Shown here: positions 1 through 64,000 of the stretch, in pieces | How the letters are laid out: every line of letters begins with the position of its first letter | How positions within the stretch are numbered: the first letter of the stretch is position 1 | Origin: Escherichia phage AV109 | Sequence record: OR352939.1 | Strand: one strand, 5' to 3' | Length of the DNA stretch: 64,000 nt | Notes under the pieces: generated by a model | Told to the model about the DNA's origin: nothing | Database searches by the model: none | What the model saw: the letters and a program-made list of their open reading frames with translations, nothing else | Translations under genes and position numbers: made by a program

Positions 1-2317
<2,317 letters not shown>

Positions 2318-2344
2318 AAATAAAGCAAATTAAGAGGAATTAAA

Positions 2345-4327
2345 ATGGCACTTCTCTCTCCGGGCGTTGAGCTCAAAGAAACTACCGTACAGAGTACTGT
2401 AGTTAATAACTCCACTGGTACTGCTGCCCTGGCTGGAAAATTCCAATGGGGACCTGCATTCCAGATTAAACAAATCACTGATGAAGTTGCATTGGTTGAT
2501 ATGTTTGGTACTCCTAATACGGATACAGCAGATTATTTCATGTCTGCTATGAACTTCCTTCAATATGGTAATGACCTTCGTGTCGTACGCGCAGTTGATC
2601 GTGATACTGCTAAGAACTCATCTCCTGTGGCAGGCAATATTGAATTCACAATCTCTGCTACTGGTAGTAACTATGCGGTTGGTGATAAAATTATCGTTAA
2701 GTATTTGACCGAAACTGTTGAAGCAGATGGTTATGTCACTTCAGTTGATGTCGATGGTAAAATTCTTAACATTTATATCCCAACCGGTAAAATTATTGCT
2801 CGTGCAAAAGAAATTAATGAATATCCGGCATTGGGTTCTAACTGGACCGCCGAAGTTGCCAGTTCTTCTTCTGGACTTTCTGGCGTTATTACAATTGGTT
2901 CTATCGTAACTGATTCGGGTATTCTGTTAACTGAAGTTGAAACTTCTGAAGAAGCTATTACTTCTCTAACTTTCCAAGAATCTATTAAAAAATATGGTGT
3001 CCCAGGCGTAGTTGCTCTTTATCCTGGTGAACTTGGCGACCAGCTCGAAATTGAAATCGTATCTAAAGCAGACTATGACAAAGGTGCTTCAGCCCAGTTA
3101 AAAATTTATCCTGATGGTGGTACTCGTGCATCTACTGCTAAAGCAATCTTTGGGTATGGCCCACAAACTGATGACCAATATGCAATTATCGTTCGTCGTA
3201 ACGATGCTGTAGTTCAGAGCGTAGTTCTTTCTACTAAACGCGGTGAACGAGATATTTATGGTAGTAATATCTTTATTGATGATTTCTTTGCTAAAGGCGC
3301 AAGCAATTATATTTTCGCTACTGCACAAGGTTGGCCAAAAGGTTTCTCTGGCGTAATCAAACTGGGTGGCGGCTTATCATCTAATGAAACTGTTGACGCT
3401 GGTGATTTAATGGAAGCTTGGGATTTGTTTGCTGACCGCGAATCTGTTAATGCGCAGTTGTTTATTGCCGGTTCTTGTGCAGGTGAATCTTTAGAAGTTG
3501 CTTCTACAGTTCAGAAACATGTTGTAGCAATTGGTGATTCTCGCCAAGATTGCTTGGTTCTTTGCTCACCGCCACGTGCAACTATAGTCGGTATTCCTGT
3601 TAATCGTGCAGTTGATAATCTGGTTGATTGGCGTACTGCGTCAGGAACTTACACTGATAATAACTTTAATGTAAGTTCTACTTATGCCGCTATTGACGGT
3701 AACTATAAATATCAATATGACAAATATAATGATGTGAATCGTTGGGTTCCATTAGCTGCTGATATTGCTGGTCTTTGTGCTCGCACAGACAATATTTCTC
3801 AGCCTTGGATGTCTCCTGCCGGTTATAACCGTGGACAAATTCTTAACGTTATTAAGCTTGCAATTGAAACTCGCCAAGCGCAGCGTGATCGTTTGTACCA
3901 GGAAGCTATTAACCCTGTTACTGGTACCGGTGGTGATGGGTATGTTCTGTACGGTGATAAAACTGCCACTTCTGTTCCTTCACCATTTGACCGTATTAAC
4001 GTTCGTCGTTTGTTCAATATGGTTAAAACGAACATTGGTTCAGCATCTAAATATCGCCTGTTTGAATTGAACAACGCATTTACCCGTTCTTCTTTCCGTA
4101 CAGAGACTTCTCAATATCTACAGGGTATTAAAGCTCTCGGTGGTGTATATAACTTTAAAGTTGTTTGTGATACTACCAATAACACACCAGCAGTTATCGA
4201 CCGTAATGAGTTTGTAGCTACTTTCTACTTACAACCTGCAAGATCGATAAATTATATTACGTTGAACTTTGTAGCAACAGCAACGGGTGCCGATTTCGAC
4301 GAACTAATTGGTGCTGTAGGTGCCTAA
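2345..4327 (+). CDS. 18: contractile tail sheath protein (T4 gp18-like)
   Basis: 660 aa, late-gene position after terminase, late promoter and SD upstream. Confidence 0.95.
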   Translation: MALLSPGVELKETTVQSTVVNNSTGTAALAGKFQWGPAFQIKQITDEVALVDMFGTPNTDTADYFMSAMNFLQYGNDLRVVRAVDRDTAKNSSPVAGNIEFTISATGSNYAVGDKIIVKYLTETVEADGYVTSVDVDGKILNIYIPTGKIIARAKEINEYPALGSNWTAEVASSSSGLSGVITIGSIVTDSGILLTEVETSEEAITSLTFQESIKKYGVPGVVALYPGELGDQLEIEIVSKADYDKGASAQLKIYPDGGTRASTAKAIFGYGPQTDDQYAIIVRRNDAVVQSVVLSTKRGERDIYGSNIFIDDFFAKGASNYIFATAQGWPKGFSGVIKLGGGLSSNETVDAGDLMEAWDLFADRESVNAQLFIAGSCAGESLEVASTVQKHVVAIGDSRQDCLVLCSPPRATIVGIPVNRAVDNLVDWRTASGTYTDNNFNVSSTYAAIDGNYKYQYDKYNDVNRWVPLAADIAGLCARTDNISQPWMSPAGYNRGQILNVIKLAIETRQAQRDRLYQEAINPVTGTGGDGYVLYGDKTATSVPSPFDRINVRRLFNMVKTNIGSASKYRLFELNNAFTRSSFRTETSQYLQGIKALGGVYNFKVVCDTTNNTPAVIDRNEFVATFYLQPARSINYITLNFVATATGADFDELIGAVGA

Positions 4328-4338
4328 TAAGACGCCTG

Positions 4339-4360
4339 ATGGGCTATTTCGGTAGCCCAT
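4339..4360 (+). terminator. stem-loop after gene 18 (8-bp stem ATGGGCTA/TAGCCCAT)
   Basis: perfect inverted repeat just after the gene 18 stop; no strong T-tract, so it may be an RNA stability or processing element. Confidence 0.35.
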
Positions 4361-4367
4361 ATAAATA
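4360..4367 (+). promoter_or_regulatory. T4-type late promoter TATAAATA for gene 19
   Basis: exact TATAAATA in the 18-19 intergenic region. Confidence 0.6.
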
Positions 4368-4439
4368 TACTATATCGTTTAAAAATTAATTCTATGGGCA
4401 TCCGGTTAATCCTAAGCCCATATTACTACAGAGGCTAAT

Positions 4440-4931
4440 ATGTTTGTAGATGACGTAACTCGTGCCTTCGAATCAGGTGATTTCGCTCGCCCTAACCTGT
4501 TCGAAGTAGAAATCTCTTATCTTGGGCAAAACTTTAGCTTCCAGTGTCGTGCTACGGCTCTTCCTGCTGCGATTGTTGAAAAGGTTCCTGTTTCTTATAT
4601 GAACCGTAAAATTAACGTGGCCGGTGATCGTACATTCGATGATTGGACTATTACAGTAATGAACGATGATGCTCATAGCATTCGTCAGAAATTTGTTGAT
4701 TGGCAAGGTATTGCAGCAGGACAAGGTAATGAAATTACCGGTGGTAAACCTGCTGAATATAAAAAGTCCGCTATCGTTCGTCAATTTGCTCGTGATGCTA
4801 AAACGGTCACTAAAGAAGTTGAAATTGTCGGCTTGTGGCCTACTAACGTTGGCGAAGTATCTCTTGACTGGGACAGCAATAACGAGATTGAAACGTTCGA
4901 AGTAACTCTTGCTCTTGATTGGTGGGAATAA
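4440..4931 (+). CDS. 19: tail tube protein (T4 gp19-like)
   Basis: 163 aa, same size and position as T4 gp19. Confidence 0.92.
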   Translation: MFVDDVTRAFESGDFARPNLFEVEISYLGQNFSFQCRATALPAAIVEKVPVSYMNRKINVAGDRTFDDWTITVMNDDAHSIRQKFVDWQGIAAGQGNEITGGKPAEYKKSAIVRQFARDAKTVTKEVEIVGLWPTNVGEVSLDWDSNNEIETFEVTLALDWWE

Positions 4932-4938
4932 TCTGGTT

Positions 4939-4952
4939 GGGGAGAAATCCCC
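4939..4952 (+). terminator. stem-loop GGGGA-GAAA-TCCCC after gene 19
   Basis: 5-bp GC stem with GNRA loop in the 19-20 intergenic region. Confidence 0.3.
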
Positions 4953-4979
4953 AGCTTCCCGTGATGACGGAGAAGTCCA

Positions 4980-4987
4980 TATAAATA
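4980..4987 (+). promoter_or_regulatory. T4-type late promoter TATAAATA for gene 20
   Basis: exact TATAAATA 29 nt upstream of the gene 20 ATG. Confidence 0.7.
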
Positions 4988-5015
4988 TAACTATAATTCC
5001 CATTCGGAGAATACA

Positions 5016-6587
5016 ATGAAATTTAATATCTTAAGTTTGTTTGCTCCATGGGCAAAAATGGACGAACGTGATTACAAAGACCAAGAAAAAGAAAATTTAG
5101 AATCTATCACCGCACCAAAATTAGACGACGGCGCTAAAGAATACGAAGTATCTGAAAATGAAGCACAGCAAACATATAATGCTATGTTTCAGAGAATGTT
5201 CGGTAGTCAAGAACCAGGGCTCAAATCAACCCGTGAATTAATCGATACGTATCGAAATTTGATGACGAACTATGAAGTGGATAATGCAGTCTCTGAAATA
5301 GTTTCCGATGCTATCGTATATGAAGATGATACAGAAGTCGTTTCTATAAATTTAGACAACACAAAATTTAGTCCAAATATCAAATCAATGATGTTGTATG
5401 AATTTAATGAAGTGTTAAATCATTTATCTTTCCAACGTAAAGGTTCAGATCATTTTAGACGTTGGTATGTGGATTCTCGAATTTTCTTCCATAAAATTAT
5501 TGACCCTAAACGCCCTAAAGAAGGTATTAAAGAGCTTCGTCGTTTAGACCCACGTCAAGTTCAATATGTCCGTGAAGTTATTACAACTACTGAAGCAGGT
5601 GTTAAAATAGTCAAGGGTTATAAAGAATATTTCATTTATGACACATCACACGAATCTTATGCTTGTGATGGTCGCATATATGAAGCTGGCACAAAAATAA
5701 AAATCCCTAAAGCCGCGATTGTTTACGCCCATTCTGGTTTAGTTGATTGTTGTGGTAAAAATATCATTGGTTATTTGCATCGGGCTATTAAGCCAGCGAA
5801 CCAATTAAAACTTCTTGAAGATGCCGTCGTAATTTATCGTATTACTCGTGCCCCCGATCGTCGTGTATGGTACGTTGATACAGGTAATATGCCTTCAAGA
5901 AAAGCAGCAGAACATATGCAACATGTTATGAATACGATGAAAAACCGTATTGCGTATGATGCTACTACAGGCAAGATTAAAAACCAGCAGCATATTATGT
6001 CGATGACCGAAGATTATTGGTTACAACGACGTGATGGTAAAGCGGTAACAGAAGTTGACACATTACCAGGTGCAGATAATACTGGAAATATGGAAGATGT
6101 ACGTTGGTTCCGTAATGCGCTTTATATGGCTTTACGTATTCCTATTACCCGTATTCCAAGTGACCAAGGTGGTATACAGTTTGATGCTGGTACTTCTATT
6201 ACACGAGATGAATTGTCATTTGGTAAATTTATTCGTGAGCTGCAACATAAATTTGAAGAGATATTCCTAGACCCGCTTAAAACTAATTTAATTCTTAAAG
6301 GAATTATTACAGAAGATGAGTGGAATGATGAAATAAATAATATTAAGATAAAATTTCATCGGGATAGTTATTTCTCGGAATTAAAGGATGCTGAGATTCT
6401 GGAGCGTCGCATTAATATGCTTCAGATGGCCGAACCATTTATTGGTAAATATATTTCTCACAGAACAGCTATGAAAGATATTCTTCAGATGTCTGACGAG
6501 GAAATTGAACAAGAGGCTAAGCAAATTGAAGAAGAGTCGAAAGAGGCTCGTTTCCAAGACCCCGACCAAGAACAAGAGGATTTTTAA
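5016..6587 (+). CDS. 20: portal vertex protein (T4 gp20-like)
   Basis: 523 aa, position between tail tube and prohead core genes as in T4. Confidence 0.95.
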
Positions 6588-6823
6588 TGGACGATTTAAT
6601 TCAAGCTATTAAATCAAACGACCTCGTTGCTACTCGAAAGTTTTTTGAAAGTGCAATGGCAGAAAAAACGGTTCGTTTGATTGAAGCACGCAAAGCAGAA
6701 ATCGCTTCTCAATTTTTGATTGAAGGCGAAGAACCTGAAGAAGAAAAGAAAGCTAAAGCTTCGGAAGACGACGCTGATGAAGGCGATGACGACGAAGACG
6801 AAGATGATGAGGACGATGAATAA
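6587..6823 (+). CDS. 67: prohead core protein (T4 gp67-like), acidic C-terminus
   Basis: 78 aa with poly-Asp/Glu tail; position after gene 20. Confidence 0.75.
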
Positions 6824-7248
6824 TGTATCTTATCCCTGAATCTTATGAATTGGTACTCGAAAATGTCGAAGCACTTATTCCTGAAGCACAGGGCCGAATC
6901 GATGCATTGTCTTCTGCTCTCGATATTGACGATATAAATACTATTATCGAGAACATGCTTGAAACTGAAACGGATTTAGCTGTTGCAATGGCTTCCATTA
7001 TTAATGAAGAACAGTTAAATGAGTTTATCGTTAAACATGTTTCTTCTCGTGGTGAAGTCACTCGCACTAAAGACCGTAAAACTCGTGAACGTAACGCGTT
7101 CCAAACCACTGGTCTTTCTAAAGCAAAACGTAGACAAATCGCTCGTAAGGTCGTTAAAGCTAAAAAAGCTAACCCTTCAGGCCAAGTTAAAGGCTTGCGT
7201 AAGCGTAAAAAAGCTCTTAAACGTCGTAAAGCATTAGGATTAAGCTAA
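6823..7248 (+). CDS. 68: prohead core protein (T4 gp68-like)
   Basis: 141 aa, basic C-terminus, position between 67 and 21. Confidence 0.75.
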
Positions 7249-7889
7249 TGAATAAACCCGAGTTACTTATTGAAACTTGGGGTCAACCCGGTGAGATTAT
7301 TGATGGCGTTCCAATGTTGGAATCTCATGATGGAAAAGATTCTGGCTTAAAACCAGGGCTTTATATAGAAGGTATTTTTCTTCAGGCAGAGGTTGTTAAC
7401 CGAAATAAACGTTTATATCCTAAACGCGTTTTGGAAAAAGCAGTAAGTGACTATATTAAAGAACAAGTCGCAACCAAACAAGCCCTTGGAGAATTAAACC
7501 ATCCACCTCGTGCAAATGTTGACCCTATGCAAGCCGCTATCATTATTGAAGATATGTGGTGGAAAGGAAACGATGTATATGGACGTGCTAGAATTATTGA
7601 AGGCGACCATGGTCCCGGCGATAAATTAGCTGCTAATATACGAGCTGGTTGGATTCCAGGTGTTTCCTCTCGTGGTCTTGGTTCTTTAACCGACACCAAT
7701 AAAGGGTACCGTATCGTGAACGAAGGATTTAAATTAACCGTCGGTGTAGATGCCGTATGGGGACCTTCGGCTCCAGATGCTTGGGTTACTCCTAAACAAA
7801 TATCAGAATCAGAAAATTCGGTGGAAATCACCAAAAACAGTGCTGACGAAGCATTTAAAGCTCTCGCAGAGAGTTTAAAAGCATTATAA
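7248..7889 (+). CDS. 21: prohead core scaffold/protease (T4 gp21-like)
   Basis: 213 aa, T4 gene order. Confidence 0.92.
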   Translation: MNKPELLIETWGQPGEIIDGVPMLESHDGKDSGLKPGLYIEGIFLQAEVVNRNKRLYPKRVLEKAVSDYIKEQVATKQALGELNHPPRANVDPMQAAIIIEDMWWKGNDVYGRARIIEGDHGPGDKLAANIRAGWIPGVSSRGLGSLTDTNKGYRIVNEGFKLTVGVDAVWGPSAPDAWVTPKQISESENSVEITKNSADEAFKALAESLKAL

Positions 7890-7892
7890 ATA
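7885..7892 (+). promoter_or_regulatory. T4-type late promoter TATAAATA for gene 22
   Basis: exact TATAAATA overlapping the gene 21 stop, 31 nt upstream of the gene 22 ATG. Confidence 0.7.
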
Positions 7893-7922
7893 ATAATGTA
7901 ATCTAAACCACAGGACACTAAA

Positions 7923-8735
7923 ATGATCAAAGAACAACTTTTGAAAGAAGCTCAGAACATCGAGACTTCAGTTGCTCTTAATAGTGTTTTCGAATCAGTA
8001 GAACTGTCTCCGGACGTTAAAGCTAATTTCAGCACTGTATTCGAAGCCACCGTTAAGCAGGAAGCAGTCAAACTAGCTGAATCTCATATCAAAGCCATCG
8101 CCGAAAAAGCCGAAGAAGAAGTTGAAAAGGCTAAAGAAGATGCTGAAGAGAAAGCTGATAAAAAATTGGCTGAACAAGCTTCTAAATTCCTAGACCATCT
8201 TGCAAAAGAATGGCTCGCAGAAAACCAAATCGCAGTTGATAAAGGCATTAAAGCTGATTTGTTCGAATCCATGCTTGGTGGTCTGAAAGAACTGTTTGTT
8301 GAACATAACGTTGTTGTTCCAGAAGAATCTGTAGATGTTGTAGCAGAAATGGAAGAAGAGCTGGCCGAACATAAAGAAGAAACCGCTCGTTTGTTCGAAG
8401 AAGTTACCAAACGTGATGCATATATCAATTACGTTCAGCGTGAAACCGCTATTAATGAAAGCGTAAAAGACCTGACTGAATCTCAGAAAGAAAAAGTTAT
8501 TGGCCTGGTTGAAGGTATGGATTATTCTGACGCATTTGGTACTAAGTTAACTGCTATTGTAGAAATGGTTAAAGGTTCTACTAAAGAAGAAGCCGCTATT
8601 ACCGAAAGTATAAATACAGTTGACAATGACGCTGCCGGTCTTAATTTTGTTGCCGAAGCAGTTGACACTACCACAACTCAGGTAGAACAGAATTCTAATG
8701 TAAGTTTATATGCGAAAGTCGCATCTCGTTTCTAA
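7923..8735 (+). CDS. 22: prohead core scaffold protein (T4 gp22-like)
   Basis: 270 aa, highly acidic coiled-coil-like sequence, position before major capsid gene. Confidence 0.9.
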   Translation: MIKEQLLKEAQNIETSVALNSVFESVELSPDVKANFSTVFEATVKQEAVKLAESHIKAIAEKAEEEVEKAKEDAEEKADKKLAEQASKFLDHLAKEWLAENQIAVDKGIKADLFESMLGGLKELFVEHNVVVPEESVDVVAEMEEELAEHKEETARLFEEVTKRDAYINYVQRETAINESVKDLTESQKEKVIGLVEGMDYSDAFGTKLTAIVEMVKGSTKEEAAITESINTVDNDAAGLNFVAEAVDTTTTQVEQNSNVSLYAKVASRF

Positions 8736-8752
8736 TTTAAAGGTTAACACAA

Positions 8753-10321
8753 ATGACTACTATCAAAACTAAAGCTCAGCTCGTAGACAAATGGAAAGAA
8801 CTGCTGGAAGGTGAAGGCCTGCCGGAAATCGCTAATAGCAAGCAGGCTATTATCGCTAAAATCTTCGAAAACCAGGAAAAAGATTTCGAAGTATCCCCTG
8901 AATATAAAGACGAGAAAATCGCTCAGGCATTTGGTTCTTTCTTGACCGAAGCTGAAATTGGTGGTGACCACGGTTATAATGCTCAGAACATCGCAGCGGG
9001 TCAAACCTCTGGTGCAGTAACCCAAATTGGGCCGGCAGTTATGGGTATGGTTCGTCGTGCTATTCCTAATCTGATCGCTTTTGATATTTGTGGTGTTCAG
9101 CCTATGAACAGCCCGACCGGTCAGGTATTTGCTCTCCGTGCAGTATATGGTAAAGACCCTATCGCTGCTGGCGCTAAAGAAGCTTTCCATCCGATGTATG
9201 CCCCGGACGCGATGTTCTCTGGTCAGGGTGCTGCTAAGAAATTCCCAGCTCTGGCTGCTGACACTACTACTGTTGTAGGTGATATCTATACTCACTTCTT
9301 CCAAGAAACTGGTACTGTATATCTGCAAGCTTCTGCTGTCGTAACACTTGATTCTGGTGCAACTGATGCAGCTAAATTAGATGCAGAAGTTAAGAAACAA
9401 ATGGAAGCTGGTGCACTGGTAGAAATCGCTGAAGGTATGGCTACTTCTATCGCTGAACTCCAGGAAGGTTTCAACGGTTCTACCGATAACCCATGGAATG
9501 AAATGGGCTTCCGTATCGATAAACAAGTTATCGAAGCTAAATCTCGCCAGCTGAAAGCTGCTTACTCTATCGAATTAGCACAAGACCTCCGTGCAGTACA
9601 CGGTATGGATGCTGATGCTGAACTGAGCGGTATTCTGGCTACAGAAATTATGCTAGAAATCAACCGTGAAGTTGTTGATTGGATTAACTACTCAGCACAG
9701 GTTGGTAAATCTGGTATGACCCTGACTCCTGGTTCTAAAGCTGGTGTATTTGACTTCCAGGACCCGATTGATATCCGTGGTGCTCGTTGGGCCGGTGAAA
9801 GCTTTAAATCTCTGTTGTTCCAGATTGATAAAGAAGCAGTTGAAATTGCTCGTCAAACCGGTCGTGGTGAAGGTAACTTCATTATCGCTTCCCGTAACGT
9901 AGTTAACGTACTGGCTTCAGTTGATACTGGTATTTCTTACGCTGCACAGGGTCTGGCTTCCGGTTTTAATACCGACACTACTAAGTCTGTATTTGCCGGT
10001 GTACTTGGTGGTAAATACCGCGTATACATCGACCAGTATGCTAAACAGGATTATTTCACCGTTGGTTACAAAGGCGCTAACGAAATGGATGCAGGTATTT
10101 ACTATGCTCCTTACGTTGCACTTACCCCACTGCGTGGTTCCGATCCTAAGAACTTCCAGCCGGTAATGGGCTTTAAAACTCGTTACGGTATCGGTGTTAA
10201 CCCGTTTGCTGAAAGTTCCCTGCAGGCTCCAGGTGCTCGCATCCAGTCCGGTATGCCGTCTATCCTGAACAGCCTTGGTAAGAACGCTTACTTTAGACGC
10301 GTCTACGTTAAAGGAATTTAA
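8753..10321 (+). CDS. 23: major capsid protein (T4 gp23-like)
   Basis: 522 aa; near-identical to recalled T4 gp23 across the whole length. Confidence 0.97.
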   Translation: MTTIKTKAQLVDKWKELLEGEGLPEIANSKQAIIAKIFENQEKDFEVSPEYKDEKIAQAFGSFLTEAEIGGDHGYNAQNIAAGQTSGAVTQIGPAVMGMVRRAIPNLIAFDICGVQPMNSPTGQVFALRAVYGKDPIAAGAKEAFHPMYAPDAMFSGQGAAKKFPALAADTTTVVGDIYTHFFQETGTVYLQASAVVTLDSGATDAAKLDAEVKKQMEAGALVEIAEGMATSIAELQEGFNGSTDNPWNEMGFRIDKQVIEAKSRQLKAAYSIELAQDLRAVHGMDADAELSGILATEIMLEINREVVDWINYSAQVGKSGMTLTPGSKAGVFDFQDPIDIRGARWAGESFKSLLFQIDKEAVEIARQTGRGEGNFIIASRNVVNVLASVDTGISYAAQGLASGFNTDTTKSVFAGVLGGKYRVYIDQYAKQDYFTVGYKGANEMDAGIYYAPYVALTPLRGSDPKNFQPVMGFKTRYGIGVNPFAESSLQAPGARIQSGMPSILNSLGKNAYFRRVYVKGI

Positions 10322-10348
10322 TGCTTTAACGTTAAAATACATAACCTT

Positions 10349-10370
10349 ATGGGAGACTCCGGTCTCCCAT
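10349..10370 (+). terminator. rho-independent terminator after gene 23
   Basis: 9-bp stem ATGGGAGAC/GTCTCCCAT with UCCG loop followed by a T-rich run. Confidence 0.6.
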
Positions 10371-10378
10371 TCTTGTTT

Positions 10379-11038
10379 CTATAGCTTAAAACAATCATCG
10401 CGTTCATTAATCCAATTTCTTATAGTTTTTGCGGATACGTTAAAGAATTCGGCAGCGTAATCGTAGTGGTTAAATTCATGGCCTTTAATAGAAATATCCA
10501 CAAATACAAATTTCTTACCTTTATTAGAATTCTTTCTAATTTTTGCTTTATGCTCTTCTGATAGTTTTCTACCTTTAAGATGAGAATCTCTATTTTTATA
10601 AAACTTTTTATTTGCTATAGATTTGTTTTCTCGATGTTCTTTAGATTCTTTAGAACCTAATTTCTTTTTAGATATTTTGGCCCGAACTTCTTCAGTCATA
10701 CCAGCTTTTGTCTTTTCGGATAACATCTCACGATACCCAGGTTCCTGTAAAGCTACTATAACAGGATTACCCTTGCCGCCTAAGGCTGCATTATAAGTAT
10801 CTGTTCTCATGACAAAAGCCTCGTCAACTAGTTCGGCTTCCTTAGCATACATCTCTTCAGATGTTTCGAAATTGAAAAGGATTTCCTTTTTAAAATTCTC
10901 TAAGCCGTATTTCTTTATGGATTTTACTATGTTAACCCCGGAACCCATATAAGAATCGTTAACATCTGTGGTGGCATGGGCTCCAACATAAATCTTGTTA
11001 TTAATGAGATTGGTTATTTTGTAAATTAAATAATTCAT
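10379..11038 (-). CDS. free-standing GIY-YIG homing endonuclease (SegD-like position between genes 23 and 24)
   Basis: N-terminal YKITN...KIYVG GIY-YIG motif, lysine-rich NUMOD-like middle, C-terminal DNA-binding tail. Confidence 0.85.
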   Translation of the reverse strand: MNYLIYKITNLINNKIYVGAHATTDVNDSYMGSGVNIVKSIKKYGLENFKKEILFNFETSEEMYAKEAELVDEAFVMRTDTYNAALGGKGNPVIVALQEPGYREMLSEKTKAGMTEEVRAKISKKKLGSKESKEHRENKSIANKKFYKNRDSHLKGRKLSEEHKAKIRKNSNKGKKFVFVDISIKGHEFNHYDYAAEFFNVSAKTIRNWINERDDCFKL

Positions 11039-11041
11039 ATT

Positions 11042-11308
11042 TTATGCTGCTTTGACACGTCGGTTGATGATATCACGGAAGTCAATACGATTTTCTTGGA
11101 TTTTCAGCCAGTTACCAGATTTGTCTTTGGTATGGGTAGAATATTCACCGTTCCACCAGAAGTCAGTTTCATAAGCCAGGGCTTCGTATTTCTTAACCAA
11201 TGCATTAACTGCATTACCGTTAGGATTGGTACCAAATTTTTCTACCAGAGCTTTGATGTCTTTGTCAAGGTTAGAAAGTGTGGTACGGATAAAGTTTAAT
11301 TTGTTCAT
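11042..11308 (-). CDS. hypothetical protein (88 aa from the SD-preceded ATG)
   Basis: ORF track 11042..11323; start moved to the ATG preceded by GAGGAG; early promoter upstream. Confidence 0.5.
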   Translation of the reverse strand: MNKLNFIRTTLSNLDKDIKALVEKFGTNPNGNAVNALVKKYEALAYETDFWWNGEYSTHTKDKSGNWLKIQENRIDFRDIINRRVKAA

Positions 11309-11337
11309 TTTTAATCTCCTCATGTTTTGATAGGTCT

Positions 11338-11367
11338 ATAGTAACACGACGCTTTTTGTGTGTAAAC
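11338..11367 (-). promoter_or_regulatory. T4-type early promoter (-35 GTTTAC, 18-nt spacer, extended -10 TGnTACTAT)
   Basis: sigma70-like hexamers with T4-early GTTTAC -35; member of a repeated family. Confidence 0.6.
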
Positions 11368-11373
11368 CACTTT

Positions 11374-11381
11374 TATAAATA
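11374..11381 (+). promoter_or_regulatory. T4-type late promoter TATAAATA for gene 24
   Basis: exact TATAAATA 31 nt upstream of the gene 24 ATG. Confidence 0.7.
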
Positions 11382-11411
11382 AAATTATATTCTCAATAAG
11401 GAAAAAATGCA

Positions 11412-12695
11412 ATGAGTAAAATCCAAAAATTATTGCGTGAATCTACAACGTCTACTAGCAACTCAATTGGTCGCCCAAATCTCGTTGCTTTGACTCGCGC
11501 TACGACTAAATTAATATATTCTGACATTGTAGCAACACAAAGAACTAATCAACCTGTTGCTGCTTTTTATGGTATCAAATATCTTAACCCAGATAACGAA
11601 TTCACATTTAAAACCGGTGCTACTTATGCGGGTGAAGTTGGATATGTAGACCGAGAAAAAATTACTGAACTCACAGAAGAATCAAAAGTCACACTAAATA
11701 AAGGTGATTTTTTCAAATATAATAATATCGTCTATAAAGTGTTAGAAGATACACCATTTGCAGATATTCAAGAAAGTGATCTAGAATTAGCTCTTCAGAT
11801 TGCAGTCGTTCATTTAAAGGTACGGTTATTTTCAGATGCAGCGGTAACAAGCAAATTTGAAAGCTCTGGTAGCGAAATTTCTGATGCAAGATTCCAGATT
11901 AATAAATGGCAAACTTCAGTCAAATCTCGTAAACTTAAAACTGGCCTCACGGTTGAATTAGCGCAAGATTTGGAAGCGAATGGATTTGATGCCCCTAACT
12001 TCTTAGAAGATTTGCTTGCTACTGAAATGGCTGATGAAATTAATAAAGATATTCTTCAGTCTTTAATTACTGTATCAAAACGATATAAAGTTACTGGAAT
12101 TACTGACACCGGATTTATTGACTTGAGCTATGCATCCGCTCCAGAAGCAGGTCGTTCATTATATCGAATGGTGTGTGAAATGGTGTCACACATTCAAAAA
12201 GAGTCAACTTATACTGCAACGTTTTGTGTAGCCTCAGCTCGTGCAGCTGCTATTCTTGCTGCTTCTGGTTGGTTAAAACATAAGCCGGAAGATGATAAGT
12301 ATCTTTCACAAAATGCTTATGGATTCTTGGCAAATGGATTACCTCTTTACTGCGATACCAACAGTCCGTTAGATTATGTTATTGTGGGTGTTGTAGAAAA
12401 TATCGGCGAAAAAGAAATTGTAGGGTCCATCTTTTATGCTCCATACACTGAAGGAGTAGATTTAGATGACCCGGAACATGTTGGTGCATTTAAAGTTGTA
12501 GTTGATCCGGAAAGCTTGCAACCGTCTATCGGATTATTGGTTAGATACGCTTTATCAGCAAATCCTTACACAGTAGCAAAAGATGAAAAAGAAGCGAGAA
12601 TAATTGATGGCGGGGACATGGATAAAATGGCAGGACGTTCAGACTTGTCTGTTTTACTCGGTGTTAAATTGCCTAAAATTATTATAGATGAATAA
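11412..12695 (+). CDS. 24: head vertex protein (T4 gp24-like)
   Basis: 427 aa, paralogous in size and position to gp23 as in T4. Confidence 0.93.
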   Translation: MSKIQKLLRESTTSTSNSIGRPNLVALTRATTKLIYSDIVATQRTNQPVAAFYGIKYLNPDNEFTFKTGATYAGEVGYVDREKITELTEESKVTLNKGDFFKYNNIVYKVLEDTPFADIQESDLELALQIAVVHLKVRLFSDAAVTSKFESSGSEISDARFQINKWQTSVKSRKLKTGLTVELAQDLEANGFDAPNFLEDLLATEMADEINKDILQSLITVSKRYKVTGITDTGFIDLSYASAPEAGRSLYRMVCEMVSHIQKESTYTATFCVASARAAAILAASGWLKHKPEDDKYLSQNAYGFLANGLPLYCDTNSPLDYVIVGVVENIGEKEIVGSIFYAPYTEGVDLDDPEHVGAFKVVVDPESLQPSIGLLVRYALSANPYTVAKDEKEARIIDGGDMDKMAGRSDLSVLLGVKLPKIIIDE

Positions 12696-12696
12696 A

Positions 12697-12726
12697 CGAA
12701 AAAGGGACCTTACGGTCCCTTTTTCG
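12697..12726. terminator. bidirectional terminator between convergent gene 24 and rnlB
   Basis: 13-bp stem CGAAAAAGGGACC/GGTCCCTTTTTCG with 4-nt loop; A/T tracts on both sides. Confidence 0.65.
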
Positions 12727-13725
12727 TTATGATACTAATTCAATCCATGCAGGACGCAGAACATCTTGCACCATTCGGACTAATTCTTTCTTAACAAGAT
12801 TCGGATTATCAGATGATGTTAATACAATACCTTCACGAGAAGTTTCTTCCAGAATATCTTGAACAGTCAATCCCATCACTTTGCCAAAATCTTTTGGCGT
12901 TACAGTCCCAATCTTAGAAATCACATTATTAACACGATTTAATGTAACATAACAAGCTAGAACATCAAGCAAGTTTTTATCAATTTCGGTTAATGGAACC
13001 TGAGTTTTAATAGGCTTATCAGACTTTTTCTTTTCACTGAATTTAGAGTTCTTGCACTTAATAGCTACACGAGTACCGTTTGGCAGCCATTTAGGGAAAC
13101 AAGGCTTCAGAACATAACCTTCTGCCGTATTATCGCCAATAACATTAGCATCAAATACACAATTATTTGCTTCTACAAGGTCTTCTGACGCAGTAGCATT
13201 ATAAGCGGCTAAGACAGAATCAAGGTCATTTGGAATCATGATAAGAGCATCAAATGTGCCACGACCAAGCATTGGTGCCATTTTAAAACCGAATTCATTA
13301 CAGAAATCTTGCATTTCGTAATCGGTCAAATATGTATTATCACCACTTTCTGTATTGATAAGGATATCGAACACATAAAAATCTTTTTCACCGTAGTCAA
13401 CACCTTTCTGGATTCCACCACCAGCGAATTCACCGAATACTTGATATGATACTGCTCGATCTGCGTGCATTAATTCCTGAACGGCTTTAATAGCTTTATC
13501 ATACTTCTTGAGTACGATTTCATAGCCGTAAAAATCTTCTGCTGGAAGAATAGGGCCTGTGCGCTTGGCGCATGTGACGTTGTCACGTTCAATTATTAAC
13601 GAGAAGTTAGTCCCATGGATTTTCTCACGTGCTACCCAAACACCAGTAGTCAAACCATTAGTGTAGAGTTTTTCAATAAACTTAGAGTTGTAGTGGTTTT
13701 CAAGACTGCTGTATTTCTTAAACAT
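12727..13725 (-). CDS. rnlB: RNA ligase 2 (T4 Rnl2-like)
   Basis: 332 aa; N-terminus and KxHGxN nucleotidyltransferase motif (EKIHGTNFS) match recalled T4 Rnl2. Confidence 0.93.
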
Positions 13726-13844
13726 AAATCACCATTATAAATAATAATATCAAAATAATTAGCAGAGACTCTATCTCCGACCCGATGTTTAATTTGAATG
13801 GATAGAACCTAGATTCATTATACCATCAAAAAATGTAAAGCATA

Positions 13845-14096
13845 TTAGAACTTGATTTCTATCCAATGTCCGTCACGTTGGTCATGATTAATTTTGTACT
13901 GAAAGCCATTATCACGTAACCACTGCCCGACTTGCTCGGTGATAGTTAAATCATTCTTTGATGGATAGTACGTGAATTGTGTCTGACCTTTGTCAGCGGC
14001 TTTCTCTGCCATCACAGAGAAGTTAGCAATAAAATCTTTCAACAAATTGGCTTTAGTGGCCAGAGCCCTTTCTCTTAATTCCTGTGCAAAACTCAT
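13845..14096 (-). CDS. hypothetical protein (T4 24.2-like position)
   Basis: 83-aa ORF, ATG start, overlaps next gene by 4 nt. Confidence 0.55.
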   Translation of the reverse strand: MSFAQELRERALATKANLLKDFIANFSVMAEKAADKGQTQFTYYPSKNDLTITEQVGQWLRDNGFQYKINHDQRDGHWIEIKF

Positions 14097-14299
14097 TTCT
14101 TCACCTTTTTATTAATCAGACGTTTACGGTATACAACTTTTTCTTTTGCTTTAAACTTTGACCGAGCTGTCTCGGCTTTAGTCCATAGTAATCCAACTTC
14201 TTTAGGTTGTAAACCGATTTTTTGAGCAATTTCTACGAATGAAAATCCCACCTCATGTAATGTATAAACTTCAACTTCAGCTCTCATAATCAATCCCAT
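14093..14299 (-). CDS. hypothetical protein (T4 24.3-like position)
   Basis: 68-aa ORF, basic C-terminus. Confidence 0.55.
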   Translation of the reverse strand: MGLIMRAEVEVYTLHEVGFSFVEIAQKIGLQPKEVGLLWTKAETARSKFKAKEKVVYRKRLINKKVKK

Positions 14300-14366
14300 A
14301 TTATTTGGTTTGTGCCATTATACACATCAATCTCAAGTTGTGTTTTGTATGCTTTAAAAACGAAGA

Positions 14367-14384
14367 AAGGGGCCGAAGCCCCTT
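14367..14384 (-). terminator. stem-loop/terminator after hoc (UUCG loop in mRNA)
   Basis: 7-bp stem AAGGGGC/GCCCCTT with CGAA on plus strand, just downstream of the hoc stop. Confidence 0.5.
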
Positions 14385-14388
14385 ACGA

Positions 14389-15519
14389 TTATGGATATGT
14401 ATAGATGATACCAGTTTCCAAAGCAGTTTTATGGATGACGTATCCATTACGTGATTCTTGAACATCAACTTCTGGATAGTCTTTCATCATCTTCTGAAGA
14501 GTGTAACGATGCAGGTAGTATTTACTATCTGGATCGTCAATTTTCCAATCTTTACCTTCTTCAGTCATTTTTTGTATTTCATCCATAACCCACCAACCGC
14601 ACCAGATGTAAGCTGAAGTACGATGTGGAAGAGGATGAACATAAGGTAATTCACCTTCTGGTTCCGGAGCAACTTTATCAGTCACTTGAACTTGACCTTC
14701 TGCTGTAATAGTTTTGCTATCATAGTCATCTGCAGTAACGACGGCAGTCACTTCAATAGTTTGACTTCCAACAGATGAAGTATCAACAGTATATACATTA
14801 GTTGATCCTTCTACTGGAGAAGAATCTTTCTTCCATGAATAAGTAATTTGTGCCGGTTCCGGTGCACCAGTAACATTAGCTGTAAATGTAGCCGAAGCAT
14901 CTTGTTGAACATTAATAGAAGGAGGAGTCAATGTAACCAGTGGATTCATTGTCTTCTTATTAACCGTTAATGATACTTCATTCGAAGTAACTTCCTTTGC
15001 ATCATAATCTGTCGCAGTTACTTGGGCTACACATTTAATTCTTTTTACTCCACTTGTAGTTGGAGTATAGCTAAATGTAGAGTTAGTTTCTCCACCAACC
15101 TGTGAATCATCTACATACCACTGATACGTAGCAGACGCTCCAACCGGTTGAGAAGCTAAGGCGGCAGTAAATTGAACTGTGGTTCCAATTACTCCGGCTG
15201 AAGGACTATTGGGAGTTACTGCCAACGTAGTCGTTTGTGTCTTGTTTTGAACTGTGATAGTTGTAGAAGCTTCTGCTGTTTCAGCTTCAGCTTCTGGAAC
15301 TGTATTTGTTGCAACTACTTTAATAGTCTTTTGACCGGCAGGTCCTTTTAGTACATAACTAAAAGTTGCTTCAGCTCCATCTTGCGGAACATCATCTACA
15401 GTCCAAGCATATGTAATAGTTCCGCCTCCAGTTTCACCACCAGGTGTAGCAGTAAACTGCTGAGTCTGATCTATAACTCCAGTAGGTGTTTTAGGAGTTA
15501 TATCAACTGTAAAAGCCAT
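14389..15519 (-). CDS. hoc: head outer capsid decoration protein Hoc-like (Ig-like repeats)
   Basis: 376 aa, Thr/Val-rich repeated beta-type segments, size and position match T4 Hoc. Confidence 0.8.
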   Translation of the reverse strand: MAFTVDITPKTPTGVIDQTQQFTATPGGETGGGTITYAWTVDDVPQDGAEATFSYVLKGPAGQKTIKVVATNTVPEAEAETAEASTTITVQNKTQTTTLAVTPNSPSAGVIGTTVQFTAALASQPVGASATYQWYVDDSQVGGETNSTFSYTPTTSGVKRIKCVAQVTATDYDAKEVTSNEVSLTVNKKTMNPLVTLTPPSINVQQDASATFTANVTGAPEPAQITYSWKKDSSPVEGSTNVYTVDTSSVGSQTIEVTAVVTADDYDSKTITAEGQVQVTDKVAPEPEGELPYVHPLPHRTSAYIWCGWWVMDEIQKMTEEGKDWKIDDPDSKYYLHRYTLQKMMKDYPEVDVQESRNGYVIHKTALETGIIYTYP

Positions 15520-15528
15520 AAGTTATCC

Positions 15529-16197
15529 TTATTTTAATGTTACGAAAGAAGAATTACGAGTTTCACGAATTAGAACTGATCCATCGCGATTAATATAATA
15601 AATTAAGCTAAATAATGTTTGGTGAGCAGAAGCGTGCACAAAACTGGTTGGGCGAGATTTCCAATCTGGAGTTTCGGCTATCCATTGATAAATCCACCAA
15701 GGAACAGTAACATATCCCGGGCCTTTGCCTAATTTAATGAGTGTAGGACTAAAATTTTCAGGCAGAACAAATTTTACTTCTTTATTTACCTCTGACTCAG
15801 GCTCTTTTTCAGATTCAACAATCTGAGTAATTGCTTCTTCGAATTTATCGTGGTCGAATTCTTTTTCTTGTTCGACAACTTCTAATACTTCAGCTTGTTC
15901 TGTTGGAGAATCAAACAACAGAATAGCTTCTTCTTTAACTTCTTCGTTGGTGAAATTAACACCGTCCACATCATCTGCGGCAGTAATTAAATCGGTGATA
16001 GATAATCCATCAGTTTCAGGTAATGGTTCATCAGCCAGTGCGTTAAGAGCTTCTTCGATATCAATAACAATATTATCGAATGATTTTGTTTTCTTAACAC
16101 TAATGCCAAATTGTTCCGCATATTCAAACAGTTTAGCTTTGGCTTCCTTTTTATCAGAAAGAGCACGTAACTCTTCAATATAGTCTTTATCGATCAT
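15529..16197 (-). CDS. inh: prohead protease inhibitor Inh-like
   Basis: 222 aa acidic protein between hoc and uvsW, as T4 inh. Confidence 0.65.
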   Translation of the reverse strand: MIDKDYIEELRALSDKKEAKAKLFEYAEQFGISVKKTKSFDNIVIDIEEALNALADEPLPETDGLSITDLITAADDVDGVNFTNEEVKEEAILLFDSPTEQAEVLEVVEQEKEFDHDKFEEAITQIVESEKEPESEVNKEVKFVLPENFSPTLIKLGKGPGYVTVPWWIYQWIAETPDWKSRPTSFVHASAHQTLFSLIYYINRDGSVLIRETRNSSFVTLK

Positions 16198-16210
16198 GGT
16201 ATTTCCTCAT

Positions 16211-16218
16211 TATAAATA
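16211..16218 (+). promoter_or_regulatory. T4-type late promoter TATAAATA for uvsW
   Basis: exact TATAAATA 30 nt upstream of the uvsW ATG. Confidence 0.65.
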
Positions 16219-16247
16219 TAACTATATTTATTACATGGTAATTTGAC

Positions 16248-17762
16248 ATGACTGACATTAAAGTACATTTTCATGATTTTAGTCACGTGCGCATTGAATG
16301 CGACGAAAGTACGTTTTACGAACTTCGTGACTTTTTTAGCTTTGAAGCCGATGGGTACAAATTCAACCCGCGTTACAAATATGGGAACTGGGATGGTAGA
16401 ATTCGTCTTTTAGATTACAACCGTTTGTTACCATATGGACTTGTAGGACAAATAAAAAAGTTCTGTAGCAATATGAGTTATTCTGTATGGATTGACCCTA
16501 AAATCTTTGAGACCGAAGACCTTACCAGAGAAGATTTTGACGCATGGCTTTCTAAACAAGAAATTTATTCGGGCAACGCCAAAATCGAACCACATTGGTA
16601 TCAAAAAGATGCAGTGTATGAAGGACTAGTTAATCGTCGTCGAATTTTAAACCTTCCGACATCAGCAGGTAAATCACTAATCCAAGCACTTTTAGCTCGA
16701 TATTATCTAGAGAACTATGAAGGTAAAATTCTCATTATCGTCCCTACAACAGCATTGACAACCCAGATGGCTAATGATTTTGTTGATTATCGCTTGTTTA
16801 GTCATTCGATGATTAAGAAAATTGGCGGTGGTGCTGATAAAGCAGACAAATCTAAAAACGACGCTCCAATTATTGTTGGCACATGGCAAACGGTAGTTAA
16901 GCAGCCTAAAGAATGGTTCTCTCAGTTCGGTATGATGATGAACGATGAATGCCACTTAGCAACAGGCAAAAGTATTTCTTCAATCATCGCAGGATTAAAT
17001 AATTGTATGTTTAAATTCGGTTTATCTGGCTCATTAAGAGACGGAAAAGCCAATGTAATGCAGTATGTAGGCATGTTCGGCGAAATCTTCCGTCCTGTTA
17101 GCACGTCTAAATTAATGGAAGATGGACAGGTAACTGAGCTTAAGATTAATAGTATTTTCCTTCGTTATCCGGACGAATTCACCGTTAAATTAAAAGGTAA
17201 AACATACCAAGAAGAAGTTAAAATTATTACCGGACTAAAACGTCGTACAAAGTGGATTGCTCAACTTTCGGTCAAATTGGCTAAGAAAGACGAGAACGCC
17301 TTTGTAATGTTTAAACACGTTACACACGGTAAAGAAATATTTGAAGCTATTAAAGAGCTTGGATACGAAAAAGTTTATTACGTATCAGGTGAAGTTGATA
17401 CTGAAACACGTAACGCGCTTAAAGTCATGGCAGAAAATGGTAAAGGCATTATTATTGTCGCATCATATGGAGTATTCTCTACTGGTATTTCAGTCAAGAA
17501 TCTTCATCATGTTATTTTTGCTCATGGTGTTAAATCAAAAATTATCGTACTTCAAACCGTAGGTCGTGTGCTTCGCAAGCATGGTTCTAAAGCTGTTGCT
17601 ACAGTTTGGGATCTCATCGACGATGCAGGTGTAAAACCTAAATCATTAAATACTAAAAAGAAGTATACTCATCTTAATTACTTGTTAAAACACGGTATTG
17701 ATCGTATCCAACGTTACGCTGATGAGAAATTTAACTATGTAATGAAAACAATTAATTTATAA
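16248..17762 (+). CDS. uvsW: UvsW SF2 DNA helicase
   Basis: 504 aa; Walker A-like PTSAGKS and DECH box; matches T4 UvsW in size and position. Confidence 0.93.
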   Translation: MTDIKVHFHDFSHVRIECDESTFYELRDFFSFEADGYKFNPRYKYGNWDGRIRLLDYNRLLPYGLVGQIKKFCSNMSYSVWIDPKIFETEDLTREDFDAWLSKQEIYSGNAKIEPHWYQKDAVYEGLVNRRRILNLPTSAGKSLIQALLARYYLENYEGKILIIVPTTALTTQMANDFVDYRLFSHSMIKKIGGGADKADKSKNDAPIIVGTWQTVVKQPKEWFSQFGMMMNDECHLATGKSISSIIAGLNNCMFKFGLSGSLRDGKANVMQYVGMFGEIFRPVSTSKLMEDGQVTELKINSIFLRYPDEFTVKLKGKTYQEEVKIITGLKRRTKWIAQLSVKLAKKDENAFVMFKHVTHGKEIFEAIKELGYEKVYYVSGEVDTETRNALKVMAENGKGIIIVASYGVFSTGISVKNLHHVIFAHGVKSKIIVLQTVGRVLRKHGSKAVATVWDLIDDAGVKPKSLNTKKKYTHLNYLLKHGIDRIQRYADEKFNYVMKTINL

Positions 17763-17776
17763 GGGCTTCGGCCCTT
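17761..17776 (+). terminator. UUCG-loop stem-loop between uvsW and uvsW.1
   Basis: AAGGGC-TTCG-GCCCTT inverted repeat; no T-tract, so probably an RNA structure rather than a terminator. Confidence 0.35.
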
Positions 17777-17787
17777 AGGAGATAAAA

Positions 17788-18021
17788 ATGGTACTTGAAT
17801 TTAAACAATTTTTATACGAAGCATCTATTGACGAATTTATGGGTAAAATTGCTAGTTGTCATACCCTAGAAGGGCTTGAAGAATTGGAAGCTTATTATAA
17901 GAAACGTATAAAAGAAACGGAATTAAAAGATACAGATGATATTTCTGTCAGGGATGCCTTAGCAGGTAAGCGTGCCGAACTTGAAGGCGACGATGATGAG
18001 GATGTGGAAGAAGACTTCTAA
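17788..18021 (+). CDS. uvsW.1: UvsW.1-like small acidic protein
   Basis: 77-aa ORF directly after uvsW, as in T4. Confidence 0.75.
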   Translation: MVLEFKQFLYEASIDEFMGKIASCHTLEGLEELEAYYKKRIKETELKDTDDISVRDALAGKRAELEGDDDEDVEEDF

Positions 18022-18030
18022 TTAAAAAAA

Positions 18031-18053
18031 GGCCCGACCTTTTTGGAAGGGCC
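18031..18053 (-). terminator. rho-independent terminator for the minus-strand small gene
   Basis: GGCCC...GGGCC hairpin followed on the minus strand by U7. Confidence 0.55.
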
Positions 18054-18079
18054 AAAAACCATAGGCAAAAAAGGTAACA

Positions 18080-18247
18080 CTATAGTAAAAGTTGGGTTTC
18101 GTTCAATTGCTCTTCTGAACTTTCTGAAACCGGCAATTGTTGGACATAATTATAACAAGGACCAGGATGTGCTGGACCTTTGTCTGTTTCAACAACCAAT
18201 GCAGAATCGATTGGAGTTTTACAGACAACACAAATCTTATCTGACAT
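18080..18247 (-). CDS. small protein (55 aa) with CxxC pair; uvsY.-1-like position
   Basis: ATG preceded by AGGAGG at 5-nt spacing; below the 60-aa cutoff of the ORF track; AT-rich third codon positions. Confidence 0.55.
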   Translation of the reverse strand: MSDKICVVCKTPIDSALVVETDKGPAHPGPCYNYVQQLPVSESSEEQLNETQLLL

Positions 18248-18279
18248 GATTGCCTCCTAAGTTGAAATTACATATCTAT

Positions 18280-18504
18280 TTATACAACTCTCATATGCAT
18301 ATCAATGCCCATATCTTTAGAATAAAAATATTCATCAAGATATCCGGCAAATTTTCCTTTAATATAAAGGACGTCTTCGCCACAAGGATGGTCTGCCAGG
18401 ATACGAATATCCTGACGACGTAGACGATACTTTTCCATTAAGAATTTAATTTCAGTTTCAAATTCTTCGTCATTATTAAAGGCATCTTCAATTGAATAAC
18501 GCAT
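18280..18504 (-). CDS. hypothetical protein (uvsY.-2-like position)
   Basis: 74-aa ORF overlapping the uvsY stop by 1 nt. Confidence 0.6.
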   Translation of the reverse strand: MRYSIEDAFNNDEEFETEIKFLMEKYRLRRQDIRILADHPCGEDVLYIKGKFAGYLDEYFYSKDMGIDMHMRVV

Positions 18505-18917
18505 TATTGCCCCGCTTCAAATTCTCGCATATCCTGGATATGTTTAAGTGCAAAACTACGAGACTTAACTGCGTCAAGTGCACCACTACAGAACTCAAGT
18601 AAAATTCCCCAGTATTGTAAAGTAGTCTCTATTTTAAGCACATCTTTATCTGCAGCCAGGACAGTTTTCATTTCAGATTTCTCGTATCGGTCCATACTGA
18701 ATTCATCACCGTCACCTCGTCCCGAGTAGTAGTCTAATCTTGCTTTTAGAGCAGTTTTCTTCTGAGTCTCTATACGCAACATTTCTTTACGAATAAATGA
18801 GTGCTTACGTAGCCATTTGCTGTATAACTTAACATTATTCGCCGTCTCATATTGCAACTTTGTCATATCAATAGCTAAGTCTGCGTCTAACTCTTCCTGT
18901 AAATCTTCCAGCTTCAT
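18504..18917 (-). CDS. uvsY: recombination mediator UvsY
   Basis: 137 aa, identical length and position to T4 UvsY; middle promoter upstream. Confidence 0.88.
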   Translation of the reverse strand: MKLEDLQEELDADLAIDMTKLQYETANNVKLYSKWLRKHSFIRKEMLRIETQKKTALKARLDYYSGRGDGDEFSMDRYEKSEMKTVLAADKDVLKIETTLQYWGILLEFCSGALDAVKSRSFALKHIQDMREFEAGQ

Positions 18918-18971
18918 AATATTCTCTCTTTAACTAATAATCTCCCGGCTGTATCGGAAGGACCTAAAACC

Positions 18972-18996
18972 ATTATACATAGGTCGCCTTGAAGCA
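18972..18996 (-). promoter_or_regulatory. MotA-dependent middle promoter for uvsY
   Basis: minus-strand TGCTTCA (MotA box) followed after 12 nt by TATAAT. Confidence 0.5.
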
Positions 18997-19395
18997 TTAC
19001 ACTCTATTGCTTGACGCTAACTGAAGTTTAATTTGTTCAATATCGTCAGGGTTGTCTACGACCGAAAATCTAATCTCTACTATAACCGTATAGTCATCAT
19101 ATACTGGCGTTACACTTACAGAAAGTTTGTCGATGCGTGGCTCATAGTTACGAACAGCTGCCTGGATATTACGCTCAATCGTATCGGCTGTAAGTGGTGT
19201 CATGTTCTCGAAAAGTTCATCAACCAAATCGCAACCAAATTCAGGGTCGAAGGGGCGTGAGCCTTTTCTAGTTGTCACTATGCCAAGAAGACTATTTTTA
19301 ATAGAACGAAGTCCTACAGAACGAGCAACGTCCTTGTTCCAATCCATACGCATTTCTGGGTCGATATCTGAATAAAGTTTATTGATATTAGACAT
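18997..19395 (-). CDS. 25: baseplate wedge protein (T4 gp25-like)
   Basis: 132 aa, same length as T4 gp25, overlaps gene 26 stop. Confidence 0.88.
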   Translation of the reverse strand: MSNINKLYSDIDPEMRMDWNKDVARSVGLRSIKNSLLGIVTTRKGSRPFDPEFGCDLVDELFENMTPLTADTIERNIQAAVRNYEPRIDKLSVSVTPVYDDYTVIVEIRFSVVDNPDDIEQIKLQLASSNRV

Positions 19396-20021
19396 TATAG
19401 TAACTCAAAGAATTCTTTGAGGCCTCGTATTGTGTGAACGTGTGACGCCCCACATTTGGGACATTTAATAGGGGTTGCCAGATAAATTGATGGCGACACC
19501 AAAAGATTTTTAATATTGATCATATCATCTTCTGTTATAAGGCCGTAAAGGTCGTTTATTTCTGCTTCAGTTAAATCTTCAACAGGGATGGACTCTCCAT
19601 TGACAAAAACGGCCTCAATACATGAAGCAATCATTAATGCGATATTTTTATCGTCAAATAATTTAGGTTGACGGAACTTAATTTTAATACCACTAAACGA
19701 ATACCAGGGATCGGCCTGTTCATCTAATTGAGTGTGCAATAAATTCATATAGACTTGAAATGAATGCCCACAGGAACAATTCCAGGTGTGTTCTTGATTC
19801 ACTTCACCTAATGAATGTGCCCACAGATTTACCAACAATAACTCGGCTTCTTGTTTAGTCAAGTTTTTAGCATTAGAGCAATTAGTGATAATATTGTTCA
19901 CTGCGGATTCAATAGTACCGGTAGCCCGCGCACCTATGAGTCCTAAATATTCTTTTAAAGTAAAGGCTCTACAATTCACTTCTTTATCGCCTAAACGTAC
20001 TGTAAACGTATATTTGTACAT
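19395..20021 (-). CDS. 26: baseplate hub protein (T4 gp26-like)
   Basis: 208 aa, same length as T4 gp26, divergent from gene 51. Confidence 0.88.
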   Translation of the reverse strand: MYKYTFTVRLGDKEVNCRAFTLKEYLGLIGARATGTIESAVNNIITNCSNAKNLTKQEAELLLVNLWAHSLGEVNQEHTWNCSCGHSFQVYMNLLHTQLDEQADPWYSFSGIKIKFRQPKLFDDKNIALMIASCIEAVFVNGESIPVEDLTEAEINDLYGLITEDDMINIKNLLVSPSIYLATPIKCPKCGASHVHTIRGLKEFFELL

Positions 20022-20039
20022 GTTAACTCCTTTATTGTG

Positions 20040-20047
20040 TATTTATA
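20040..20047 (-). promoter_or_regulatory. T4-type late promoter (TATAAATA on minus strand) for gene 26
   Basis: plus-strand TATTTATA 19 nt upstream of the gene 26 start; overlaps the gene 51 promoter. Confidence 0.65.
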
Positions 20048-20051
20048 AATA
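20044..20051 (+). promoter_or_regulatory. T4-type late promoter TATAAATA for gene 51
   Basis: exact TATAAATA 18 nt upstream of the gene 51 ATG. Confidence 0.65.
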
Positions 20052-20068
20052 ATAGAAAAGGAGTAATT

Positions 20069-20821
20069 ATGGCTAATATAATTCGTTGTAAATTACCGGA
20101 TGGTGTTCATCGTTTCAAGCCGTTCACCGTAGCGGATTATAGAGACTTTTTACTAGTTAGAAATGATATCGAACATCGTTCGCCACAAGAACAAAAAGAA
20201 ATAATTGCCGATCTGATTGATGATTATTTTGGCGAGTATCCTAAAACATGGCAACCATTTATATTCCTGCAAGTTTTTGCAGGCTCTATAGGCAAAACAA
20301 AAGTTCCCGTTATTTTCACTTGCCCTAAATGCTCTAAAGAAAAAACTGCACCATTTGAGATATATCAAAAAGAACTAGTCGAACCTGAACTTGATGTTGC
20401 TGGTATAAAAATACGTTTTTCTTTCCCTGAAAAGTTTTATGACAACAAGGCATTAATGATAAGTGAAAACATAAAAGAAATATATTATAATGATGAATGG
20501 TACCCATGGAATGATTTGACTGAAGAGAACCAAATCCAAGTAATAGAAGCAATAGACATTGACTCGCTCGAGAAGGTTATTGCTTCTATGAATCCTATTA
20601 ATTTGACCCTTAGATTAGGTTGTTGTGAACGACATGTTAAAACATATACTGATATCTTAGAGGTTTTTAAATTGTTAGTTAACCCTGATGAGATTTTTAC
20701 ATTCTATCAGATAAACCATTCACTAGTAAAGAGCCAATACACATTGGATTCTATTATGCAAATGATTCCTGTTGAACGTGGTATTGCTTTAACATTAGTA
20801 GAAAAGGACCATAAAAAATGA
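20069..20821 (+). CDS. 51: baseplate hub assembly protein (T4 gp51-like)
   Basis: 250 aa, position and size as T4 gp51. Confidence 0.88.
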
Positions 20822-21990
20822 AAGTATTCCAACGTCCAGGATATCCTAACTTAAGCGTTAAATTATACCAAGATTATTCGGCTTGGCAAGAAAATAGATA
20901 CGTTGAACTCGCGGCAACAATAACAACTTTAACCATGCGAGATTCGCTATATGGAAGAAATGAAGGGATTCTTCAATTTTATGACACTAAAAACATCCAC
21001 ACTAAAATGGACGGTAGACAGATAGTTCAAATCTCTGTTTCAAATTCAAACACACCTCTCCAAGTTAGAACTCGAATTTATGGATGTAGACATTATTCTG
21101 TGTCTGTGGACTCAAAAGGTGACAATATTATTGCAATTGAGCTTGGAACAATACATTCTATAGAGAACCTTAAATTTGGGCGTCCATTCTTCCCGGACGC
21201 AGGCGAATCTATACGTGAAATGTTAGGTGTCATATACAAAGACCGTGCGTTAATTACTCCGCCAATAAACACTATTAATGCTTATGTTCCTGATATCCCT
21301 TGGACAAGCACATTTGATGATTATTTGGCATATGTCAGAGAATTAGGACTTGCTACAGCGAGTGATAAGTTCGTATTCGTATGGCAAGATATTTTAGGCG
21401 TAAACATGATTGACTACGATACTCTTATTGGTCAGGAAGGCATTAAGATGGTTGTAGGTGAGCCAAATACTGTAGGTCAGTATATTCAAGAGCTTGAGTA
21501 TCCATTAGTATGGGATTTCACCTGGATGACTAAAGCTAACCAATTTACAAGAGACCCTATTAAAAACGCCACGATATTCGCTCATTCATTTTTAGATACA
21601 TCTATTCCGGTTATTGTTACAGGCGATGGTGATAATGCTATTCTTGTGTCAAGATCCGGTGGATATTCCGAAATGACCTATCGTAATGGATTTGAAGAAG
21701 CAAGTCGTCTTCAGACAATGGCTCAATATGACGGATATGCTAAATGCACTACTACAGGCAATTTTAACATAACGCCTGCTACTAAAATTATATTTGTTGA
21801 CCAAAAGAACCAATTCAAATCCGAATTTTACGTAGATGAAGTTATTCATGAGTTATCAAATAACAACTCACAAACTCATCTGTACATGTTTACCAACTCA
21901 ATGGTGTTAGAACCTGTTAACCCAGTTAAGGTTAAAAATGAACTTAAATCTGATTCTACCTCTAAAGAAAATAATTCTACCACAGTCTAA
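20818..21990 (+). CDS. 27: baseplate hub protein (T4 gp27-like)
   Basis: 390 aa, overlapping ATGA junction with gene 51. Confidence 0.92.
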
Positions 21991-22471
21991 TAAAAAGGTA
22001 ATGATTCCTAAATTAGGGCTCAAACATTATAATCTTTTAAAGGACGTTAAAGGTCCTGATGAAAACATGAAAATCTTAGCTGATTCTATTTGTAAAAATA
22101 TGAGTCCCGCAGATTTTGATTTTGCATGTCTACACATATTGGAATTTAATAACAAACTTAAGTCTGAAGTTGAAAAAGATGGATTCACTTATAAACTAGA
22201 TGACGTCTATGTATGCCAACGAACAGAATTCCAATTCCAAGGTAATACTTTTTATTTTAGACCACCAGGCAAATTTGAACAATTCGCTACAATCAGTGAA
22301 ATGCTATCAAATTGCTTAATAAAAGTTAATGACGAAGAGAAAGAAATTTCTTTCCTTGAGATGCCTGCTTTTGTAATCAAATGGGCAGAAGACCTTTCGA
22401 CAACTATTGCTATTCCAGGCCCTAATGGTCCTATTAAGGGTATAGCAGAAATTATTGGATTGCTTGAATGA
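21938..22471 (+). CDS. 28: baseplate hub distal subunit (T4 gp28-like)
   Basis: 177 aa, same length as T4 gp28. Confidence 0.88.
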
Positions 22472-24240
22472 AACCTGAAGAAATGAAATCCATGCGTAGA
22501 AATAAGGTCATTGCCGATAATAAACCACAAAAAGTAGCTGCAACAGCAGCTACCGATTCATTAGAAGCATTGAATGATATTTCATCAAAACTAGACGATG
22601 TCCAAGCTGCGTCTGAACTCACATCACAAAGTGTAGAAGATAAAGGCAATGGAATTATTGAATCAATTGGAGACTTAAAGAATTCGACAGATAATACTGC
22701 TGAAGGCACAGAGCTTATCGCAGAAGTTATTGAAAAACAAACTGAAGTCACTAAAAGTATAAACGAAGTTTCTAGTGCAATAAGCTCTAAGTTAGACCGA
22801 TTAGCTACATTATTAGAGCAAAAATTACAAACATCTACCGCTATTCAAAATACAGGAGGCACCTCTCTTGAAGTAATTGAGAACGCGATACCTGTTAAAG
22901 TGGTTGAGAATGAAACTTCTGATGAGTTGTTTAAAGCATTCCCTACACCTGAAAAGATTGATAATAAGCCAGACGAAGATTTCTTCCCAGCACCGGTTCA
23001 AGAAAGTGCTAATTCTACTTCCGATTCTAAAGGCGGAATTAGCTTTAAATTGAGCGATAAAATTGCAATGCTCACCAAAACAGTTCAAGCCGGGTTTAAT
23101 AAATCAATATCAATTTCAGACAGAATTGCTGGAATGCTTTTCAAATACACTATAACGGCTGCTATTGAAGCAGCAAAAATGGCCGCACTTATTCTTGGTA
23201 TTGTTATCGGTATTGATTTATTGATAGTCCATTTCAAATATTGGACAGACAAGTTCACTTCTGCCTGGGATTTATTTGATGAAAACTTTACTAAATTCTC
23301 CGATGAAGCTAAAGAGTGGGGTAAATTCTTAAGTGATATATTCACTTCTATTGACTCTATAAAACAATTGTGGGAAGCTGGAGACTGGGGTGGTTTAACC
23401 GTTGCTATTGTCAAAGGTGTAGGAACAGCATTAATGAACTTAGGTGAACTAATTCAATTAGGAATGGCTAAACTCTCTGCGTCTATATTGCGTGCTATAG
23501 GTTTTGGCGATACCGCGGACGAAATAGAAGGACGTGCTTTGGAAGGATTCCAAGAAACTACTGGGAACAAATTAAAGAAAGAAGACCAAGAGAAAGTCGC
23601 TAAATATCAAATGAAACGTGACGATGGGGAATTAGGAACCGTTTCTAAAGGTCTTGATATGTTACAACGCGGCAAAACATTCGTTACTAACTGGGTTCGT
23701 GGTAATGACAATAAAGAAGAGTTTAGTACAAGCGATGAGCGTGCTGCGGAATCAGCAAAATTAAAAGAGTTACCTGAAGAGGAACGTAAAGAGGCATACA
23801 TAAAAGCGAATGAAACTCGTGCGGCACTGGTTAGATTTGAGGATTATATCGATAAAATCGATATGACTAATCCGGAAAATGCTAAAAACGTCGAGAAGTC
23901 TTATGCTGATTTAAGTAAACTTATTAAAGACCCTGAACTTAATAAAACTCCTGTTGTTAAAAAGGAATTAGATGCTAGATTTGAAAAGCTAAATAATAAA
24001 ATGGCTGAAGCCAAAAAGGCTCAGACAACAGTTAAGCCTGAATCTTCGTCTAAATCTCCGGAAGCAAAACAAGTTCAGTCAATAGAGAAAGGACGTGCTT
24101 CTGAATCTAAACAACAGCAACCGGTAGCGGCGATTAGTAACACAAATAATGTCGTCAAAAAGAATACCGTAGTCCAGAATATGACCCCTGTAACAAGTAC
24201 AACGGCTCCTGGAATTTTCCATGCCACCGGTGTTAATTAA
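22468..24240 (+). CDS. 29: tail tape measure / baseplate hub protein (T4 gp29-like)
   Basis: 590 aa, same length as T4 gp29. Confidence 0.92.
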   Translation: MKPEEMKSMRRNKVIADNKPQKVAATAATDSLEALNDISSKLDDVQAASELTSQSVEDKGNGIIESIGDLKNSTDNTAEGTELIAEVIEKQTEVTKSINEVSSAISSKLDRLATLLEQKLQTSTAIQNTGGTSLEVIENAIPVKVVENETSDELFKAFPTPEKIDNKPDEDFFPAPVQESANSTSDSKGGISFKLSDKIAMLTKTVQAGFNKSISISDRIAGMLFKYTITAAIEAAKMAALILGIVIGIDLLIVHFKYWTDKFTSAWDLFDENFTKFSDEAKEWGKFLSDIFTSIDSIKQLWEAGDWGGLTVAIVKGVGTALMNLGELIQLGMAKLSASILRAIGFGDTADEIEGRALEGFQETTGNKLKKEDQEKVAKYQMKRDDGELGTVSKGLDMLQRGKTFVTNWVRGNDNKEEFSTSDERAAESAKLKELPEEERKEAYIKANETRAALVRFEDYIDKIDMTNPENAKNVEKSYADLSKLIKDPELNKTPVVKKELDARFEKLNNKMAEAKKAQTTVKPESSSKSPEAKQVQSIEKGRASESKQQQPVAAISNTNNVVKKNTVVQNMTPVTSTTAPGIFHATGVN

Positions 24241-24248
24241 GGATTATT

Positions 24249-25358
24249 ATGATTAGTGTAAAAGAAATAGTAGTAGATGCAAAGGATTTAAATAAAGCAA
24301 TCCCAGTCTCAGAAAGTGCCGGGCAAAGCACTAAAACCGAAACAACTACTAAAACTTATGTTGCTCAATTTCCTACAGGAAGAGCAGCCGGAAATGACTC
24401 CACAGGAGACTTCCAGGTAACAGACCTTTATAAGAATGGATTATTATTTACCGCGTACAATATGTCTGCACGCGATTCAGGATCCCTCAGGAATTTACGT
24501 CCGGCGTATGCCGGGACTTCATCTAATGGTATCATATCAGATTTAACTGATAATGTGAAAGATGCAGTGACTAAATTCTCAAATGGATTGCTTCCTGCCG
24601 GAGCTAATAAGTCTACTATAAACAAAACTCCTGTTGCTAATATACTTTTGCCACGTTCCAAATCTGATGTTGATACAACTTCACACCGTTTTAATGATAT
24701 CGGTGATAGCCTTATTACTAAAGGTGGAGGTACTGCTACAGGTGTTTTAAGTAACATTGCTTCTACTGCAGTTTTTGGTGCATTAGATTCTATTACTCAA
24801 GGGCTTATGGCTGATAATAACGAACAGATTTATACGACTTCTCGTAGTATGTACGGCGGTGCTGAGAACCGTACTAAAGTCTTTACATGGGATTTAACTC
24901 CGCGTTCAACTGAAGACCTTATGGCTATTATAAACATTTACCAGTATTTTAACTATTTCTCATATGGTGAGACTGGTAAATCGCAGTACGCCCAAGAGAT
25001 TAAAAGTTATTTAGACGAATGGTACCGTTCAACGTTTATTGAGCCTATGACACCAGACGATGCAGTAAAAAATAAGACATTGTTTGAAAAGATTACTGCG
25101 TCATTAACAAATGTATTAGTTGTAAGCAACCCTACAATTTGGATGGTTAAAAACTTTGGTTATACATCTAAATTTGACGGGTTAACTGATGTATTTGGTC
25201 CATGCCAAATTCAAAGTGTACGTTTTGATAAAACTCCAAATGGACAATTTAATGGTCTTGCTGTTGCTCCTAACTTACCATCAACATTTACGTTAGAGAT
25301 AACAATGCGAGAAATTATTACATTAAACCGTTCTTCACTTTATGCGGGGACTTTCTAA
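24249..25358 (+). CDS. 48: baseplate tail-tube junction protein (T4 gp48-like)
   Basis: 369 aa, gene order 29-48-54. Confidence 0.92.
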   Translation: MISVKEIVVDAKDLNKAIPVSESAGQSTKTETTTKTYVAQFPTGRAAGNDSTGDFQVTDLYKNGLLFTAYNMSARDSGSLRNLRPAYAGTSSNGIISDLTDNVKDAVTKFSNGLLPAGANKSTINKTPVANILLPRSKSDVDTTSHRFNDIGDSLITKGGGTATGVLSNIASTAVFGALDSITQGLMADNNEQIYTTSRSMYGGAENRTKVFTWDLTPRSTEDLMAIINIYQYFNYFSYGETGKSQYAQEIKSYLDEWYRSTFIEPMTPDDAVKNKTLFEKITASLTNVLVVSNPTIWMVKNFGYTSKFDGLTDVFGPCQIQSVRFDKTPNGQFNGLAVAPNLPSTFTLEITMREIITLNRSSLYAGTF

Positions 25359-26320
25359 TGTACTCTTTAGAAGAATTTAATAACCAAGCTATAAATGCAG
25401 ATTTCCAACGAAACAATATGTTTAGTTGTGTATTTGCTACTACACCGTCGACTAAATCATCTTCACTAATTTCGTCAATTGGTAGTTTTGCTTATAATAA
25501 CTTAGGGTTGGATTCCGATTGGCTAGGATTGACTCAAGGTGATATCAATCAGGGCGTAACAACCCTGATTACAGCAGGAACACAGAAATTAATTCGAAAA
25601 TCAGGTATAAGTAAATATCTGATTGGAGCAATGAGTCAACGTACGGTACAAAGCTTGTTAGGTGAGTTCACAGTAGGAGCTTATCTGATAGACTTCTTCA
25701 ATATGGCATATAATAATACAGGTTTAATGATTTATTCTGTAAAAATGCCTGAGAACCGATTATCTTATGAAACGGATTTCAACTATAACTCACCGAACAT
25801 CCGAATTACCGGCCGTGAAATGGACCCGTTAGTAATAAGCTTTAGAATGGATTCTGAAGCATCTAACTTTAGAGCAATGCAAGACTGGGTAAACTCAGTC
25901 CAAGACCCTGTAACAGGTCTTCGCGCTTTACCACAAGACGTCGAAGCAGATATTCAGGTTAATTTACATGCACGAAATGGTTTACCACATACCGCCGTCA
26001 TGTTCACCGGATGTATTCCTGTTAGTGTCTCTTCTCCTGAGTTAACGTATGATGGTGATAACCAAATAACAGTTTTTGACGTAACATTTGCTTATCGCGT
26101 TATGCAATCAGGTGCTGTAAATAGACAGGCTGCTTTAGAATGGTTGGAATCAGGACTTATTAGTAGTGTTTCAGGAATGTTTGGAAATAATCAGAATGAT
26201 TCTGGTCTAGGAAGCGCAGTATCAAGACTTTCTAGATTAGGTGGGACTGCTGGCGGCGTGTCTAATATAAACACATTGACAGGTGTGGTGAATTCGACGT
26301 CAAGAGTTTTAGGACTATAA
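25358..26320 (+). CDS. 54: baseplate tail-tube initiator (T4 gp54-like)
   Basis: 320 aa, same length as T4 gp54. Confidence 0.92.
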   Translation: MYSLEEFNNQAINADFQRNNMFSCVFATTPSTKSSSLISSIGSFAYNNLGLDSDWLGLTQGDINQGVTTLITAGTQKLIRKSGISKYLIGAMSQRTVQSLLGEFTVGAYLIDFFNMAYNNTGLMIYSVKMPENRLSYETDFNYNSPNIRITGREMDPLVISFRMDSEASNFRAMQDWVNSVQDPVTGLRALPQDVEADIQVNLHARNGLPHTAVMFTGCIPVSVSSPELTYDGDNQITVFDVTFAYRVMQSGAVNRQAALEWLESGLISSVSGMFGNNQNDSGLGSAVSRLSRLGGTAGGVSNINTLTGVVNSTSRVLGL

Positions 26321-26324
26321 GAAA

Positions 26325-26347
26325 AAAGGGAGACAACGTCTCCCTTT
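26325..26347. terminator. bidirectional terminator between gene 54 and the convergent minus-strand gene
   Basis: 10-bp stem AAAGGGAGAC/GTCTCCCTTT with 3-nt loop; T/A tracts on both sides. Confidence 0.55.
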
Positions 26348-26353
26348 ATGGGT

Positions 26354-26647
26354 TTATTTACGGAATGAAAGGAATGCTGGTGCTCGGAATGGAGTATCAT
26401 CTTTAGAGTATTTAACTAATACGACCATTGGTACCTCTGTTTCTAAATGACCTGTCAATACACCGATAAAAATTTGATCAGTGTGCTCAGGGTCACGAAA
26501 GTTTTTAAGAGGTTCCATAGCAATATGGAATGCACCTGGGAATACTCGATTCAATTCGTCAATCACAGCTTCGTTAAAAACATCATCCGCTGGGATAACA
26601 TCTTCAACTACTAGTTCTTGACCATTAAAGCGAAGCATAGATTTCAT
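26354..26647 (-). CDS. hypothetical protein (alt.-x-like), 97 aa from the SD-preceded ATG
   Basis: ORF track 26354..26719 begins at a TTG inside the promoter; ATG at 26647 is preceded by GAGGAAAA. Confidence 0.55.
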   Translation of the reverse strand: MKSMLRFNGQELVVEDVIPADDVFNEAVIDELNRVFPGAFHIAMEPLKNFRDPEHTDQIFIGVLTGHLETEVPMVVLVKYSKDDTPFRAPAFLSFRK

Positions 26648-26676
26648 AACGTTTTCCTCATGTTGTTGATTGGATG

Positions 26677-26706
26677 ATAGTATCACACATCCATGTGCTT
26701 GTAAAC
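26677..26706 (-). promoter_or_regulatory. T4-type early promoter (-35 GTTTAC, extended -10 TGnTACTAT)
   Basis: repeat-family promoter overlapping the alt stop codon. Confidence 0.55.
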
Positions 26707-28793
26707 TATCCTTGAACAAATTTAAACGGAACCGATTCTAAATCCATTAAAGATGCTAACAGTTTCAATCCTTTAGGAGCACTAGTTTTTTCTACAAATG
26801 AGGAGAACGATACCGGCTCATCTGATTCGATTTCACCCATCATAGCAACCACCTCGCCTGTTTCCATGAGAACATCACCATCGTAAATGACAGCTTCGTC
26901 CAACTGGTCTGAGGACATGACTTCAGCTTGAATAAATTTAAGGTTGGATTCTAAACCTGCACCAGTGTCAGATGACGCATCTGTAATTTTATTTATCTGC
27001 AAGAGAATGCCTCTAGGCAAAATAATTTCTTGCTCATTAGGGTGATTACTCAACTGTCCTGGATAAATCACGTTAACTTTATGAGCGCCATCAATAGCCC
27101 ATCCAACGTTAACACGGATTTGTTCTGGTGCATGCATAACTGTTCTTACTTGACTAGGAGAAATAGTAACACCTTCGTCATTATTGTCAATGTTAAGCTC
27201 TTTGCGAACTTCTTCAGGAGCAAGTCCAAGGGCAACGTTCTCTTTAAACCCACCGAAAATAATAGGAGCTAGTGAAGTGGAAACATAGTTTCTGAAGTAG
27301 AATACTTTATTTTTAACCATTGCTTCGTAAATAGGCATTCTGATAGACTGAGCTCTATATAACGTTAGTCCTTCAGGTAAACGGTCTCCATTTAAAAACG
27401 CCGAATCAAGACCATCAATAGCGCGTTTAACTTCATCTTCATCTGCAACATCGTAAAAATCTGGTTTATAACGACCTAACAACATATTATTGATATCGGT
27501 ATACGCAGAAGAGGCATATTCGCGAATAGCTCGTTTTTCAGCAACAGAGTATTGTTTAGGGTCCCGATTCATTGTTATATTAAAGGTGCCTCTAGCCGAT
27601 TCTCGTGCATAAGTATACATCACATTAGACAAGAACGCTGATTTACGTTGTTTCCAAGTTTTTTCAGATACTTCAGCTAAAACGTCGTCTGCTAGTTGGA
27701 AATTATCTCGTCTAAAATCTTCAAACCATTCGTCTTTAATAGAGTCTGCAATTTCATTTGCAGCTTCAACAAAAGCAGCTAATGCTTTAACAGATGTTGT
27801 TTTTTCGGTTTTAATTTTCTTAGCAAACTTTTCTAAAGTTGGCTTAATAACACTACCATAAGAAACTTCATCAGCAAATCTAAAGGATTCATCAATACGA
27901 TTATAAATCTTATTTTCGATATCAGCAACTAAAGTGCCTTTTGCTGTGGACGATGCTTGGGCTAGTACGATTTCATATGCTTCAGGAAGTAATTCGGCTG
28001 TAGCTGGGCCACTAACTTCTTTAGCAGAATTTTCGTATTTCTGGAATAACTCACCTTCTTGTCGGTCAGCTTCTAAAGATTGACTTGCTGCAATAGCACG
28101 ACGAGAAATTTTAGTACGAGCAATAACAGGCTTATCTTTACGTTTTTCTTCTACAGCAGCAATAGAACCAGCGATAGCCGTTTCTTTGGTGACCGTTTCG
28201 CCGGTCTTTTTACTCACATAAACTTCGCCAACATCAGAATCTACTTTCGTGTACAACTCTGTGTTAATGTTAGGGATGCCTTTAATATCTTCAATGTTGG
28301 CATTTTTACGAACCATCATCACATAGGTGTGTTTACCTGTGAATTGATACATTGCCGACAATACTTTAAAACGACCAGCGGTTTTAGTAGAAACTAAACG
28401 AGCAAGAAGAGTTTGAAGCTGCTGTCCGCGTCCTTTCAATTTCTTGGTAGGGAATCGGAATAGAACTGCATCCATACGAAGAGCTTTAACCTGTTCATAT
28501 ACTGTATTGAAAATGGTGTTGATTGCATCAATAGGAGCAGGACCAAGGCCATTTTTCAATTCAGCGAGATTACCCTTTTCAGACAGACTCATAATAACAA
28601 CATGAGCGTATTTGTCGCCAAGTTTAACTTGTTTTACAGCGTCGCCTTCGGAAAGGTAAGAGAATAAACGAACTACAATATTTGTATCGATATCACCAAT
28701 TTTCCAGACTTGTGGAACTTTAGCTTTAGGGTTCAAATTGACGACAGGAAGACTGCCTTCAGATTCAAACACTTCATTTAATTGTTCAGACAT
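26706..28793 (-). CDS. alt: ADP-ribosyltransferase Alt
   Basis: 695 aa; R..STS..QxE-type ART motifs in the C-terminal half (YVSTSLAP, EQEIILPRG); position next to gene 30 as in T4. Confidence 0.88.
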   Translation of the reverse strand: MSEQLNEVFESEGSLPVVNLNPKAKVPQVWKIGDIDTNIVVRLFSYLSEGDAVKQVKLGDKYAHVVIMSLSEKGNLAELKNGLGPAPIDAINTIFNTVYEQVKALRMDAVLFRFPTKKLKGRGQQLQTLLARLVSTKTAGRFKVLSAMYQFTGKHTYVMMVRKNANIEDIKGIPNINTELYTKVDSDVGEVYVSKKTGETVTKETAIAGSIAAVEEKRKDKPVIARTKISRRAIAASQSLEADRQEGELFQKYENSAKEVSGPATAELLPEAYEIVLAQASSTAKGTLVADIENKIYNRIDESFRFADEVSYGSVIKPTLEKFAKKIKTEKTTSVKALAAFVEAANEIADSIKDEWFEDFRRDNFQLADDVLAEVSEKTWKQRKSAFLSNVMYTYARESARGTFNITMNRDPKQYSVAEKRAIREYASSAYTDINNMLLGRYKPDFYDVADEDEVKRAIDGLDSAFLNGDRLPEGLTLYRAQSIRMPIYEAMVKNKVFYFRNYVSTSLAPIIFGGFKENVALGLAPEEVRKELNIDNNDEGVTISPSQVRTVMHAPEQIRVNVGWAIDGAHKVNVIYPGQLSNHPNEQEIILPRGILLQINKITDASSDTGAGLESNLKFIQAEVMSSDQLDEAVIYDGDVLMETGEVVAMMGEIESDEPVSFSSFVEKTSAPKGLKLLASLMDLESVPFKFVQG

Positions 28794-28832
28794 AGTGTTT
28801 TCCTTTTAGTAATAATTTATATTTATGCCAAA

Positions 28833-28850
28833 AAGAGCCCGAAGGCTCTT
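28833..28850 (-). terminator. stem-loop AAGAGCC-CGAA-GGCTCTT
   Basis: perfect 7-bp stem overlapping the stop of the small gene upstream of alt. Confidence 0.4.
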
Positions 28851-29037
28851 AATCTACAATCGGGAGCAAAGTACGATAAACTTCAAAATTAGGGCCTTTT
28901 TCGTACTTATCAAAATTGTCCATAAAAATATGATAGGAATCGTTATTAGGAAAATCTAATATAATCTGAGAGCAAGAGGTGGAAACATCTCCACCATCTT
29001 TATTAGCGACAATTACTGTTTCTAAATAAGCTTTCAT
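28849..29037 (-). CDS. hypothetical protein (62 aa from ATG; alt.1-like position)
   Basis: ORF track starts at a GTG; the ATG at 29037 overlaps the gene 30 stop as TAATG. Confidence 0.5.
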   Translation of the reverse strand: MKAYLETVIVANKDGGDVSTSCSQIILDFPNNDSYHIFMDNFDKYEKGPNFEVYRTLLPIVD

Positions 29038-30530
29038 TATAAACCTGTCTGGGACCACGGTCCAAATACGTCTTCAAACGAATCCGCTTCTGTTTTATCA
29101 AAACGGAACCCTTTAATAATTGGGAGGAAAATACCTACAGTGCCTTCACGTCCTTTAGAATGAACCCAACCATTGCATTCACAATCAGCAATACGTCCAA
29201 TCAATTTACCTTCACGAGCTTCGGACATTAATCGTTCACGGTCCAAATCATGTCGCTCATCTAAAGGAATAAGAACCTTTACACCATCAACTGTTTTATG
29301 AGTTGTATCTTTAAACCCTGAACCACAATCGGTTGTAATACGACGACAACGTGATACGAGTTCGACACCACCTAATTTGTTAGGGTCTTTAGAGTGTTCA
29401 TAGTATCCTACAACTTCTAAAGCGATATCAATAACTTCTTTAAATTTAATTAGGTTCTTAGAACGTTTGTTTTCCCAATATGAATCACGGTTTTTAAGGA
29501 TAATACCTTCAAGTCCTTGGTCAACATATTTTTTATAAACCACTTTAGCTTCGTCAAGATTACGAACTAACTGATTTTCAATTGGCTCAATTCGCTTAAA
29601 GCCTTCAGCCATATTTTCAAGAGCAGCAAAACGAACATCGTATTTCTGACCTTTAATTTTACCACCAGAATAGACTTCATCTAAAGGAACATAGTCCCAG
29701 GCTTGAAGAACCATACCTTCAGCTTCTTTAGGAGAAATAGTCCCTTGAAGAGATTTATTTGCTAAACCATTTGAAGTGCTACGGTCTGCAACCTGTACTT
29801 CTTCGGATTCTTCATTATCACCAAATAAGAACGACAGGTCATTTCCTGAGCTCACAGCCTTTTTAATATCAAATGAATGATAAACTAATTCACCGTCGAT
29901 TAAAACCCCATTAGGGTGTCTTTCACGAGCTTCTTTAGTCATTTCCATTAATTCATCTGCTAATAGGGTAAGACCATGATATTCGTTGCCGGCACGAGAA
30001 AAGAATTGAACACCATCATCGCGAACTTCAGCGAAACAACGAGCACCATCGGCTTTTAATTGAGCAAATGCAGGCCATTTAATATTTTTAGTAATCAATT
30101 TCTCATCATATGCAGATGCTAACATCTGTGGTTGCAATTGAATAAGTCCGGGCCACACCTTATTCGCGATAGACACTGAAGCACCTACTTCAAGGTCGCG
30201 CATCATTACACGACGAAGGACTTCTACATCATCAGGTTTACCGTCAGCGATATAACCCATGAGCTCTTTAATTGCAGCATTACCAGTGAGTTTACGAGTG
30301 GCTAATGTGAACTCAATAAAATCCAACATGTCATCTAATTCAAGAAGACCATATGCTTGAGACCTTTCACCTGGTCCTGGCCATTTCTTAATATAATACT
30401 GGATACCACGTGCATATGTTAAACGATACACACGTTCAAGTAATTTGTTGTCCTTATTTTTCTTAAGGATTTCCTGTTTTGTTTTAGTAGAACCGATCGC
30501 AGCTATTTGGTTTAAAATATCTAAAATCAT
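29037..30530 (-). CDS. 30: ATP-dependent DNA ligase (T4 gp30-like)
   Basis: 497 aa; adenylation motif KADGAR; position as T4 gene 30. Confidence 0.95.
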   Translation of the reverse strand: MILDILNQIAAIGSTKTKQEILKKNKDNKLLERVYRLTYARGIQYYIKKWPGPGERSQAYGLLELDDMLDFIEFTLATRKLTGNAAIKELMGYIADGKPDDVEVLRRVMMRDLEVGASVSIANKVWPGLIQLQPQMLASAYDEKLITKNIKWPAFAQLKADGARCFAEVRDDGVQFFSRAGNEYHGLTLLADELMEMTKEARERHPNGVLIDGELVYHSFDIKKAVSSGNDLSFLFGDNEESEEVQVADRSTSNGLANKSLQGTISPKEAEGMVLQAWDYVPLDEVYSGGKIKGQKYDVRFAALENMAEGFKRIEPIENQLVRNLDEAKVVYKKYVDQGLEGIILKNRDSYWENKRSKNLIKFKEVIDIALEVVGYYEHSKDPNKLGGVELVSRCRRITTDCGSGFKDTTHKTVDGVKVLIPLDERHDLDRERLMSEAREGKLIGRIADCECNGWVHSKGREGTVGIFLPIIKGFRFDKTEADSFEDVFGPWSQTGL

Positions 30531-30796
30531 TTGATGTCCTCGATTTTGGTTACGGTTCTATTATAAGCCACTTCATCTAGAAGCGATTTCAGCGTTTTCT
30601 GATAAGTTGTAATCCATTTACCGAGTCCTTCAACATAGTATTCTGAAATGTAGATGAACCCTTGTTCAACACACTCTTTAAATATTTCTGCGTCTTTTAC
30701 TGAACGAAACAATGGCCAGTCTCGAAAGAACATGTTAACGTGACCGTAGTCACGTGTGGTATTTTTGCCATCTGTAATATCATGAACTACAAACAT
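30527..30796 (-). CDS. hypothetical protein (30.1-like position)
   Basis: 89-aa ORF, ATGA overlap with gene 30. Confidence 0.55.
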   Translation of the reverse strand: MFVVHDITDGKNTTRDYGHVNMFFRDWPLFRSVKDAEIFKECVEQGFIYISEYYVEGLGKWITTYQKTLKSLLDEVAYNRTVTKIEDIK

Positions 30797-30798
30797 AA

Positions 30799-31635
30799 TT
30801 ATCCCTTAGTTGTGCCGTAACCTTGTGGAACTGCCCAATACGGAGGAACAGGATGTTCGCCTACATTAGTGTATCGCCAATGAGGCTGCATATCGGTTGG
30901 TCCTGGGGTTCGCCAGGTATACGGATTCGACGGAGCGCCAATTTGATTAGGCCATGCGCCTGGACTTGTTGCACCAGATTCTTTAAGCAAATCCGCCAAT
31001 CGTTTTAAAAGGTCTTCACGATCTGAATCTGAATTATTCTTAGGCAGAACCAAACGAGATTCAATATCATCCCACGTGTGTACACGTTGTGCAGTACGAG
31101 GAATGGCATCACGTTCACCACGAGCCAACCAATAAATCGGTACATTAAGAATTTCTGCCGCATGGTCACAATGATGAGCTAAATCGTCAACGTAACAAAT
31201 TACGTTATATTTTGTTTTAGCTAGTTCGAATAATTGTTCCTTTGAAGAATCATGACCACACATCATTACTTCAGAGAAAGCGCCTGGGAACAAAGCATTC
31301 AAATTAAATTGTCTATTCAATCGAGCATCAATTGAATCACCTAGCGCCGTCACGGCTACAAAATTATAGTCTTCTTTTAGTTTATTGATAACTCGAAGAG
31401 CATCAGAATAAGGCGCTAAGTAACGAATAAAATCAGAGCTATTATATTTTTCTATTAATTGTTTACCAAGGTTATCGTCGGTATTGAACAGTTTACCAGG
31501 AGAAATAAATTTTTCGTCCTGAATCATTTTTAAAATATGTTCTAATGGAAGATTATATTTTTGGGCAAAATAAGGAAGTCCAGATTGCCAGCTTAAACAT
31601 ACACCATCAATATCAGTCAAAATAGTAGGCTTCAT
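30799..31635 (-). CDS. HAD-superfamily 5'(3')-deoxyribonucleotidase-like protein with aromatic/Pro-rich C-terminal tail
   Basis: N-terminal ILTDIDGV (HAD motif I), later YVDD; last ~55 aa rich in P/W/Y/G. Confidence 0.6.
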   Translation of the reverse strand: MKPTILTDIDGVCLSWQSGLPYFAQKYNLPLEHILKMIQDEKFISPGKLFNTDDNLGKQLIEKYNSSDFIRYLAPYSDALRVINKLKEDYNFVAVTALGDSIDARLNRQFNLNALFPGAFSEVMMCGHDSSKEQLFELAKTKYNVICYVDDLAHHCDHAAEILNVPIYWLARGERDAIPRTAQRVHTWDDIESRLVLPKNNSDSDREDLLKRLADLLKESGATSPGAWPNQIGAPSNPYTWRTPGPTDMQPHWRYTNVGEHPVPPYWAVPQGYGTTKG

Positions 31636-32090
31636 AAAGAGTCTCTTAATAGGTTTAACACGTCAATAAATTCATCTTCAGTTAGTATTGTATCATCTTT
31701 TGTTAGGTGGCTGGCCATGCTGTGCTTCAAAATTTTTCCTTTAGAGGCTTGTAAGGCATCACGAAACCCCTTGTTTTGGATCGCGGCTTCAAAATATGCA
31801 TTTGTGTATAATTCTTTCCACGCTTCGGAGTATCTTGAAAATGGAACTCCTAACCAGAAGAGAGTCCCATGGTCCTGAGCTCTTGCATAAGACCTTCCAG
31901 CTTGCTGTGCAGCCAGTCCTGACAGCCCAAATATACGTTTTTGTTGTTCAACATTTCTCACCTTACATCCTTGGAGAAATCCTTCAAGACCTCCGAATTG
32001 AATATCGTCCATAACGAAAGGCCACCGGGCAAAATTACTTAATGCACATGACGGCCACTTAAAATTGCTTCTTATTTCTAATTCAGACAT
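31632..32090 (-). CDS. hypothetical protein (30.3-like position)
   Basis: ORF track start is a GTG at 32099; first ATG at 32090; start uncertain. Confidence 0.5.
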   Translation of the reverse strand: MSELEIRSNFKWPSCALSNFARWPFVMDDIQFGGLEGFLQGCKVRNVEQQKRIFGLSGLAAQQAGRSYARAQDHGTLFWLGVPFSRYSEAWKELYTNAYFEAAIQNKGFRDALQASKGKILKHSMASHLTKDDTILTEDEFIDVLNLLRDSL

Positions 32091-32301
32091 CTTTAACACT
32101 TATAATTTCAATATCAGCCCAATGACCGTATCCAGGTATACGGTCTTCGATAGATAAATTTCCGTCATTTTTAGGCATTTTAATTGACGTAACGTATGGT
32201 TCTAGACGGTTTTCTGCATAATACGGAAAAACGTCTGTTACACGATAAGTAACTTCGATCATTTCTGTACCCAACAATTTCTGAATTAATTTCTTTAACA
32301 T
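32083..32301 (-). CDS. hypothetical protein
   Basis: 72-aa ORF with SD-like GAGGATAAT before the ATG. Confidence 0.5.
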   Translation of the reverse strand: MLKKLIQKLLGTEMIEVTYRVTDVFPYYAENRLEPYVTSIKMPKNDGNLSIEDRIPGYGHWADIEIISVKDV

Positions 32302-32302
32302 A

Positions 32303-32497
32303 TTATCCTCGCTTTAAACATTTGATTACAGACAGTTCACCACCCATGCGAACGTCTTCAGTTCCATCGACCCATAGGACGGTGTAGGCTTCTTTAATAG
32401 TAGCATTACCTAATTTAAAAGCAGGTAAAACCTTTGAAATCATACCAGGAATACCTATACCTTTTAACTGGACAGTTTGTGATAAGAATAGTTGCAT
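32303..32497 (-). CDS. hypothetical protein
   Basis: 64-aa ORF, tightly packed in the early operon. Confidence 0.5.
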   Translation of the reverse strand: MQLFLSQTVQLKGIGIPGMISKVLPAFKLGNATIKEAYTVLWVDGTEDVRMGGELSVIKCLKRG

Positions 32498-32784
32498 TAG
32501 AACCTCATCTGAAATCCGTGTGATTTAACATTACCGCCATAAATGTCAGAGGTATTGACTTCACGTGCAGCGCTAGGGTCGATGTTAATATCATGGTTGA
32601 GCTTAGTGATTGCTAGGGTATCACGACCATTGACGGTACGGAATTCTACAGGGCATACCACATCTGCATAAGCCTTAATAGATTCACGAGTAGGCTGTTT
32701 GTCAGCAGGAACACCTTTACCGGCTTTAGAGAAAACAACTTCACAGAAATTTTTACGAGTATCGAAATAAGTGGTCATAAACAT
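32497..32784 (-). CDS. hypothetical protein
   Basis: 95-aa ORF, SD GAGGAAAA upstream. Confidence 0.5.
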   Translation of the reverse strand: MFMTTYFDTRKNFCEVVFSKAGKGVPADKQPTRESIKAYADVVCPVEFRTVNGRDTLAITKLNHDINIDPSAAREVNTSDIYGGNVKSHGFQMRF

Positions 32785-32822
32785 AATATTTTCCTCAAGG
32801 AGGCCGAAGCCTCCATTTAAGA

Positions 32823-33188
32823 TTAGATATCAAACTCGTTAAGAACTACATCAAAGATTGCTTCAAGATGTTCAGGTTTAGCTCGGTTACTCAGGATATG
32901 ACGAATCCAAGTTTTAACTAAGAGTTTACGATTATCACCGTTCCAACAAGGATGAGTGCCTAAATCGCGTTCACGGAAATCATCATCTAAAGCGATTTTA
33001 AAGTTGGAACCTTCCTTAGTGATTGAAAGAGTGATACCGTTTTCAAATCGCATATAAACGTAGTTAGGAGTCATGCACTGCTCGATTTCACATACTGAAC
33101 CGTTTTCATGTTTCCACAAGCAAACCATGTCGATAGAACCAGCGATACCGTTAGAAACATATTTACGTTCGAAGTTGATGTAGTTCAT
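32823..33188 (-). CDS. hypothetical protein
   Basis: 121-aa ORF with early promoter and GGAG SD upstream. Confidence 0.55.
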   Translation of the reverse strand: MNYINFERKYVSNGIAGSIDMVCLWKHENGSVCEIEQCMTPNYVYMRFENGITLSITKEGSNFKIALDDDFRERDLGTHPCWNGDNRKLLVKTWIRHILSNRAKPEHLEAIFDVVLNEFDI

Positions 33189-33229
33189 TTTATTCTCCGG
33201 TTGTTTTATTGATTAGGTGGTACAAGTCT

Positions 33230-33258
33230 ATAGTAACACATCCTACAGGAGAGTAAAC
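33230..33258 (-). promoter_or_regulatory. T4-type early promoter (-35 GTTTAC, 17-nt spacer, extended -10 TGnTACTAT)
   Basis: repeat-family promoter downstream of the terminator hairpin. Confidence 0.55.
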
Positions 33259-33294
33259 ATCTTTTTAAACTTTTTCTGCCCTAAACGCACAAAA

Positions 33295-33312
33295 GGGAGA
33301 CCGAAGTCTCCC
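33295..33312 (-). terminator. terminator hairpin GGGAGAC-CGAA-GTCTCCC (UUCG loop in minus-strand RNA)
   Basis: perfect 7-bp stem followed on the minus strand by U4; exact copy of the hairpins at 50167 and 59165. Confidence 0.5.
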
Positions 33313-33317
33313 TAAAA

Positions 33318-33497
33318 TTATGCAACAACCTTTCCAAAACGAGAAGCATCATCTCGAAGAACTGCACGTGCTCTGCGCATGATCTTCTCAACGGTTTGAT
33401 TAATACGAGAGTTCGACCCACGCTTGTATCCAGCGCGTTTAGAGGTACCATCAACTTTCTTTTCAACTGCTTTCTTTGCTTTAGCTTGTTTTGCCAT
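33318..33497 (-). CDS. small basic protein (59 aa, Lys/Arg/Ala-rich)
   Basis: below ORF-track cutoff; AT-rich third codon positions, unlike the overlapping 61-aa track ORF in another frame; weak SD AAGAG. Confidence 0.4.
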   Translation of the reverse strand: MAKQAKAKKAVEKKVDGTSKRAGYKRGSNSRINQTVEKIMRRARAVLRDDASRFGKVVA

Positions 33498-33660
33498 TAT
33501 AAATTCTCTTTAAATGAAAATGCAGGACTTATTGACATTGCCTGCTCAAGCCCTCAATGGGAACATAGGTTTTGGATATTTAACGACAGGATAACCATAA
33601 ACCCGTCATCATACCTACCATGACTTACACAGCTAACCTTTTGCTGACGCATGATAGCAA

Positions 33661-33909
33661 TTATTTCAAAGTAATAACAAAATGACGTACTGCTTTACGA
33701 GCTGCAGAAGCCAAAGGCTTAGCATATTTCAGTTCATCTTTTGCTTCCAGTTCAGAAGCCAAAGCTGCCTGGACCGGGTTCAGATGTTTGAAATAACGCA
33801 AGATTTCCAGTGCTTCGGCTTCAACATCAATCGACGCGCCGTAGTTTTCATGACCATTATTCCATGCGTTTCGTTGCAGTTCAAGAGCGTGTTGTAATTG
33901 TTTAATCAT
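33661..33909 (-). CDS. rIII: lysis inhibition accessory protein RIII
   Basis: 82 aa, same length and position as T4 rIII (next to gene 31). Confidence 0.85.
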   Translation of the reverse strand: MIKQLQHALELQRNAWNNGHENYGASIDVEAEALEILRYFKHLNPVQAALASELEAKDELKYAKPLASAARKAVRHFVITLK

Positions 33910-34025
33910 TTTAAATTCTCAATTCGAGATAATATTTAGTAGCCACGTTCGTCTGAATTTCACCTTCTTTCGACAAGTCTCTCAGTTGTAGGCTACCGCT
34001 TAGAAGAGTGTTCTCTTCATATAGT

Positions 34026-34033
34026 TATTTATA
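34026..34033 (-). promoter_or_regulatory. candidate T4-type late promoter (TATAAATA on minus strand) upstream of rIII
   Basis: plus-strand TATTTATA directly after the gene 31 stop, about 117 nt upstream of the rIII ATG. Confidence 0.4.
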
Positions 34034-34366
34034 TCACTTATAAAGACACGGAATAGCTTTATAGTGGCATGTTACGAATTTCTGTTTAATTTCTTTAGGT
34101 TGTTTAAGTCCCAAAGCCACAAATGGATGTGGAACATTTCGAATTTGTCCAACTGGTAGTGGAGTCAAATCACCGACTTCAACAAAACCTTCAGGAACAT
34201 CAGGACCTACAGAATGAACTACACATAGTTCAGGAACTTCACCTTGAACACGTTTACCAATCACAAGTCCTGATTCGGTAACTTCTTCATCACCTGCTTG
34301 AGCGGGTTCAGAAACCAGAATGACATATTCACCAACAGCACGAATTGGGAGTTGTACTTCAGACAT
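34034..34366 (-). CDS. 31: co-chaperonin for GroEL (T4 gp31-like)
   Basis: 110 aa; sequence matches recalled T4 gp31. Confidence 0.9.
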
Positions 34367-34395
34367 CTTATTTCCTTGTTGTTTGACGATAGATT

Positions 34396-34420
34396 AATAA
34401 TACCATACTATTCGTAAAGC
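34396..34420 (-). promoter_or_regulatory. MotA-dependent middle promoter for gene 31
   Basis: minus-strand ATGCTTTA (MotA box), 12-nt spacer, TATTAT. Confidence 0.5.
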
Positions 34421-34423
34421 ATA

Positions 34424-34720
34424 TTACATAAGAAGCAAACGTTCTACCGGAGTACCATCAACCGAAATTACTTTATCAAGGCGGAAAGAACGCCACTGAC
34501 CTAACTCGGTATCGAATGCTCGAACTGATTCACGAGGTTCAGAACGAACTTCTGTTGATGGGTTACTATTTTCATATTTGACTTCAAGTTCGTCGCGGGA
34601 AGCAAACATCGTACGAACATCACCGTTAGCCTTTTCAAATACAACACAATGAACGCCTACAGACAGAATAGTTTTAATACATTCACGAAGAACCATAGTT
34701 TCTTGTTCAGTTAAAATCAT
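34424..34720 (-). CDS. hypothetical protein (31.1-like position)
   Basis: ORF track starts at a GTG at 34732; the ATG at 34720 overlaps the cd stop. Confidence 0.5.
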   Translation of the reverse strand: MILTEQETMVLRECIKTILSVGVHCVVFEKANGDVRTMFASRDELEVKYENSNPSTEVRSEPRESVRAFDTELGQWRSFRLDKVISVDGTPVERLLLM

Positions 34721-34721
34721 A

Positions 34722-35303
34722 TTATTCACCACAAAAGTTTCGAATTTGTTCCCAATTCAGAGAACGAAGATTATTACGAGAGTACTGAATTACTTCAATA
34801 CCGGCTTTTTTTAGAATGTCTGCCCAATTTTCAGGAGATCGGTCATATAATTCTGCATATACAACCTTTTTAATACCTGACTGTGTAATAGCTTTAGTGC
34901 AATCAGGACATGGAGAAAGCGTCGTATACAACGTAGCACCTTCAATAGAATTACCTTTACGAGCTGCAAACAAAATTGCATTCAATTCCGCATGGATTTC
35001 GTTATTAGCAGACCATGCACTATGAGCGGCCCGATGTTCTTTAGCCAAAACAAAATTATCCACCCGTCCAAATGCTGTAGTGCCTTCTTTATGCCCAGCA
35101 ACGATGACCGGGCTTGGTTTATTCTTCAACCAACCATTTTCGGATGCATGTTCGCAACAGTTTGTACCACCTGAAGGAGAGCCATTATAACCTGTAGAAA
35201 TAATGCGTCCATCTTTTTCAATGACGGCGCCAACTTTCCATGAACAACATTTTGATTCTTGAGAAATCAGATAAGCAATCTGAAGATATGTGCTAGCTTT
35301 CAT
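34722..35303 (-). CDS. cd: dCMP deaminase
   Basis: 193 aa; zinc-binding HAE...PCxxC motifs (EIHAELNAI, SPCPDCTKAI); same length as T4 Cd. Confidence 0.93.
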   Translation of the reverse strand: MKASTYLQIAYLISQESKCCSWKVGAVIEKDGRIISTGYNGSPSGGTNCCEHASENGWLKNKPSPVIVAGHKEGTTAFGRVDNFVLAKEHRAAHSAWSANNEIHAELNAILFAARKGNSIEGATLYTTLSPCPDCTKAITQSGIKKVVYAELYDRSPENWADILKKAGIEVIQYSRNNLRSLNWEQIRNFCGE

Positions 35304-36295
35304 TATTGAACCTTATTAATATAAGTTAACAGCTCTTTAGTTTGTTCCCAACTGATGCACGCATCGGTAATGGAAACGCCATAGGACATATTATCAGAAA
35401 TTTTTTGATTTCCTTCATGTAGGAATGATTCTATCATAATTCCTTTGACCAAATCATTAGCTGCTAAATTTTTACCAATACCAATTTGATTGCTATAATG
35501 CCCATCAGCGTTTGCATGGCTACAGTCAACCATTACATAATGATTCAGACCTACTGCCCTTGCTTTGTTAGAAGCTTCTTGAATATCAGAAGAATGATAG
35601 TTCGGGCCGTTAGTCCCGCCACGCAATACGATATGCGTATTCTGATTACCTTCAGCTTCAACAATGCCTACAGTACCATCGACGTCCATACCCATATACC
35701 GATGAGGCCGCGCGGCACTATACATCGCGTCTGTAGCTACTTTAATAGAACCATTGGTTGCGTTCTTGAAGCCTACGCACATCGGTAGACCTGAAGCAAT
35801 TTCACGATGTGTCTGACTTTCAGTCGTACGGGCGCCAATAGCAACCCATGAGAAAATACCAGAAAGATACTTAATCGTGAATGGGTCTAATACTTCAGTT
35901 GCTAATGGAAGTCCCATACGTAGAAGTTTACGACACAATGTTCGTGCAACTATAAGACCGTGGTTCATATCAAAACTTCCGTCAAGATATGGATCATTTA
36001 CAAGACCTTTCCAACCTACGGTAGTTCGAGGCTTTTCAAAATAAACGCGCATCACTAACAGAACATTAGGAAGACGAGTTTGAAGTTCAGCCAGACGTTT
36101 GCCGTATTCAACAGCAGCAATAGGGTCATGAATTGAACAAGGACCTACAACAATAAGTTTGCGTGGGTCTTCACCGTTCATAATCGAATTAACTTGTTCG
36201 CGATGAGAAGCCACTTGTGATGCGTAAGCTTCCGACAAAGGAATAATCTCAGCCAGTTCTTTTGGAGAAATAAGTTTTCTGACGACAGGTAACAT
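35303..36295 (-). CDS. class I 3-deoxy-D-arabino-heptulosonate-7-phosphate (DAHP) synthase, AroG/AroF/AroH family
   Basis: 330 aa; long stretches identical to recalled E. coli AroG (GPCSIHDP, RVYFEKPRTTVGWKG, AIGARTTESQ, LRGG, SHAN, ESxLxEGNQ, SITDACI); SD AAGGA; stop overlaps the cd start. Confidence 0.92.
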   Translation of the reverse strand: MLPVVRKLISPKELAEIIPLSEAYASQVASHREQVNSIMNGEDPRKLIVVGPCSIHDPIAAVEYGKRLAELQTRLPNVLLVMRVYFEKPRTTVGWKGLVNDPYLDGSFDMNHGLIVARTLCRKLLRMGLPLATEVLDPFTIKYLSGIFSWVAIGARTTESQTHREIASGLPMCVGFKNATNGSIKVATDAMYSAARPHRYMGMDVDGTVGIVEAEGNQNTHIVLRGGTNGPNYHSSDIQEASNKARAVGLNHYVMVDCSHANADGHYSNQIGIGKNLAANDLVKGIMIESFLHEGNQKISDNMSYGVSITDACISWEQTKELLTYINKVQ

Positions 36296-36415
36296 AACAA
36301 TCCTTAGGAGATATAAACAGATTCTGATTCAACAATACCTTTAACCGGATTAGACAGGCTAAGTTGGTAGTGCTCAGATTTATGACCATTCTCGATAGTA
36401 ATGAGATAGCTCTCA

Positions 36416-36652
36416 TTATAGTGTTCCATATACTCGAGTTGCTTCAACAAGACCATCACTGCCTAATTTAAGATTAGTAATTTGGTCACCATCTTTAGGA
36501 TTAACGATTATGAGAAAAGAACGTGGAGATTCTTGAATAACTCGTAATGTTGCATCCTGGAAACGTTCAGACACTTTATTGATGAGTGCTTGAGCAAATT
36601 CTTTTACTTTAATCTGAAATTCGTGTACTGTAATTGGATTTTCACTTAGCAT
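36416..36652 (-). CDS. hypothetical protein
   Basis: 78-aa ORF behind an early promoter and conserved leader ATGAGGAAATCGAA. Confidence 0.5.
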   Translation of the reverse strand: MLSENPITVHEFQIKVKEFAQALINKVSERFQDATLRVIQESPRSFLIIVNPKDGDQITNLKLGSDGLVEATRVYGTL

Positions 36653-36678
36653 TTCGATTTCCTCATTTTGGTAGAGTC

Positions 36679-36708
36679 ATCATAACACAACTCTACAGTG
36701 TTGTAAAC
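36679..36708 (-). promoter_or_regulatory. T4-type early promoter (-35 GTTTAC, extended -10 TGnTATGAT)
   Basis: repeat-family promoter upstream of the 78-aa gene and DAHP synthase. Confidence 0.5.
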
Positions 36709-36984
36709 TTAAATTGCAAAACATTTAATTTCTTGTGAATCGAAATCAACTTCACACTGAATTACTAGATCAGCATCAAGTCCAAACACAACAATCACAT
36801 GAGCCGAGCTGGGCAACAACGTAACAGACACAGAATCCACTTGGTCAGGCACTAGTGTATTCAAAACGTAGAGTAGTTCAGAGTGGACCTTAAGCTCAGT
36901 AGCCGTATCCAGCTTATCAAAGAAATGATTTGCGATAATCTGACTAAAAACTACCTTTACAATTTCAGAATATTTAGGGAACAT
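36709..36984 (-). CDS. hypothetical protein
   Basis: 91-aa ORF in the pseT-cd interval. Confidence 0.5.
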   Translation of the reverse strand: MFPKYSEIVKVVFSQIIANHFFDKLDTATELKVHSELLYVLNTLVPDQVDSVSVTLLPSSAHVIVVFGLDADLVIQCEVDFDSQEIKCFAI

Positions 36985-36991
36985 AATTACC

Positions 36992-37216
36992 TCAGTGCAC
37001 AGTATTTACTTTAACTCGAACAACAAATCGCTCGGTTGGTTCACCGACGGGAACAAACTCTACATGATATTCACCTTTGTAACGAGTATTCAGATCATTA
37101 CGAATTCCTGCGAGTTTGTTGATTAATGTAGGACTCATATTAAGTCCCACTAGTTTACGAAGCATTTTGTATGCTTCATCTTCGATTTCATGATGTTTAT
37201 CGTACATAGTTTTCAT
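36992..37216 (-). CDS. hypothetical protein
   Basis: 74-aa ORF in the pseT-cd interval. Confidence 0.5.
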   Translation of the reverse strand: MKTMYDKHHEIEDEAYKMLRKLVGLNMSPTLINKLAGIRNDLNTRYKGEYHVEFVPVGEPTERFVVRVKVNTVH

Positions 37217-37387
37217 TTAACCATTCAATTGCCTGGTCGACGTTATCAAATATACCGCCGTCCAAACGTTCTTCACGCTCATAGTCCATCACATCAATAC
37301 CGAACTGTCCATTTACTAAAGGCCAGGCTACAAACAAATATTCTTTATGATGTTCGATGGCCTCAATCACTTCATATAATCGTTTCA

Positions 37388-37388
<1 letters not shown>
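37197..37388 (-). CDS. hypothetical protein
   Basis: 63-aa ORF overlapping the pseT stop. Confidence 0.45.
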
Positions 37389-38474
<1,086 letters not shown>

Positions 38475-38475
<1 letters not shown>

Positions 38476-38774
38476 TATTTTATTCCTAAGAAAGTTTCAA
38501 GAATACGAATGTTATGCTCGCGCCGGTCTTTATTAATTTCAGCAACATTTTTATTAATTGACGTACTTCTAACGTTTGAAGAAATAAATTTAATCATATG
38601 ACTTTTGAGTTGTTGCAAATCCAACCCTTTTTCTTTAGCAGCTTTACGAAGAGCTTTACCTGCTTCATCTAGTGCCTTTGCTGCATCTTTGTCATAATCG
38701 ACAAGTGACATTCCACGGCAGATATCAATATACTCATCAGACCGTTTGATGTAATTCTCTAGTAATGTTTTCAT
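38475..38774 (-). CDS. hypothetical protein
   Basis: 99-aa ORF. Confidence 0.5.
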
Positions 38775-38831
38775 TTAGATTTCCTCAATTATCCATAGGA
38801 GCATTATACTCTGCTCCCGAGAGTTTGTAAA

Positions 38832-39056
38832 CTATTTTACTAAAGATTCAATATACTCATGAAGAGCTTTAGTAGCTACTGCCCACTTATTCTGATATTC
38901 ATTTTTCAGATTAGCACGAGACTGAACTAACAAGCGGTCATTAGTCGGAGGCAAAGATTCTAATCGTTGAATCTGGCGCCCATAAATCATAGCCGCCATT
39001 TCAGATTCATAGATAAGCCCTTTAATGTATTCATGCTGTTCTTTAGTCATTGGCAT
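38832..39056 (-). CDS. hypothetical protein
   Basis: 74-aa ORF overlapping the o-spanin gene end. Confidence 0.5.
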   Translation of the reverse strand: MPMTKEQHEYIKGLIYESEMAAMIYGRQIQRLESLPPTNDRLLVQSRANLKNEYQNKWAVATKALHEYIESLVK

Positions 39057-39337
39057 TTTTCCTCTTTTAAACCACTACGATAATAACATAACATAGTCTT
39101 CTGGTCATGTACATATCTTTTTATGTCGTTTAACCAGATACGAAATTCTTGAGAGTCTTCAAATGGCATTCCAACCCATGGATTACCATCAATAACCTTT
39201 ACTTGCCATTTCTGGTTATATTCGGAAATAGGCGTAGGCCATGAAGGATGTAAAGTTTCTTTAGGGCTTAAGGGCACATCCTGGGCACATCCAGCCAAAA
39301 TGCCAATAGATAATACAACTGCGGTTAATTTAATCAT
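39047..39337 (-). CDS. outer-membrane spanin lipoprotein (o-spanin; T4 pseT.2-like)
   Basis: signal peptide with lipobox LAGC (MIKLTAVVLSIGILAGCAQ); overlaps the upstream i-spanin gene. Confidence 0.8.
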   Translation of the reverse strand: MIKLTAVVLSIGILAGCAQDVPLSPKETLHPSWPTPISEYNQKWQVKVIDGNPWVGMPFEDSQEFRIWLNDIKRYVHDQKTMLCYYRSGLKEEKCQ

Positions 39338-39690
39338 TCTGAGAGCTTCCTGAGGTCTTCTGCAAAGGAATCGAAGGACCTGTTGATTTGTTTTTCGACC
39401 AATCCTGGCTTACTTGCCACCACGTTCTTCTTCTTCGAATCCTGACGGAGCTTTTCATTTTCGGCCTTAAGTTGGTCAACTAAAACACGGTTCTTATAAG
39501 TCATTTCTTCGATTGACTGATATTGAACCTTGAAGTCGTCTAATACTTTAGCATTGTTTTTAGCGGTCTCTTTGACAGAAGCTAATTCAGTATTCAGCGA
39601 ATCGACTTTATGGTTCAGAAATGCTATTGTTACAGTAGCAACAACTGCAAAAGCTGCCACTACAATATATGATGCATTTACTTTAAGCAT
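39334..39690 (-). CDS. inner-membrane spanin (i-spanin; T4 pseT.3-like)
   Basis: N-terminal TM helix (IVVAAFAVVATVTIAF) followed by a coiled-coil-like region; paired with the lipoprotein gene. Confidence 0.7.
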   Translation of the reverse strand: MLKVNASYIVVAAFAVVATVTIAFLNHKVDSLNTELASVKETAKNNAKVLDDFKVQYQSIEEMTYKNRVLVDQLKAENEKLRQDSKKKNVVASKPGLVEKQINRSFDSFAEDLRKLSE

Positions 39691-40178
39691 GTTTGAATAA
39701 TCTCAATGATTTCGTCTCGGGATAATCCATTGATAAGAACTGTTTTAGGCCCGTCAGTTTGGATTTTGTATGATTCAAACAATACACACAACTCTTCTGC
39801 TGTATGATATGGGCTTGAGATTCCGAGACGGTTAAATTTGTCGGTAAGAGGGTCGCAAATAATATAGAATTTGATACCTGCGATATGTACGTTTGGTTGA
39901 CTAATATTAATGAACACATTAGCGTCATATTTAGTCAAATTGTTTTGAAGAAATTCTACCATAGAATTAACTGCTTCTGGCATCGCTTCGCGTTTCTCTT
40001 CAGCGTATCGGGTTGAATACTCTTTTTGTTTTACTTTCTTTTTAAGATTTTTGGCCAGTGTAACACGTAGGTCAGTAAGATAACCAACTGGACGTCCTTT
40101 CTTAAAGACCCGGATTCCGTCAGTTGTGTCTCCAAAAGCGTTTACGACCATATCGTTAGTAATCAATTGCATATTCAT
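39678..40178 (-). CDS. alc: Alc-like protein (inhibitor of host transcription)
   Basis: position between the spanin pair and rnlA as T4 alc; start moved from track 40220 to the ATG after GAGGAG, giving ~166 aa (T4 Alc ~167 aa). Confidence 0.7.
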   Translation of the reverse strand: MNMQLITNDMVVNAFGDTTDGIRVFKKGRPVGYLTDLRVTLAKNLKKKVKQKEYSTRYAEEKREAMPEAVNSMVEFLQNNLTKYDANVFINISQPNVHIAGIKFYIICDPLTDKFNRLGISSPYHTAEELCVLFESYKIQTDGPKTVLINGLSRDEIIEIIQTCLK

Positions 40179-40207
40179 AATTTTCTCCTCGTGTTGTTGA
40201 TAAACCC

Positions 40208-40237
40208 ATAGTATCACCATCCTTGGTGTTTGTAAAC
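40208..40237 (-). promoter_or_regulatory. T4-type early promoter (-35 GTTTAC, extended -10 TGnTACTAT)
   Basis: repeat-family promoter directly after the rnlA stop. Confidence 0.55.
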
Positions 40238-40239
40238 CG

Positions 40240-41373
<1,134 letters not shown>

Positions 41374-41421
41374 TCAGTTAGTTTTTTTTTAAATTGTACC
41401 ACAATCCTTGTGGTATGTAAA

Positions 41422-41832
41422 CTACTTTTTCTTATGTTGGATATTCCAAGGCGGGTTGAACTTTTTGATAAAAAGTGGTTCTTCAAGGTCCATTGTTGCG
41501 ATGGTCATTGAACCAAGTTCGTTGGTGACTGAAAGGTCAAAACATTGGCGGGCCCAGAATTCAACCTTTTTGCCTTGCATTAAGGCATCCAAAATCATAA
41601 GTGATTTTCTTGAATCTGAAGTCTGGTCTTTTCGATTTATGGCTGTTCGATAATAGTTAATGCGTTTCTTTAAATTCTTGGTTTTACCAATATACACAAG
41701 TTCGTCATCTATAGCAATAGCATATATAACATTTTTCTTATTAGGGGCATCAATGGTTTTAATTGTTGCATCTTCTAATAGCTCCAATTCTATATATTTA
41801 ATAAAGGAATATTCGGCGGCAATATCTTTCAT
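41422..41832 (-). CDS. denA: endonuclease II (GIY-YIG-like)
   Basis: 136 aa, same length and position as T4 DenA; VIYAIAIDDELVYIGKTKNLKKR motif. Confidence 0.85.
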   Translation of the reverse strand: MKDIAAEYSFIKYIELELLEDATIKTIDAPNKKNVIYAIAIDDELVYIGKTKNLKKRINYYRTAINRKDQTSDSRKSLMILDALMQGKKVEFWARQCFDLSVTNELGSMTIATMDLEEPLFIKKFNPPWNIQHKKK

Positions 41833-41840
41833 AATAAAGT

Positions 41841-41854
41841 GGGACCGAAGTCCC
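41841..41854 (-). terminator. stem-loop GGGAC-CGAA-GTCCC between nrdB and denA
   Basis: 5-bp GC stem; weak U-tract. Confidence 0.3.
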
Positions 41855-41858
41855 GTCC

Positions 41859-42361
41859 TTAGAAATATTTTTTGTATGAATTGATTACATTTTGGTCTAC
41901 ATCATTATCAATTTGTGCGACAAGATAAGAACTGATTTCAACTTCCTGAGGAGCTGCTTGAACTAAATCAGAGTTCAGATATTCACGAATCCAAGGATAA
42001 GGATGTTTGGTCGGAGCATCAGTAATTGGACACGGCAAACCACACTGTTTCATACGAGACACAGTCAAGTAATCAACAAAAGCACACATACTCTGTGTAT
42101 TGATACCTGGACATGTACCGTCTTTAAAGAGGTGTGCAGCCCATTCCTTCTCTTGACTATTTACTTCCATAAAAATGTCAACTGCTTCTTGTTCACATTC
42201 TTTAGCAATTTGAACCCACTCATCACCATCAGTACCGGATTGAAGTTGACGGATAATGTACTGAGTACCCTTGAGATGGAGTTGTTCGTCACGAGCAATG
42301 AACTTCATAATCTTTGCATTGCCTTCCATAATTTCCATATTCTTATGGAAATTAAATGTAC
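41859..42361 (-). CDS. nrdB: ribonucleotide reductase small subunit NrdB, exon 2
   Basis: continues the NrdB sequence (..MEGNAKI..) after the intron; 3' splice site inferred after ..CGAACAUAACG, approximate. Confidence 0.85.
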
Positions 42362-42953
42362 CGTTATGTTCGATTGAGCTCGCTAATTCTCAACCCGTTC
42401 TCTTATGAACTGCTGCATATTACTATGCAGACCAGACTATATCACAATCCCGGAGGGATTCTCCCCATTTCGAGTCGCTTGACCCTACGTCCGAAGACTA
42501 GTCGTTGAACCTTGCTTTGCAATTGTCGCCGTGCCATCGTTTATATGTCGATGGTGATAAATCTTTCTTTTCACAATATGGACAATTCAATTGAATTCTA
42601 TTTGGATTTAATTTGCATCTGTCATTATGTTTTAGATAAAACCCAGGACCTTTACCAATGTGACCGCAGAAATCACATGTGATTTCTTTTTGTGCAGGAT
42701 GGGTTCCGTTCTTAACCATTTCTAATGTTTTTGCTGATGTTCTTCCATCAGAATCTTTAGGTATAGGCCCGTTAGCATCCATCCAAATTTTTCTATAATT
42801 CAATTGTGCATCCTCTTAAAAGTATAATCATATTTATTTTATAATATACTAATTAAAGGTGCAAGCAAAACCTTGGCTGCTAGTTTTCCTATAAAGGACT
42901 TTCCAGCAATTAAAGGAGTTTTCGATAAACGTTACCGTTTAAAGGCGCATTTT
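42362..42953 (-). mobile_element. group I intron in nrdB (about 592 nt) with degenerate homing-endonuclease ORF
   Basis: NrdB reading frame interrupted by an in-frame stop right after ..YVSFA; intron core shares conserved segments with the td intron; splice sites inferred. Confidence 0.8.
42498..42803 (-). CDS. intron-encoded ORF, probable degenerate HNH homing endonuclease (I-TevIII-like remnant)
   Basis: 101 aa; N-terminal WMDANGPIPKD resembles HNH endonuclease starts but lacks an intact HNH motif; Cys-rich Zn-finger-like C-terminus. Confidence 0.55.
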   Translation of the reverse strand: MNYRKIWMDANGPIPKDSDGRTSAKTLEMVKNGTHPAQKEITCDFCGHIGKGPGFYLKHNDRCKLNPNRIQLNCPYCEKKDLSPSTYKRWHGDNCKARFND

Positions 42954-43629
42954 ACGCAAAAGATACATAAAAACGAATAGCTTCCAATGCATTGATGACA
43001 TGCAAACAAAGATAAAGAGATTTCATTAGGTCTCGTTTAGCTTCGGTCTCTTGTTTAATAGCTCGGTTTAAACGAAGGTCGGCATCAGGAGATTCTTTAG
43101 CTTGTTCTACAAATTCTTTAGCATTTTCCCAATTACGAGTCTTGACTAGAACATCATCATAATATTTACCTATTGATTCAGCTCGTTTCATGATTGCTTC
43201 GTCTAATACAATCTCATCAAATACTTTGGATGGATCGGTATAAAGATTTCGCATAATATGAGTATACGAACGAGAGTGAATAGTTTCACTGAATGTCCAT
43301 GTTGCAACCCACGTATCTAATGAAGGGTCGGAAAGCAGTGCCATAAGTACCGCAGATGGGGCCCTGCCTTGGATAGAATCTAATAATGATTGATACTTAA
43401 GGTTGTTTGTAAAGATGTCCTGTTGGAACTGAGGAAGCTTATTGAACTGGGCCGAATCCAGCATCAGGTTTACTTCTTCTGGTCGCCAGAAAAACGACAA
43501 TTGCTTTTCAATAAGTTCTTCAAAAACTTTATGTCGCTGAATATCATAACGTGCGAGGCCAAGACCAGAACCAAAGAACATTGGTTCATTCAAAACATCG
43601 ACTTGTTGTGTGTTAAAAACTGTACTCAT
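42954..43629 (-). CDS. nrdB: ribonucleotide reductase small subunit NrdB, exon 1
   Basis: 225 codons of NrdB-like sequence ending ..RFYVSFA before the intron. Confidence 0.9.
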
Positions 43630-43684
43630 TATATTTTCTCACTTAGTTATTAACTCATCCATGAGTAAATTATAATCAAAAGTC

Positions 43685-45949
43685 TTAAAGCTTACAAGCA
43701 GAACAATCTTCAGCTTTAGGTGTTTCTAATTCATAGTCATCTGTACCTGACCCATCACGAGTGTTATGATAGTAGAGGTTTTTTCCGCCAAAGTACCAGA
43801 AGTAAAGCAGATCGTCAAGCATTACTGACATTGGCACTTTACCTTTCTCAAATACTGCAGGGTCATAGTAAGTATTAGCAGAAGCAGATTGGCACACCCA
43901 TTTCAACATGATAGCAACTTGGGTCAAATAAGGTTTATTACCTTTCTTAGCAAGTTTCCACGCGTAGTCGTAAAGACTCATGTTATGTTCTATATTAGGA
44001 ACAACCTGTCGGAAGTTGCCTTCTTTAGATTCTTTAATACTTACAGGTCCACGAGGTGGTTCTATACCATTTGTGCTATTTGAGACTTGACTGCTTGACT
44101 CACAAGGCATGAGTGCAGACAACGTTGAGTTACGAATTCCATGTTCTTTGAGTTCAGCTCGAAGTTCTTCCCAGTCACAGACATAGTTCGGGGCTGCGAT
44201 TTGGTCAATCTTTTTATTGTACCAGTCGATAGGTAATTCGCCTCTAGACCATTTAGTGTCTGAATAATACTCACAAGGTCCTTTTTCTTTGGCGAGTTTG
44301 ATTGATGCTTTGATAAGGCCATATTGCAATCTCTCGAACAATTCATGGGTCAAATCGTTAGCGTCTTCATATGAAGCAAAGTTAGAAGCTAACCATGCAG
44401 CATAGTTCGTCACACCAACACCGAGATTTCGACGCTTTTTAGCTTTTAAAGCTTCTGGAACCGGATAATCTTGATAGTCTAACAGGTTATCAAGTGCACG
44501 TACTTGTACTTCAGCAAGTTCATTAATTTTATCTTGGTCTTGCCAATCAAATTTATCTAATACAAAAGCAGATAATGTGCATAAACCAATTTCAGCATCA
44601 GGACCATTCACATCATTAGTTGGAATAGCGATTTCACAACATAAGTTACTCTGACGAATTGGAGCTTTTTCACGAATAAACGGAGTGTAGTTATTCGTGT
44701 TATCAACAAACTGTGGATAAATTCGAGCAGTGCCAGAACGTTCAGTCATGAACAATTCAAAGAGTTCTAGTGCTTTGATTCTTTTCTTTCTGATTGTTGG
44801 GTCTTTTTCAGCTTTCTCATAAAGCTCACGGAATTTATCTTGATCTTCAAAGAACGAGTAGTATAGTTCACCTGACATTTCGTGAGGGCTAAATAAAGTA
44901 ATATAATCATTTTTACCAAGGCGTTCCATCATAAGGTCATTAATCTGAATTCCGTAGTCCATATGTCGAATACGGTTTTCATCCACGCCTTTGTTATTTT
45001 TCAGAACTAATAGGTTCTCTACTTCTAAGTGCCACATCGGATAATACGCTGTAGCAGCACCACCACGAATACCACCTTGAGAACAAGATTTTACTGCAGT
45101 TTGGAAATGTTTCCAGAATGGAATAACACCCGTATGTCGGACTTCACCCATACCGATCTTAGAACCTTCTGCACGAAGCATACCAACGTTGATACCGATA
45201 CCAGCTCGTTTAGAAATATATTCAATAATTGATGCTGAAGTTTTGTTAATAGATTTTAACGAATCACCGGCTTCAATAACTACACAACTAGAGAACTGGC
45301 GAGTCGGAGTGCGAGCACCTGCCATAATTGGAGTAGGCAATGAAACTTGATGAGTAGAAACGGCATCATAAAAACGAATAATATGTTTCAAACGGTCATG
45401 AGTTTCGTCTTGATGTAAGGCCATACCAATAGCCATGATAGCAAACTGTGGAGTTTCATAAATCTTCCCAGTTGTTTTATCTTTAACCAAGTATTTTTCT
45501 TTAAGCTGCATAGCACCAGCATAAGTCAGGTCAAAGTCTCGTTCATGTTTAATCTGTGAATCGAGATAAATGATTTCTTCTGCTGAATATTTAGACAACA
45601 ACTCAGGGTCATATTTGCCTTCATTAACACAGTAAGAAATATGGTCGATAAAAGCAGGCGGTTCAAACTGCCCATATACATCTTTACGAAGTGCAAACAT
45701 TAGCCCTTTGGCGGCGACATACTGATAATCGGGTTCTTCGACAGAAATCAAGTTAGCTGCAACTTTAATACAAATCTTCTGAATATCTTTGGTGCTCATC
45801 CCATCAACCAGATGAGTCTTAATTTCTTCATACAATTCGTATGGGTCGATTTGTGTTCCTTCACACTGCCAAGTTAATACTTGAATAATTTTCTGTGCAT
45901 CAAAATTTTGGGATACACCTGAATTTTTCACTACTTTAAAATTATACAT
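43685..45949 (-). CDS. nrdA: ribonucleotide reductase large subunit NrdA
   Basis: 754 aa, same length as T4 NrdA; near-identical to recalled T4 sequence over long stretches. Confidence 0.97.
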   Translation of the reverse strand: MYNFKVVKNSGVSQNFDAQKIIQVLTWQCEGTQIDPYELYEEIKTHLVDGMSTKDIQKICIKVAANLISVEEPDYQYVAAKGLMFALRKDVYGQFEPPAFIDHISYCVNEGKYDPELLSKYSAEEIIYLDSQIKHERDFDLTYAGAMQLKEKYLVKDKTTGKIYETPQFAIMAIGMALHQDETHDRLKHIIRFYDAVSTHQVSLPTPIMAGARTPTRQFSSCVVIEAGDSLKSINKTSASIIEYISKRAGIGINVGMLRAEGSKIGMGEVRHTGVIPFWKHFQTAVKSCSQGGIRGGAATAYYPMWHLEVENLLVLKNNKGVDENRIRHMDYGIQINDLMMERLGKNDYITLFSPHEMSGELYYSFFEDQDKFRELYEKAEKDPTIRKKRIKALELFELFMTERSGTARIYPQFVDNTNNYTPFIREKAPIRQSNLCCEIAIPTNDVNGPDAEIGLCTLSAFVLDKFDWQDQDKINELAEVQVRALDNLLDYQDYPVPEALKAKKRRNLGVGVTNYAAWLASNFASYEDANDLTHELFERLQYGLIKASIKLAKEKGPCEYYSDTKWSRGELPIDWYNKKIDQIAAPNYVCDWEELRAELKEHGIRNSTLSALMPCESSSQVSNSTNGIEPPRGPVSIKESKEGNFRQVVPNIEHNMSLYDYAWKLAKKGNKPYLTQVAIMLKWVCQSASANTYYDPAVFEKGKVPMSVMLDDLLYFWYFGGKNLYYHNTRDGSGTDDYELETPKAEDCSACKL

Positions 45950-46577
45950 AATAATTCCATGTTGGATAATTTGATGATTTTAGACGGCGTCTAACCGTTT
46001 GGGTGCTCATAGATAAAATTATTGACGCTTCATTTAATGTATCATATATTACGTCGTTTATAATTACTTTCTTTGCAAATGGATTCTTAGCTCCTATCAT
46101 AGCGTTAGAAATAGCTTGCTTAGTTGATTCTTTTAATGGGACTCCTTTAGAAATTTTTGTTTTAATTTTTATATTGTATTGTCCGCGTTTTTTACCTAAT
46201 AAAGAATTTCGTATCTTTTCTTTAGTCTCTTCAGATTTAACATGTCCTAGTTTGGAACGAGATATTTTATCTTTTGTTTTTTGGTCTAATTTTCGCCCTT
46301 TAAGCAAATCAACCATTTTTGCTCTAGCCCATCCAAATTCTTTATTATTTCTAGAACTCATTAAATTAACCGCGGTTGCTAAACCTAAATTGTTCGGATA
46401 TATTTTTAATAAAAGAAGATGAGCCAAATAATGTTCTGAATATGTTAATTTAACTAGATTGTATGACTCATTGGTGCCACCTAAACATTTTGGGATTATA
46501 TGATGCCATTCACCATCGATATCTTCAAAATTTCTTTCTTTATTTACTAAGTTTTTATATATTTTTAAATAATCCAT
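45942..46577 (-). CDS. free-standing HNH homing endonuclease with NUMOD-like repeats
   Basis: HNH motif EWHHIIPK...NLVKLTYSEHYLAH; repeated ETKEKIR/STKQAIS motifs; track start 46589 is a GTG, ATG at 46577; overlaps nrdA start by 8 nt. Confidence 0.8.
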   Translation of the reverse strand: MDYLKIYKNLVNKERNFEDIDGEWHHIIPKCLGGTNESYNLVKLTYSEHYLAHLLLLKIYPNNLGLATAVNLMSSRNNKEFGWARAKMVDLLKGRKLDQKTKDKISRSKLGHVKSEETKEKIRNSLLGKKRGQYNIKIKTKISKGVPLKESTKQAISNAMIGAKNPFAKKVIINDVIYDTLNEASIILSMSTQTVRRRLKSSNYPTWNYYV

Positions 46578-46653
46578 AGTATAATCCACTTTGTAGTATC
46601 AACGGGATAGTATTTATCCCGTTAATTTTATTATACACTTTTAAACTGAAGCG

Positions 46654-46908
46654 TTAATTATCCTCAGCAATAATTTCTTCGTATTCTTTAGGTGTCAAGA
46701 CCGTGATATTGAAATAAACCAACGGTTCTTTTTCCACACCGTAACCACCACAGAATTCACGATATTCATAAATTCGTTCATGTGAATAACAAATGAATCG
46801 TTCACCTTTAACTATGATTTCACTATTCGGTGAAGGGATATCTAGTTCGGTAGGATTTTTCATTTCAAAAATTGTGGTGCCATATGAATTAATAAAACGT
46901 AAAATCAT
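46654..46908 (-). CDS. hypothetical protein (nrdA.1-like position)
   Basis: 84-aa ORF between td exon 2 and the HNH gene. Confidence 0.5.
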   Translation of the reverse strand: MILRFINSYGTTIFEMKNPTELDIPSPNSEIIVKGERFICYSHERIYEYREFCGGYGVEKEPLVYFNITVLTPKEYEEIIAEDN

Positions 46909-46909
46909 T

Positions 46910-47221
46910 TTATACCGCCATTTTAGCTTTGATAGCTGGATGTGATTCGTAATTTTTAAGAACGAAATCAGAATGTGTCATCGTTCCGGTAACCCAGTCC
47001 ATTTGGATTTTTGTAGGCCAATTCTCAAAATTACTAGGCCAATTAATTTCAAGAGAACATAACTCTTTAGGTTCACGACGAAGAACTTCTTTGCATTGTT
47101 CTACATGATTGCTGTAGATATGCGTGTTGCCGCCTGAGAACACTAAATCACCTGGGATAAGGTTACACATCTTCGCTACAATATGTGTCAAGGCAGCGTA
47201 CGAGGCGATGTTGAACGGTAG
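46910..47221 (-). CDS. td: thymidylate synthase, exon 2
   Basis: LPFNIASYAAL.. continues the ThyA sequence; 3' splice site ..AUAAUG|CUA as in T4 td. Confidence 0.92.
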   Translation of the reverse strand, partial: LPFNIASYAALTHIVAKMCNLIPGDLVFSGGNTHIYSNHVEQCKEVLRREPKELCSLEINWPSNFENWPTKIQMDWVTGTMTHSDFVLKNYESHPAIKAKMAV

Positions 47222-48237
47222 CATTATGTTCAGATAAGGTCGTTAATCTTATCCCGGAATTATATCCAGCTGCATGTCACCATGCAGAGCAGACTATATC
47301 TCCAACTTGTTAAAGCAAGTTGTCTATCGTTTCGAGTCACTTGACCCTACTCCCTAAAGGGATAGTCGTTAGGCATTTATGTAGAACCAATTCCACTTAT
47401 CAGATTTTACACGGTAAGTAACTAATCCTGATGAAATTTCAAAATGTCTAGCCGCATCGGCTGCACATTCAAAAATAATCCCATCGCATGAAATCTTTTT
47501 GATGTTAGCTGGCTTTTTGCCTTTCATCTTTTCAGATAGTTTAGTTTTAGTTTTTTCTGAATGTTTGTGATTAAAGAACGGGTTATTTTCACCTGAACGT
47601 TTTCGGCACTTTCCACAAGTATCGGCCGAAGATGGTATGCGAACACCGCATTTACAAAACTTGTGGTTTTCTGGATTCCATCGGCCATTTTTACTTCCGT
47701 GTTTACCATAAAGAGCTTTCCGACCATCAGGACCAAGCTTAAGCATCTTAGCTTTAACAGTTTCAGCTCGTTTCTTAGCAATTTCTTCTTTTAATGGATG
47801 ATTTGAAAGCACATCGCCAAAAGACGCATCAGCAATATTATATCCATTAATTTTAGAATTTAGCTCTTTAATCCAAAAATTTTCTCGTTCAATAATCAAA
47901 TCTTTCTCATATGGAATTTCTTCCAGTATAGAGCATTCAAAAACATTACCATGTTTATTAAAAGACCTTTGAAATTTTATAGAAGAGTGAACACCGTTTT
48001 CAAGGTCTTTAAAATGTCTCTTCCATCTTTTCTCAAAATCTTTAGCACTTCCAACATACACTTTACCGTTTAAAGTGTTTTTAATCTGATAAATTCCGCT
48101 TTTCATAAACACCTCTTTTTATATAGAAGTATTTATTAAAGGGTAGTCCTACAATTTAGCACGGGATTGTCTACTAGAGAGGTCCCCCGTTTAGATAGAT
48201 TACAAGTATAAGTCACCTTATACCTAGGCCTAAATTA
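47222..48237 (-). mobile_element. group I intron in td (1016 nt) carrying I-TevI
   Basis: 5' end UAAUUUAGGCCUAGGUAUAAGGUGACUUAUACUUGUAAUCUAUCUAAACGGGG matches the recalled T4 td intron; length 1016 as in T4. Confidence 0.92.
47369..48106 (-). CDS. I-TevI: GIY-YIG homing endonuclease I-TevI (intron-encoded)
   Basis: 245 aa from the ATG at 48106 (track starts at an upstream GTG); near-identical to recalled T4 I-TevI. Confidence 0.93.
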   Translation of the reverse strand: MKSGIYQIKNTLNGKVYVGSAKDFEKRWKRHFKDLENGVHSSIKFQRSFNKHGNVFECSILEEIPYEKDLIIERENFWIKELNSKINGYNIADASFGDVLSNHPLKEEIAKKRAETVKAKMLKLGPDGRKALYGKHGSKNGRWNPENHKFCKCGVRIPSSADTCGKCRKRSGENNPFFNHKHSEKTKTKLSEKMKGKKPANIKKISCDGIIFECAADAARHFEISSGLVTYRVKSDKWNWFYINA

Positions 48238-48786
48238 ACCTAAGAAAACATCTACACTGCGTTGATACCATTGTAAATCAAGATGTCCATTACGCACATT
48301 AAATTGATAGAACATATGACAAGGAGGAAGAGCCATTTGATTTATTTCAGCCGGATTCCAGGCAGAAACAATTTGACGACGATCAGTTGGTAATTTTTTA
48401 ATACGGTCGATTGTTTCAACTAATTGGTCTACACCACCAAAATCACGCCATTGCTTACCATAAATAGGACCAAGTTCGCCGCTATGATATCCAAGGTCTT
48501 TTGCCTGATTTTCATAGTTGTCGTCCCAAATAGTTTTACCTTGAATAAGACTACCATGAGTACGAATACGCAAATCATTAACATTTGTAGAGCCAGACAT
48601 GAACCATAATAGCTCAGCAATACAAGCTTTCCATGCAAGCTTCTTGGTTGTTACTGCAGGAAATCCTTTAGTCAGATCCCATCGCAATTTAGTTCCGAAC
48701 AGGGCAATAGTGCCGGTACCTGTACGGTCGTCTGTTTCGTAGCCATTTTCTAGGATATCATTAATCAGGTATTGGTATTGTTTCAT
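48238..48786 (-). CDS. td: thymidylate synthase, exon 1
   Basis: 183 codons ending ..QRSVDVFLG immediately before the intron UAA. Confidence 0.93.
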
Positions 48787-49370
48787 TTATATACGCTCTC
48801 AGTAATTTCGGTGAGTTCATCGATTCTGTAGTAATGAGATTCTACCATAGAACGTTGAAGCATAATATCTTGAATGAAATCTTTATCAAGTTGAACGTCT
48901 GAATTAACACGACATTTCTTAATGATTTTAGTCATCACGATTTCATCAGCATAAGGCAATGCTTGTTTCAATAAAGCAGGGCCACCAATAACAGATACAT
49001 CAACATGTTCAGTAGAAAGTTTAAATGGTACGTCAGTTGCAGTGCTAAACAGGTTAATTTCACCACCCATTACCAAGGTAATAAATTCAGATTGGGTGAT
49101 ATAGAAACGCGCAAGTTCGTTGGTTTTGGTCCTAGGCAGTTCTCTGGCCATATCAGTGACAACCACATGAGTACGATCCTGGAGTAGACGAGGTAATGAT
49201 GCAAAAGTCTTAGCACCCATAACCATTACAGTGTTTTTAGTGCGAGCAACAAAGTTACTCATATCTTGTTTGATATGCTTCCATGGAAGTCCATCACCTA
49301 ATCCAAAAGCATATTCCAGTTTATCATCAACTGTTTTAGTCGGAGCGCATGCGAATACTAATTTAAGCAT
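48783..49370 (-). CDS. frd: dihydrofolate reductase
   Basis: 195 aa; matches recalled T4 Frd (GLGDGLPW, VSVIGGPALL, LPYADE); ATGA overlap with td. Confidence 0.93.
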   Translation of the reverse strand: MLKLVFACAPTKTVDDKLEYAFGLGDGLPWKHIKQDMSNFVARTKNTVMVMGAKTFASLPRLLQDRTHVVVTDMARELPRTKTNELARFYITQSEFITLVMGGEINLFSTATDVPFKLSTEHVDVSVIGGPALLKQALPYADEIVMTKIIKKCRVNSDVQLDKDFIQDIMLQRSMVESHYYRIDELTEITESVYK

Positions 49371-49373
49371 TTT

Positions 49374-49622
49374 TTATTTCCTCAGATTTTTCTTAACAAC
49401 TTTCCAATCAGCTTTAAACGATTCAACATCAGAGTGGTGAATCCAGAATCCTGCACTTTCACCATCTTCGTAGAGTGGACATCCATCGCATTCTTCGTTC
49501 CAACCCATTTCACGTAAAGCTTCTTCAGCTTGTTCAAGGAGTTCAGCGTCTTTACCAACGATGTTGAAGTACCATTTACCTCTAACTTCAGAATCTTTGA
49601 TGCTCTGGCGTTGCAATCTCAT
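49374..49622 (-). CDS. hypothetical protein (frd.1-like position), 82 aa from ATG
   Basis: track ORF starts at a GTG at 49685; the ATG at 49622 is preceded by GAAGGAG. Confidence 0.5.
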   Translation of the reverse strand: MRLQRQSIKDSEVRGKWYFNIVGKDAELLEQAEEALREMGWNEECDGCPLYEDGESAGFWIHHSDVESFKADWKVVKKNLRK

Positions 49623-49684
49623 TTTATTCTCCTTCACTTTTGATTTGATAGGGCTACTATAACATAACCCTATCTGATTATACA

Positions 49685-50077
49685 CTACTTTTTAAAAGTT
49701 TTTTGCAAAAGTTTGATGATTTCGTCGACGTTGGTTTCATCTACGATACAATGGATTTTTGTTACACCTAAAGTTATACCTTCGTTAGTAGGTTGAGGCT
49801 TTACTAAATCTACTTCAATAAAGTATTTGAACTCGTCAGGATAAATCTCGAAATAAGTTTCAATTTCACCACCGGCAGAACATACAGTACCGTCTTCCAT
49901 AGTTACACTTACTACGTTTGACGTATCGCTATCATAATCAGGTTCCATTCCGTTTACAACAAAACTAGGCCCATGGAGTTCAATCAATTTTAACATCTTA
50001 GCGTTATTGTGTGGTGCTTCTTGAACAAAGTCGTCTTTAAATAAAGGGTTAATGATATAAGATTTTCCGATTTCCAT
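49685..50077 (-). CDS. hypothetical protein (frd.2-like position)
   Basis: 130-aa ORF behind an early promoter and conserved leader. Confidence 0.55.
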   Translation of the reverse strand: MEIGKSYIINPLFKDDFVQEAPHNNAKMLKLIELHGPSFVVNGMEPDYDSDTSNVVSVTMEDGTVCSAGGEIETYFEIYPDEFKYFIEVDLVKPQPTNEGITLGVTKIHCIVDETNVDEIIKLLQKTFKK

Positions 50078-50106
50078 TTTGATTTCCTCATGTTGTTGAT
50101 AGGTCT

Positions 50107-50135
50107 ATACTAACACATCCAGGGAAGAAGTAAAC
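50107..50135 (-). promoter_or_regulatory. T4-type early promoter (-35 GTTTAC, 17-nt spacer, extended -10 TGnTAGTAT)
   Basis: repeat-family promoter downstream of the gene 32 terminator. Confidence 0.55.
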
Positions 50136-50166
50136 AACTTTTTCAGCAATTTACAGATACTCAAAA

Positions 50167-50184
50167 GGGAGACCGAAGTCTCCC
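50167..50184 (-). terminator. terminator hairpin GGGAGAC-CGAA-GTCTCCC after gene 32
   Basis: perfect 7-bp stem, UUCG loop in the mRNA, U4 downstream. Confidence 0.55.
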
Positions 50185-50190
50185 AATTTA

Positions 50191-51090
50191 TTATAGACCA
50201 GCTAACAGGTCATCGAGGTCGCCATCGTCAGAAGACGAGGAACTCATGAAGTCATCTTCAGTTTTTGCAGAACTAAAGGCTTCCATGTCTTTATCAAAAT
50301 CGTCAAGGTCAGAAGCAACTTTATCTGCAACAGAAGCTGCTGCGGCTGCTGCACCACCAAGAGCGGCAGTACCAAGAACTTGATTAAATTTAGTATTCAA
50401 TTCTTCAAACGATTTGAACTTATCTTTAGAAGTCATTTCAGAAAGGTCGACCATTTGTTCGAACAATTCTTTCTGGAAAGATTCATCATCAATGTTTGGA
50501 ATCGCAGATTGATTCAGGAATTTAGATTCGTCGTAGTTACTGAAACCAGAAACCTGTTTAACTTTCAGCACGAAGTTAGCACCTTCCCATGGGCAAGTTA
50601 CATCAACAGGAGTTTCACCCATTTCAGTATCGACTGCAATCATTGCATTGATTTTGTCCCAAATCTTTTTACCGAAACGATATTTGAATACTTTACCTTC
50701 ATTATCTGGAGCTTGAGGGTCTTTAACAACCAGAATATTAGCCCAATAAGAAGTTTTACGTTTCAGTTGAGAATATTCAGTTTTGTTGGTATTGTACAGG
50801 TCATTTTTACTAATGTACTGACATACAGGACAAGAGTCATAATCACCGTGTGTAGATGAACAGGTTTCAATATACCATTTGCCATTTTTCTTGAACCCGT
50901 GGTTAACAAGAATTGCAAACGGAAGTGCGTCATCTGTTTTTGCCGGCAGGAAACGAATTACCGCTTGGCCATTACCGGATGCGTCGAGTTTCAGCTTCCA
51001 TTCACCTTTATCTTCTGAAGAGAAACCTTTGTTACCATTCAGTTTAGCCATCTGAGCTGCGAGGTCTGCGGTACTTTTACGTTTAAACAT
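50191..51090 (-). CDS. 32: single-stranded DNA-binding protein (T4 gp32-like)
   Basis: 299 aa; near-identical to recalled T4 gp32, including the acidic Ser/Asp-rich C-terminus. Confidence 0.97.
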
Positions 51091-51160
51091 TTTATTTGCC
51101 TTTATTTAGATTATTAATTAAATTTTACAGTTGGTTGCTACGACACTTATACCTCGTAGC
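51091..51160 (-). promoter_or_regulatory. gene 32 5' leader: AU-rich UUAAA-repeat region plus upstream hairpin (autogenous translational operator)
   Basis: minus-strand leader AAUUUAAUUAAUAAUCUAAAUAAA before the ATG and a 7-bp hairpin GCUACGA..UCGUAGC further upstream. Confidence 0.5.
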
Positions 51161-51170
51161 TGGTATGATT

Positions 51171-51178
51171 TATTTATA
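51171..51178 (-). promoter_or_regulatory. candidate T4-type late promoter (TATAAATA on minus strand) for gene 32
   Basis: plus-strand TATTTATA about 80 nt upstream of the gene 32 ATG. Confidence 0.45.
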
Positions 51179-51207
51179 AAGTAATTTTAACACACAAGAA
51201 ATAAAGC

Positions 51208-51861
51208 TTAATACTTACATGATTTGATTGTTTCTATGAACAATTTCTTAGCAGCATTTCTATCGATTTGAAGTATTTTTCGATATGCCTTTAATTTGGT
51301 AGAATAATTTTGCCAGACTAAGTTATCGGTGAGTTCGTCGTGCTTATCTATAATATTCAAAAATGAGTCCAACAATAAGAAAGTCTCAAATGAAATTATA
51401 TTGCTTTGTAGCAATTTGAATATGTAGCTCGACTGAACGTTGCTATTATAATCAAATATCTCTTGAAGCGCACTAACTTCAACTTTCTTACTGAAATAGT
51501 AGATGTTACGTACGTCTTCAGCAAACGACTCTTTAGCTTGTTTGAGACGTCCAATATATTCCCTATAGAAAACTAATGCATCAGCGTCTGATATCTCACC
51601 AATCCATGCGTCTTGGTTAGCAACTAAGTTGCTTATGAATATCAAGGTGAGTTCCTTCAATTTATATTTCTCTGCTAGTTTTTCAAAGAAATATTTATCT
51701 CGGCGTTTTTGATACGCATTATCCGAAACACGCATGCACCAGTTATATTTGATTACGTCATACCGACCACCAAAGTGGTTTTTGCACATCAAGTATAGTT
51801 TATATACTGATTTTCCATTAATATAACGTTCTCCGTCAGGAGGCATGCGTATTTTAATCAT
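51208..51861 (-). CDS. 59: helicase loader (T4 gp59-like)
   Basis: 217 aa; near-identical to recalled T4 gp59. Confidence 0.95.
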   Translation of the reverse strand: MIKIRMPPDGERYINGKSVYKLYLMCKNHFGGRYDVIKYNWCMRVSDNAYQKRRDKYFFEKLAEKYKLKELTLIFISNLVANQDAWIGEISDADALVFYREYIGRLKQAKESFAEDVRNIYYFSKKVEVSALQEIFDYNSNVQSSYIFKLLQSNIISFETFLLLDSFLNIIDKHDELTDNLVWQNYSTKLKAYRKILQIDRNAAKKLFIETIKSCKY

Positions 51862-52537
51862 AGTTCCATCCAGGCCATTTTGAAGATTTAAGTCTATATG
51901 TAACTAAAGACGCAGAAATATTAAAAACATTTGAAACTTCTTTACACGAGGCGTATTTTATACCATCAATAATTATAGGTTTTTGTTTTTTAATAGTTCT
52001 TTCTTTAGAATGCGGCTTTGAATTTGCTATTCTAAGAGCTTCTTTGGTTGAATCAGGCATCGGCTTATTCGTTTTTCGCCCTTTTCGGACTTTACTCAAG
52101 GCCAATTTGTGAGCTTCAGATAGTTTCTTACCCTTATTAGGTGACGGTATTTTTCTTTCTAGTCTTGTTTTAGATACTTTAGCCTTAGTCTCTTCAGATC
52201 TAGGTTTACCTAATTTAGAAAGTGAAATAGACCTTTTAGCTTCATCACTTTGTTTTTTACCAGGACCACCTTTACCACCGGGAACTAAGTTATAAGTATC
52301 ATCTCGCAAAACAAAATCTTCATTAACCAATTCTGCTTCTTTTTTATAGGCGTCCTTGTCATTATCATATTCATAAAGAATTTCGGTATAAAAATTTTTT
52401 AGTCCATATTTAGCTTTGGCCGCTAATATAGCGCGGCCTGATCCAATATACCAATCTTTCTCTTTATGTTTTTTGTGTACGCCTATATAAATTTTACCAT
52501 TTATTTTATTGGTAGTTTTATACACAACGTATTTCAT
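51854..52537 (-). CDS. free-standing GIY-YIG homing endonuclease (Seg-like) between genes 33 and 59
   Basis: N-terminal YKTTNKINGKIYIG GIY-YIG motif, NUMOD-like Lys/Ser repeats, C-terminal DNA-binding region; ATGA overlap with gene 33 and 8-nt overlap with gene 59. Confidence 0.85.
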   Translation of the reverse strand: MKYVVYKTTNKINGKIYIGVHKKHKEKDWYIGSGRAILAAKAKYGLKNFYTEILYEYDNDKDAYKKEAELVNEDFVLRDDTYNLVPGGKGGPGKKQSDEAKRSISLSKLGKPRSEETKAKVSKTRLERKIPSPNKGKKLSEAHKLALSKVRKGRKTNKPMPDSTKEALRIANSKPHSKERTIKKQKPIIIDGIKYASCKEVSNVFNISASLVTYRLKSSKWPGWNYD

Positions 52538-52872
52538 AATAAGAAATCTAACGTATTAGTTTTTTCACCACGAGCAACTGATGGGCGAAGCATGTTTTCG
52601 TCAATTGCTTCGCTTGTAATTTTTTCAACAATTCCTGTAGGAATAAATTTAGCAAATTGTGTTTCTGGAATAGAATTTTCTTCCAAGAAAGCAGTTGTTG
52701 CTTCTAAATAAGACATACCAAATTGTTCAACCATGGATTCGATAATGAATCCGTTTTCTTGTCGGTCAAGCAATTTAGCGATATCATCTTTATCGTGTTT
52801 TACTGCTAATTCTTGTTCAGATAAACCGGCCTCATCAACCGGTTTAATATCACTTAGTGAAAACTGTGTCAT
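52534..52872 (-). CDS. 33: late transcription accessory protein (T4 gp33-like)
   Basis: 112 aa, same length as T4 gp33. Confidence 0.9.
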   Translation of the reverse strand: MTQFSLSDIKPVDEAGLSEQELAVKHDKDDIAKLLDRQENGFIIESMVEQFGMSYLEATTAFLEENSIPETQFAKFIPTGIVEKITSEAIDENMLRPSVARGEKTNTLDFLL

Positions 52873-53137
52873 AAAGCTCGACTACCTCTTCGTTTTCAGC
52901 TTCAAATTGGTCACGAGCGTCTTTATGATAAAGAGCTAACAAACGATTAAACATTTTTCCATCGACGCCAAGCTCTTCTTTAGCACGAGTACGAATGTCT
53001 TTAATCAGTTCATTATAACCAGAAATTTTAAGTTTGTTATCGGAAGCTTCTTTGACTAGTTTAGCCAGTTCTTCACCATGCACATCTTGATTAAATTCAA
53101 CTGCTTCTTTCTTAGCCATGTTTACCTCAGAATTCAT
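52850..53137 (-). CDS. dsbA: double-stranded DNA-binding protein DsbA-like
   Basis: 95-aa ORF between rnh and gene 33, as T4 dsbA. Confidence 0.75.
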   Translation of the reverse strand: MNSEVNMAKKEAVEFNQDVHGEELAKLVKEASDNKLKISGYNELIKDIRTRAKEELGVDGKMFNRLLALYHKDARDQFEAENEEVVELYDTVFTK

Positions 53138-54044
53138 TAATTACACTTGTTAATTTAGAAAGACCAGATTTTACAAAGTATGAATAAATCTTGCCTTTAG
53201 GTTGTGGTTTATATGAGTTATAATACTCTATAATGGTTGAAGCAATATTATCAGGGATATAATCAAAATCAATGAGAACCAAATTTTCTTGATACCGTTT
53301 ATATTCTTCTGCACTTAATAATACTTCAGCTTGAGAACGGTCATTAGCAATTGCTTCAATAATCGTTGTTTTCATGCTCGGAGTTCGTTCACCATCAACT
53401 CTGGTAAACCAGAAGTCACCACGAACTCGAACAGATGCAACGCCGTCTTTACGGTCACCTTTAAGAATTTTAGTCATGCAATCAATTTCAGCAGAACCGT
53501 TCTTAATTTTAACCCATTTTTTCTGTGGTGGCGACCACTGTTTAACGTTAGGATATTTGTGTAATTGTGTAAAGTCACCATCTGATGCAACAATACATAC
53601 CTTATGACCGGCTAATGACAAATATTTAGTTAATACACCGATATGGTCATCCGCTTCATACTTGTCAATATCCATTACAACGTATGGCATGTATTTCTTA
53701 ATCTCATCAACAACTTGATGGAGTGCAGTAAAATATCCTTCCCAATCCCACTTTGAAGCTTCACGATCGGTTTTACGATTTTTCTTGTAATAGTAAGCAA
53801 AATCACGTCGCCAATAACCTGAAGTAGCATTATCCATACACAATACAAATTTTGTATAGCCTTGCTTACGGAACATCACTACGTTTTTACGAATTGAATT
53901 CAAGATTACATGGCGAACCATCGGAACAGTAATTTTATCGCCGTCTTCAAAGTTGTTTAATGCGGCTGCCAATGCAATGTTACTAAAGTCGGCAAGTGCA
54001 ATACCTTCTTTGTAATCTTCATCCAACATCATTTCTAAATCCAT
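53127..54044 (-). CDS. rnh: RNase H / 5'-3' exonuclease
   Basis: 305 aa; near-identical to recalled T4 RNase H. Confidence 0.95.
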   Translation of the reverse strand: MDLEMMLDEDYKEGIALADFSNIALAAALNNFEDGDKITVPMVRHVILNSIRKNVVMFRKQGYTKFVLCMDNATSGYWRRDFAYYYKKNRKTDREASKWDWEGYFTALHQVVDEIKKYMPYVVMDIDKYEADDHIGVLTKYLSLAGHKVCIVASDGDFTQLHKYPNVKQWSPPQKKWVKIKNGSAEIDCMTKILKGDRKDGVASVRVRGDFWFTRVDGERTPSMKTTIIEAIANDRSQAEVLLSAEEYKRYQENLVLIDFDYIPDNIASTIIEYYNSYKPQPKGKIYSYFVKSGLSKLTSVINEF

Positions 54045-54076
54045 ATGAACCTCTTGTTCAGTTAGTCAACTTGTCT

Positions 54077-54106
54077 ATAGTAACACACTCATTTGAAAGC
54101 GTAAAC
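54077..54106 (-). promoter_or_regulatory. T4-type early promoter for rnh (-35 GTTTAC, 18-nt spacer, extended -10 TGnTACTAT)
   Basis: repeat-family promoter; its -35 lies 3 nt from the divergent gene 34 late promoter. Confidence 0.55.
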
Positions 54107-54109
54107 TGG

Positions 54110-54117
54110 TATAAATA
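54110..54117 (+). promoter_or_regulatory. T4-type late promoter TATAAATA for gene 34
   Basis: exact TATAAATA 31 nt upstream of the gene 34 ATG. Confidence 0.7.
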
Positions 54118-54147
54118 AGTATTATTGAAACAATAAAGGAAAAACGA

Positions 54148-57100
54148 ATGGCCGACATCAAACGTAAGTTCAGAGCCGAAGACGGTCTGGACGCCGGTGG
54201 CGACAAGATTGTTAACGTAGCATTAGCCGACCGTACAGTAGGTACTGATGGCGTAAACGTTGACTTCCTGGTACAAGAAAACACCGTTCAAGTATATGAT
54301 TCTACACGTGGATATAACAAAGGATTTGTTGTTCTTTATGACAACCGTTTATATCAAGCAATAAATGATATCGTGTCTCCTTCCGGGGCATTTAACCTTT
54401 TACAATGGCGTGCAGTTCGTACTGATACACAATGGATAACTGTCGCTTCTGGGACTTATCAACTTTCTTCAGGTGAATCGATTTCGGTTAACACTGGTGC
54501 CGGCAATGATATGGTTTTCACGTTGCCAAATACTCCTGTTGATGGTGATACTGTTGTTTTGGCTGATATTGGTGGAAGAACCGGGACAGTTAAAGTACAG
54601 ATTAACGCGTCTGTACAGAGTATTTTAAACTTTAGAGGTGAACAAGTTCGTACGGTTTTAATGACGCGTCCGCGTTCACAACTATTGTTTGTGTTTAGTA
54701 ATCGTTTGTGGCAGATGTATATTACCGATTATGGTAAAGAATCAATCACTGTTACACCTGCGACACCATATCAAGCACAAGCAAATGATTTTATCGTTCG
54801 TCGTTTTACTAGTGCAGCACCAATCAACATTACACTTCCACGTAATGCTAACAATGGTGATATAATCAGCCTAGTCGATTTAGATAGATTAAACCCACTG
54901 TATCATACAATTGTTAAAACATTTGATGATACAACGTCTATTGGTGAAGTCGGGACTCATATTGCCGAAGGCAGAAATGACTCTGACGCGTTTTTTGTTT
55001 TTGATGCCGCAAATAGTTTATGGCGTATATGGGAAGGCGACCAGAAATCGCGTCTTCGTATTATCCGTGCGGATTCAAATATTCGTCCAAATGAAGAAGT
55101 TCTTATTTTTGGCACAAATAACGCTACAGCCGGAACTATTAATCTTACGCTGCCTTCCGGAATTTTGAGTGGTGACACTGTTAAAATTTCAATGAACTAC
55201 ATGCGTAAAGGCCAAACAGTAAAAATTAAAGCTGCCGAAGGTGATACAATTGCTTCTTCTGTCGCATTACTTCAGTTCCCTAAACGTTCTGAATATCCAC
55301 CTGATGCTCAATGGGTTTCTGTTACTGAACTAGAATTCAATGGCACTACTTCATATGTTCCTGTGTTAGAATTAGCGTATATCGAAGACACTGTTGCTGG
55401 TACACGTTATTGGGTTGTTCAACAAAACGTCCCTACAGTAGAACGTGTTGATGCTGGAACTGATGCTACACGAGCTCGTTTAGGTGTTATTGCTCTTGCT
55501 ACTCAAGCGCAAGCAAATGTTGATTTAGAGAATACTCCAGCTAAAGAAGTGGCTATTACTCCGGAAACATTGGCAAATCGTACAGCAACTGAAGCTCGAC
55601 GTGGTATCGCTAAAATTGCTACAACAGCACAAGTTAACCAGAATTCCACAGCATCATTTGTGGACGATACTATTGTTACGCCTAAAAAACTAAATGAGCG
55701 TACAGCAACTGAAACTCGTCGCGGTCTTGCTGAAATTGCTACTCAGACCGAAACCGATGCTGGTCTTGATGACACAACGATTATTACACCTAAGAAATTG
55801 CAGGCACGTCAGGGTTCTGAAACACTATCGGGTATAGTTAAATATGTATCAACTACTTCTGCTACTCCTGCTGAAACTCGTGGGGCTGCAGGCACTAACG
55901 TTTATAATAAAACCGTAAATAATTTAACTATTTCTCCTAAAGCCCTTGACCAATATAAAGCAACTTATGCTCAACAAGGTGCAGTAATTTTAGCTGTTGA
56001 AAGTGAAGTAATTGCTGGTCAATCCCAAGCAGGTTATTCTCACGCTGTAGTAACTCCTGAAACACTACATAAGAAAACTTCTACTGATGGACGTATTGGT
56101 TTAATTGAAATTGCTACGCAAGCAGAAACTAATGCTGGGACTGATTATACACGTGCAGTAACGCCTAAGACGTTAAATGATAGGAAAGCTACGGAAGGAT
56201 TATCCGGCATAGCCGAACTTGCTACGCAAGTCGAATTTGATACTGGAACTGATGATACTCGTATCTCGACTCCACTGAAAATTAAAACTCATTTTGATTC
56301 TTCTGACCGTACCAGTGTTAATTCTGATTCCGGACTTATTGAAGAAGGAACCTTGTGGAACCATTATACTCTTGATATTTCTAAAGCAAATGAAACACAA
56401 CGTGGTACACTTCGCGTAGCGACCCAGGCAGAATCTAATGCAGGAACTTTAGATGATGTTCTTATTACTCCTAAAAAGCTTTTAGGGACTAAGTCCACTG
56501 AAACGTCTGAAGGCGTAATTAAGGTTGCTACTCAGGCTGAAACTGTAACAGGAACTTCTGCTAATACTGCTGTATCTCCTAAGAATTTAAAATGGATTGT
56601 CCAGAAAGAACCAACATGGGCTGCTACTACAGCAATTCGCGGATTCGTTAAAACTTCATCCGGTTCTATTACATTCGTTGGTAATGATACAGTTGGTTCA
56701 ACACAACCTTTAGAATCATATGAGAAAAATAGCTATGCAGTATCACCATATGAATTAAACCGTGTATTAGCAAATTATTTGCCGTTAAAAGCAAAAGCTG
56801 TAGATAGTAATTTATTGGATGGTCTAGATTCATCTCAGTTCATTCGTAGGGATATTGCACAGACGGTTAATGGTTCACTAACCTTAACCCAACAAACGAA
56901 TCTGAGTGCCCCTCTTGTATCATCTAGTACTGCTACGTTTGGTGGTTCAGTTTCGGCAAATAGTACATTGACTATTTCTAATACGGGAACAGCTACTCGA
57001 CTGATTTTTGAAAAAGGACCTCAGTCCGGAACAAATCCTGCTCAAACGATGACTATCAGAGTTTGGGGAAATGAATTTGGTGGTGGTTCAGATACAACAC

Positions 57101-58023
57101 GTTCTACTGTATTTGAAGTTGGTGATGAAACATCTAATCACTTTTATTCTCAACGTAATAAAGCTGGGAATATAACGTTTAGCATTAATGGTACTGTGAT
57201 GCCAATAAATGTTAACGCTTCAGGCACGTTAAATGCGAATGGTGTAGCAACATTTGGTCGTTCAGTTACAGCCAATGGTGAATTCATTAGCAAGTCTGCA
57301 AATGCTTTTAGAGCAATAAACGGTGATTATGGATTCTTTATTCGTAATGATGCCTCTAATACCTATTTTTTGCTCACTGCAGCCGGTGATCAGACTGGTG
57401 GTTTTAATGGATTACGCCCATTATTAATTAATAATCAATCCGGTCAGATTACAATTGGTGAAGGCTTAATCATCGCCAAAGGTGTTACTATAAATTCAGG
57501 CGGTTTGACTGTTAACTCGAGAATTCGTTCTCAGGGTATTAAAACATCTGATTTATATACTCGTGCGCCAACATCTGATACTGTAGGATTCTGGTCAATC
57601 GATATTAACGATTCAGCCACTTATAACCAGTTCCCAGGTTATTTTAAAATGGTTGAAAAAACTAATGAAGTGACTGGGCTTCCATACTTAGAACGCGGCG
57701 AAGAAGTTAAATCTCCTGGTACATTGACTCAGTTTGGTAATACACTTGATTCACTTTACCAAGATTGGATTACTTATCCAACAACTCCAGAAGCACGTAC
57801 CACTCGCTGGACACGTACATGGCAGAAAACTAAAAATTCTTGGTCAAGTTTTGTTCAGGTATTTGATGGAGGTAACCCTCCTCAACCATCTGATATTGGT
57901 GCTTTACCATCTGATAATGCTACAATGGGGAATCTTACTATTCGTGATTTCTTAAGGATTGGTAATGTCCGCATTATTCCAGACCCTGTGAATAAATCTG
58001 TTAAATTCGAGTGGATTGAATAA
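54148..58023 (+). CDS. 34: long tail fibre proximal subunit (T4 gp34-like)
   Basis: 1291 aa; size, position and repetitive Thr/Ala-rich fibre sequence. Confidence 0.95.
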   Translation: MADIKRKFRAEDGLDAGGDKIVNVALADRTVGTDGVNVDFLVQENTVQVYDSTRGYNKGFVVLYDNRLYQAINDIVSPSGAFNLLQWRAVRTDTQWITVASGTYQLSSGESISVNTGAGNDMVFTLPNTPVDGDTVVLADIGGRTGTVKVQINASVQSILNFRGEQVRTVLMTRPRSQLLFVFSNRLWQMYITDYGKESITVTPATPYQAQANDFIVRRFTSAAPINITLPRNANNGDIISLVDLDRLNPLYHTIVKTFDDTTSIGEVGTHIAEGRNDSDAFFVFDAANSLWRIWEGDQKSRLRIIRADSNIRPNEEVLIFGTNNATAGTINLTLPSGILSGDTVKISMNYMRKGQTVKIKAAEGDTIASSVALLQFPKRSEYPPDAQWVSVTELEFNGTTSYVPVLELAYIEDTVAGTRYWVVQQNVPTVERVDAGTDATRARLGVIALATQAQANVDLENTPAKEVAITPETLANRTATEARRGIAKIATTAQVNQNSTASFVDDTIVTPKKLNERTATETRRGLAEIATQTETDAGLDDTTIITPKKLQARQGSETLSGIVKYVSTTSATPAETRGAAGTNVYNKTVNNLTISPKALDQYKATYAQQGAVILAVESEVIAGQSQAGYSHAVVTPETLHKKTSTDGRIGLIEIATQAETNAGTDYTRAVTPKTLNDRKATEGLSGIAELATQVEFDTGTDDTRISTPLKIKTHFDSSDRTSVNSDSGLIEEGTLWNHYTLDISKANETQRGTLRVATQAESNAGTLDDVLITPKKLLGTKSTETSEGVIKVATQAETVTGTSANTAVSPKNLKWIVQKEPTWAATTAIRGFVKTSSGSITFVGNDTVGSTQPLESYEKNSYAVSPYELNRVLANYLPLKAKAVDSNLLDGLDSSQFIRRDIAQTVNGSLTLTQQTNLSAPLVSSSTATFGGSVSANSTLTISNTGTATRLIFEKGPQSGTNPAQTMTIRVWGNEFGGGSDTTRSTVFEVGDETSNHFYSQRNKAGNITFSINGTVMPINVNASGTLNANGVATFGRSVTANGEFISKSANAFRAINGDYGFFIRNDASNTYFLLTAAGDQTGGFNGLRPLLINNQSGQITIGEGLIIAKGVTINSGGLTVNSRIRSQGIKTSDLYTRAPTSDTVGFWSIDINDSATYNQFPGYFKMVEKTNEVTGLPYLERGEEVKSPGTLTQFGNTLDSLYQDWITYPTTPEARTTRWTRTWQKTKNSWSSFVQVFDGGNPPQPSDIGALPSDNATMGNLTIRDFLRIGNVRIIPDPVNKSVKFEWIE

Positions 58024-58031
58024 GAGGTATT

Positions 58032-59159
58032 ATGGAAAAATTTATGGCTAAGTTTGGACAAGGATACGTCCAAACGCCATTTTTATCGGAAAGCAATTCA
58101 GTACGATTTAAATTAAGCATAGCGGGCTCTTGCCCGCTATCAACATCTCCTGCTTATATTAAGTTCCAGGATAATCCACTTGGGTCCCAGGTTTTTTCCG
58201 TTGGATTAAACGTTCGTGTAATAAATCCTACAACGGGTGCAGTAGTTGAATCTAAGACATATAATTTCTCTACTGAAAACGACGCCACGTCAAGTGCATT
58301 TGTTACTTTCATGGACACATATGCTTCAAATTTTATATTTGCTCTTGTTACTAACGCTAAAACAAACTTTCCGCCAGAAGTTCTTGCATGGTTTAATAAA
58401 GCCGGAAGTTCTGCTATTCCATTAGCTCAACAAGTTTTAAATATAGTGGACATTTCTTATTCGGCATTTTATATTTCTGGTAAGAATGCTATAGCACTAG
58501 AACATATTAAGTATAGTAATAAGAAAACTTCAACCGACTATAGTACACCACTTGATGTTGTGTACGACACGATCGATGATATTGGTGCTACCGGCTTCCC
58601 TAGTCGTACGTACGAATCGACAGACACATTTTTATCTGCTGTTGGAGGTACTAATAACGAAATTAAAAGGATGCCTACAACATCCCTTATTACACCTCTC
58701 GCTGGGTATAAATTGAAGCCTGGAGATTTCCTTTATATGAAATTCCAACTAATGGCAGATGCTGATTTGTTAGCACAAGGGACGACACGACTTTCTATTC
58801 GTTTCTTTAAATCTCCTTCTACTTCACCTATTTCATTTAAGGATACAAACTTTGATGGGGCTGCAGGTGAATGGAAGATATATGAAGACTACATAGAAAT
58901 TCCTGCCGGTGCTGACGGGTTCACGATTTATTGTTATCGTACGGCCCCAGTCGGGCAAGGCGGATTAAGAAACGTTATATTCACTGAAGTGTCATGTAAT
59001 GGAAGCGTTTCAAAACCTGCTGAGTTTGGTATAAATGGTATTCGTGTAAATTATGTTTCAGAATCTTTAAGTGCCCCAGACATAATGACATTACCTACTC
59101 AATCTTCAACTGATACCGGTAAGGTATTTGGACAAGAATTTAAAGAAGCATCAGAATAA
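58032..59159 (+). CDS. 35: long tail fibre hinge protein (T4 gp35-like)
   Basis: 375 aa directly after gene 34. Confidence 0.9.
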   Translation: MEKFMAKFGQGYVQTPFLSESNSVRFKLSIAGSCPLSTSPAYIKFQDNPLGSQVFSVGLNVRVINPTTGAVVESKTYNFSTENDATSSAFVTFMDTYASNFIFALVTNAKTNFPPEVLAWFNKAGSSAIPLAQQVLNIVDISYSAFYISGKNAIALEHIKYSNKKTSTDYSTPLDVVYDTIDDIGATGFPSRTYESTDTFLSAVGGTNNEIKRMPTTSLITPLAGYKLKPGDFLYMKFQLMADADLLAQGTTRLSIRFFKSPSTSPISFKDTNFDGAAGEWKIYEDYIEIPAGADGFTIYCYRTAPVGQGGLRNVIFTEVSCNGSVSKPAEFGINGIRVNYVSESLSAPDIMTLPTQSSTDTGKVFGQEFKEASE

Positions 59160-59164
59160 ATTTA

Positions 59165-59182
59165 GGGAGACCGAAGTCTCCC
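59165..59182 (+). terminator. rho-independent terminator after gene 35 (GGGAGAC-CGAA-GTCTCCC + T5)
   Basis: perfect 7-bp stem followed by ATTTTTGT. Confidence 0.6.
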
Positions 59183-59189
59183 ATTTTTG

Positions 59190-59197
59190 TATAAATA
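59190..59197 (+). promoter_or_regulatory. T4-type late promoter TATAAATA for gene 36
   Basis: exact TATAAATA 25 nt upstream of the gene 36 ATG. Confidence 0.7.
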
Positions 59198-59221
59198 TGG
59201 TATACATATAAGGAGACAACT

Positions 59222-59884
59222 ATGGCCGATTTAAAAGCTGGTAGTACAACTGGCGGTGCTGTTATATGGCATCAAGGTAATTTCCCTTTAATGCCAGCAG
59301 GTGATGACGTCCTGTATAAAACGTTTAAACTCTATTCAGAATATAATAAACCACAAGCTGCTGATAATGATTTCGTTTCTAAAGCTAATGGTGGTACTTA
59401 CGCTGCAACTGTTCGATTTAACGAAGGCGTACATGTTCCTACTGTAGGTAGTAGTCAACAGTGTGGTGTTTATCCAGGTAACGGTGATGCAGCTACTTTT
59501 GATATGGCAAATATTGACATCGTTTCGTGGAATGGTATTGGTTTTAAGTCATCACAAGGTTCAGCAGACCGAACTGTTGTTATTAACGCTCGTAATGGTG
59601 ATATTAGTACAAAAGGCGTTGTGACAGCAGTAGGTCAAATAAGAAGTAATGCAGTTGCTCCAGTTGCAGCAAATGATCTCACAAGAAAAGATTATGTTGA
59701 TGGACGAATAAATATTGTTACGGATAACGCAAATTCCCGTGTATTGCGTTCTGGCGATACCATGACTGGTACTTTAACAGCACCAAACTTTTTCTCACAG
59801 AATCCGGCATCCGAGGCTAATCATGTTCCACGATTTGATCAAATCGTAATTAAGGATTCTGTTCAAGATTTCGGCTATTATTAA
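59222..59884 (+). CDS. 36: long tail fibre distal connector (T4 gp36-like)
   Basis: 220 aa, position before gene 37. Confidence 0.9.
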   Translation: MADLKAGSTTGGAVIWHQGNFPLMPAGDDVLYKTFKLYSEYNKPQAADNDFVSKANGGTYAATVRFNEGVHVPTVGSSQQCGVYPGNGDAATFDMANIDIVSWNGIGFKSSQGSADRTVVINARNGDISTKGVVTAVGQIRSNAVAPVAANDLTRKDYVDGRINIVTDNANSRVLRSGDTMTGTLTAPNFFSQNPASEANHVPRFDQIVIKDSVQDFGYY

Positions 59885-59892
59885 GAGGACTT

Positions 59893-62800
59893 ATGGCTAC
59901 ATTAAAACAGATACAATTTAAAAGAAGCAAAGTAGCAGGAGTTAATCCTACTGCAGCACAATTAGCCGAAGGCGAATTAGCGATAAACTTAAAAGATCGA
60001 ACTCTTTTTACTAAAGATGACCTCGGTAATATTATTAGCCTAGGCTTTGCTAAGGGTGGGGATATTAACGGTAATGTAACTCAAACTGGCGATTATTTAC
60101 AAAACGGCACGTATAATCTCAATGGAAATCAGTTTGTTTACGCAGGAAAATACATTGAATTTTTACCTAAAACCACTGGAAATGGCGCTTGGGCTAACCA
60201 ACATTCGAATAAAGCCCCTATCTTTACAGATTTAAGTTCAACTACTTCTGTTTCAGAATACCATCCACTGATTAAACAACGTTATAAAGATGGAACTTTT
60301 TCTGCTGGTACATTAGTAAACGAAGGTAGTTTTAAATTCCATTATATTGATGAAACCGGGACTTCAAAATACTGGACTTTTAATCGAAACGGTAATTTTC
60401 AAGTTGATTCCGGAAGTTTATTAGTATCTAATGGATATTTAGTTACTCAAAGTAATATTGAAACTAAAGCTGGTTCTTTAATTGGTCCTAAAGTTATTAC
60501 CAAAAATATCAATGTGAGTACTAAATCTTGGGACACTAATATTGATACTGCATATGATTTAGTTTCATTACCGACTTGGCACTATACTCCAACCGAAACA
60601 GATTTGGATACTAATGGTATAAACTACCTTCGTAAATTCCGCGGACATGTTTCTTCTGCTATTTTCCATGAAGTTGCTGATGCTCGTTCAGGTAAACCAC
60701 AGAATATTTCGTATTGGACGGGACGTAATGCTGAAGTTTATCAATGGTCTTATACCACAGACGGGCGTATGTCTGTTGCTAATTCGATAGGTATAGGTCT
60801 TGCTGATGTTGGTGACCAAGGACGTTATCCATTGGTTTCGTTTGGTAAAGGTATTGCAATTGGTGACAATGATACTGGTATTAAATGGGTTCGTGACGGC
60901 GTTATTGATTTGATTGCTAACGGTGTTTCGACCGGTACAATAAACAGTACTGGTGTTAATAGTACAAAGAAATTAACAGTTGGGTATAGCCGTGATTCTG
61001 GATCTACTTGGGATTATCCGAATACCAACCAGGCAATGTTCAGCGCTAGAACAGAAGTTGATGGTAATAATAACGGTGATGGTCAAACTCACATTGGTTA
61101 TAGTTCTAATGCTAAGATGTATCATTATTTCCGTGGCGCTGGCCGCATGGCCATCAGCATGGGTGAAGGTCTTATTGTCGAACCAGGAATTCTTGATATT
61201 AAAACCGGTTCAAATTCGTTAAATTTGCGTGCTGATGGTACCATCGCTTCTGTTCAAACGTTAAAACTTAATAATGGATTATATTTTAATGGTGATGGAA
61301 CTAATGCTTCTCTAATTTTTAAAGCAGCTTCAGGTATTGATGGTACTAAGCAAATTTTGTGGGAAGGCGGTACTCGTGCAGGTCAGAACAAAAGTTATGT
61401 GACCGTGAAAGCATGGGGTAACTCATTTAATGCTACTGGTGATAAAGCTCGAGAAACCGTATTTGAGGTTTCTGATGGCCAAGGTTATTATTTCTATTCT
61501 CAACGCGTAGCTCCGACCGGTTCTGAAACTACAGGCCCTGTTGTAACTCAGTTCAATGGACAGGTTAATGCTAGAGGAAGCTTAATAACCGACGGAAGTC
61601 TTAGAGTTAACGGATTAAGCACTCTAGTTGGCAACGTTACAATGAATAATGGATTGTTTGTTCAAGGCGGTTCTTCTATTACTGGACAAGTTAAAATTGG
61701 TGGAACAGCTGATGCATTAAGAATTTGGAATGCTGAATACGGTGCTATTTTCCGTCGTTCTGAAGATAAGCTTTATATTATTCCAACTCCGCAGAATGCT
61801 GGTGAATCAGGTGGTATTTCTAATTTACGTCCGTTCTATATTGCATTAAGTAATGGTAAAGTTTCTATGGATCATGATGTAGATATCGGCGGCGGCAGAT
61901 TTAAAGTAGAAGCTGCTGGAACTACGGCTGGTCAACGCATAACAGTAAATATGGCATCAGATGCTATTAGAATAAATGCTCCAACACAAGAGTCTTCTAA
62001 CTTCATTCAAGGACGTAAAGCAGATGTTCCGAAATGGTATTTAGGTATTGGCGACGGCGGCAACGTCGTTCGTATGCACAGTTACACATATTCACATGGT
62101 ATTGCATTAAACTCTGATTCTGTCGATATTACTAAACCTCTTAAAGTCGGAAATGCCCAACTAGGAACCGATGGCAATATCACGGGCGGTTCCGGTAACT
62201 TTGCTAACCTAAATACCGCATTAAACCGCAAGGTAAATTCAGGATTTGTAACATACGGTGCAACTGCCGGATGGTATAAATTCGCCACAGTAACGATGCC
62301 ACAATCTACTTCTACTGTTTCATTTACTGTAACTGGTGGTAAAGGATTTAATACTGGACTGTTTACACAGTGTGCTATAACAGAAATTGTTCTTCGTACT
62401 GGTAATGACCACCCAATAGGTTTAAACGCGGTGATGTATACCAGAACAGCTGCGGGTTTTACTGATATTGCTGTAGTTAATACCTCAGGAAATACATATG
62501 ATGTCTATGTTGAATCTGGCACTTATGCCAACCAATTAGCTTATACCTGGCATGCAGTTGATAATGCTACCGTAAAAGTTATTGGTGCTTTTGGTCCGAC
62601 TCAAGACCCGGTAGATTCTTTGCCGGTTGATTATGTTAAAGGCCAGGTAGCTAACATGCTTAACAACCTGGTAGACACAGGTAAAGTAAAACGTTATGAA
62701 GCCGATTCTGAAATAGCTATTAATAACCCAACCGGTATTCGTATCAGAAGTAACTATGATAAAACTGGTTCTGTGGCTACAATGTTACGAAATGATGGCG

Positions 62801-63666
62801 GTAGTTTTTATATTCTGTTTACAGATAAAAATGCCACCGATGGCGCAGCAACTGTTAATGGTGATTGGAATAGTAAACGTCCTTTCGCAATTAACTTAAC
62901 AACCGGCGAAGTGATAATGAATAATGGCATAGCTGTTCGCAGCGCTGCTTTATTCTATAATAGCATAAACGTCAAAGATAATGGTTCTATTAACTTTGAT
63001 AAGTCCGGTGCGAACCCAAGAAACATGCGTATATTCCACGCAGGTGATGGTACGCGAGGAAACCGCCTTGAAATTTCTGATGAAACTAACTATATTGCTT
63101 ACTTCCAAAAATTACCTGGTGGTCAAAACCAAGTTTCATTCAATAGTGCTACACTTTCTGGATTAACACAGTGCAATCAATTTGGTGTTAACACAACAAA
63201 CGCACTTGGTGGAAATAGTATAACGTTTGGTGATAATGACACCGGTATTAAGCAAAATGGCGATGGATTATTAGACATATATGCGAACAACGTGCAAGTG
63301 TTCCGTTTCCAAAACGGCGATTTGTACTCATATAAAAATATAAATGCTCCAAACGTTTATATTCGTTCTGATATTCGTTTAAAATCCAACTTTAAGCCTA
63401 TCGAAAATGCACTTGATAAAGTTGAAAAACTTAACGGTGTCATTTACGATAAAGCTGAATACATCGGTGGAGAGGCAATTGAAACTGAAGCGGGTATTGT
63501 GGCTCAAACGTTACAAGACGTTTTACCAGAAGCTGTCCGTGAAACAGAAGATAGCAAGGGTAATAAAATACTCACTGTTTCTTCTCAAGCCCAGATTGCT
63601 CTTCTGGTTGAAGCTGTGAAAACACTTTCTTCTCGTGTAAAAGAACTTGAATCTAAACTTATGTAA
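59893..63666 (+). CDS. 37: long tail fibre distal subunit (gp37) with C-terminal intramolecular-chaperone domain
   Basis: 1257 aa; C-terminal ~100 aa carry the S74-type signature SDIRLKSN..NGVIYDK..; followed by a gp38-like adhesin gene. Confidence 0.93.
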   Translation: MATLKQIQFKRSKVAGVNPTAAQLAEGELAINLKDRTLFTKDDLGNIISLGFAKGGDINGNVTQTGDYLQNGTYNLNGNQFVYAGKYIEFLPKTTGNGAWANQHSNKAPIFTDLSSTTSVSEYHPLIKQRYKDGTFSAGTLVNEGSFKFHYIDETGTSKYWTFNRNGNFQVDSGSLLVSNGYLVTQSNIETKAGSLIGPKVITKNINVSTKSWDTNIDTAYDLVSLPTWHYTPTETDLDTNGINYLRKFRGHVSSAIFHEVADARSGKPQNISYWTGRNAEVYQWSYTTDGRMSVANSIGIGLADVGDQGRYPLVSFGKGIAIGDNDTGIKWVRDGVIDLIANGVSTGTINSTGVNSTKKLTVGYSRDSGSTWDYPNTNQAMFSARTEVDGNNNGDGQTHIGYSSNAKMYHYFRGAGRMAISMGEGLIVEPGILDIKTGSNSLNLRADGTIASVQTLKLNNGLYFNGDGTNASLIFKAASGIDGTKQILWEGGTRAGQNKSYVTVKAWGNSFNATGDKARETVFEVSDGQGYYFYSQRVAPTGSETTGPVVTQFNGQVNARGSLITDGSLRVNGLSTLVGNVTMNNGLFVQGGSSITGQVKIGGTADALRIWNAEYGAIFRRSEDKLYIIPTPQNAGESGGISNLRPFYIALSNGKVSMDHDVDIGGGRFKVEAAGTTAGQRITVNMASDAIRINAPTQESSNFIQGRKADVPKWYLGIGDGGNVVRMHSYTYSHGIALNSDSVDITKPLKVGNAQLGTDGNITGGSGNFANLNTALNRKVNSGFVTYGATAGWYKFATVTMPQSTSTVSFTVTGGKGFNTGLFTQCAITEIVLRTGNDHPIGLNAVMYTRTAAGFTDIAVVNTSGNTYDVYVESGTYANQLAYTWHAVDNATVKVIGAFGPTQDPVDSLPVDYVKGQVANMLNNLVDTGKVKRYEADSEIAINNPTGIRIRSNYDKTGSVATMLRNDGGSFYILFTDKNATDGAATVNGDWNSKRPFAINLTTGEVIMNNGIAVRSAALFYNSINVKDNGSINFDKSGANPRNMRIFHAGDGTRGNRLEISDETNYIAYFQKLPGGQNQVSFNSATLSGLTQCNQFGVNTTNALGGNSITFGDNDTGIKQNGDGLLDIYANNVQVFRFQNGDLYSYKNINAPNVYIRSDIRLKSNFKPIENALDKVEKLNGVIYDKAEYIGGEAIETEAGIVAQTLQDVLPEAVRETEDSKGNKILTVSSQAQIALLVEAVKTLSSRVKELESKLM

Positions 63667-63667
63667 A

Positions 63668-63685
63668 AGAGGGCTTCGGCCCTCT
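63668..63685 (+). terminator. UUCG-loop stem-loop AGAGGGC-TTCG-GCCCTCT between genes 37 and 38
   Basis: perfect 7-bp stem right after the gene 37 stop, T5 run a few nt downstream. Confidence 0.45.
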
Positions 63686-63696
63686 AAGGATTTTTA

Positions 63697-64000
63697 ATGG
63701 CAATTGTAGGTGTTCCTGGCTGGATTGGCGAATCTGCCGTAAATGAAACTGGACAACGTTGGATGGATGCTGCAATGAAAGCAGTTCGTGTTTCAGTTCC
63801 TGGTTGGATGAGTTCAATGGCTGGGCAATCTAAAGAGATTCATTATAGCATTGGTGCTAGCAATTCTTACAATAAAGACACACTAATAAACTGGATAAAA
63901 GCCCAAGGAAGCACTCCTGTTGTTATTACTATTACAGGAAATATTGTTTCTCAATCTACCGGTGTTCCATGCTTAGATTTTCCTAGCTCATTAACTAATG
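63697..64000 (+). CDS. 38: receptor-recognising adhesin gp38 (T2-type), 5' partial
   Basis: N-terminus MAIVGVPGWIGESAVNETGQRWM matches recalled T2-type gp38; runs off the window end. Confidence 0.85.
   Translation, partial: MAIVGVPGWIGESAVNETGQRWMDAAMKAVRVSVPGWMSSMAGQSKEIHYSIGASNSYNKDTLINWIKAQGSTPVVITITGNIVSQSTGVPCLDFPSSLTN

Follow-up and report, generated by a model that had tools for sequence, protein, structure and literature searches.

The question raised by this locus is what kind of gene has come to lie immediately upstream of nrdA in a T4-like phage, and whether it can be regarded as a mobile element. The window (the whole stretch of 64,000 nucleotides of Escherichia phage AV109, OR352939.1, that was analysed) matches the Mosigvirus Escherichia phage AV114 (OR352944.1) at 99.9%, and its Mosigvirus relatives are therefore the relevant comparison. 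A preliminary description had placed here, at 45942-46589, an ORF that has an HNH motif and NUMOD-like repeats and shares 8 nt with the beginning of nrdA, and had proposed that it is a free-standing homing endonuclease located differently from mobE of phage T4.

The ORF is indeed present on the minus strand (GTG start, 215 aa) and shares positions 45942-45949 with nrdA. The in-frame GTG at 46589 adds four codons to the reading frame, and translation more probably begins at the ATG at 46577. This ATG is preferred because it is the start annotated by GenBank in AV114 and its relatives and because the alignments of homologues begin at the methionine that it encodes, M1 being invariant and Y3 and Y7 nearly so. 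The gene is found between a DUF5496 ORF and an nrdA gene that is itself uninterrupted, which makes it free-standing. The coordinates of all features are collected in Table 1.

Table 1. Features of the td-nrdA interval of the window (positions are those of the whole stretch)
Feature	Position	Strand	Remarks
HNH homing endonuclease ORF	45942..46577	-	211 aa from ATG; intact in 6/6 copies compared
HNH beta-beta-alpha-metal catalytic core	46401..46511	-	residues ~23-59 (EWHHIIPK...N...EHYLAH)
NUMOD3-type repeat linker	46083..46292	-	residues ~96-165; Pfam NUMOD3 E 1.4e-5
C-terminal I-TevI-type helix-turn-helix DNA-binding domain	45951..46100	-	residues ~160-209
681-nt cassette, HNH-carrying phages only	45920..46600	-	replaces 56-nt segment of HNH-less allele; from junction mapping
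New nrdA 5' end from cassette	45920..45949	-	codons 1-10 MYNFKVVKNS in place of MQVTKSS
nrdA, ribonucleotide reductase large subunit	43685..45949	-	downstream host gene; start now within cassette
Conserved 23-nt hairpin (AACGGGATA AATAC TATCCCGTT)	46601..46623	-	abuts left junction; common to HNH-carrying and HNH-less alleles
Predicted promoter, both alleles	46630..46657	-	TTAACG, 16 nt, TATAAT; consensus scan 10/12
Upstream neighbour, 84-aa DUF5496 ORF	46654..46908	-	Pfam DUF5496 E 7.7e-12; phrog_2458; placed like T4 nrdA.2

In the catalytic core the residues H25, H26, N40, H49 and H53 (numbering of the 211-aa product) are invariant across 48 homologues, and the beta-hairpin and helix that characterise the HNH superfamily are folded around the motif. 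The Pfam HNH models gave no match to the protein itself at E <= 0.01; PF01844 is carried by the homologues P0044 and P0071, and a search with the family profile gave matches at E 1e-3 to 4e-3 to the HNH motifs of McrA, of Cas8-HNH and of a group II intron maturase. As a predicted member of this superfamily the protein would nick or cleave DNA in a metal-dependent manner. The repeats claimed earlier were recovered by Pfam as a NUMOD3 linker, which aligns with the NUMOD3 region of a Seg-like ORF at 51854-52537 and forms the flexible, low-confidence part of the predicted structure. The C-terminal domain, which was absent from the preliminary description, contains a helix-turn-helix matching I-TevI residues ~190-245 and is of the I-TevI DNA-binding type (PF20987). 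The protein as a whole matches phrog_655, 'homing endonuclease', at E 2e-45.

Structure-based comparison, for which the input alignment of the prediction had no T4 MobE row, had both the DNA-binding domain of I-TevI and I-HmuI among its best matches. A single-sequence search against solved structures returned insignificant matches only, and the family profile was needed. I-HmuI of the Bacillus phage SPO1 (PDB 1U3E), an HNH nicking endonuclease, has 19% identity with the protein over 72 aligned residues and is intron-encoded, unlike the gene described here. The C-terminal helix-turn-helix module of I-TevI (PDB 1I3J/1T2T) matches that of our protein, and the C-terminal half of the Seg-like ORF is 36% identical to its own (E 1e-14), whereas the catalytic domain of our protein is HNH and not, as in the Seg-like ORF, GIY-YIG. 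Nuclease and DNA-binding modules are known to be shuffled, and the pairing of an HNH core with an I-TevI-type domain is, as read from these alignments, one instance of this.

In T4 the gene order td, nrdA.2, nrdA.1 (DUF4326), nrdA, mobE, nrdB, which agrees with the preliminary description, was confirmed. T4 MobE is a free-standing HNH endonuclease encoded between nrdA and nrdB (Wilson & Edgell 2009, PMC2790892). Its gene is promoterless, co-transcribed and overlaps nrdA, and the enzyme nicks nrdB near the insertion site, which is accompanied by inheritance at high frequency (PMC2790892, PMC2988022); seven free-standing endonucleases of T4 are promoterless cassettes (PMC2790892, PMC2988022). 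The gene in the window resembles mobE in its homologous N-terminal part with HNH and NUMOD3, in being free-standing in the nrd cluster with no obvious promoter of its own, in overlapping nrdA by a few nucleotides and in being variably present among close relatives. However, mobE follows nrdA, whereas the gene described here precedes it at the td/nrdA.2-nrdA junction and, unlike mobE, supplies the nrdA start codon and first 10 codons. Moreover the C-terminal domain is I-TevI-type and not alignable to that of MobE, and no internal terminator was found, in contrast to mobE.

Since MobE is the best match in T4, the gene could be thought to be an ordinary mobE orthologue that was moved by rearrangement from downstream to upstream of nrdA. 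This is scarcely credible, as BLASTP against MobE aligned only residues 1-167 with 33% identity (E 7e-27) and left the C-terminal domain unaligned. In Mosigvirus relatives the mobE position can also be taken by a distinct NUMOD3 gene, and HNH genes with 33-39% identity occupy unrelated sites in other phages. The nrdA-nrdB spacer of the window, for which a gap of 55 nt had been stated, does measure 55 nt (43630-43684) and holds no ORF; it is thus the td/nrdA.2-nrdA site that is occupied and the mobE site that is empty, and the different placement claimed for the endonuclease stands. Because the ~33% identity does not extend beyond the N-terminal ~170 residues and the C-terminus is different, the protein is, on the alignment evidence, a paralogue or homologue of MobE and not the mobE orthologue, and the latter assignment was rejected. 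The other nrdA-adjacent HNH matches that were inspected (ECO4, P479 and T4) are all at the mobE position, and the T4 insertion sites given in PMC2988022 include no td-nrdA slot.

The annotation as a group I intron-encoded endonuclease, found in WFL6982 and WFK, was rejected as well, because the empty allele is a plain 87-nt intergenic spacer in most Mosigvirus relatives and because Rfam at gathering threshold detected neither an intron nor any further RNA family within 41500-49500, a region that includes the split td and nrdB genes. The cassette is intergenic or overlaps the 5' end of a gene.

Comparison of the td-nrdA interval revealed a clean presence/absence polymorphism. The junctions were mapped by aligning the window and five other HNH-carrying genomes with seven HNH-less genomes, and they are identical in all six carriers and all seven non-carriers. 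The 56 nt that are replaced include the nrdA Shine-Dalgarno sequence and the first seven codons. In the cassette the nrdA ATG sits within the last codons of the HNH ORF, and the new 5' end has a T4-like length and encodes as TCA a serine for which AGT is used in the empty allele and in T4. The MYNFKVVKNS N-terminus is confined to the 11 HNH-carrying records and is strictly linked to the HNH gene, and for this reason the donor lineage of the nrdA 5' end could not be identified. Among phage records the cassette occupies the td-nrdA site in 11 and the site is empty in 116, while up to ~25 seem to have a T4-like nrdA.1 ORF there, two of which were inspected. The carriers are a small minority of the RB69-like coliphages (Mosigvirus).

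The direction of change is not given by presence and absence alone, and the HNH gene might have been ancestral at this site and lost by most Mosigvirus, in which case the polymorphism would reflect deletion and not invasion. We consider this very unlikely and have rejected it on several grounds. The 56-nt segment of the empty allele has no counterpart inside the cassette, and therefore a simple deletion cannot produce the empty allele. The MQVTKSS start of nrdA is also present in Mosigvirus phages carrying nrdA.1, and a similar one, MQVQKSS, in another genus; hence MQVTKSS represents the older state. In addition, diversity within the cassette is 0.9% against 3.5% and 2.3% in the flanks (2.3-3.5% in flanking nrdA), that is 3-4 times lower. 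A search of 5.8 billion proteins returned one close 90%-identity cluster (98% identity), the next matches being at most 62% identical and partial, which also argues against an ancestral gene. A scan of IMG/VR for relatives of the protein found nothing.

The occurrence of the cassette is patchy. It is missing from G2469, the closest genome to AV114, and present in the more distant SSE1, and it is seen with all states (present or absent) of the td and nrdB introns. An alignment of the flanks of the cassette (660 nt on the upstream side and 2.2 kb on the downstream side) from five carriers and seven non-carriers contained no fixed difference between the two groups and no visible co-conversion tract or haplotype, and offered no clue to a cleavage site beyond the 56 nt. 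Along nrdA, carriers diverge from each other as much as from non-carriers, and consequently they do not form a local clade. The low diversity of the cassette on such varied backgrounds suggests recent spread. This polymorphism, with shuffled flanks around a cassette of low diversity, is consistent with mobility of the HNH gene; the population data fit equally well any insertion of single origin within a group of phages that recombine extensively. The preliminary description had put forward localised gene conversion in co-infections with caution, which is appropriate.

The six copies of the HNH ORF vary at 8 nonsynonymous and 6 synonymous sites, so that purifying selection is weak or not discernible. 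Such similar counts would agree with an endonuclease homologue that has decayed or been domesticated, has lost the ability to home and either is kept solely for the nrdA translation start or regulates the nrd operon by binding to DNA. That an endonuclease can persist after becoming defunct is known from T4 I-TevIII (PMC2790892), and, as the cassette carries the nrdA start codon and N-terminus, its deletion would be costly whatever the nuclease activity. We nevertheless regard this explanation as unlikely, because the HNH catalytic positions are all intact and invariant, all six ORFs are full length and the spread of the cassette seems to be recent. Judging from its homology and domain order, its free-standing position and its sporadic presence with a discrete insertion, which are the features of phrog_655 and of the T4 Mob type, the ORF, which is intact, belongs to the free-standing HNH endonucleases of the T4 Mob type.

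The reading that we favour, with a probability of roughly 0.7, is that a promoterless 681-nt homing cassette of the T4 Mob type has been inserted, in a minority of Mosigvirus phages, at a site bounded by the leader and codon 8 of nrdA. A sequence scan found no late promoter or terminator within the cassette. The hairpin next to its left junction has a predicted RNA fold of -19.7 kcal/mol (z -3.6), and the promoter predicted upstream, called as a consensus match, includes a MotA-box-like aaCGCTTCA located 11 nt upstream of the -10 element. From the comparison of this box with the published T4 MotA-box consensus, we are inclined to see here a putative middle promoter of nrdA, which would now drive the HNH gene and then nrdA.

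According to this model of a homing cassette, the HNH gene would make use of the predicted middle promoter and the 5' hairpin that already existed upstream of nrdA, would also be transcribed by read-through from td, and would be the first cistron of the nrdA message. Translation of NrdA would start by coupling or re-initiation at the AUG located 5 nt before the HNH stop codon. In a mixed infection the enzyme would nick or cut HNH-less genomes in or across the 56-nt segment, the predicted position in the recipient being in or next to TGGAGTAATGTCTATCAACCTATACTGAGGAATATATGCAAGTAACTAAGAGCAGT. The target is placed there because no other sequence shows a consistent difference between the alleles. 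The cassette would then be copied into the cut genome during repair templated by the HNH-carrying one. The diverged nrdA 5' end, which was probably co-converted from the original donor and left behind as a remnant, would protect carriers from their own enzyme. Both cleavage and homing are activities that we infer for the protein. Some free-standing endonucleases, such as SegH and Hef, reportedly also cut their own genome, and the argument for a target in the replaced segment is therefore not compelling. Still more tentatively, and we would call it doubtful, NrdA expression may depend on translation of the HNH gene; the element would then be effectively undeletable, and the replaced segment would be at the same time the target in rival phages and the immunity determinant.

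Hef is said to replace mobE at the nrdA-nrdB site. The present locus is comparable to Hef and SegH (Sandegren et al. 2005, cited in PMC2988022) and to the 'HEG islands' described around ribonucleotide reductase genes (Barth et al. 2023, PMC10448857), in that different endonuclease genes are found in alternative slots around the nrd genes of related phages. In the td-nrdA-nrdB module of the window, td also holds a gene resembling I-TevI, and nrdB a short ORF resembling I-TevIII.

The gene type is well known, public records already label this gene "homing endonuclease", and what is described here is an uncharacterised member. Given that genes for ribonucleotide reductase are classic targets of endonucleases (PMC2988022, PMC10448857), it will not surprise the specialist. 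The gene represents one further occupied slot in the endonuclease-rich td-nrdA-nrdB module of T4-like phages and a compact example of how a host gene can have its translation start and first codons supplanted by those of a probable homing cassette, in a clade that is tiny and recent. Since isolates exist for carriers and non-carriers (AV114 versus AV110 or G2469), the questions of homing, target site and immunity are directly testable. If NrdA expression does depend on the HNH gene, the td-nrdA site of Mosigvirus with its three alleles (empty, HNH and nrdA.1) would be a clean natural system, in which endonuclease-driven allele exclusion and host-gene capture would be measured.

In phage AV109 all genes from gene 32 to exon 2 of nrdB are carried on the minus strand (see the table), and a free-standing HNH endonuclease ORF lies between the DUF5496 ORF and nrdA. 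A preliminary description had placed such a gene upstream of nrdA, and the ORF is real; the GTG at 46589 taken there as its start is replaced by the ATG at 46577, which is used in GenBank annotations and at which the family alignment begins. The 8-nt overlap with nrdA (45942-45949), the 55-nt nrdA-nrdB spacer and the gene order described for T4 (td, nrdA.2, nrdA.1 (DUF4326), nrdA, mobE, nrdB) were found to be correct. Phage AV114 (OR352944.1; Straboviridae, Tevenvirinae, Mosigvirus) matches 1.8 kb around the HNH ORF at 99.9%. The sole length difference from its record in this stretch falls between the hairpin and the predicted -10 element, where AAAA stands at about 46626-46629 and AV114 and 11 of 11 aligned relatives have AAA; the extra A reflects either strain variation or a difference in sequencing of the homopolymer.

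Features of the td-nrdA-nrdB region of phage AV109 (window coordinates)
Feature	Position	Strand	Remarks
gene 32	50191-51090	-	first in order
frd	48783-49370	-	after gene 32
td exon 1	48235-48786	-	
I-TevI-like GIY-YIG ORF	47369-48112	-	between td exons
td exon 2	46910-47224	-	
Predicted promoter	46657-46630		upstream of hairpin
DUF5496 ORF	46654-46908	-	84 aa; between td exon 2 and HNH ORF
Hairpin	46601-46623		23 nt; 9-bp stem
Cassette	45920-46600		681 nt
HNH ORF	45942-46577	-	211 aa; ATG start
nrdA	43685-45949	-	after HNH ORF
nrdB exon 1	42952-43629	-	
Short ORF	42498-42803	-	101 aa; between nrdB exons
nrdB exon 2	41859-42338	-	
Seg-like GIY-YIG ORF	51854-52537	-	227 aa; adjoins gene 59

Both td (46910-48786) and nrdB (41859-43629) are split, td holding a full I-TevI-like ORF. 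The short nrdB ORF had no Pfam matches; since its place is taken by a 269-aa ORF in the relatives a20 and WFL6982, it appears to be a truncated form of I-TevIII, such as T4 also has. A gathering search of Rfam gave no group I intron model in td or nrdB.

The limits of the insertion were mapped on the gene-sense strand against phage F27, which has no HNH gene, and afterwards in five further carriers and six further non-carriers. The alleles are identical through the hairpin AACGGGATAAATACTATCCCGTT, itself included, and identity resumes at GGTGTATCCC, which is nrdA codon 8 in the empty allele and codon 11 in the window. Between these flanks carriers have 681 nt and non-carriers 56 nt. The replaced 56 nt contain the GAGGAA Shine-Dalgarno of nrdA and codons 1-7 (MQVTKSS); the cassette brings a 23-nt leader, the HNH ORF and an alternative nrdA start (MYNFKVVKNS), whose ATG, 5 nt ahead of the HNH stop codon, has no more than a weak GGA in front of it. 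This N-terminus of NrdA is confined to the 11 carrier records. It has the same length as the T4 start (MQLINVIKSS) and a similar V-x-K-x-S pattern, although the codons differ, and we infer that it is a diverged homologous nrdA 5' end which arrived with the cassette from a donor phage. Both alleles have the hairpin, perfectly conserved, in their nrdA leader. Read on the plus strand, it has the look of a terminator with a T-rich run after it; it may be a 5' mRNA stabiliser, a processing site or an antisense terminator.

The predicted promoter (TTAACG, 16 nt, TATAAT) is common to both alleles and matches the consensus at 10 of 12 positions. The MotA box of T4 has the consensus (a/t)(a/t)(a/t)TGCTT(t/c)A, and since aaCGCTTCA, 11 nt upstream of the -10 element, resembles it, the site is plausibly the nrdA middle promoter. 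Fold prediction pairs GUAUAAU, the -10 region, present in read-through transcripts only, with AUUAUAC directly 5' of the HNH AUG in a 7-bp A/U-rich helix. On early transcripts the ribosome-binding sites of endonuclease genes are known to be sequestered, and such a helix would recall this, a likeness to which we give little weight. Within the cassette neither a late-promoter consensus nor a terminator was found, nor any further MotA-like site paired with a -10 element, so that it looks like a promoterless insertion into the nrdA leader; seven free-standing endonuclease genes of T4 are likewise promoterless (PMC2988022).

The HNH protein matched phrog_655 'homing endonuclease' in PHROGs (E 2e-45). 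Pfam detected NUMOD3, in agreement with the NUMOD-like repeats noticed earlier, and, as a borderline match at the C-terminus, an I-TevI DNA-binding domain; none of its HNH models matched at E <= 0.01. The HNH motif previously read from the sequence is borne out by alignment with 47 database homologues, in which five residues (H25, H26, N40, H49, H53) are without variation; they are the HNH catalytic and metal-binding positions. The family profile matched McrA, Cas8-HNH and a group II intron maturase in their HNH motifs (E about 1e-3); its match to 1I3J, the DNA-binding domain of I-TevI, had E 1.9e-4. In the AlphaFold model (mean pLDDT 80.7) residues 23-59 form a confident beta-beta-alpha unit, the NUMOD3 linker is poorly ordered and the C-terminal helix-turn-helix is confident (pLDDT about 93). 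Domain matches and model therefore give an extended HNH, linker and helix-turn-helix layout, which is established for I-HmuI and has been proposed for MobE (PMC2790892).

BLASTP aligned residues 1-167 with MobE, the best T4 match, at 33% identity (E 7e-27) and left the C-terminal ~45 residues unaligned. Its C-terminal half instead shares 36% identity (E 1e-14) with the C-terminal half of the Seg-like ORF, made up of NUMOD3 and a helix-turn-helix, so that two different nuclease domains bear the same DNA-binding module within one genome. This C-terminal half is also 30% identical to the DNA-binding domain of the I-TevI-like ORF, and these likenesses to GIY-YIG ORFs are an instance of the well-known exchange of modules between nuclease and DNA-binding parts. 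Among 5.8 billion clustered proteins the sole close 90% cluster (P0001) has 98% identity, followed by matches of about 30-40% over the full length or at most 62% over short partial alignments. In the phage collection the gene occurs in 11 records (97.7-99.5% amino-acid identity), and the next full-length matches (<=39%) belong to Klebsiella and Yersinia phages, where they occupy unrelated sites. The other nrdA-adjacent HNH genes inspected, those of ECO4, P479 and T4, are all at the mobE position. In the HNH-less phage AV111 (L009, 1282-4441) nrdA is in two ORFs with an annotated homing endonuclease gene (ORF 2261-2971) separating them, resembling the 'genes in pieces' of Aeh1 mobE.

Counted with a 191-nt probe spanning the empty junction, the intact empty allele is present in 116 records, and the match is split in two in 11 records, the carriers; about 25 further records match on the nrdA side only. 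The two of these inspected, KAW3E185 and SHSML-52-1 (2213-2518 in L017 and L018), have at the td-nrdA site, as T4, a 101-aa nrdA.1/DUF4326 ORF that takes the place of the promoter and hairpin spacer. Since empty, HNH and nrdA.1 states are seen, the site has three alleles within the genus. KAW3E185 has a NUMOD3 gene additionally at the mobE position.

Every state of the neighbouring introns is found among carriers: AV114 has the td intron and a short nrdB-intron ORF, a20 the td intron and a full-length 269-aa nrdB-intron ORF, WFL6982 the full-length ORF and no td intron, and SSE1 and a Logan contig no introns. G2469, the closest genome to AV114 according to the authors of the latter (PMC10844046), is without the cassette. 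In an alignment of 660 nt upstream and 2.2 kb downstream (5 carriers, 7 non-carriers) no site was fixed between the groups, and divergence along nrdA was equal among carriers, among non-carriers and between them. Pairwise diversity averages 0.9% within the cassette, against 3.5% over the initial 600 nt of nrdA and 2.3% downstream of these. The HNH ORF is intact in 6 of 6 copies, with 6 synonymous and 8 nonsynonymous variable sites and one more in the 5' leader. These data are consistent with one fairly recent origin, after which the cassette spread to varied backgrounds; alone they do not prove homing, because T4-like phages recombine very freely.

MobE nicks T2 nrdB near its insertion site and is inherited at high frequency, and its own genome is thought to be spared through polymorphisms there (PMC2790892). 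By analogy, the HNH enzyme would act in co-infection on Mosigvirus genomes that lack its gene, nicking or cutting them near the td-nrdA junction, and the cassette would then be copied into them by recombinational repair. Since the replaced 56 nt are the sole consistent difference between the alleles, either the target would overlap this segment, explaining self-immunity too, or the enzyme would cut both alleles, as Sandegren in 2005 reportedly found for SegH and Hef.

Genes for ribonucleotide reductase are a classic target of endonucleases, and the literature describes 'HEG islands' around them (PMC2988022, PMC10448857). Public records already annotate the HNH gene as 'homing endonuclease'; the label 'group I intron endonuclease' in two records is wrong. 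The novelty is modest, and consists of a Mob-like lineage that is distinct and of narrow distribution, a slot between td and nrdA absent among the T4 insertion sites listed in PMC2988022, and an nrdA translation start taken over by the cassette.

Follow-up and report, generated by a model that had tools for sequence, protein, structure and literature searches.

The stretch of Escherichia phage AV109 analysed here, referred to below as the window, comprises 64,000 nucleotides (OR352939.1) and carries on its minus strand a thymidylate synthase gene (td) that is interrupted by an intron with an open reading frame (ORF) of its own. The intron and its endonuclease, an ortholog of I-TevI, are an ordinary and already well known element, organized as follows.

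48786..46910, minus strand: whole td gene, interrupted by the intron (exon 1, intron, exon 2)
48786..48238, minus strand: td exon 1, 549 nt, 183 codons, MKQYQYL...DVFLG
48237..47222, minus strand: td group I intron (T4 td-type), 1016 nt, UAAUUUAGGCC...ACAUAAUG
48146..48237, minus strand: 5' catalytic core of the intron, nt 1-92, from the guide sequence through the P6a 5' strand
48107..48152, minus strand: I-TevI expression control region, intron nt 86-131
48106..47369, minus strand: I-TevI ortholog ORF, 245 aa plus stop codon, intron nt 132-869
47222..47368, minus strand: 3' catalytic core of the intron, from the P7 5' strand to the terminal G
47221..46910, minus strand: td exon 2, 312 nt including the stop codon, LPFNIASYAAL...KMAV

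The td start codon overlaps the stop codon of frd (ATGA), and the same arrangement is found in T4. Exon 1 ends with GTTTTCTTAGGT (..VFLG), directly followed by TAATTTAGGCC, and the first intron bases, UAA, are a stop codon in the exon 1 frame. At its other end, the intron closes with ...GAACATAATG, the last base being the terminal G of ..AUAAUG, and exon 2 begins with CTACCGTTCAAC (LPFN...). The initial annotation had placed the exon ends at ..DVFLG and at LPFN... after ..AUAAUG, with a 1016-nt intron, an embedded 245-aa ORF and a spliced Td of 286 aa, and the coordinates and sequence of the minus strand confirmed each of these. The ligated exon junction is predicted to read GUUUUCUUAGGU joined to CUACCGUUC, and the joined exons encode 286 aa plus a stop codon, matching the Pfam family Thymidylat_synt over residues 2-286 (model positions 1-266 of 266, E = 2.7e-97).

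The window is a near-complete sequence match to Escherichia phage AV114 (Mosigvirus, RB69-like, OR352944.1), from which it differs at the byte level by one extra T at 46626-46629, outside td. Record OR352944.1 lists two "thymidylate synthase" CDSs and a "homing endonuclease" with no intron feature, and the second thymidylate synthase CDS begins 3 nt early, at the intron-final AUG (47224). Taken at face value, this layout would mean that td is genuinely split or disrupted by a free-standing homing endonuclease gene, leaving two fragments or a pseudogene without any splicing, and the in-frame ATG 3 nt upstream of exon 2 can be read in the same way. However, this ATG belongs to the ..AUAAUG at the 3' end of the intron, which is conserved in all copies, and joining the exons at the two junctions restores an uninterrupted full-length Td. 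Properly annotated, the locus has one joined td CDS, a group I intron feature and I-TevI, in place of the two td CDSs and the "homing endonuclease" given for AV114 and in many sister records.

On either side of the I-TevI ORF lies non-coding sequence, 278 nt in all, that forms a complete group I core. Its 5' part (nt 1-92) contains the guide sequence GCCUAGG (nt 9-15), P2 with a GUGA loop, the P3 5' strand, P4, P5, P6 and the P6a 5' strand, and the last ~20 nt of the ORF double as the 3' strands of P6a and P6. The 3' part holds the P7 5' strand (GACUA), P7.1, P7.2, the P3 3' strand (GAUAGA), P8, J8/7 with the P7 3' strand (GAGAUAUAGUC), P9 with a GUGA loop, P9.1, P9.2 and the terminal G. The last 7 nt of exon 1, CUUAGGU, are the 5' strand of P1 and pair with the guide sequence at 7/7 positions, with a U-1.G9 wobble at the splice site. 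The helix structure was drawn by hand from the td intron sequence family, and in the AV109 intron all 77 of its 77 pairs, in 14 helices (P1-P9.2, including the P3/P7 pseudoknot), are standard. Across 10 td introns 99.0% of the cells pair, compared to 30-43% when the partners are slid by 1-3 columns, a control that favours a structure drawn from the same sequence family. P1 is paired in 10/10 introns with three of its pair positions variable, six pairs in P7.2, P8 and P9.2 show compensatory double changes, and 0 of 500 shuffles reached the observed value on any of five measures. The group I model is fully formed in the window and supported by covariation. Most helices (P2-P7.1) are invariant among the 10 introns and are therefore uninformative either way on pairing. 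The MAFFT alignment was kept without hand edits and mis-registers P9.1 of Pseudomonas phage PspYZU05, so that P9.1 is scored as broken in this phage alone; by eye, GUUC/GAAC is found one column over, in a shifted register. A candidate P10 covariation between intron nt 6 and exon 2 position +3 was rejected due to its inconsistent pattern across phages, and for the apparent association of intron nt 6 with exon position -4, linkage within 10 nt is the simpler explanation.

Rfam gave zero matches at the gathering threshold over the whole window, a point in favour of a td gene split without splicing. At a relaxed threshold, RF00028 matched the 3' core of the AV109 intron with 36.2 bits against a cutoff of 50 (E = 4.6e-7), and its 5' half was misaligned into the 738-nt ORF, the presence of which explains the score below the cutoff. 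The ORF-less td introns of Escherichia phages HP3 (70.3 bits) and BYEP01 (64.1 bits) exceed the same cutoff, and the lower score of the AV109 intron is therefore not counted against a group I identity; with that score, its membership rests on homology to T4, on the ORF-less copies and on the hand-drawn structure. The J8/7-P7 motif (GAUAUAGUC, the G-binding site) aligns to the Rfam consensus, and by homology the intron would belong to subgroup IA2. Other sub-threshold Rfam matches (rli49, rli34, snoRNAs and 2dG-II) lie in coding sequence with E-values of 0.04-10 and were dismissed as chance. Since the non-coding flanks of the ORF fold into the full core with covariation and share 93-99% of their positions with the self-splicing T4 intron, as compared to 68-80% for the exons, we regard a td gene that is truly in pieces as extremely improbable.

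The td intron of T4 (M12742; NC_000866.4) interrupts the same gene at the same site, between ..DVFLG and LPFN.., and shares the P1-P9.2 helix set, an ORF looped out from P6a whose 3' end forms P6a/P6, a 245-aa endonuclease of four modules, the hairpin over the ribosome-binding site, the late-promoter motif and the operator-like site. The whole intron is 90% identical to that of T4 and the ORF 87.9%, and the non-coding core reaches 93% in its 5' part and 98.6% in its 3' part, whereas the td exons are 80% and 68% identical (74% overall), the host gene being of the Mosigvirus type. Such a core suggests guanosine-dependent autocatalytic splicing as in T4. The initial annotation had stated a T4 match for both junctions and for the length, which held in part. 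The 1016 nt agree with M12742 but not with the RefSeq entry NC_000866.4, where the intron has 1017 nt, and the 3' junction is identical to T4, while the 5' junction differs at exon position -4 (A, in T4 G) and at intron positions 6, 13 and 14. In the 5' core the differences are limited to nt 6 (U, in T4 G), nt 13 and 14, which make the guide sequence GCCUAGG instead of GCCUGAG, and nt 54 (G, in T4 A). P1 pairing is preserved through all four differences at the 5' junction and guide sequence, and P1 is fully paired with the AV109 exon. In the 3' core, G>A at nt 986 turns a G.U pair of P9.2 into A-U, and a change at nt 883 falls in the P7.1 loop; two loop bases differ in the regulatory hairpin, and the operator-like site is without one T that is found in the T4 RefSeq sequence. 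The td gene is dispensable for T4 on thy+ hosts, and selection for splicing is thus not absolute.

The protein encoded within the intron has the architecture of I-TevI, with a GIY-YIG nuclease domain (residues 1-92), a linker, a Cys4 zinc finger and, towards the C-terminus, NUMOD3 as a minor-groove helix and the helix-turn-helix DNA-binding domain of I-TevI. Each of the four Pfam domains of I-TevI (GIY-YIG, I-TevI_ZnF, NUMOD3 and I-TevI_DNA-bd) was found, PF01541 (GIY-YIG) with 61.8 bits against a cutoff of 22.6, and PF22635, PF07460 and PF20987 with 63.4, 24.7 and 108.1 bits, each above its cutoff. Alignment to I-TevI structures in the PDB covers the whole ORF (E = 1e-57 to 1e-66); the catalytic domain is matched by 1mk0 and 1ln0 (E = 2e-57) and residues 130-245 by the DNA-binding entry 1i3j (E = 5e-66). 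The E75A and R27A mutations of the 1mk0/1ln0 entries are wild type in AV109, where Y6, Y17, R27, H31, H40, E75 and N90 are conserved together with the zinc-ligand cysteines C151, C153, C164 and C167. Homology to I-TevI is thereby established, whereas the near-identity that had been claimed is not, as 218/245 residues (89.0%) are identical to T4 I-TevI. Of the 27 substitutions, 4 are in the catalytic domain and 23 in the linker, zinc finger or DNA-binding domain, and given this clustering, any activity and specificity of the protein towards sites of the RB69 type, which have C at -1 and G at +3, are putative.

The concentration of substitutions in the parts outside the catalytic domain could be taken to mean that the intron splices while its endonuclease has decayed or become mismatched to local targets, leaving a domesticated, immobile element that is inherited only vertically. 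The intronless Mosigvirus sites do depart from the T4 sequence at -1, at +3 and at several places in exon 2, and the ORF-less introns of HP3 and BYEP01 show that endonuclease loss occurs. In contrast, the ORF is full length, the catalytic and zinc residues are intact in 10/10 ORF-bearing copies, and dN/dS is 0.12 compared to T4, 0.17 compared to PspYZU05 and 0.09-0.17 across all comparisons, values that show purifying selection at the sequence level.

The elements that control I-TevI expression in T4 also have counterparts in AV109. An operator-like copy of the homing site, GTAGGACTACCCTTTAATAA, occupies intron nt 86-105 and is identical to the exon junction of AV109 itself at 14/20 positions and to the T4 homing site at 15/20, with no CNNNG at cleavage distance from it. 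It is overlapped by the late-promoter-like motif AATAAATA at intron nt 101-108, a motif that the annotation of phage Lutter lists as a promoter. A 12-bp hairpin formed by AUAAAUACUUCU with AGAGGUGUUUAU covers the Shine-Dalgarno sequence and the start codon, its 3' arm reaching the AU(G) of the ORF (nt 132-133, window 48105-48106), and has a predicted energy of -15.6 kcal/mol (z = -4.3), the T4 counterpart having -15.3. An earlier proposal, CCCUUUAAUA with UAUUUAAAGAGG, was dropped since the fold gave this better stem. Hairpin, late promoter and operator together constitute the known mechanism of I-TevI regulation (PMC2988022). A sigma-70 promoter and terminator scan of positions 46500-49500 gave counts equal to the shuffled expectation, T4 late and middle promoters being outside the scan model.

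For cleavage of intronless alleles, I-TevI needs a CNNNG 23-25 nt upstream of the insertion site, and it tolerates homing-site substitutions (PMC2988022). In exon 1, the cleavage motif CAACG occupies -27..-23 relative to the insertion site (window 48260-48264), as it does in the intronless alleles of RB69, EQ1 and AV112 and in 12/12 td genes examined. An intronless, contiguous td junction is present in 172 phage records, RB69 and AV112 among them. Over the stretch from 48 nt before to 14 nt after the insertion site, AV114 and EQ1, its closest intronless relative, differ at just three positions, -4, -1 and +3, position -1 being U in AV114 and C in the intronless RB69 and EQ1. RB69 and AV112 show the same small cluster near the insertion site, AV112 being changed at +1 instead of -1, and all of these changes are synonymous. 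The Mosigvirus phage G2285 carries a T4-type co-conversion tract extending from -49 to +36, and we consider such tracts marks of independent homing into Mosigvirus td genes.

The divergence of the intron does not match that of its host gene. Between AV114 and T4, dS is 1.70 for the td exons and 0.51 for I-TevI, and between AV114 and Klebsiella phage HMGUkp2 it is 2.58 and 0.31, respectively. Judged from these values, the intron is much younger than the td gene that hosts it and than the split between carrier td genes, which, together with the G2285 tract, points to transfer between lineages after their divergence. Since the required CAACG is at the right distance, the enzyme is tolerant of substitutions and the intron has diverged far less than its host gene, we find an intron confined to vertical inheritance very unlikely. 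The initial annotation had called the element probably still mobile, and the low dN/dS, the retained catalytic and zinc residues, the conserved regulatory elements, the empty homing sites in close relatives and the younger age of the intron all support this, albeit indirectly. The comparisons also illustrate two textbook principles, an RNA core that is more conserved than the exons and a guide sequence that remains paired with its exon.

With high confidence, we therefore interpret the locus as a T4-type td group I intron with I-TevI at the canonical td site of a Mosigvirus phage, a reading on which several lines converge, namely the gene anatomy, pairing and covariation in the RNA, domains and key residues of the protein, purifying selection, target sites still empty in other phages, and a divergence of the intron that does not match that of its host gene. 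Based on the T4 model system, splicing, endonuclease activity, regulation and homing would proceed as follows. Transcription of td would run through the intron, whose RNA would fold into the P1-P9.2 core, with pairing of exon 1 CUUAGGU and guide GCCUAGG marking the 5' splice site by a U.G wobble. An exogenous guanosine would attack after U-1, the freed exon 1 would then attack after the terminal G, and ligation of ..DVFLG to LPFN.. would give the mRNA for the 286-aa Td. Early in infection, I-TevI would be silent with its ribosome-binding site locked in the 12-bp hairpin, while late transcripts starting inside the hairpin at the AATAAATA motif would be translatable; probably, I-TevI also represses this promoter through the operator-like homing-site copy. 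If a cell were co-infected by an intronless relative, I-TevI would bind the exon 1/exon 2 junction and cut 23/25 nt upstream at CAACG, and double-strand-break repair from the intron-bearing genome would copy the intron and a short flanking exon tract into the recipient.

It may also be speculated that the AV114-type element is a distinct co-adapted lineage of intron and I-TevI, in which the endonuclease preference has shifted to Mosigvirus td junctions (..TTGGGC/CTGCCGTTCAAC.., with the slash at the insertion site), although we find this unlikely. The marks of such a putative lineage would be the guide sequence GCCUAGG, the A at exon position -4 and the 23 linker, zinc finger and DNA-binding substitutions. 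If true, homing would also need obligatory co-conversion of -1 from C to T, restoring the U.G wobble for splicing, and the element would be a natural case in which a homing endonuclease follows the drift of its target from one phage genus to another. For the canonical td intron and I-TevI that we favour, the significance beyond proper annotation is small, with no sign of new chemistry or of a new kind of element; as a natural variant with 27 substitutions, the AV114-type I-TevI could interest engineers of I-TevI nucleases and linkers.

A td intron of this type occurs in ~200 phage records, and ~70 phage records hold the AV114-type intron at 95-99.5% identity, with only trivial differences among phages such as AV115, AV116, AV118, Shigella phage TB004, vB_EcoM_G2469 and 348Ecol098PP, as well as Salmonella phage Lv5cm and Mosigvirus LF82-4. 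Some records already label the intron association (ITEVIR/td1/td2; "group I intron endonuclease"). An exact 33-nt intron motif was found at just three loci in a scan of viral contigs, two of the three being incomplete. Among the copies read, Lv5cm shares both the guide sequence GCCUAGG and the exon flank TTAGGT, while LF82-4 and HMGUkp2 have GCCUGGG in place of GCCUAGG. Since Lv5cm carries this intron type inside a Tequatrovirus td gene (exon dS 0.72 compared to AV114), the intron lineage crosses genera.

The ORF-less introns of HP3 (320 nt) and BYEP01 (263 nt) occupy the same site and have the same catalytic core, and HP3 shares the guide sequence GCCUAGG with AV109. HP3 retains the last ~70 nt of the I-TevI ORF and in BYEP01 P6a is closed by a short loop, and with the ORF deleted neither intron can drive its own mobility. 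G54 in J4/5, where T4 has A54, is common to HP3, BYEP01 and the AV109 intron and was counted as a caveat. The copy in PspYZU05, a phage outside the T-even cluster, lies in the same gene with the same 5' junction TTAGGT/TAAT, the same guide sequence and a 245-aa endonuclease with all its key residues kept, the intron being 72.5% and the protein 67% identical to AV109. Its P7.2, P8, P9.1 and P9.2 differ in sequence, and P7.2, P8 and P9.2 still pair in the alignment, making this phage the source of most of the covariation observed.

The td region of the window encodes a thymidylate synthase in two exons on the minus strand, separated by an intervening sequence that carries an open reading frame, and all coordinates and quoted sequences of the initial annotation proved correct upon sequence reading and translation.

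48786..48238, minus strand: td exon 1, 549 nt, 183 codons, 3' end GTT TTC TTA GGT (..VFLG); sequence and translation
48237..47222, minus strand: td intervening sequence, 1016 nt, 5' TAATTTAGGCC, 3' ..GAACATAATG; sequence reading
48106..47369, minus strand: intron ORF, 245 codons, intron nt 132-869; translation
47221..46910, minus strand: td exon 2, 5' CTA CCG TTC AAC (LPFN..); sequence and translation

The opening triplet of the intron (TAATTTAGGCC) is a stop codon in frame with exon 1. Joining the exons gives the 286-aa protein previously proposed, residues 2-286 of which match the Pfam thymidylate synthase model end to end (1-266 of 266, E = 2.7e-97). The 1877-nt region is 100% identical, at equal coordinates, to that of Escherichia phage AV114 (OR352944.1, genus Mosigvirus). 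By its sequence, the element is the classic group I intron of T4 td, complete with the homing endonuclease I-TevI, residing in a Mosigvirus background.

Searching Rfam with the whole window returned no match at the gathering threshold. At a relaxed threshold, the group I intron model RF00028 matched 47270-47500 (36.2 bits, cutoff 50, E = 4.6e-7). The J6/7-P7, P8, J8/7-P7 and P9 regions were correctly aligned in this match, but the genuine 5' core is located 750 nt further upstream, so that the model's 5' half was pushed onto the final stretch of the ORF. Td introns that naturally lack the ORF turned up in a distant search, with 320 nt in phage HP3 and 263 nt in phage BYEP01. They score 70.3 and 64.1 bits, respectively, over the full model (cutoff 50), so it is the ORF insertion that lowers the score of the window. 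Of the I-TevI ORF, the HP3 intron (positions 701-1020 of L007) retains the final ~70 nt, and in BYEP01 (positions 701-963 of L008) P6a is closed by a short loop. We also wrote the structure explicitly (P1, P2, P3, P4, P5, P6, P6a, P7, P7.1, P7.2, P8, P9, P9.1 and P9.2, with P7 pseudoknotted with P3) and checked it against ten aligned td-intron cores with NNNN in place of the ORF. All 77 pairs are standard in the window, and together with the RF00028 scores of the ORF-less relatives this supports the group I intron reading. Pairing held in 99.0% of the cells across the ten introns, compared to 30-43% when the 3' partners were slid by 1-3 columns, and 0 of 500 shuffles matched any observed pairing measure, for a structure that was drawn from the td intron family itself and in which the majority of core helices are invariant. 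Two-sided changes occurred in six pairs of P7.2, P8 and P9.2, with a single divergent intron, that of Pseudomonas phage PspYZU05, contributing most of the covariation.

The region was aligned with the td genes of T4 (NC_000866.4) and phage U5 (AY262155), and the close match of the non-coding intron parts to T4 supported the relationship initially proposed.

Nucleotide identity of the td region to T4
Exon 1: 79.8%
Intron 5' non-coding part: 93.2%
I-TevI ORF: 87.9%
Intron 3' non-coding part: 98.6%
Exon 2: 68.3%

The length of 1016 nt, earlier said to match T4, is indeed that of the original T4 td entry (M12742) as well as U5, but the intron measures 1017 nt in the T4 RefSeq. Every core difference from T4 appears benign: P1 retains 7/7 pairs and its U.G wobble despite the changes at guide-sequence nt 13/14 (GA>AG) and exon position -4 (G>A; counted from the insertion site), a G.U pair of P9.2 has become A-U through nt 986, nt 883 falls within the loop of P7.1 and nt 118/119 within that of a hairpin, and the G at nt 54 of J4/5 (A>G) also occurs in the ORF-less HP3 and BYEP01 introns. 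The intron is very probably splicing-competent.

The assignment of the ORF to I-TevI was right, as it matched solved I-TevI structures of the catalytic domain (1mk0, 1ln0) and the DNA-binding domain (1i3j) with E = 1e-57 to 1e-66, and all four Pfam modules (GIY-YIG, I-TevI zinc finger, NUMOD3 and I-TevI DNA-binding domain) were above cutoff. "Near-identical" was nevertheless an overstatement, since 218 of 245 residues (89.0%) are shared with T4 I-TevI, the 27 substitutions being divided between the catalytic domain (4) and the linker, zinc finger and DNA-binding domain (23). Residues Y6, Y17, R27, H31, H40, E75 and N90 and the four zinc cysteines are kept in 10/10 ORF-bearing copies examined. 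Moreover, dN/dS of the ORF was 0.12 against T4, 0.09 against LF82-4 and 0.17 against PspYZU05, which points to selection still acting to keep the protein functional.

Upstream of the ORF, the window has the same regulatory layout as T4 (PMC2988022). A 12-bp hairpin pairing AUAAAUACUUCU with AGAGGUGUUUAU (-15.6 kcal/mol, z = -4.3; -15.3 in T4) would sequester the Shine-Dalgarno sequence and start codon, and its 5' arm contains the late-promoter-like motif AATAAATA, which carries a promoter annotation in phage Lutter. Intron nt 86-105 hold an operator-like homing-site copy that agrees with the phage's own exon junction at 14/20 and with the T4 site at 15/20 positions, and no CNNNG was present at cleavage distance from it. 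As in T4, P6a and P6 take their 3' strands from the final ~20 nt of the ORF.

Full-length td introns occur in ~200 phage records, ~70 of them AV114-type at at least 95% identity, and contiguous intronless td was found in 172 phage records with a 300-nt spliced-junction query, including RB69, JS09, ST0 and AV111-113; CAACG is kept at -27..-23 in the intronless homing sites. The AV114 exons are Mosigvirus-type throughout (96.9% identity to EQ1, 95.2% to RB69, 74.4% to T4). Over the 48 nt before and the 14 nt after the insertion site, only positions -4, -1 and +3 distinguish AV114 from EQ1; near the site the same positions are changed relative to RB69, and -4, +1 and +3 relative to AV112, all synonymously. 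The U required by P1 comes from the change at -1, where EQ1 and RB69 have C and AV114 has T. Synonymous divergence between AV114 and T4 was 1.70 in the exons and 0.51 in the ORF, and between AV114 and HMGUkp2 2.58 and 0.31, indicating that the intron is much younger than the host-gene split. This agrees with the "recent transfer of old introns" reportedly envisaged by Sandegren and Sjoberg in 2004. The intron is probably still mobile.

In the Mosigvirus td gene of vB_EcoM_G2285 (L013), a T4-type intron is flanked by a T4-matching exon tract from -49 to +36, the interval in which its differences from AV114 are concentrated; this is a classic co-conversion tract marking an independent homing event. 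The td gene of PspYZU05 (genus Jiangsuvirus, KY971610.1; L009 701-1717) is interrupted at the equivalent position by an intron that encodes a 245-aa I-TevI homolog, which shares 67% amino acid identity and retains every key residue. A 2010 review found no convincing evidence of these introns spreading beyond the T-even cluster (PMC2993671).

The OR352944.1 annotation lists two "thymidylate synthase" CDSs and one "homing endonuclease" with no intron feature at td, and introns go unmentioned in the AV114 description (PMC10844046); some near-identical records label the ORF as an intron-associated or group I intron endonuclease. The second "thymidylate synthase" CDS (46910..47224) starts at 47224 with an AUG that is the intron's final triplet; such a start is an ORF-caller artefact, and it recurs in many T4-like phage records. 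Since td introns with I-TevI are an established kind of element and the exact sequence is already public, annotation correction is the sole practical outcome.

Further elements were observed nearby.

45942-46577, minus strand: free-standing 211-aa homing endonuclease gene, between the nrdA.2 homolog and nrdA
46601-46629, reading on the plus strand, opposite to the surrounding genes: 10-bp terminator-like hairpin followed by a T-run
46654-46908: nrdA.2 homolog (DUF5496)

The intergenic T-run (46626-46629) is one T longer than in OR352944.1, so the two sequences are not byte-identical. The 211-aa protein matches an HNH phrog as well as phrog_655 "homing endonuclease" (E = 2e-45). NUMOD3 is present at its C-terminus, as is an I-TevI-like DNA-binding domain that scores just below the Pfam cutoff (25 bits, cutoff 27). 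Its gene is absent at the corresponding position in RB69 and AV112, which marks it as an apparent second mobile element ~330 nt downstream of td. Gene 32 directly adjoins the helicase-loader gene 59 in AV114 (window 50191-51861), whereas in T4 the two are separated by segG, a GIY-YIG endonuclease gene. Between frd and gene 32, AV114 carries a 103-aa ORF (49374-49685) where RB69 has the 82-aa frd.1.

Follow-up and report, generated by a model that had tools for sequence, protein, structure and literature searches.

The cassette upstream of frd.2 raises the question of why a promoter, together with the first part of its transcript, should recur in similar form upstream of many genes of one phage. 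According to the initial annotation it belongs to a family of early promoters in which promoter and leader are duplicated or exchanged as a unit. At issue are the class of promoter, the extent of the shared sequence and the source of the likeness.

The window, i.e. the whole stretch of 64,000 nucleotides of Escherichia phage AV109 (OR352939.1) that was analyzed, was 99.98% identical to bases 1-64000 of phage AV114 (OR352944.1), with eight mismatches and two single-base indels, and matched it 100% between window bases 48000 and 56000. From about 18 kb to 46 kb the coordinates of the window and OR352944.1 are one base apart. AV114 is a Mosigvirus, RB69-like, of the T4 family (Straboviridae, Tevenvirinae), and the prereplicative genes are on the minus strand at 10-54 kb of the window. 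The genome-wide set consisted of 41 minus-strand cassettes of AV114, selected only by the two hexamers and a downstream Shine-Dalgarno sequence and ATG, and the family set of 183 non-redundant cassettes obtained by a pattern scan of IMG/VR. Alignment of the window with RB69 gave 11 indels, and their junction sequences were then inspected.

The repeated architecture was present at all seven minus-strand sites reported initially, each upstream of an ORF, in the form GTTTAC-N17/18-TAnnAT. The more specific -10 sequence TA(C/G)TAT applied to six of them, the site at 36679 having TATGAT instead. With a 17-nt spacer, GTTTAC-N17-TA[CG]TAT was found twice in the window against about 0.03 matches expected, and with an 18-nt spacer (GTTTAC-N18-TA[CG]TAT) five times against about 0.04; neither count was reached in any of 100 shuffles, and the two patterns together gave seven matches where about 0.07 were expected. 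Six of these matches are sites of the initial annotation, and the seventh, at 14185-14214, is absent from it. The seven sites are real, as "at least seven" had it, but the window holds 11 cassettes in total, the additional ones being at 14185-14214, 38803-38832, 41393-41422 and 49656-49685, and the AV114 genome about 41. The description of the promoters as near-identical proved too strong, since whole cassettes are 62-78% identical to one another. The phage-specific GTTTAC model singles out the cassettes and the generic TTGACA model does not: a generic sigma-70 scan of the window returned 65 promoter-like sites against 61.6 in shuffles. A terminator scan of the window likewise gave 14 terminator-like sites against 12.4 in shuffles, and an Rfam scan of the window at gathering thresholds gave no hits.

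An almost invariant leader had been described for four copies. The sequence CCTCATGTTGTTGAT was exact in two, at 26656 and 50086, and present with one mismatch at 40187, while at the 11338 site the copy is one base short. When up to two mismatches were allowed, four matches were found against 0.17 expected; the fourth, at 53706-53720 on the minus strand with two mismatches, was rejected as unrelated. The distance of 7 nt to the start codon is right if counted from GAGGA, but the end of the leader lies 5-6 nt before the ATG. In the form ATCAA[C/A]AACA[T/C]GAGGA the leader defines a small sub-family with three copies in AV114, all of them within the window, and two in RB69.

All window sites are on the early-gene strand and are followed after 26-41 nt by an ATG with a Shine-Dalgarno sequence before it, only the promoter inside gene 24.3 having a longer leader (Table 1). 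Nine of the 11 cassettes have 26-33 nt between the -10 and the ATG. The TAG or TAA stop codon of the upstream gene directly abuts GTTTAC at 26706, 36708, 38832 and 41422.

Table 1. Promoter-leader cassettes and associated terminator hairpins in the window.
Feature	Coordinates	Strand	Counterpart	Sequence elements
Cassette upstream of 88-aa ORF and segD	11306..11367	-	RB69 Pe:109605	GTTTAC-N18-TACTAT; leader with one-base-shorter ATCAAAACATGAGGAG; ATG at 11308
Promoter inside gene 24.3, drives 24.2 (predicted)	14094..14214	-	RB69 Pe:112451	GTTTAC-N18-TACTAT at 14214-14185; 88-nt leader to 24.2
alt.-3 cassette	26645..26706	-	RB69 Pe:125323; orthologous T4 early promoter	-35 abuts alt stop codon; leader ATCAACAACATGAGGAAA; ATG at 26647
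Hybrid cassette, 30.8-type promoter and leader fused to 30.7 ORF	33186..33258	-	RB69 Pe:132117 and Pe:131670	
Terminator hairpin	33295..33312	-		GGGAGACTTCGGTCTCCC; 36 nt upstream of 30.7 cassette -35
cd.2 cassette	36650..36708	-	RB69 Pe:134561; Pe133295 of the T4 record, between cd.2 and cd.3	-10 TATGAT; 7-8 bp inverted repeat GTAGAGT/ACTCTAC on both sides of -10
Cassette upstream of RB69-ORF231c-like gene	38772..38832	-	RB69 Pe:136687	GTTTAC-N18-TATAAT (38803-38832); inverted repeat GGGAGCA/TGCTCC(T) on both sides of -10
alc cassette	40176..40237	-	RB69 Pe:138093; orthologous T4 early promoter	Leader ATCAACAACACGAGGAGA; Shine-Dalgarno-preceded ATG at 40178
rnlA cassette	41362..41422	-	RB69 Pe:139277	GTTTAC-N18-TACAAT; hairpin ACCACAA/TTGTGGT within spacer
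frd.1 cassette	49620..49685	-	RB69 Pe:145300	Degenerate -35, GTGTAT-N18-TATAGT; palindrome ATAGGGTTAT/ATAGTAGCCCTAT around -10; ATG at 49622
frd.2 cassette (locus of the initial annotation)	50075..50135	-	RB69 Pe:146013	-35 GTTTAC 50135-50130; 17-nt spacer; -10 TAGTAT 50112-50107; leader AGACCTATCAACAACATGAGGAAATCAAA; ATG 50077-50075
Gene 32 terminator hairpin	50167..50184	-		GGGAGACTTCGGTCTCCC then TTTT; 31 nt upstream of frd.2 cassette -35
rnh cassette	54042..54106	-	RB69 Pe:149309; orthologous T4 early promoter	GTTTAC-N18-TACTAT; leader differs from shared leader

The identification as early promoters was supported. In the T4-type early promoter consensus an A-tract precedes the GTTTAC of the -35, and the -10 hexamer is joined by TGn (PMC2988021, PMC1524935); the T4 early promoter has been reviewed as an "uber" UP/-35/TGn/-10 promoter with additional consensus regions (Hinton 2010, PMC2988021). 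The window sites have GTTTAC, a spacer of 17-18 nt and a -10 of the form TAnnnT, the exception being 49656-49685 with its -35 GTGTAT. The 41 AV114 cassettes also show the extended -10 TGn (T-15 0.99 bits, G-14 1.52 bits) and an A-rich UP-like tract, with A enriched in the eight positions preceding the -35, and both features can be seen at the window sites as well. These features, as well as the C-rich positions -3 to -1 and the early-gene orientation, are the same as in the T4 and RB69 early promoters (PMC1524935, PMC2988021). For RB69, early promoters were predicted by Nolan et al. 2006, who noted the C-rich -3 to -1 (PMC1524935), their number being 57 in the text of the paper and 58 in its coordinate list (Additional file 3; PMC1524935). 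That list holds a counterpart for all 11 window sites in one-to-one synteny, including every site of the initial annotation. By RB69 synteny the downstream genes are a small ORF and segD, 24.2, alt.-3, 30.7, cd.2, an ORF231c-like gene, alc, rnlA, frd.1, frd.2 and rnh. T4 has early-type promoters upstream of alt.-3, 30.7, 30.8, cd.2, alc, frd.3 and rnh, and a majority of the initially annotated sites have a T4 early promoter at the same place.

The predicted promoter activity and early timing are taken from this homology. The motif set very probably represents sigma-70-dependent early promoters of an RB69-like phage, organized as compact promoter-leader cassettes that recombine with each other. 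As promoters, the window elements are already known in kind. Each cassette would begin with an A-rich UP-like tract followed by GTTTAC, a 17-18 nt spacer with TG at -15/-14, the -10 TAyWAT and a CCT-A start site, and continue with an A/C-rich 5' UTR of 20-27 nt beginning AUCAA, a GAGGA or GGAG Shine-Dalgarno sequence and the ATG. Judging from sequence and synteny, unmodified host RNA polymerase would fire the cassettes straight after infection, which would express alt.-3, 30.7, cd.2, alc, rnlA, frd.1, frd.2, rnh and small ORFs.

Conservation past the promoter hexamers into the 5' UTR had been claimed for the window copies, and it holds genome-wide. Among the 41 AV114 cassettes similarity was not limited to the -35 and -10 hexamers but amounted to 0.5-1.25 bits per position from -3 to +6. 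The information profile was 1.5 bits at G-14, 1.25 at C-3, 0.76 at C-2, 0.91 at T-1 and 0.80 at A+1, and each of the positions +2 to +6 (TCAAA) had 0.5-0.75 bits. Shared outside the hexamers are the A-tract, the TG at -15/-14, a CCT-A start site and, within the transcript, ATCAA. The published T4 and RB69 logos end at the start site, whereas conservation in the window and AV114 cassettes goes on into +1 to +8 (ATCAAnAA). A further difference from the description of the T4 and RB69 early promoters is the fixed length of the leader, seen in the distances from the -10 to the ATG given above.

The extended conservation is probably in part functional, reflecting promoter strength and the translation initiation region and not being a trace of exchange. 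The likeness past the hexamers probably has two causes: selection for a very strong promoter and translation start would maintain it, and homologous recombination between cassettes, which the junction sequences show, homogenizes them and at the same time deletes, inserts or swaps the intervening genes. A RegB/S1 cleavage site as the cause of the leader conservation was considered and rejected, being at best a partial factor: the consensus GGAGRAYARAA (PMC3014915) was matched by only five of the 41 leaders, and in the window only by the 30.7 leader.

One such junction was found at the 30.7 locus. Window bases 33172-33265 match RB69 twice, at P30.7 and at P30.8, and in RB69 gene 30.8 lies between the two. 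In the window the 30.7 ORF follows the P30.8 promoter and leader, and the crossover falls within GGAGAATAAAATGAAC, which both cassettes share. Gene 30.8 is kept in almost all of the 741 T-even records matching the region, and it is missing from AV114 (and the window), AV116 and T2, where the crossover point differs in each. In AV116 the sequence switches from P30.8 to P30.7 just after the -10, and T2 has a T4-type P30.8 cassette fused at the Shine-Dalgarno sequence. Three distinct crossover points imply that tandem cassettes recombined independently no fewer than two or three times.

The other junctions inside cassettes concern the frd region and the segD locus. In RB69 the leader sequence of 50075-50100 stands both before and after ORF245c; this ORF of 228 nt has the same length as T4 frd.3, and about 150 records besides the window are without it. 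The spacer and -10 of the frd.2 cassette differ from those of RB69 although the flanks are about 95% identical, which makes the frd.2 cassette a mosaic. At the segD locus the -35 of the 11338 cassette is where the homology between the window and RB69 resumes (11361), and the genes downstream are different. Altogether, three of the 11 indels between the window and RB69 have a junction inside a cassette, while cassettes cover 1.5% of the aligned sequence (rough binomial P = 0.004). The automatic count was two of 11, as it had the 30.7 duplication bracketing the whole cassette, and inspection, which placed that crossover inside, raised it to three.

Paralogous cassettes also resemble each other more than their intergeneric orthologues do. 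T4 Palt.-3 and Palc are 89% identical and the corresponding pair in the window 78%, whereas the alt.-3 and alc promoter orthologues of T4 and Mosigvirus are only 63-71% identical, which equals the background for any two cassettes. In sequence terms, the pattern of the alt.-3 and alc promoter pairs is that of concerted evolution. Together with the junctions inside cassettes it supports the whole-cassette exchange that had been proposed, and read from their junctions the events are homologous recombination between cassettes and not transposition, the cassettes serving as recombination substrates.

Functional convergence alone, each cassette being separately optimized for polymerase binding, promoter escape and ribosome loading with no exchange, is an unlikely explanation of the likeness. 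It would account for the -3 to +6 consensus common to 41 cassettes with otherwise different spacers and leaders, and it agrees with the YCT-A start context found in T4 too, with the additional consensus regions of T4 early promoters described in reviews (PMC2988021) and with the synteny of most sites across genera. As the sole explanation, however, it is contradicted by the hybrid cassettes, the gene loss between tandem cassettes and the three crossover points at the junctions, as well as by paralogues that are more alike than orthologues and by IMG/VR cassettes that combine the arms of two hairpin types.

Recombination between promoter-leader cassettes has a known parallel, and the promoter-early stem-loop (PeSL) cassettes of T4-type phages, named in the initial annotation, proved the right comparison (PMC2839356, PMC4122927). 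They are known in RB49/phi1, T4/PST and KVP40/nt-1 (Arbiol 2010, PMC2839356; Comeau 2014, PMC4122927); no paper describing them for RB69-like phages was found in the literature searched. The composite is the same, with an AT-rich region, a sigma-70-type promoter, for the family at large a stem-loop, a Shine-Dalgarno sequence and an ATG in many copies upstream of small ORFs. The indel and replacement junctions between close relatives likewise map between the -10 and the ATG (PMC2839356, PMC4122927), and the stems are placed between the -35 and -10 or overlap the -10. The present elements join the promoter to the Shine-Dalgarno sequence and ATG, have the upstream stop codon in their AT-rich 5' part and contain indel and replacement junctions. 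A stem-loop is found in the family as represented by the AV114 and IMG/VR sets; of the 11 window sites, two have an upstream terminator hairpin and four a short stem. The stems differ from those of PeSLs in being without G/C tracts and a U-run and in that the 3' arm is often the Shine-Dalgarno sequence; in RB49, stems overlapping the -10 were read as terminators by Arbiol et al. (PMC2839356).

The results support the view that the elements are early promoters already catalogued for RB69, behaving as PeSL-type recombining cassettes. The idea of the recombining regulatory cassette is thereby extended to the RB69 group, the loss of 30.8 in three phages being a clean natural case, and the cassettes mark points of gene deletion or swap between related phages. 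Raw-sequence reading was also shown to be able to recover the early regulon of a phage.

Something new may come only from the covarying pairing between spacer and Shine-Dalgarno sequence. Many AV114 spacers are the reverse complement of their own leader, as in GTTTAC-TTCTCCTCTAGTTG-tgtTACTAT-agacctgt-CAACTAGAGGAGAA, where 14 of 14 positions pair. In the 41 AV114 cassettes the cognate spacer-leader duplex had an energy of -10.1 kcal/mol against -7.1 kcal/mol for non-cognate combinations (permutation p < 5e-5), and in the 183 IMG/VR cassettes the means were -9.9 and -7.2 kcal/mol (z = -16.6). In the latter set, 20% of the cognate and 1.7% of the non-cognate pairs reached energies of -15 kcal/mol or lower, and about 30% of cassettes pair at -12 kcal/mol or lower.

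The stems fall into two classes. In class a the Shine-Dalgarno sequence lies within the 3' arm, and T4 Palc and Palt.-3 belong here with -21 to -23 kcal/mol. Class b stems are short and tight around the -10, with arms such as TAGGACTA/TAGTCCTA, GGGCTAT/TAGCCC and GGTACAGG/CCTGTACC. The Shine-Dalgarno sequence forms part of over half of the strong stems. In an alignment of 25 class a sequences whose only anchors were the spacer CTCC and the leader GGAG, eight of the 14 pairs vary on both sides. The covariation score was 0.259 against 0.102 in shuffled alignments, none of 500 reaching the observed value, and slid registers gave at most 0.105. In the window the stems are weak, the best being those at 38803 (-12.7 kcal/mol) and 36679 (-10.6 kcal/mol), and those at 41393 and 49656 are, like these two, short. 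Single-sequence folding of nine window cassettes gave z-scores from -1.7 to +1.4, none of them significant, and a stem-loop is thus not established from these sites alone. Since the 3' arms are followed by no U-run and the stems contain no G/C tracts, intrinsic terminators are unlikely.

In some of the IMG/VR cassettes (L011-L130) the 5' and 3' arms belong to different hairpin types, e.g. ATCTCCATTAG with CTACTGGAGGT. Such cassettes resemble products of recombination between the -10 and the leader in which the pairing is broken.

The same inverted repeats could be read as DNA elements, the spacer, discriminator and palindromes forming operators for a phage or host protein, e.g. an early-promoter shut-off factor. 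How early promoters are shut off is described as not fully understood (PMC3014915, PMC2988021), and inverted repeats straddle the -10 in many cassettes. Pairing was moreover equal on both strands, as for a DNA palindrome (sense -9.92, antisense -9.72 kcal/mol, p = 0.23), with no sign of RNA-specific pairing, so that this comparison fits an RNA-level role and a DNA-level inverted repeat alike. Operators are nevertheless improbable, because the arms vary widely yet stay complementary (TAGGACTA, GGAGCA, GGTACAGG, TTCTCCTCTAGTTG and others), which amounts to covariation and leaves no common recognition sequence, and because a DNA operator would not need the Shine-Dalgarno sequence that so many of the strong stems contain.

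Since the 5' arm precedes the start site, the helix could form at the RNA level in read-through transcripts only. The spacer-leader complementarity of a substantial minority of the family would most plausibly hide the ribosome-binding site in such transcripts. It is conceivable, as a tentative proposal, that this constitutes a genome-wide translational gate in T-even and RB69-like phages, the spacer of a substantial minority of cassettes acting as an anti-Shine-Dalgarno arm, so that the ORF would be translated only from transcripts of its own early promoter and would stay silent on read-through RNA. The T4 genes e, soc, 49, I-TevI and segB have translational control by a promoter inside a hairpin (PMC3014915, PMC2988022), and there too the 5' arm lies upstream of the proximal start and the 3' arm over the Shine-Dalgarno sequence, the helix forming only in read-through transcripts. 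The T4 hairpin genes are reportedly all late and have late promoters (TATAAATA), whereas the embedded promoter here is of the early type, which would make the arrangement a variant of the T4 e/soc/I-TevI gate and not a member of it. In many members of the family, T4 Palc and Palt.-3 among them, the Shine-Dalgarno sequence is paired and the start site lies inside the hairpin; of the window sites only 33230 pairs its Shine-Dalgarno sequence, and it does so weakly. If functional, the pairing would be an early-promoter version of the classic hairpin translational control of T4 and would offer a testable reason for promoter conservation well outside the polymerase contact elements. Such a gate would mirror the hairpins known from late genes, and recombination between cassettes would reshuffle its arms and rewire it.

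Whether the cassettes are mobile, as their resemblance to mobile promoter cassettes had suggested, was assessed by comparing their positions with those in related phages. Recombination between resident copies is the only sense in which the term applies, T4, RB69 and this phage having most of the window sites at shared loci. An autonomous mobile element, either MITE- or transposon-like or borne by a homing endonuclease, that inserts cassettes at new sites is very improbable: the cassettes are a multi-copy intergenic repeat and one copy lies beside segD, but inspection of the cassettes showed no terminal repeats, target duplications or transposase, no cassette was seen at a non-syntenic site flanked by target-site duplications, and the observed events are deletions or replacements between resident copies at positions shared by T4, RB69 and AV114.

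Recombination between cassettes is one of several routes of rearrangement, as further indels in the window involve homing endonucleases or short gene-boundary repeats of other kinds. Four insertions in comparison to RB69 are homing-endonuclease genes (42361-42956, 45919-46601, 47221-48239 and 51862-52534), of which nrdB and td contain one each and the other two lie in the nrdA/nrdA.2 and 59/33 intervals. Both td and nrdB are split, although no group I intron was found in the window at the Rfam gathering score. A gene annotated as DAHP synthase (2-keto-3-deoxy-D-arabino-heptulosonate-7-phosphate synthase) at 35307-36400, between cd and cd.2, is absent from RB69, and the insertion is flanked by the repeated stop/start overlap ATAATGA(A/G)AGCTA. 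Also absent from RB69 is an ORF of 64 aa at the position of T4 30.5 (32307-32495), with a stop/start overlap and no cassette at the junction. At the segD locus (10379-11367) an early-type cassette and a small ORF precede segD, and RB69 has unrelated small ORFs there. According to a T4 review, no segD promoter was found in that phage and no T4 endonuclease-specific promoter is early (PMC2988022).

That the elements could be MotA/AsiA-dependent middle promoters and not early ones is hardly credible, since, although rnlA, frd and rnh are prereplicative genes also expressed in the middle mode in T4 and T4 rnlA has a MotA-box promoter, the window sites have GTTTAC at -35, a search of the window cassettes found no MotA box TGCTT at -30, and their RB69 counterparts are classed as early. 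At the rnlA locus (41393-41422) both this phage and RB69 have an early-type GTTTAC promoter, and T4 has a middle promoter with a MotA box (TGCTT). By motif, the promoter class is switched at this conserved position between T4 on the one hand and this phage and RB69 on the other.

The remark that longest-ORF calls run into the promoters was correct, and it is true of the GenBank annotation of alc and frd.1 as well. The deposited AV114 annotation places the alc start at 40221, inside the promoter spacer (window 39678-40237), and the frd.1 start at the GTG at 49685, inside its own -35 (window 49374-49685). The Shine-Dalgarno-preceded ATGs of the two genes (Table 1) give the T4/RB69 protein lengths of 166 and 82 aa, respectively, and the deposited gene starts are corrected here to these positions.

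An upstream terminator hairpin is not a constant part of the cassette, only two of the 11 window sites having one. The 18-nt hairpin GGGAGACTTCGGTCTCCC itself is present, besides the two copies in Table 1, at 59165-59182 (-) and 10351-10368 (+); with three exact copies and one with a single mismatch it forms a second repeated regulatory module in the window.

Follow-up and report, generated by a model that had tools for sequence, protein, structure and literature searches.

The segment 51178-51091 on the minus strand very probably represents the operator through which gp32 controls its own translation, with the proximal promoters of gene 32 included. The window is the whole analyzed stretch of 64,000 nucleotides from Escherichia phage AV109 (OR352939.1). 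The element as such is already known: judged by its sequence, it is an allele of the experimentally characterized operator of phage RB69. The leader lies on the same strand as the gp32 gene and directly 5' of it, downstream of gene 59, whose stop codon occupies 51210-51208 (see Table 1 for all features). A 501-nt query around the leader was 100% identical to Escherichia phage AV114 (OR352944.1), with equal coordinates, and 90-99% identical to 152 other genomes, nearly all of them Mosigvirus (RB69-like). The deduced gp32 matches that of RB69 at 299/299 residues and is, by analogy, the repressor of its own cistron. The initial annotation of this DNA had already read the leader as an autogenous gene 32 operator, and this reading is supported by the layout, the RB69 identity and the conserved structure.

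Table 1. Features of the gene 32 leader and its surroundings, in order of transcription; minus-strand positions are numbered in the window.
Feature	Coordinates	Strand	Remarks
Gene 59 (gp59)	51861..51208	-	ORF, Pfam; upstream of gene 32
MotA-box-like TTAAGCTTTA	51202..51211	-	9/10 match to (a/t)(a/t)(a/t)TGCTTtA; overlaps the gene 59 stop
Extended -10 element TGT-TAAAAT	51184..51192	-	kept in RB69; TGn / TAtaaT consensus
T4-type late promoter octamer TATAAATA	51171..51178	-	identical in RB69 and other Mosigviruses
S1 5' strand AUACC	51162..51166	-	-76..-72 relative to AUG; pairs with GGUAU 51153-51149
L1, single A	51161	-	invariant A in 11/11 distinct leaders
S2 5' strand GCUACGA	51154..51160	-	pairs with UCGUAGC
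S1 3' strand GGUAU	51149..51153	-	inside the '10-nt loop' of the initial annotation
L2 AAGUG	51144..51148	-	five letters same in T4
S2 3' strand UCGUAGC	51137..51143	-	pairs with GCUACGA
A+U-rich tract, predicted unstructured	51091..51136	-	-46..-1; contains the Shine-Dalgarno core; proposed gp32 lattice
AACUGU (in ACCAACUGU context)	51127..51132	-	directly 3' of the pseudoknot
Shine-Dalgarno core AAGG	51099..51102	-	GG at -10, -9
Gene 32 (gp32, 299 aa)	51090..50191	-	ORF; Pfam gp32 PF08804, E = 2e-64
Intrinsic terminator past gene 32	50159..50184	-	GGGAGAC-UUCG-GUCUCCC, then U tract

The folded element had initially been described as a 7-bp hairpin with a 10-nt loop. The stem is indeed present, with GCUACGA at 51160-51154, the 10 nt GGUAUAAGUG at 51153-51144 and UCGUAGC at 51143-51137. 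However, GGUAU within the supposed loop is complementary to AUACC, so the element is a pseudoknot and not a simple hairpin. It is of the H-type, 30 nt in length (51166-51137, minus strand), spans -76 to -47 relative to the AUG and consists of a 5-bp S1, a 1-nt L1, a 7-bp S2 and a 5-nt L2. As ViennaRNA can neither form nor score pseudoknots and as two-thirds of the leader were expected to be unstructured, the segments were folded separately. Folded alone, S2 reached -9.4 kcal/mol and S1 -3.4 kcal/mol, each with z = -3.0 against shuffles, while the entire 101-nt leader gave a z-score of only -0.46. A strict H-type pattern was found at 11 sites when both strands of the window (128 kb) were searched, and a single instance on its own is therefore only suggestive. 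Searches of Rfam yielded no match on the minus strand over the leader (50900-51400) at E <= 10 and none in the window as a whole when gathering thresholds were applied, and no model in Rfam 15 fits the gene 32 pseudoknot.

Support for the structure comes from its covariation among relatives. Gene 32 upstream regions from IMG/VR (n = 78) were scanned for the pseudoknot pattern, which occurred in ten of them, all close relatives, at 61-75 nt 5' of the AUG. In total, 11 distinct pseudoknot sequences from approximately nine genera were aligned, the leaders being named by their GenBank matches. The set comprised Mosigvirus (AV114/RB69 and SA79RD), Tequatrovirus (T4 and T2/RB32/HY03), Serratia CHI14/X20 (Winklervirus), Escherichia phage EcS1, Erwinia phage Cronus, Erwinia FBB1 (Roskildevirus), Klebsiella HMGUkp2, locus L029 and Acinetobacter Henu6 (Zedzedvirus, Twarogvirinae). 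A MAFFT alignment of whole leaders misregistered S1 in the T2-type and Tegunavirus leaders, and a hand-registered alignment was used instead. Setting the register by hand and padding the loops with N favors the structure, although the 19 columns from the S1 5' to the S1 3' strand are gap-free by nature. In this hand-registered alignment of 11 leaders, 96.2% of the cells held standard pairs, and compensatory double changes were found at 11 of the 12 pairs (S1, 5/5; S2, 6/7). None of 500 shuffles matched the observed covariation values, and the covariation score of 0.77 fell to 0.05-0.14 when the partners were slid by one to three columns. Unguided MAFFT in combination with RNAalifold also recovered S2, with compensatory changes at 5/7 pairs. 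The initial annotation had staked its reading on conservation with other T4-like gene 32 leaders. In the comparison the structure was kept with compensatory changes in Tequatrovirus, Mosigvirus, Winklervirus, EcS1, Cronus, Roskildevirus, a Klebsiella phage and Zedzedvirus, and the reading was not refuted.

Distant gp32 loci (n = 49, about 40% identity) were also searched for the pseudoknot, as were, with relaxed loop length, genera lacking it; only FBB1 and Henu6 gave a positive result. In Henu6 (L102 181-227), S1 is AAGCUU/AAGCUU, L1 is A and S2 is GGUACAC/GUGUAUC; L2 comprises 20 nt, and the pseudoknot is positioned only about 20 nt 5' of the AUG. As ACCAACUGUUAGG follows directly 3' of it, hardly any AU-rich lattice remains before the Shine-Dalgarno sequence of this phage. 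In Erwinia FBB1 (L088 275-302), the gene 59 stop TGA (284-286) is located inside the 5' strand of S2, so that the coding sequence overlaps the pseudoknot, as has been reported for T4 segG. The leaders of Tegunavirus (Yersinia phages; L027, L028 and L093) carry, about 60-105 nt upstream of gene 32, an S2-like helix, GGUGUAG/CUACAUC, with a long spacer, and two competing candidates for S1, ACAAUGAA/UUCAUUGU (8 bp) and UGACA/UGUCA; they may form a variant of the pseudoknot.

Between the pseudoknot and the start codon lies the 46-nt tract, which with 83% A+U ranks among the top 0.27% of the same-strand 46-nt windows. Its six UAAA/UUAA motifs (four UAAA and two UUAA) place it in the top 0.1%. The minimum free energy was -0.5 kcal/mol, the centroid was open, and 179 of 200 shuffles folded equally well or better. 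The AU-rich string AAUUUAAUUAAUAAUCUAAAUAAA that had been quoted for this region is located at 51124-51101 on the minus strand. Its description as a series of 'UUAAA-type' repeats holds loosely, given the UAAA and UUAA motifs, but an exact UUAAA does not occur.

RB69 belongs to the same genus and shares with the window not only gp32 but also, letter for letter, the late promoter and the 30 nt of the pseudoknot (30/30). The two leaders agree without a break from the -10-like element to the end of the pseudoknot, the late promoter included; upstream of the promoters, three substitutions are found close to the gene 59 stop. Autogenous repression by RB69 gp32 has been demonstrated both in vivo and in vitro (Borjac-Natour, Petrov and Karam, 2004; PMC535899). 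The constructs testing autogenous control in vivo included a deletion of the pseudoknot element, and purified RB69 gp32 inhibited in vitro translation (PMC535899). In the RB69 leader, -1 to -45 was hypersensitive to DMS and DEPC, while the pseudoknot segment was sensitive to RNase V1, and footprints on this leader ranged from -14 to -61 for RB69 gp32 and from -42 to -61 for T4 gp32 (PMC535899). As the RB69 pseudoknot spans -75 to -46, both footprints start in its 3' half. We infer that gp32 also binds the AU-tract allele of the window; repression and footprints are known from RB69, which has the same protein and the same pseudoknot.

The two alleles differ within the tract, which is 45 nt long in RB69 compared to 46 nt in the window, with three substitutions and indels (net +1 nt). 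It reads GUAAAAUUUAAUUAAUAAUC in the window and GUAAAUAAAUUAAAUAAUC in RB69, and the only exact UUAAA of RB69 is lost in the window. The numbering from -1 to -22, including the Shine-Dalgarno GG at -10/-9, is common to both, but RB69 has U at -8 and -2 where the window has C at -8 (51098, minus strand) and A at -2. A small hairpin from -21 to -8 has been proposed in the ribosome-binding region of RB69 (PMC535899). The centroid folds showed it for RB69 but not for the window, and the exchange of U(-8) for C removes one of its pairs. Given the missing exact UUAAA and the substitutions and indels relative to RB69, the strength of repression could differ between the two alleles. The tract allele of the window also occurs in phage moha.

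Among relatives, tract length varies by whole units (9 nt in Mosigvirus and 5 nt in Tequatrovirus), whereas the pseudoknot is invariant within each genus. In Mosigvirus (L094-L096), the unit AAUAAUCUA is present once in RB69 and the window, twice in SSE1 and LF82-3 and three times in Shf125875. In Tequatrovirus (L082, L083 and L087), the unit AAUUA occurs twice in RB32, three times in T4 and five times in HY03. The number of repeat units could tune the set-point of repression.

The leader of T4, for which the mechanism of gene 32 autocontrol has been reviewed (PMC3014915), is built alike, with an H-type pseudoknot at -67, an A as L1, a 7-bp S2 and AAGUG as L2, followed by ACCAACUGU and an AU-rich tract up to the Shine-Dalgarno sequence and AUG. 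It differs in that S1 has 4 bp (UGCC/GGUA, one G-U) compared to 5 bp in the window and in a compensatory U-A/C-G swap in S2; the tract is shorter than in the window and contains three exact AAUUA/UUAAA repeats. In addition, the 5' part of the T4 pseudoknot overlaps the segG (32.1) frame, whereas gene 59 of the window ends 41 nt upstream. The T2/T6 pseudoknot, determined by NMR (PDB 2TPK), shares the topology, with two stacked helices (PMC3014915), a 1-nt L1 and a 7-bp S2. According to the sequences, T2-type leaders have UGACC/GGUCA as S1 and a 7-nt L2, UACAUCG, compared to the 5-nt L2 of the window, and TATAAATA is placed 17 nt 5' of the pseudoknot instead of 4 nt.

Two further operators can be compared at the level of principle. 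The E. coli rpsO leader likewise uses a 5' pseudoknot for self-repression, here by S15, an analogy drawn in PMC3014915; however, its sequence is unrelated, and the model for gp32 is instead a cooperative filament that occludes the ribosome-binding site. Gene 43 (DNA polymerase) of T4 and RB69 is similar in that a replication protein binds a folded structure at the ribosome-binding site of its own mRNA and represses translation, but that operator, a simple hairpin whose loop is specific, involves neither a pseudoknot nor a cooperative lattice.

The late-promoter octamer named in the initial annotation was found as TATAAATA at 51178-51171 on the minus strand; in the SA79RD record it bears the label of a late promoter. 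The window contains 17 copies of TATAAATA, compared to 7.6 +/- 2.9 in shuffles, of which only four are on the minus strand. The late box occupies -13 to -6 (PMC2988020), and a late start is predicted near 51165, within one base of the first pseudoknot nucleotide. Farther upstream, TTAAGCTTTA and the extended -10 element are separated by 12 nt, and T4 middle promoters require a MotA box with a 12-nt spacing to the -10 element (PMC2988021). A middle promoter with a start near 51177 is predicted accordingly at this position. A sigma-70 consensus scan of the spacer revealed no canonical -35/-10 promoter, and the assignments of the MotA box and the late promoter follow published consensus sequences.

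The predicted late start would put the pseudoknot at the extreme 5' end of the message, as might be expected if the folded element acted mainly as a 5' stabilizer or processing boundary of an unusually long-lived gene 32 mRNA, shielding it from 5'-end-dependent attack by RNase E once the upstream RNA is gone, and not as a nucleation site. In T4, no messages are more stable than those of gene 32, and RNase E cuts all species at -71, 4 nt 5' of the pseudoknot, with the upstream RNA being degraded (PMC3014915). We nevertheless consider it very unlikely that this is the main role of the element. A simple hairpin would be enough for stabilization, yet both helices and the single A of L1 are conserved; RB69 gp32 leaves a footprint in the 3' half of that structure (PMC535899), and the RAUUW-type AAUUA of T4 is AAUCA in the window. 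A stabilizing role is, however, compatible with that of an operator and would be plausible as an additional function.

With regard to the tract, the UAA-rich ribosome-binding region might be a target of RegA, instead of or besides gp32. Many UAA triplets occur in the tract of the window, and such triplets were selected by RB69 RegA in a SELEX study as cited in PMC3014915. However, RegA leaves the conserved pseudoknot unexplained, RB69 gp32 alone is able to repress in vitro (PMC535899), and gene 32 is listed in PMC3014915 under 'specific autocontrol', apart from the RegA targets; we therefore assign only a very low probability to a RegA target at this site.

That the hairpin functions as a rho-independent terminator of gene 59 transcription appears hardly credible, although the SA79RD record (OL960576.1; L100 241-274) carries a WebGeSTer 'rho-independent terminator' over the homologous 34 nt. 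S2 is followed by AACCAACUGUAAAA and thus lacks a U tract, for which reason this reading was rejected. A terminator scan over 50100-51400 found none at 51137-51166 but did find that of gene 32 at 50184-50167. Moreover, a terminator needs no S1, yet S1 covaries, and in T4 upstream polycistronic transcripts also contribute to gene 32 expression (PMC3014915). Since the SA79RD hairpin has no U tract either, its terminator label is probably a mis-annotation. Finally, a chance combination of an AT-rich spacer with a fortuitous inverted repeat, for which one might invoke the 62% A+T content of the genome, its AT-rich intergenic regions and the unremarkable z-score of the whole-leader fold, is virtually impossible, as it is refuted by the compensatory changes at 11 of 12 pairs across some nine genera and by the constant distance to the AUG, and is further opposed by the extreme composition and motif count of the tract and by the identity with an experimentally characterized operator.

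Short repeats form a second class of conserved elements in gene 32 leaders. Of 34 distinct gene 32 upstream-70 sequences, 30 contained AACUGU, compared to about 0.025 expected, at 22-51 nt 5' of the AUG; genome-wide, it was not enriched. In most of the pseudoknot-bearing leaders ACCAACUGU is located directly 3' of S2, and so is AACUGU, including the leader of the Acinetobacter phage. Karamvirus and Gelderlandvirus, which lack the pseudoknot, have three AACUGU copies within the final 40 nt of gene 59, and these occur in three codon phases (CAA CUG UUC / AAA ACU GUC / AAC UGU), which argues for selection at the nucleotide level. Distant T4-like loci (L031-L080, gp32 about 40% identical) have neither the pseudoknot nor AACUGU, but AAUAC(A) clusters upstream of gene 32, with 1.79 AAUAC per 70 nt upstream versus 0.09 elsewhere in the same loci, an approximately 20-fold difference. 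Vibrio phage phi-ST2 (L105 135-245) similarly has AAUAC(A) clusters before gene 32 and no pseudoknot; in Vibrio and marine T4-like phages, such clusters stand in the place of AACUGU. Searches of a literature collection for AACUGU in the context of T4 and for work after 2011 on gp32 autoregulation in T4-like phages found no relevant report there. It is possible, but in our view rather doubtful, that T4-like gene 32 leaders generally carry lineage-specific repeats as a binding lattice for gp32 or another factor. In that case, phages without the pseudoknot would still control gene 32 autogenously. The conserved short repeats AACUGU and AAUAC in leaders lacking the pseudoknot are, like the unit-wise variation of the tract and the pseudoknot of Henu6, leads of modest value and not findings.

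Genes for mobile endonucleases are abundant in this region of the window. Between genes 33 and 59, an ORF of 227 aa (51854-52537, minus strand) is inserted that overlaps both and represents a Seg-like homing endonuclease of the GIY-YIG type, including a DNA-binding domain of the I-TevI type; it is absent from RB69 and was found in only 28 of 166 related records. The thymidylate synthase gene td is split (46910-48786, minus strand), exon 1 ending with ...DVFLG at 48238 and exon 2 starting with LPFNIASY at 47221. The two exons are separated by about 1 kb containing an I-TevI-like ORF (48112..47369), an arrangement that resembles the group I intron of T4 td. Rfam gave no group I intron at the gathering threshold, and the td gene of RB69 is annotated as uninterrupted. 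A third endonuclease-like ORF (45942-46589, minus strand, 215 aa) has the HNH-type motif 'HHIIPKCLGG' and a C-terminus similar to the I-TevI-type DNA-binding tail found in both homing-endonuclease ORFs described above.

For the gene 32 operator, the following course of events is proposed. Gene 32 mRNAs would start or be processed near 51165-51180, so that their 5' end region would carry the pseudoknot 51166-51137 (AUACC/GGUAU, A, GCUACGA/UCGUAGC and AAGUG). Once free gp32 exceeds the available single-stranded DNA, the protein would nucleate at or beside the pseudoknot and polymerize cooperatively in 3' direction on the 46-nt UAAA/UUAA tract, thereby covering the Shine-Dalgarno sequence (51102-51099) and the AUG (51090). 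Ribosomes would be excluded, and gp32 would be kept at a set level.

For annotation, the element should be labeled as a gene 32 translational operator, consisting of a pseudoknot and an AU-rich lattice, and not as a terminator. The 2010 review called for further work on gp32 autocontrol across the diversity of T4-related phages (PMC3014915). With the present comparison, a by-product of modest value, the known range of the gene 32 pseudoknot grows to nine genera or more, among them that of an Acinetobacter phage from another subfamily. The comparison also provides strong covariation support for a structure that is matched by no Rfam model.

Follow-up and report, generated by a model that had tools for sequence, protein, structure and literature searches.

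A putative free-standing GIY-YIG homing endonuclease gene at the overlapping junction of genes 33 and 59 in T4-like phages

The seg and mob genes of phage T4 have been described as promoter-less cassettes with overlapping starts (PMC2988022). Five of the 12 free-standing endonuclease ORFs of that phage overlap the ORF upstream of them, namely mobE (through the sequence UAAUGA), segC (by 20 bp), segF (by 11 bp), mobA and mobC, and for mobE translational coupling has been proposed, as an arrangement that would keep endonuclease levels low (PMC2988022). Among the Seg proteins, SegA, SegB, SegC and SegE are active enzymes, SegD is listed as not tested for activity, and the cuts of SegG and SegF fall within neighbouring genes (32 and 56, respectively) and not at the enzymes' own insertion sites (PMC2988022). 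Close spacing is also apparent from the T4 RefSeq annotation, where mobC overlaps nrdD by 4 nt and nrdG by 11 nt, mobD overlaps nrdC.11 by 17 nt, segC and segE end 2 nt before gene 5.3 and uvsW, respectively, and segG starts 1 nt after the stop of gene 59, while genes 33 and 59 overlap each other directly. The cuts made by T4 SegG and SegF lie at distances of roughly 200-330 bp.

The locus described here lies in a window of 64,000 nucleotides from Escherichia phage AV109 (OR352939.1), which over the region concerned is 100% identical to Escherichia phage AV114 (OR352944.1; Straboviridae, Mosigvirus), with coinciding coordinates; the name AV114 is used below. A reading made from the sequence alone had seen in this locus, where a seg-like gene overlaps conserved genes on both sides, an unusual degree of integration for a selfish element. 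Overlaps are, however, common in the endonuclease genes of T-even phages, as seen for mobC and for an HNH endonuclease gene in the window itself (45942-46577, minus strand), which overlaps the start of nrdA by 8 nt (ATGTATAA). Tight packing is ordinary for T-even homing endonuclease genes.

The gene and its product

On the minus strand the gene order is rnh, dsbA, 33, an ORF of 227 aa (hereafter seg; 51854..52537), 59, a spacer of 117 nt, and 32. The upstream neighbour of seg, gene 33 (52534..52872), encodes the late-transcription co-activator (Pfam Trans_coact, 3.5e-26), and the downstream neighbour, gene 59 (51208..51861), the helicase loader (Pfam T4_Gp59_N/C, 1.9e-49 and 5.4e-44); gene 32 follows at 50191-51090 (Pfam gp32, 2.3e-64), all three on the minus strand. 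The seg ORF, with the N-terminal start MKYVVYKTTNKINGKIYIG, already bears the GenBank label 'putative Seg-like homing DNA endonuclease'. At its upstream end the seg ATG (52537-52535) and the TGA stop of gene 33 (52536-52534) share the sequence ATGA (52534..52537, minus strand), an overlap of 4 nt. At the downstream end the sequence ATGATTAA (51854..51861, minus strand) contains both the start codon of gene 59 and the seg stop, as the last seg codons, GAT TAA, lie inside the gene 59 start ATG ATT AA (51861-51854); this overlap is 8 nt long, and the TAA is made by codons 2-3 of gene 59. Both overlaps are as the sequence-only reading had claimed. Identical junctions were present in all six of the other seg-bearing Mosigvirus records with annotation that were examined, and this, together with the best family match of the protein, to PHROG 314 'homing endonuclease' (6.6e-56), led to the rejection of a chance ORF.

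The spacer between genes 59 and 32 (51091..51207, minus strand) holds a late-promoter match, TATAAATA at 51171-51178 on the minus strand, followed by an A/U-rich gene 32 leader, which we take to be the gene 32 operator. There is no ORF in this spacer, where T4 has segG. The earlier reading was right about the position of T4 segG; its further statement, that AV114 has only the gene 32 operator there, holds as far as the lack of an ORF is concerned, while the identity of the operator is without an Rfam match, no family having been matched between 50900 and 53000, the gene 32 leader included.

When the protein was compared by blastp with the T4 endonucleases, taken from RefSeq, the top match was SegD (39.5% identity over 200 aa, 2e-37), followed by SegC (2.5e-26), SegB (1.3e-24), SegE (1.3e-21) and then SegA, and a full-length alignment was obtained with I-TevI (27% identity, 8e-9); SegG was not matched in this comparison. 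The Seg-like GIY-YIG identity that had been read from the sequence is borne out by the matches to SegD, SegC, SegB and SegE, by PHROG 314 and by profile matches to I-TevI. Three parts can be delimited: an N-terminal GIY-YIG catalytic domain (about aa 1-90; 52268..52537, minus strand), a basic linker with NUMOD3-type repeats (about aa 93-180; 51998..52261, minus strand), which is some 33 aa shorter in the homologues from Karamvirus and Winklervirus, and a C-terminal helix-turn-helix DNA-binding domain of the I-TevI type (aa 183-226; 51860..51991, minus strand; PF20987, 1i3j). The last of these is matched by Pfam I-TevI_DNA-bd (PF20987) over residues 183-226 with 45.3 bits against a cut-off of 27 (E 8.3e-12), and a profile built from five homologues matches both solved domains of I-TevI, the DNA-binding domain 1i3j at 9.8e-8 and the catalytic domain 1mk0 at 1.5e-3. 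Three further Pfam matches are sub-threshold, namely SegE_GIY-YIG (22.4 bits, gathering cut-off 25), GIY-YIG (14.2 bits, gathering cut-off 22.6) and a weak match to NUMOD3.

Residues Y6, Y17, E67 and N83 are invariant among five seg homologues from four genera, and they align at, or within two residues of, Y6, Y17, E75 and N90 of I-TevI. No invariant arginine equivalent to R27 of I-TevI is evident in the five-homologue alignment; the local motif found in its place (H21-K22, GSG) is common to T4 SegA-E. A single-sequence AlphaFold model of the protein is poor (pLDDT 51.9, pTM 0.27) and too weak for the placement of residues; the order of secondary-structure elements that this poor model gives for residues 2-70 (strand, strand, helix, strand, helix) fits the GIY-YIG fold. 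Judged by these matches, the protein is a predicted free-standing GIY-YIG homing endonuclease of the SegA-E type, and its nearest T4 paralogue is SegD. As a side observation, the C-terminus of the protein (...PGWNYD) resembles that of the HNH endonuclease encoded elsewhere in the window (...PTWNYYV).

Orthology with either of two T4 genes was considered and rejected. In the case of SegD, AV114 has a separate gene at the SegD site (10379-11038), with only 36.6% identity. In the case of SegG, which the sequence-only reading had named as the T4 seg gene of this neighbourhood, there is no ORF in the 59-32 spacer and no blastp match, and the Dhakavirus IME540 has both genes, the second of them, placed between 59 and 32, encoding a homologue of SegG (58% identity); gene 59 of that phage is therefore flanked by two independent endonuclease genes.

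Distribution and the ancestral junction

The gene is present in 28 of the 185 phage records that match the region; the rest match in two pieces with seg missing, most of them with flank identities of 95-99%. A domesticated gene would be expected to be fixed or nearly fixed, with no empty sites, and this is at odds with the distribution seen here: about 150 records are near-identical at the level of Mosigvirus, the 28 that carry seg amount to about one in five or six, some 120-150 near-identical records lack it, and the uninterrupted empty site occurs in 125 records. Presence and absence are found even among co-collected phages, as the Danish collection that includes AV114 holds four phages with the gene (AV110, AV114, AV115 and AV118), one with a frameshifted copy (AV116) and two without it (AV111 and AV117). 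The seg-less G53 matches the seg-bearing PHB12 without a single difference over 214 nt upstream (left) and 105 nt downstream (right) of the insertion point, and no fixed flanking difference was found between seven loci with the gene and six without it. The features expected of a mobile element are seen here, that is, presence and absence among close relatives, precise boundaries between conserved genes, and the same insertion site in diverged hosts.

The state of the junction before insertion can be read from genomes without the gene. Both the seg-less Mosigvirus NBG1 and T4 have this ATGA where gene 33 meets gene 59. In the IMG/VR set, ATGA was found at the 33/59 junction position in 30 of the 35 loci fetched, and of the 34 T4-like loci without seg, 25 have a gp33 alignment that ends exactly at the A of the gene 59 ATG. 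Comparison with NBG1 gives an insertion of exactly 676 bp, with TATGA at both flanks. The element lands exactly on the ancestral ATGA, such that the seg start occupies the position of the gene 59 start in empty genomes and the TGA within ATGA terminates gene 33 in genomes with seg. The occurrence of ATGA in seg-less Mosigviruses indicates that the coupling junction is older than seg, and by this comparison of genomes the coupling is seemingly a property that the element inherited from the 33/59 junction and not one that seg evolved. The overlaps are a consequence of the place of insertion and of the compact style of such elements, and not evidence of domestication.

In Dhakavirus, Karamvirus and Winklervirus, tblastn found homologues of AV114 Seg with 47-56% identity at the 33/59 junction. 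Every match with at least 47% identity adjoins gene 33, whereas those with no more than 38% are found elsewhere, for instance at the SegD site (23/24). The Dhakavirus copies (IME540, AnYang and LQ5; 56% identity to AV114 Seg) and the Karamvirus copy of Enterobacter phage KMB20 (47%) overlap gene 33 by 4 nt and gene 59 by 8 nt, while the Winklervirus copies (CHI14, CBH8, LC53 and Kosakonia phage Kc304; 50-52%) overlap gene 33 by 4 nt and gene 59 by 26 nt, these overlap sizes being taken from the annotation of four records (IME540, CHI14, LC53 and KMB20). RefSeq already annotates the copy at 33/59 as a homing endonuclease, and in the record of Serratia phage CHI14 it is labelled 'segD'.

In all three of these genera seg starts ATGATTAA(A/G), encoding M-I-K; gene 59 starts with these eight bases too, so that the element is bracketed by an 8-nt direct repeat. 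In AV114 the right-hand copy of this repeat is the ATGATTAA at 51854..51861, and the ATT codon has been lost from the seg start. The origin of the two copies can be read from Winklervirus, where gene 59 starts ATGATAACG and offers no in-frame TAA to seg; the seg frame there continues for 26 nt within gene 59, which adds the tail NDSHAS. The seg stop codon is thereby shown to be host sequence, and since the left-hand ATGATTAA of Winklervirus is unlike the gene 59 start of its host, the left-hand copy travels with the element. The sequence-only reading had allowed that T4 itself might prove to have a seg gene at this site with identical junctions; T4 has none there, yet the site is the canonical one of this seg lineage in four genera. 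As far as the sequenced genomes indicate, the 33/59 stop/start junction is a lineage-specific home of this seg lineage.

Divergence within Mosigvirus differs between the gene and its flank. For AV114 and PaulHMueller dS is 0.195 in seg and 0.058 in gene 59, and for PaulHMueller and SSE1 it is 0.014 in seg and 0.15 in gene 59, the kind of discordance that movement of seg or its flanks between genomes would be expected to produce. The gene is under purifying selection (dN/dS 0.04-0.10, with dS up to 0.19), and 27 of its 28 tblastn matches form a single uninterrupted piece of 96-100% amino-acid identity. AV116 is a viable isolate in which one additional C ends the reading frame at codon 108. The AV114 seg is a real and intact gene, and the homing endonuclease it encodes is probably active.

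Expression, mobility and rival readings

No late-promoter match (TATAAATA) was found on the minus strand between 51179 and 54044, that is, from the gene 32 promoter to rnh, and the stretch from rnh to gene 59 has no terminator-like site on that strand. No Shine-Dalgarno match is present in the 22 nt that precede ATGA (anti-SD duplex +0.4 kcal/mol), and seg has the layout of a coupled cistron, with a start that overlaps the upstream stop and no ribosome-binding site of its own. By these features seg, which has no late-promoter match of its own, looks like a promoter-less, coupling-dependent cassette, as has been described for several T4 seg and mob genes. Folding of the junction RNA gives a hairpin in which the AUG of ATGA pairs with codons of gene 33 some 30 nt further upstream; this hairpin does not stand out from shuffled controls (z -0.7, and z -1.6 in the seg-less context), and no regulatory role is claimed for it.

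At the other end, the final codons of seg (P-G-W-N) include a Shine-Dalgarno-like sequence, CTGGATGGAA (51864..51873, minus strand), which precedes the ATG of gene 59 by 3-12 nt. In genomes with seg, CUGGAUGGAA in these codons, upstream of gene 59, gives -5.5 kcal/mol with the anti-SD sequence, and the element is conserved in the Dhakavirus and Karamvirus copies. It could help gene 59 to initiate, and it may also be a mere by-product of the conserved G-W codons.

The reading considered probable is that of a free-standing GIY-YIG homing endonuclease gene that has the 33/59 stop/start junction as the home of its lineage, spreads by homing and is expressed by coupling. During a mixed infection the enzyme would cut the allele that lacks seg, at the conserved 33/59 junction or close to it, and repair by recombination would copy seg into the cut allele, a process of intronless homing; genomes with seg would be protected as the insertion itself splits the target. 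The cut may also lie more than about 200 bp away, like that of T4 SegG. The gene would be co-transcribed with 33 and 59, small amounts of enzyme would be made by termination-reinitiation at ATGA, and gene 59 would restart after seg, possibly aided by the weak Shine-Dalgarno-like GGAUGGA in the last seg codons. The junction presumably encodes the clamp-binding tail of gp33 (LDFLL) together with the start of gp59. If the AV116 frameshift is real, the viability of that phage implies that gene 59 has no strict need for full-length seg to be translated, and this weakens the coupling-chain part of the model.

A more specific version can be offered only tentatively, in which the cassette mimics the junction and is adapted to an overlapping stop/start codon. 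The start ATGATTAA (M-I-K) seen in three genera would supply the stop of gene 33 and hijack the ribosome hand-over that serves gene 59, the seg stop would be borrowed from gene 59, and GGAUGGA in the last codons would restart that gene. The endonuclease would recognise the intact 33/59 junction, and immunity would come from disruption of this target, as for intron endonucleases, and not from flanking polymorphisms as for T4 SegF and SegG.

That immunity might instead rest on flanking polymorphisms, with an active enzyme cutting at a distance in the style of SegF and SegG, is regarded as unlikely. The precedent of these T4 enzymes, which cut in neighbouring genes 56 and 32 (PMC2988022), speaks for it, as does the enrichment, among phages with seg, of one haplotype over the initial 100 nt of gene 59, which is present in 17 of the 28 seg-bearing records and in about eight seg-less ones; most seg-less Mosigviruses have a different haplotype 27-91 nt into gene 59, including the gp59 changes N28Q and G31N. 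The haplotype is not diagnostic, however, as 11 records with seg are on other gene 59 5' haplotypes, while G53, JM10, a20, mobillu and others lack seg and yet have the haplotype associated with it, and there is no fixed difference in the flanks between genomes with and without the gene. A signature of co-conversion in the form of a shared haplotype, seen in the sample of seven seg-bearing and six seg-less loci, was for this reason dropped, a database-wide check having revealed several haplotypes among phages with seg and an enrichment only.

It is very unlikely that seg is a decaying relic, inactive or immobile and retained because a deletion would harm the stop of gene 33 or the start of gene 59. 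By the logic of the sequence, an imprecise deletion would indeed take one or the other, the AV116 copy is frameshifted, and mobA and I-TevIII of T4 are defective. Decay is nevertheless difficult to reconcile with the 27 uninterrupted matches among 28, at 96-100% amino-acid identity, with a dN/dS of 0.04-0.10 maintained over dS values of up to 0.19, with catalytic-motif residues that are invariant across genera, and with the discordant divergences of seg and its flanks.

Least likely of all is the view of the sequence-only reading, which had called the insertion fully domesticated into translational coupling, so that seg would be a co-opted, fixed and beneficial member of the 33-59 operon, with overlaps that evolved as a means of integrating it. 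Overlaps on both sides, an arrangement kept in four genera and purifying selection that is strong (dN/dS 0.04-0.10) would agree with this, but the ATGA is older than the insertion, seg is not fixed, as no more than 28 of about 150 close relatives have it, G53 has an empty site whose flanks are identical, the viable AV116 has a frameshifted copy, the same kind of overlaps is found in plainly selfish T4 genes, and purifying selection is equally expected for an actively homing endonuclease.

Relation to known systems

The locus adds the gene 33/59 junction, as a defined insertion site, and one Seg lineage to the catalogue of T-even homing endonucleases, and leaves the current understanding of such elements unchanged. 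The lineage is distinct from T4 SegG and SegD and is already present in public annotation, while a description of a seg gene between 33 and 59 was not found in the literature searched. Co-circulating phages with the gene (AV110, AV114, AV115 and AV118), one with the frameshifted copy (AV116) and Mosigviruses without it (AV111, AV117, G53 and JM10) make up a clean natural system that bears on two questions, namely how a free-standing endonuclease gene can occupy a coupled junction without disturbing the flanking genes, and whether or not immunity arises from disruption of the target.

Several T4 systems resemble the AV114 gene in part. SegG is likewise a free-standing GIY-YIG gene beside gene 59, tightly packed in the same transcription unit, but its place is at the opposite flank of that gene, between 59 and 32, and no sequence similarity to AV114 seg was detected. 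The mobC gene likewise sits between two conserved genes, nrdD and nrdG, overlaps both of them and is a promoter-less cassette (PMC2988022), but belongs to the HNH and not the GIY-YIG family and occupies a different locus. The junction of mobE and nrdA (UAAUGA) offers a parallel at the upstream end, as the start there overlaps the upstream stop and there is no ribosome-binding site; mobE differs in that it does not overlap the gene downstream.

In the protein itself, SegD and I-TevI provide the nearest comparisons. SegD and AV114 Seg have in common the N-terminal motif pattern YIG-H...D-Y-GSG...KYG-NF-EIL followed by NUMOD3-type repeats, whereas SegD is encoded antisense between genes 23 and 24, and the AV114 protein, located at 33/59, differs from it in ending with a helix-turn-helix domain of the I-TevI type. 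With I-TevI of the td intron the likeness extends to both ends of the protein, each of which matches a solved I-TevI domain, although I-TevI is intron-encoded and has a zinc finger, while AV114 Seg is free-standing and has NUMOD3 repeats in its linker. If the insertion of seg splits the target of its own enzyme, the logic of immunity would also be that of I-TevI.

Other endonuclease genes in the AV114 window

A SegD-position homologue, between gene 23 (major capsid protein) and gene 24 (vertex protein), lies at 10379-11038 on the minus strand and shares 36.6% identity with the 33|59 Seg; this gene brings the number of endonuclease genes in the 64-kb window of AV114 to at least four. A second free-standing endonuclease gene, of the HNH type (45942-46577, minus strand; protein MDYLKIY...HHIIPK...), is located upstream of nrdA, and an 8-nt overlap (ATGTATAA) joins its final codons to the start of nrdA. 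The encoded protein combines NUMOD3 repeats with an I-TevI-like C-terminal domain that is 36% identical to Seg residues 100-226. The C-termini of the two proteins are also alike, ending in ...PTWNYYV in the HNH protein and ...PGWNYD in Seg.

The annotation splits the thymidylate synthase gene (46910-48786, minus strand) into two parts, which in record coordinates span 46910-47224 and 48235-48786; between them lies a full-length I-TevI-like endonuclease ORF (47369-48106, minus strand) with 27% identity to Seg across 260 aa. Presumably this arrangement reflects a group I intron in td, like that of T4.

The ATGA junction and seg copies in AV116 and KMB20

At the junction of gene 33 and seg, a hairpin is predicted (window 52530-52573, minus strand) in which the AUG of the ATGA would pair with codons of gene 33 that lie some 30 nt further upstream. 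This predicted structure is common to seg+ and seg- phages, and its energy is no better than that of shuffled sequence (z of -0.7 and -1.6).

The seg copy of AV116 (OR352946.1, locus positions 2255-2938) contains an extra C (AAAGGTCCTATT versus AAAGGTCTATT), owing to which the frame stops at codon 108; this could be genuine decay or else a sequencing error. GenBank annotates only a 3' fragment of this copy, as a hypothetical protein. The KMB20 seg ORF (OL828291.1, locus positions 2498-3097) is intact when translated from the ATGA, giving 199 aa, and here too the GenBank annotation is confined to a 3' fragment (2699-3097), which it calls a hypothetical protein.

Sequence records and taxonomy labels

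The window and OR352944.1 do not match base for base: near 46629 a run of T is one T longer in the window, and further upstream, somewhere between 12500 and 44500, another 1-nt difference compensates for this; the annotated coordinates of OR352944.1 are therefore off by 1 between these points. The region of the finding (window 48600-55700) is identical in both. The taxonomy lines of PaulHMueller (MZ501098.1) and F2 (NC_054913.1) read Tequatrovirus. Despite this label, the corresponding region in both shares 97-99% identity with Mosigvirus phages, against only about 84% with T4 at the protein level.

SegG homologues between genes 59 and 32

In IME540 (MT150133.1, locus positions 2498-4462), GIY-YIG endonuclease genes stand on either side of gene 59: the 33|59 seg product is 56% identical to AV114 Seg, and the SegG homologue between 59 and 32 is 58% identical to T4 SegG. 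In the T4-like contig IMGVR_UViG_3300045988_128797, the 59-32 interval (locus positions 3792-4286) matches T4 SegG residues 46-210 only, at 95% identity, and its segG may be 5'-truncated.
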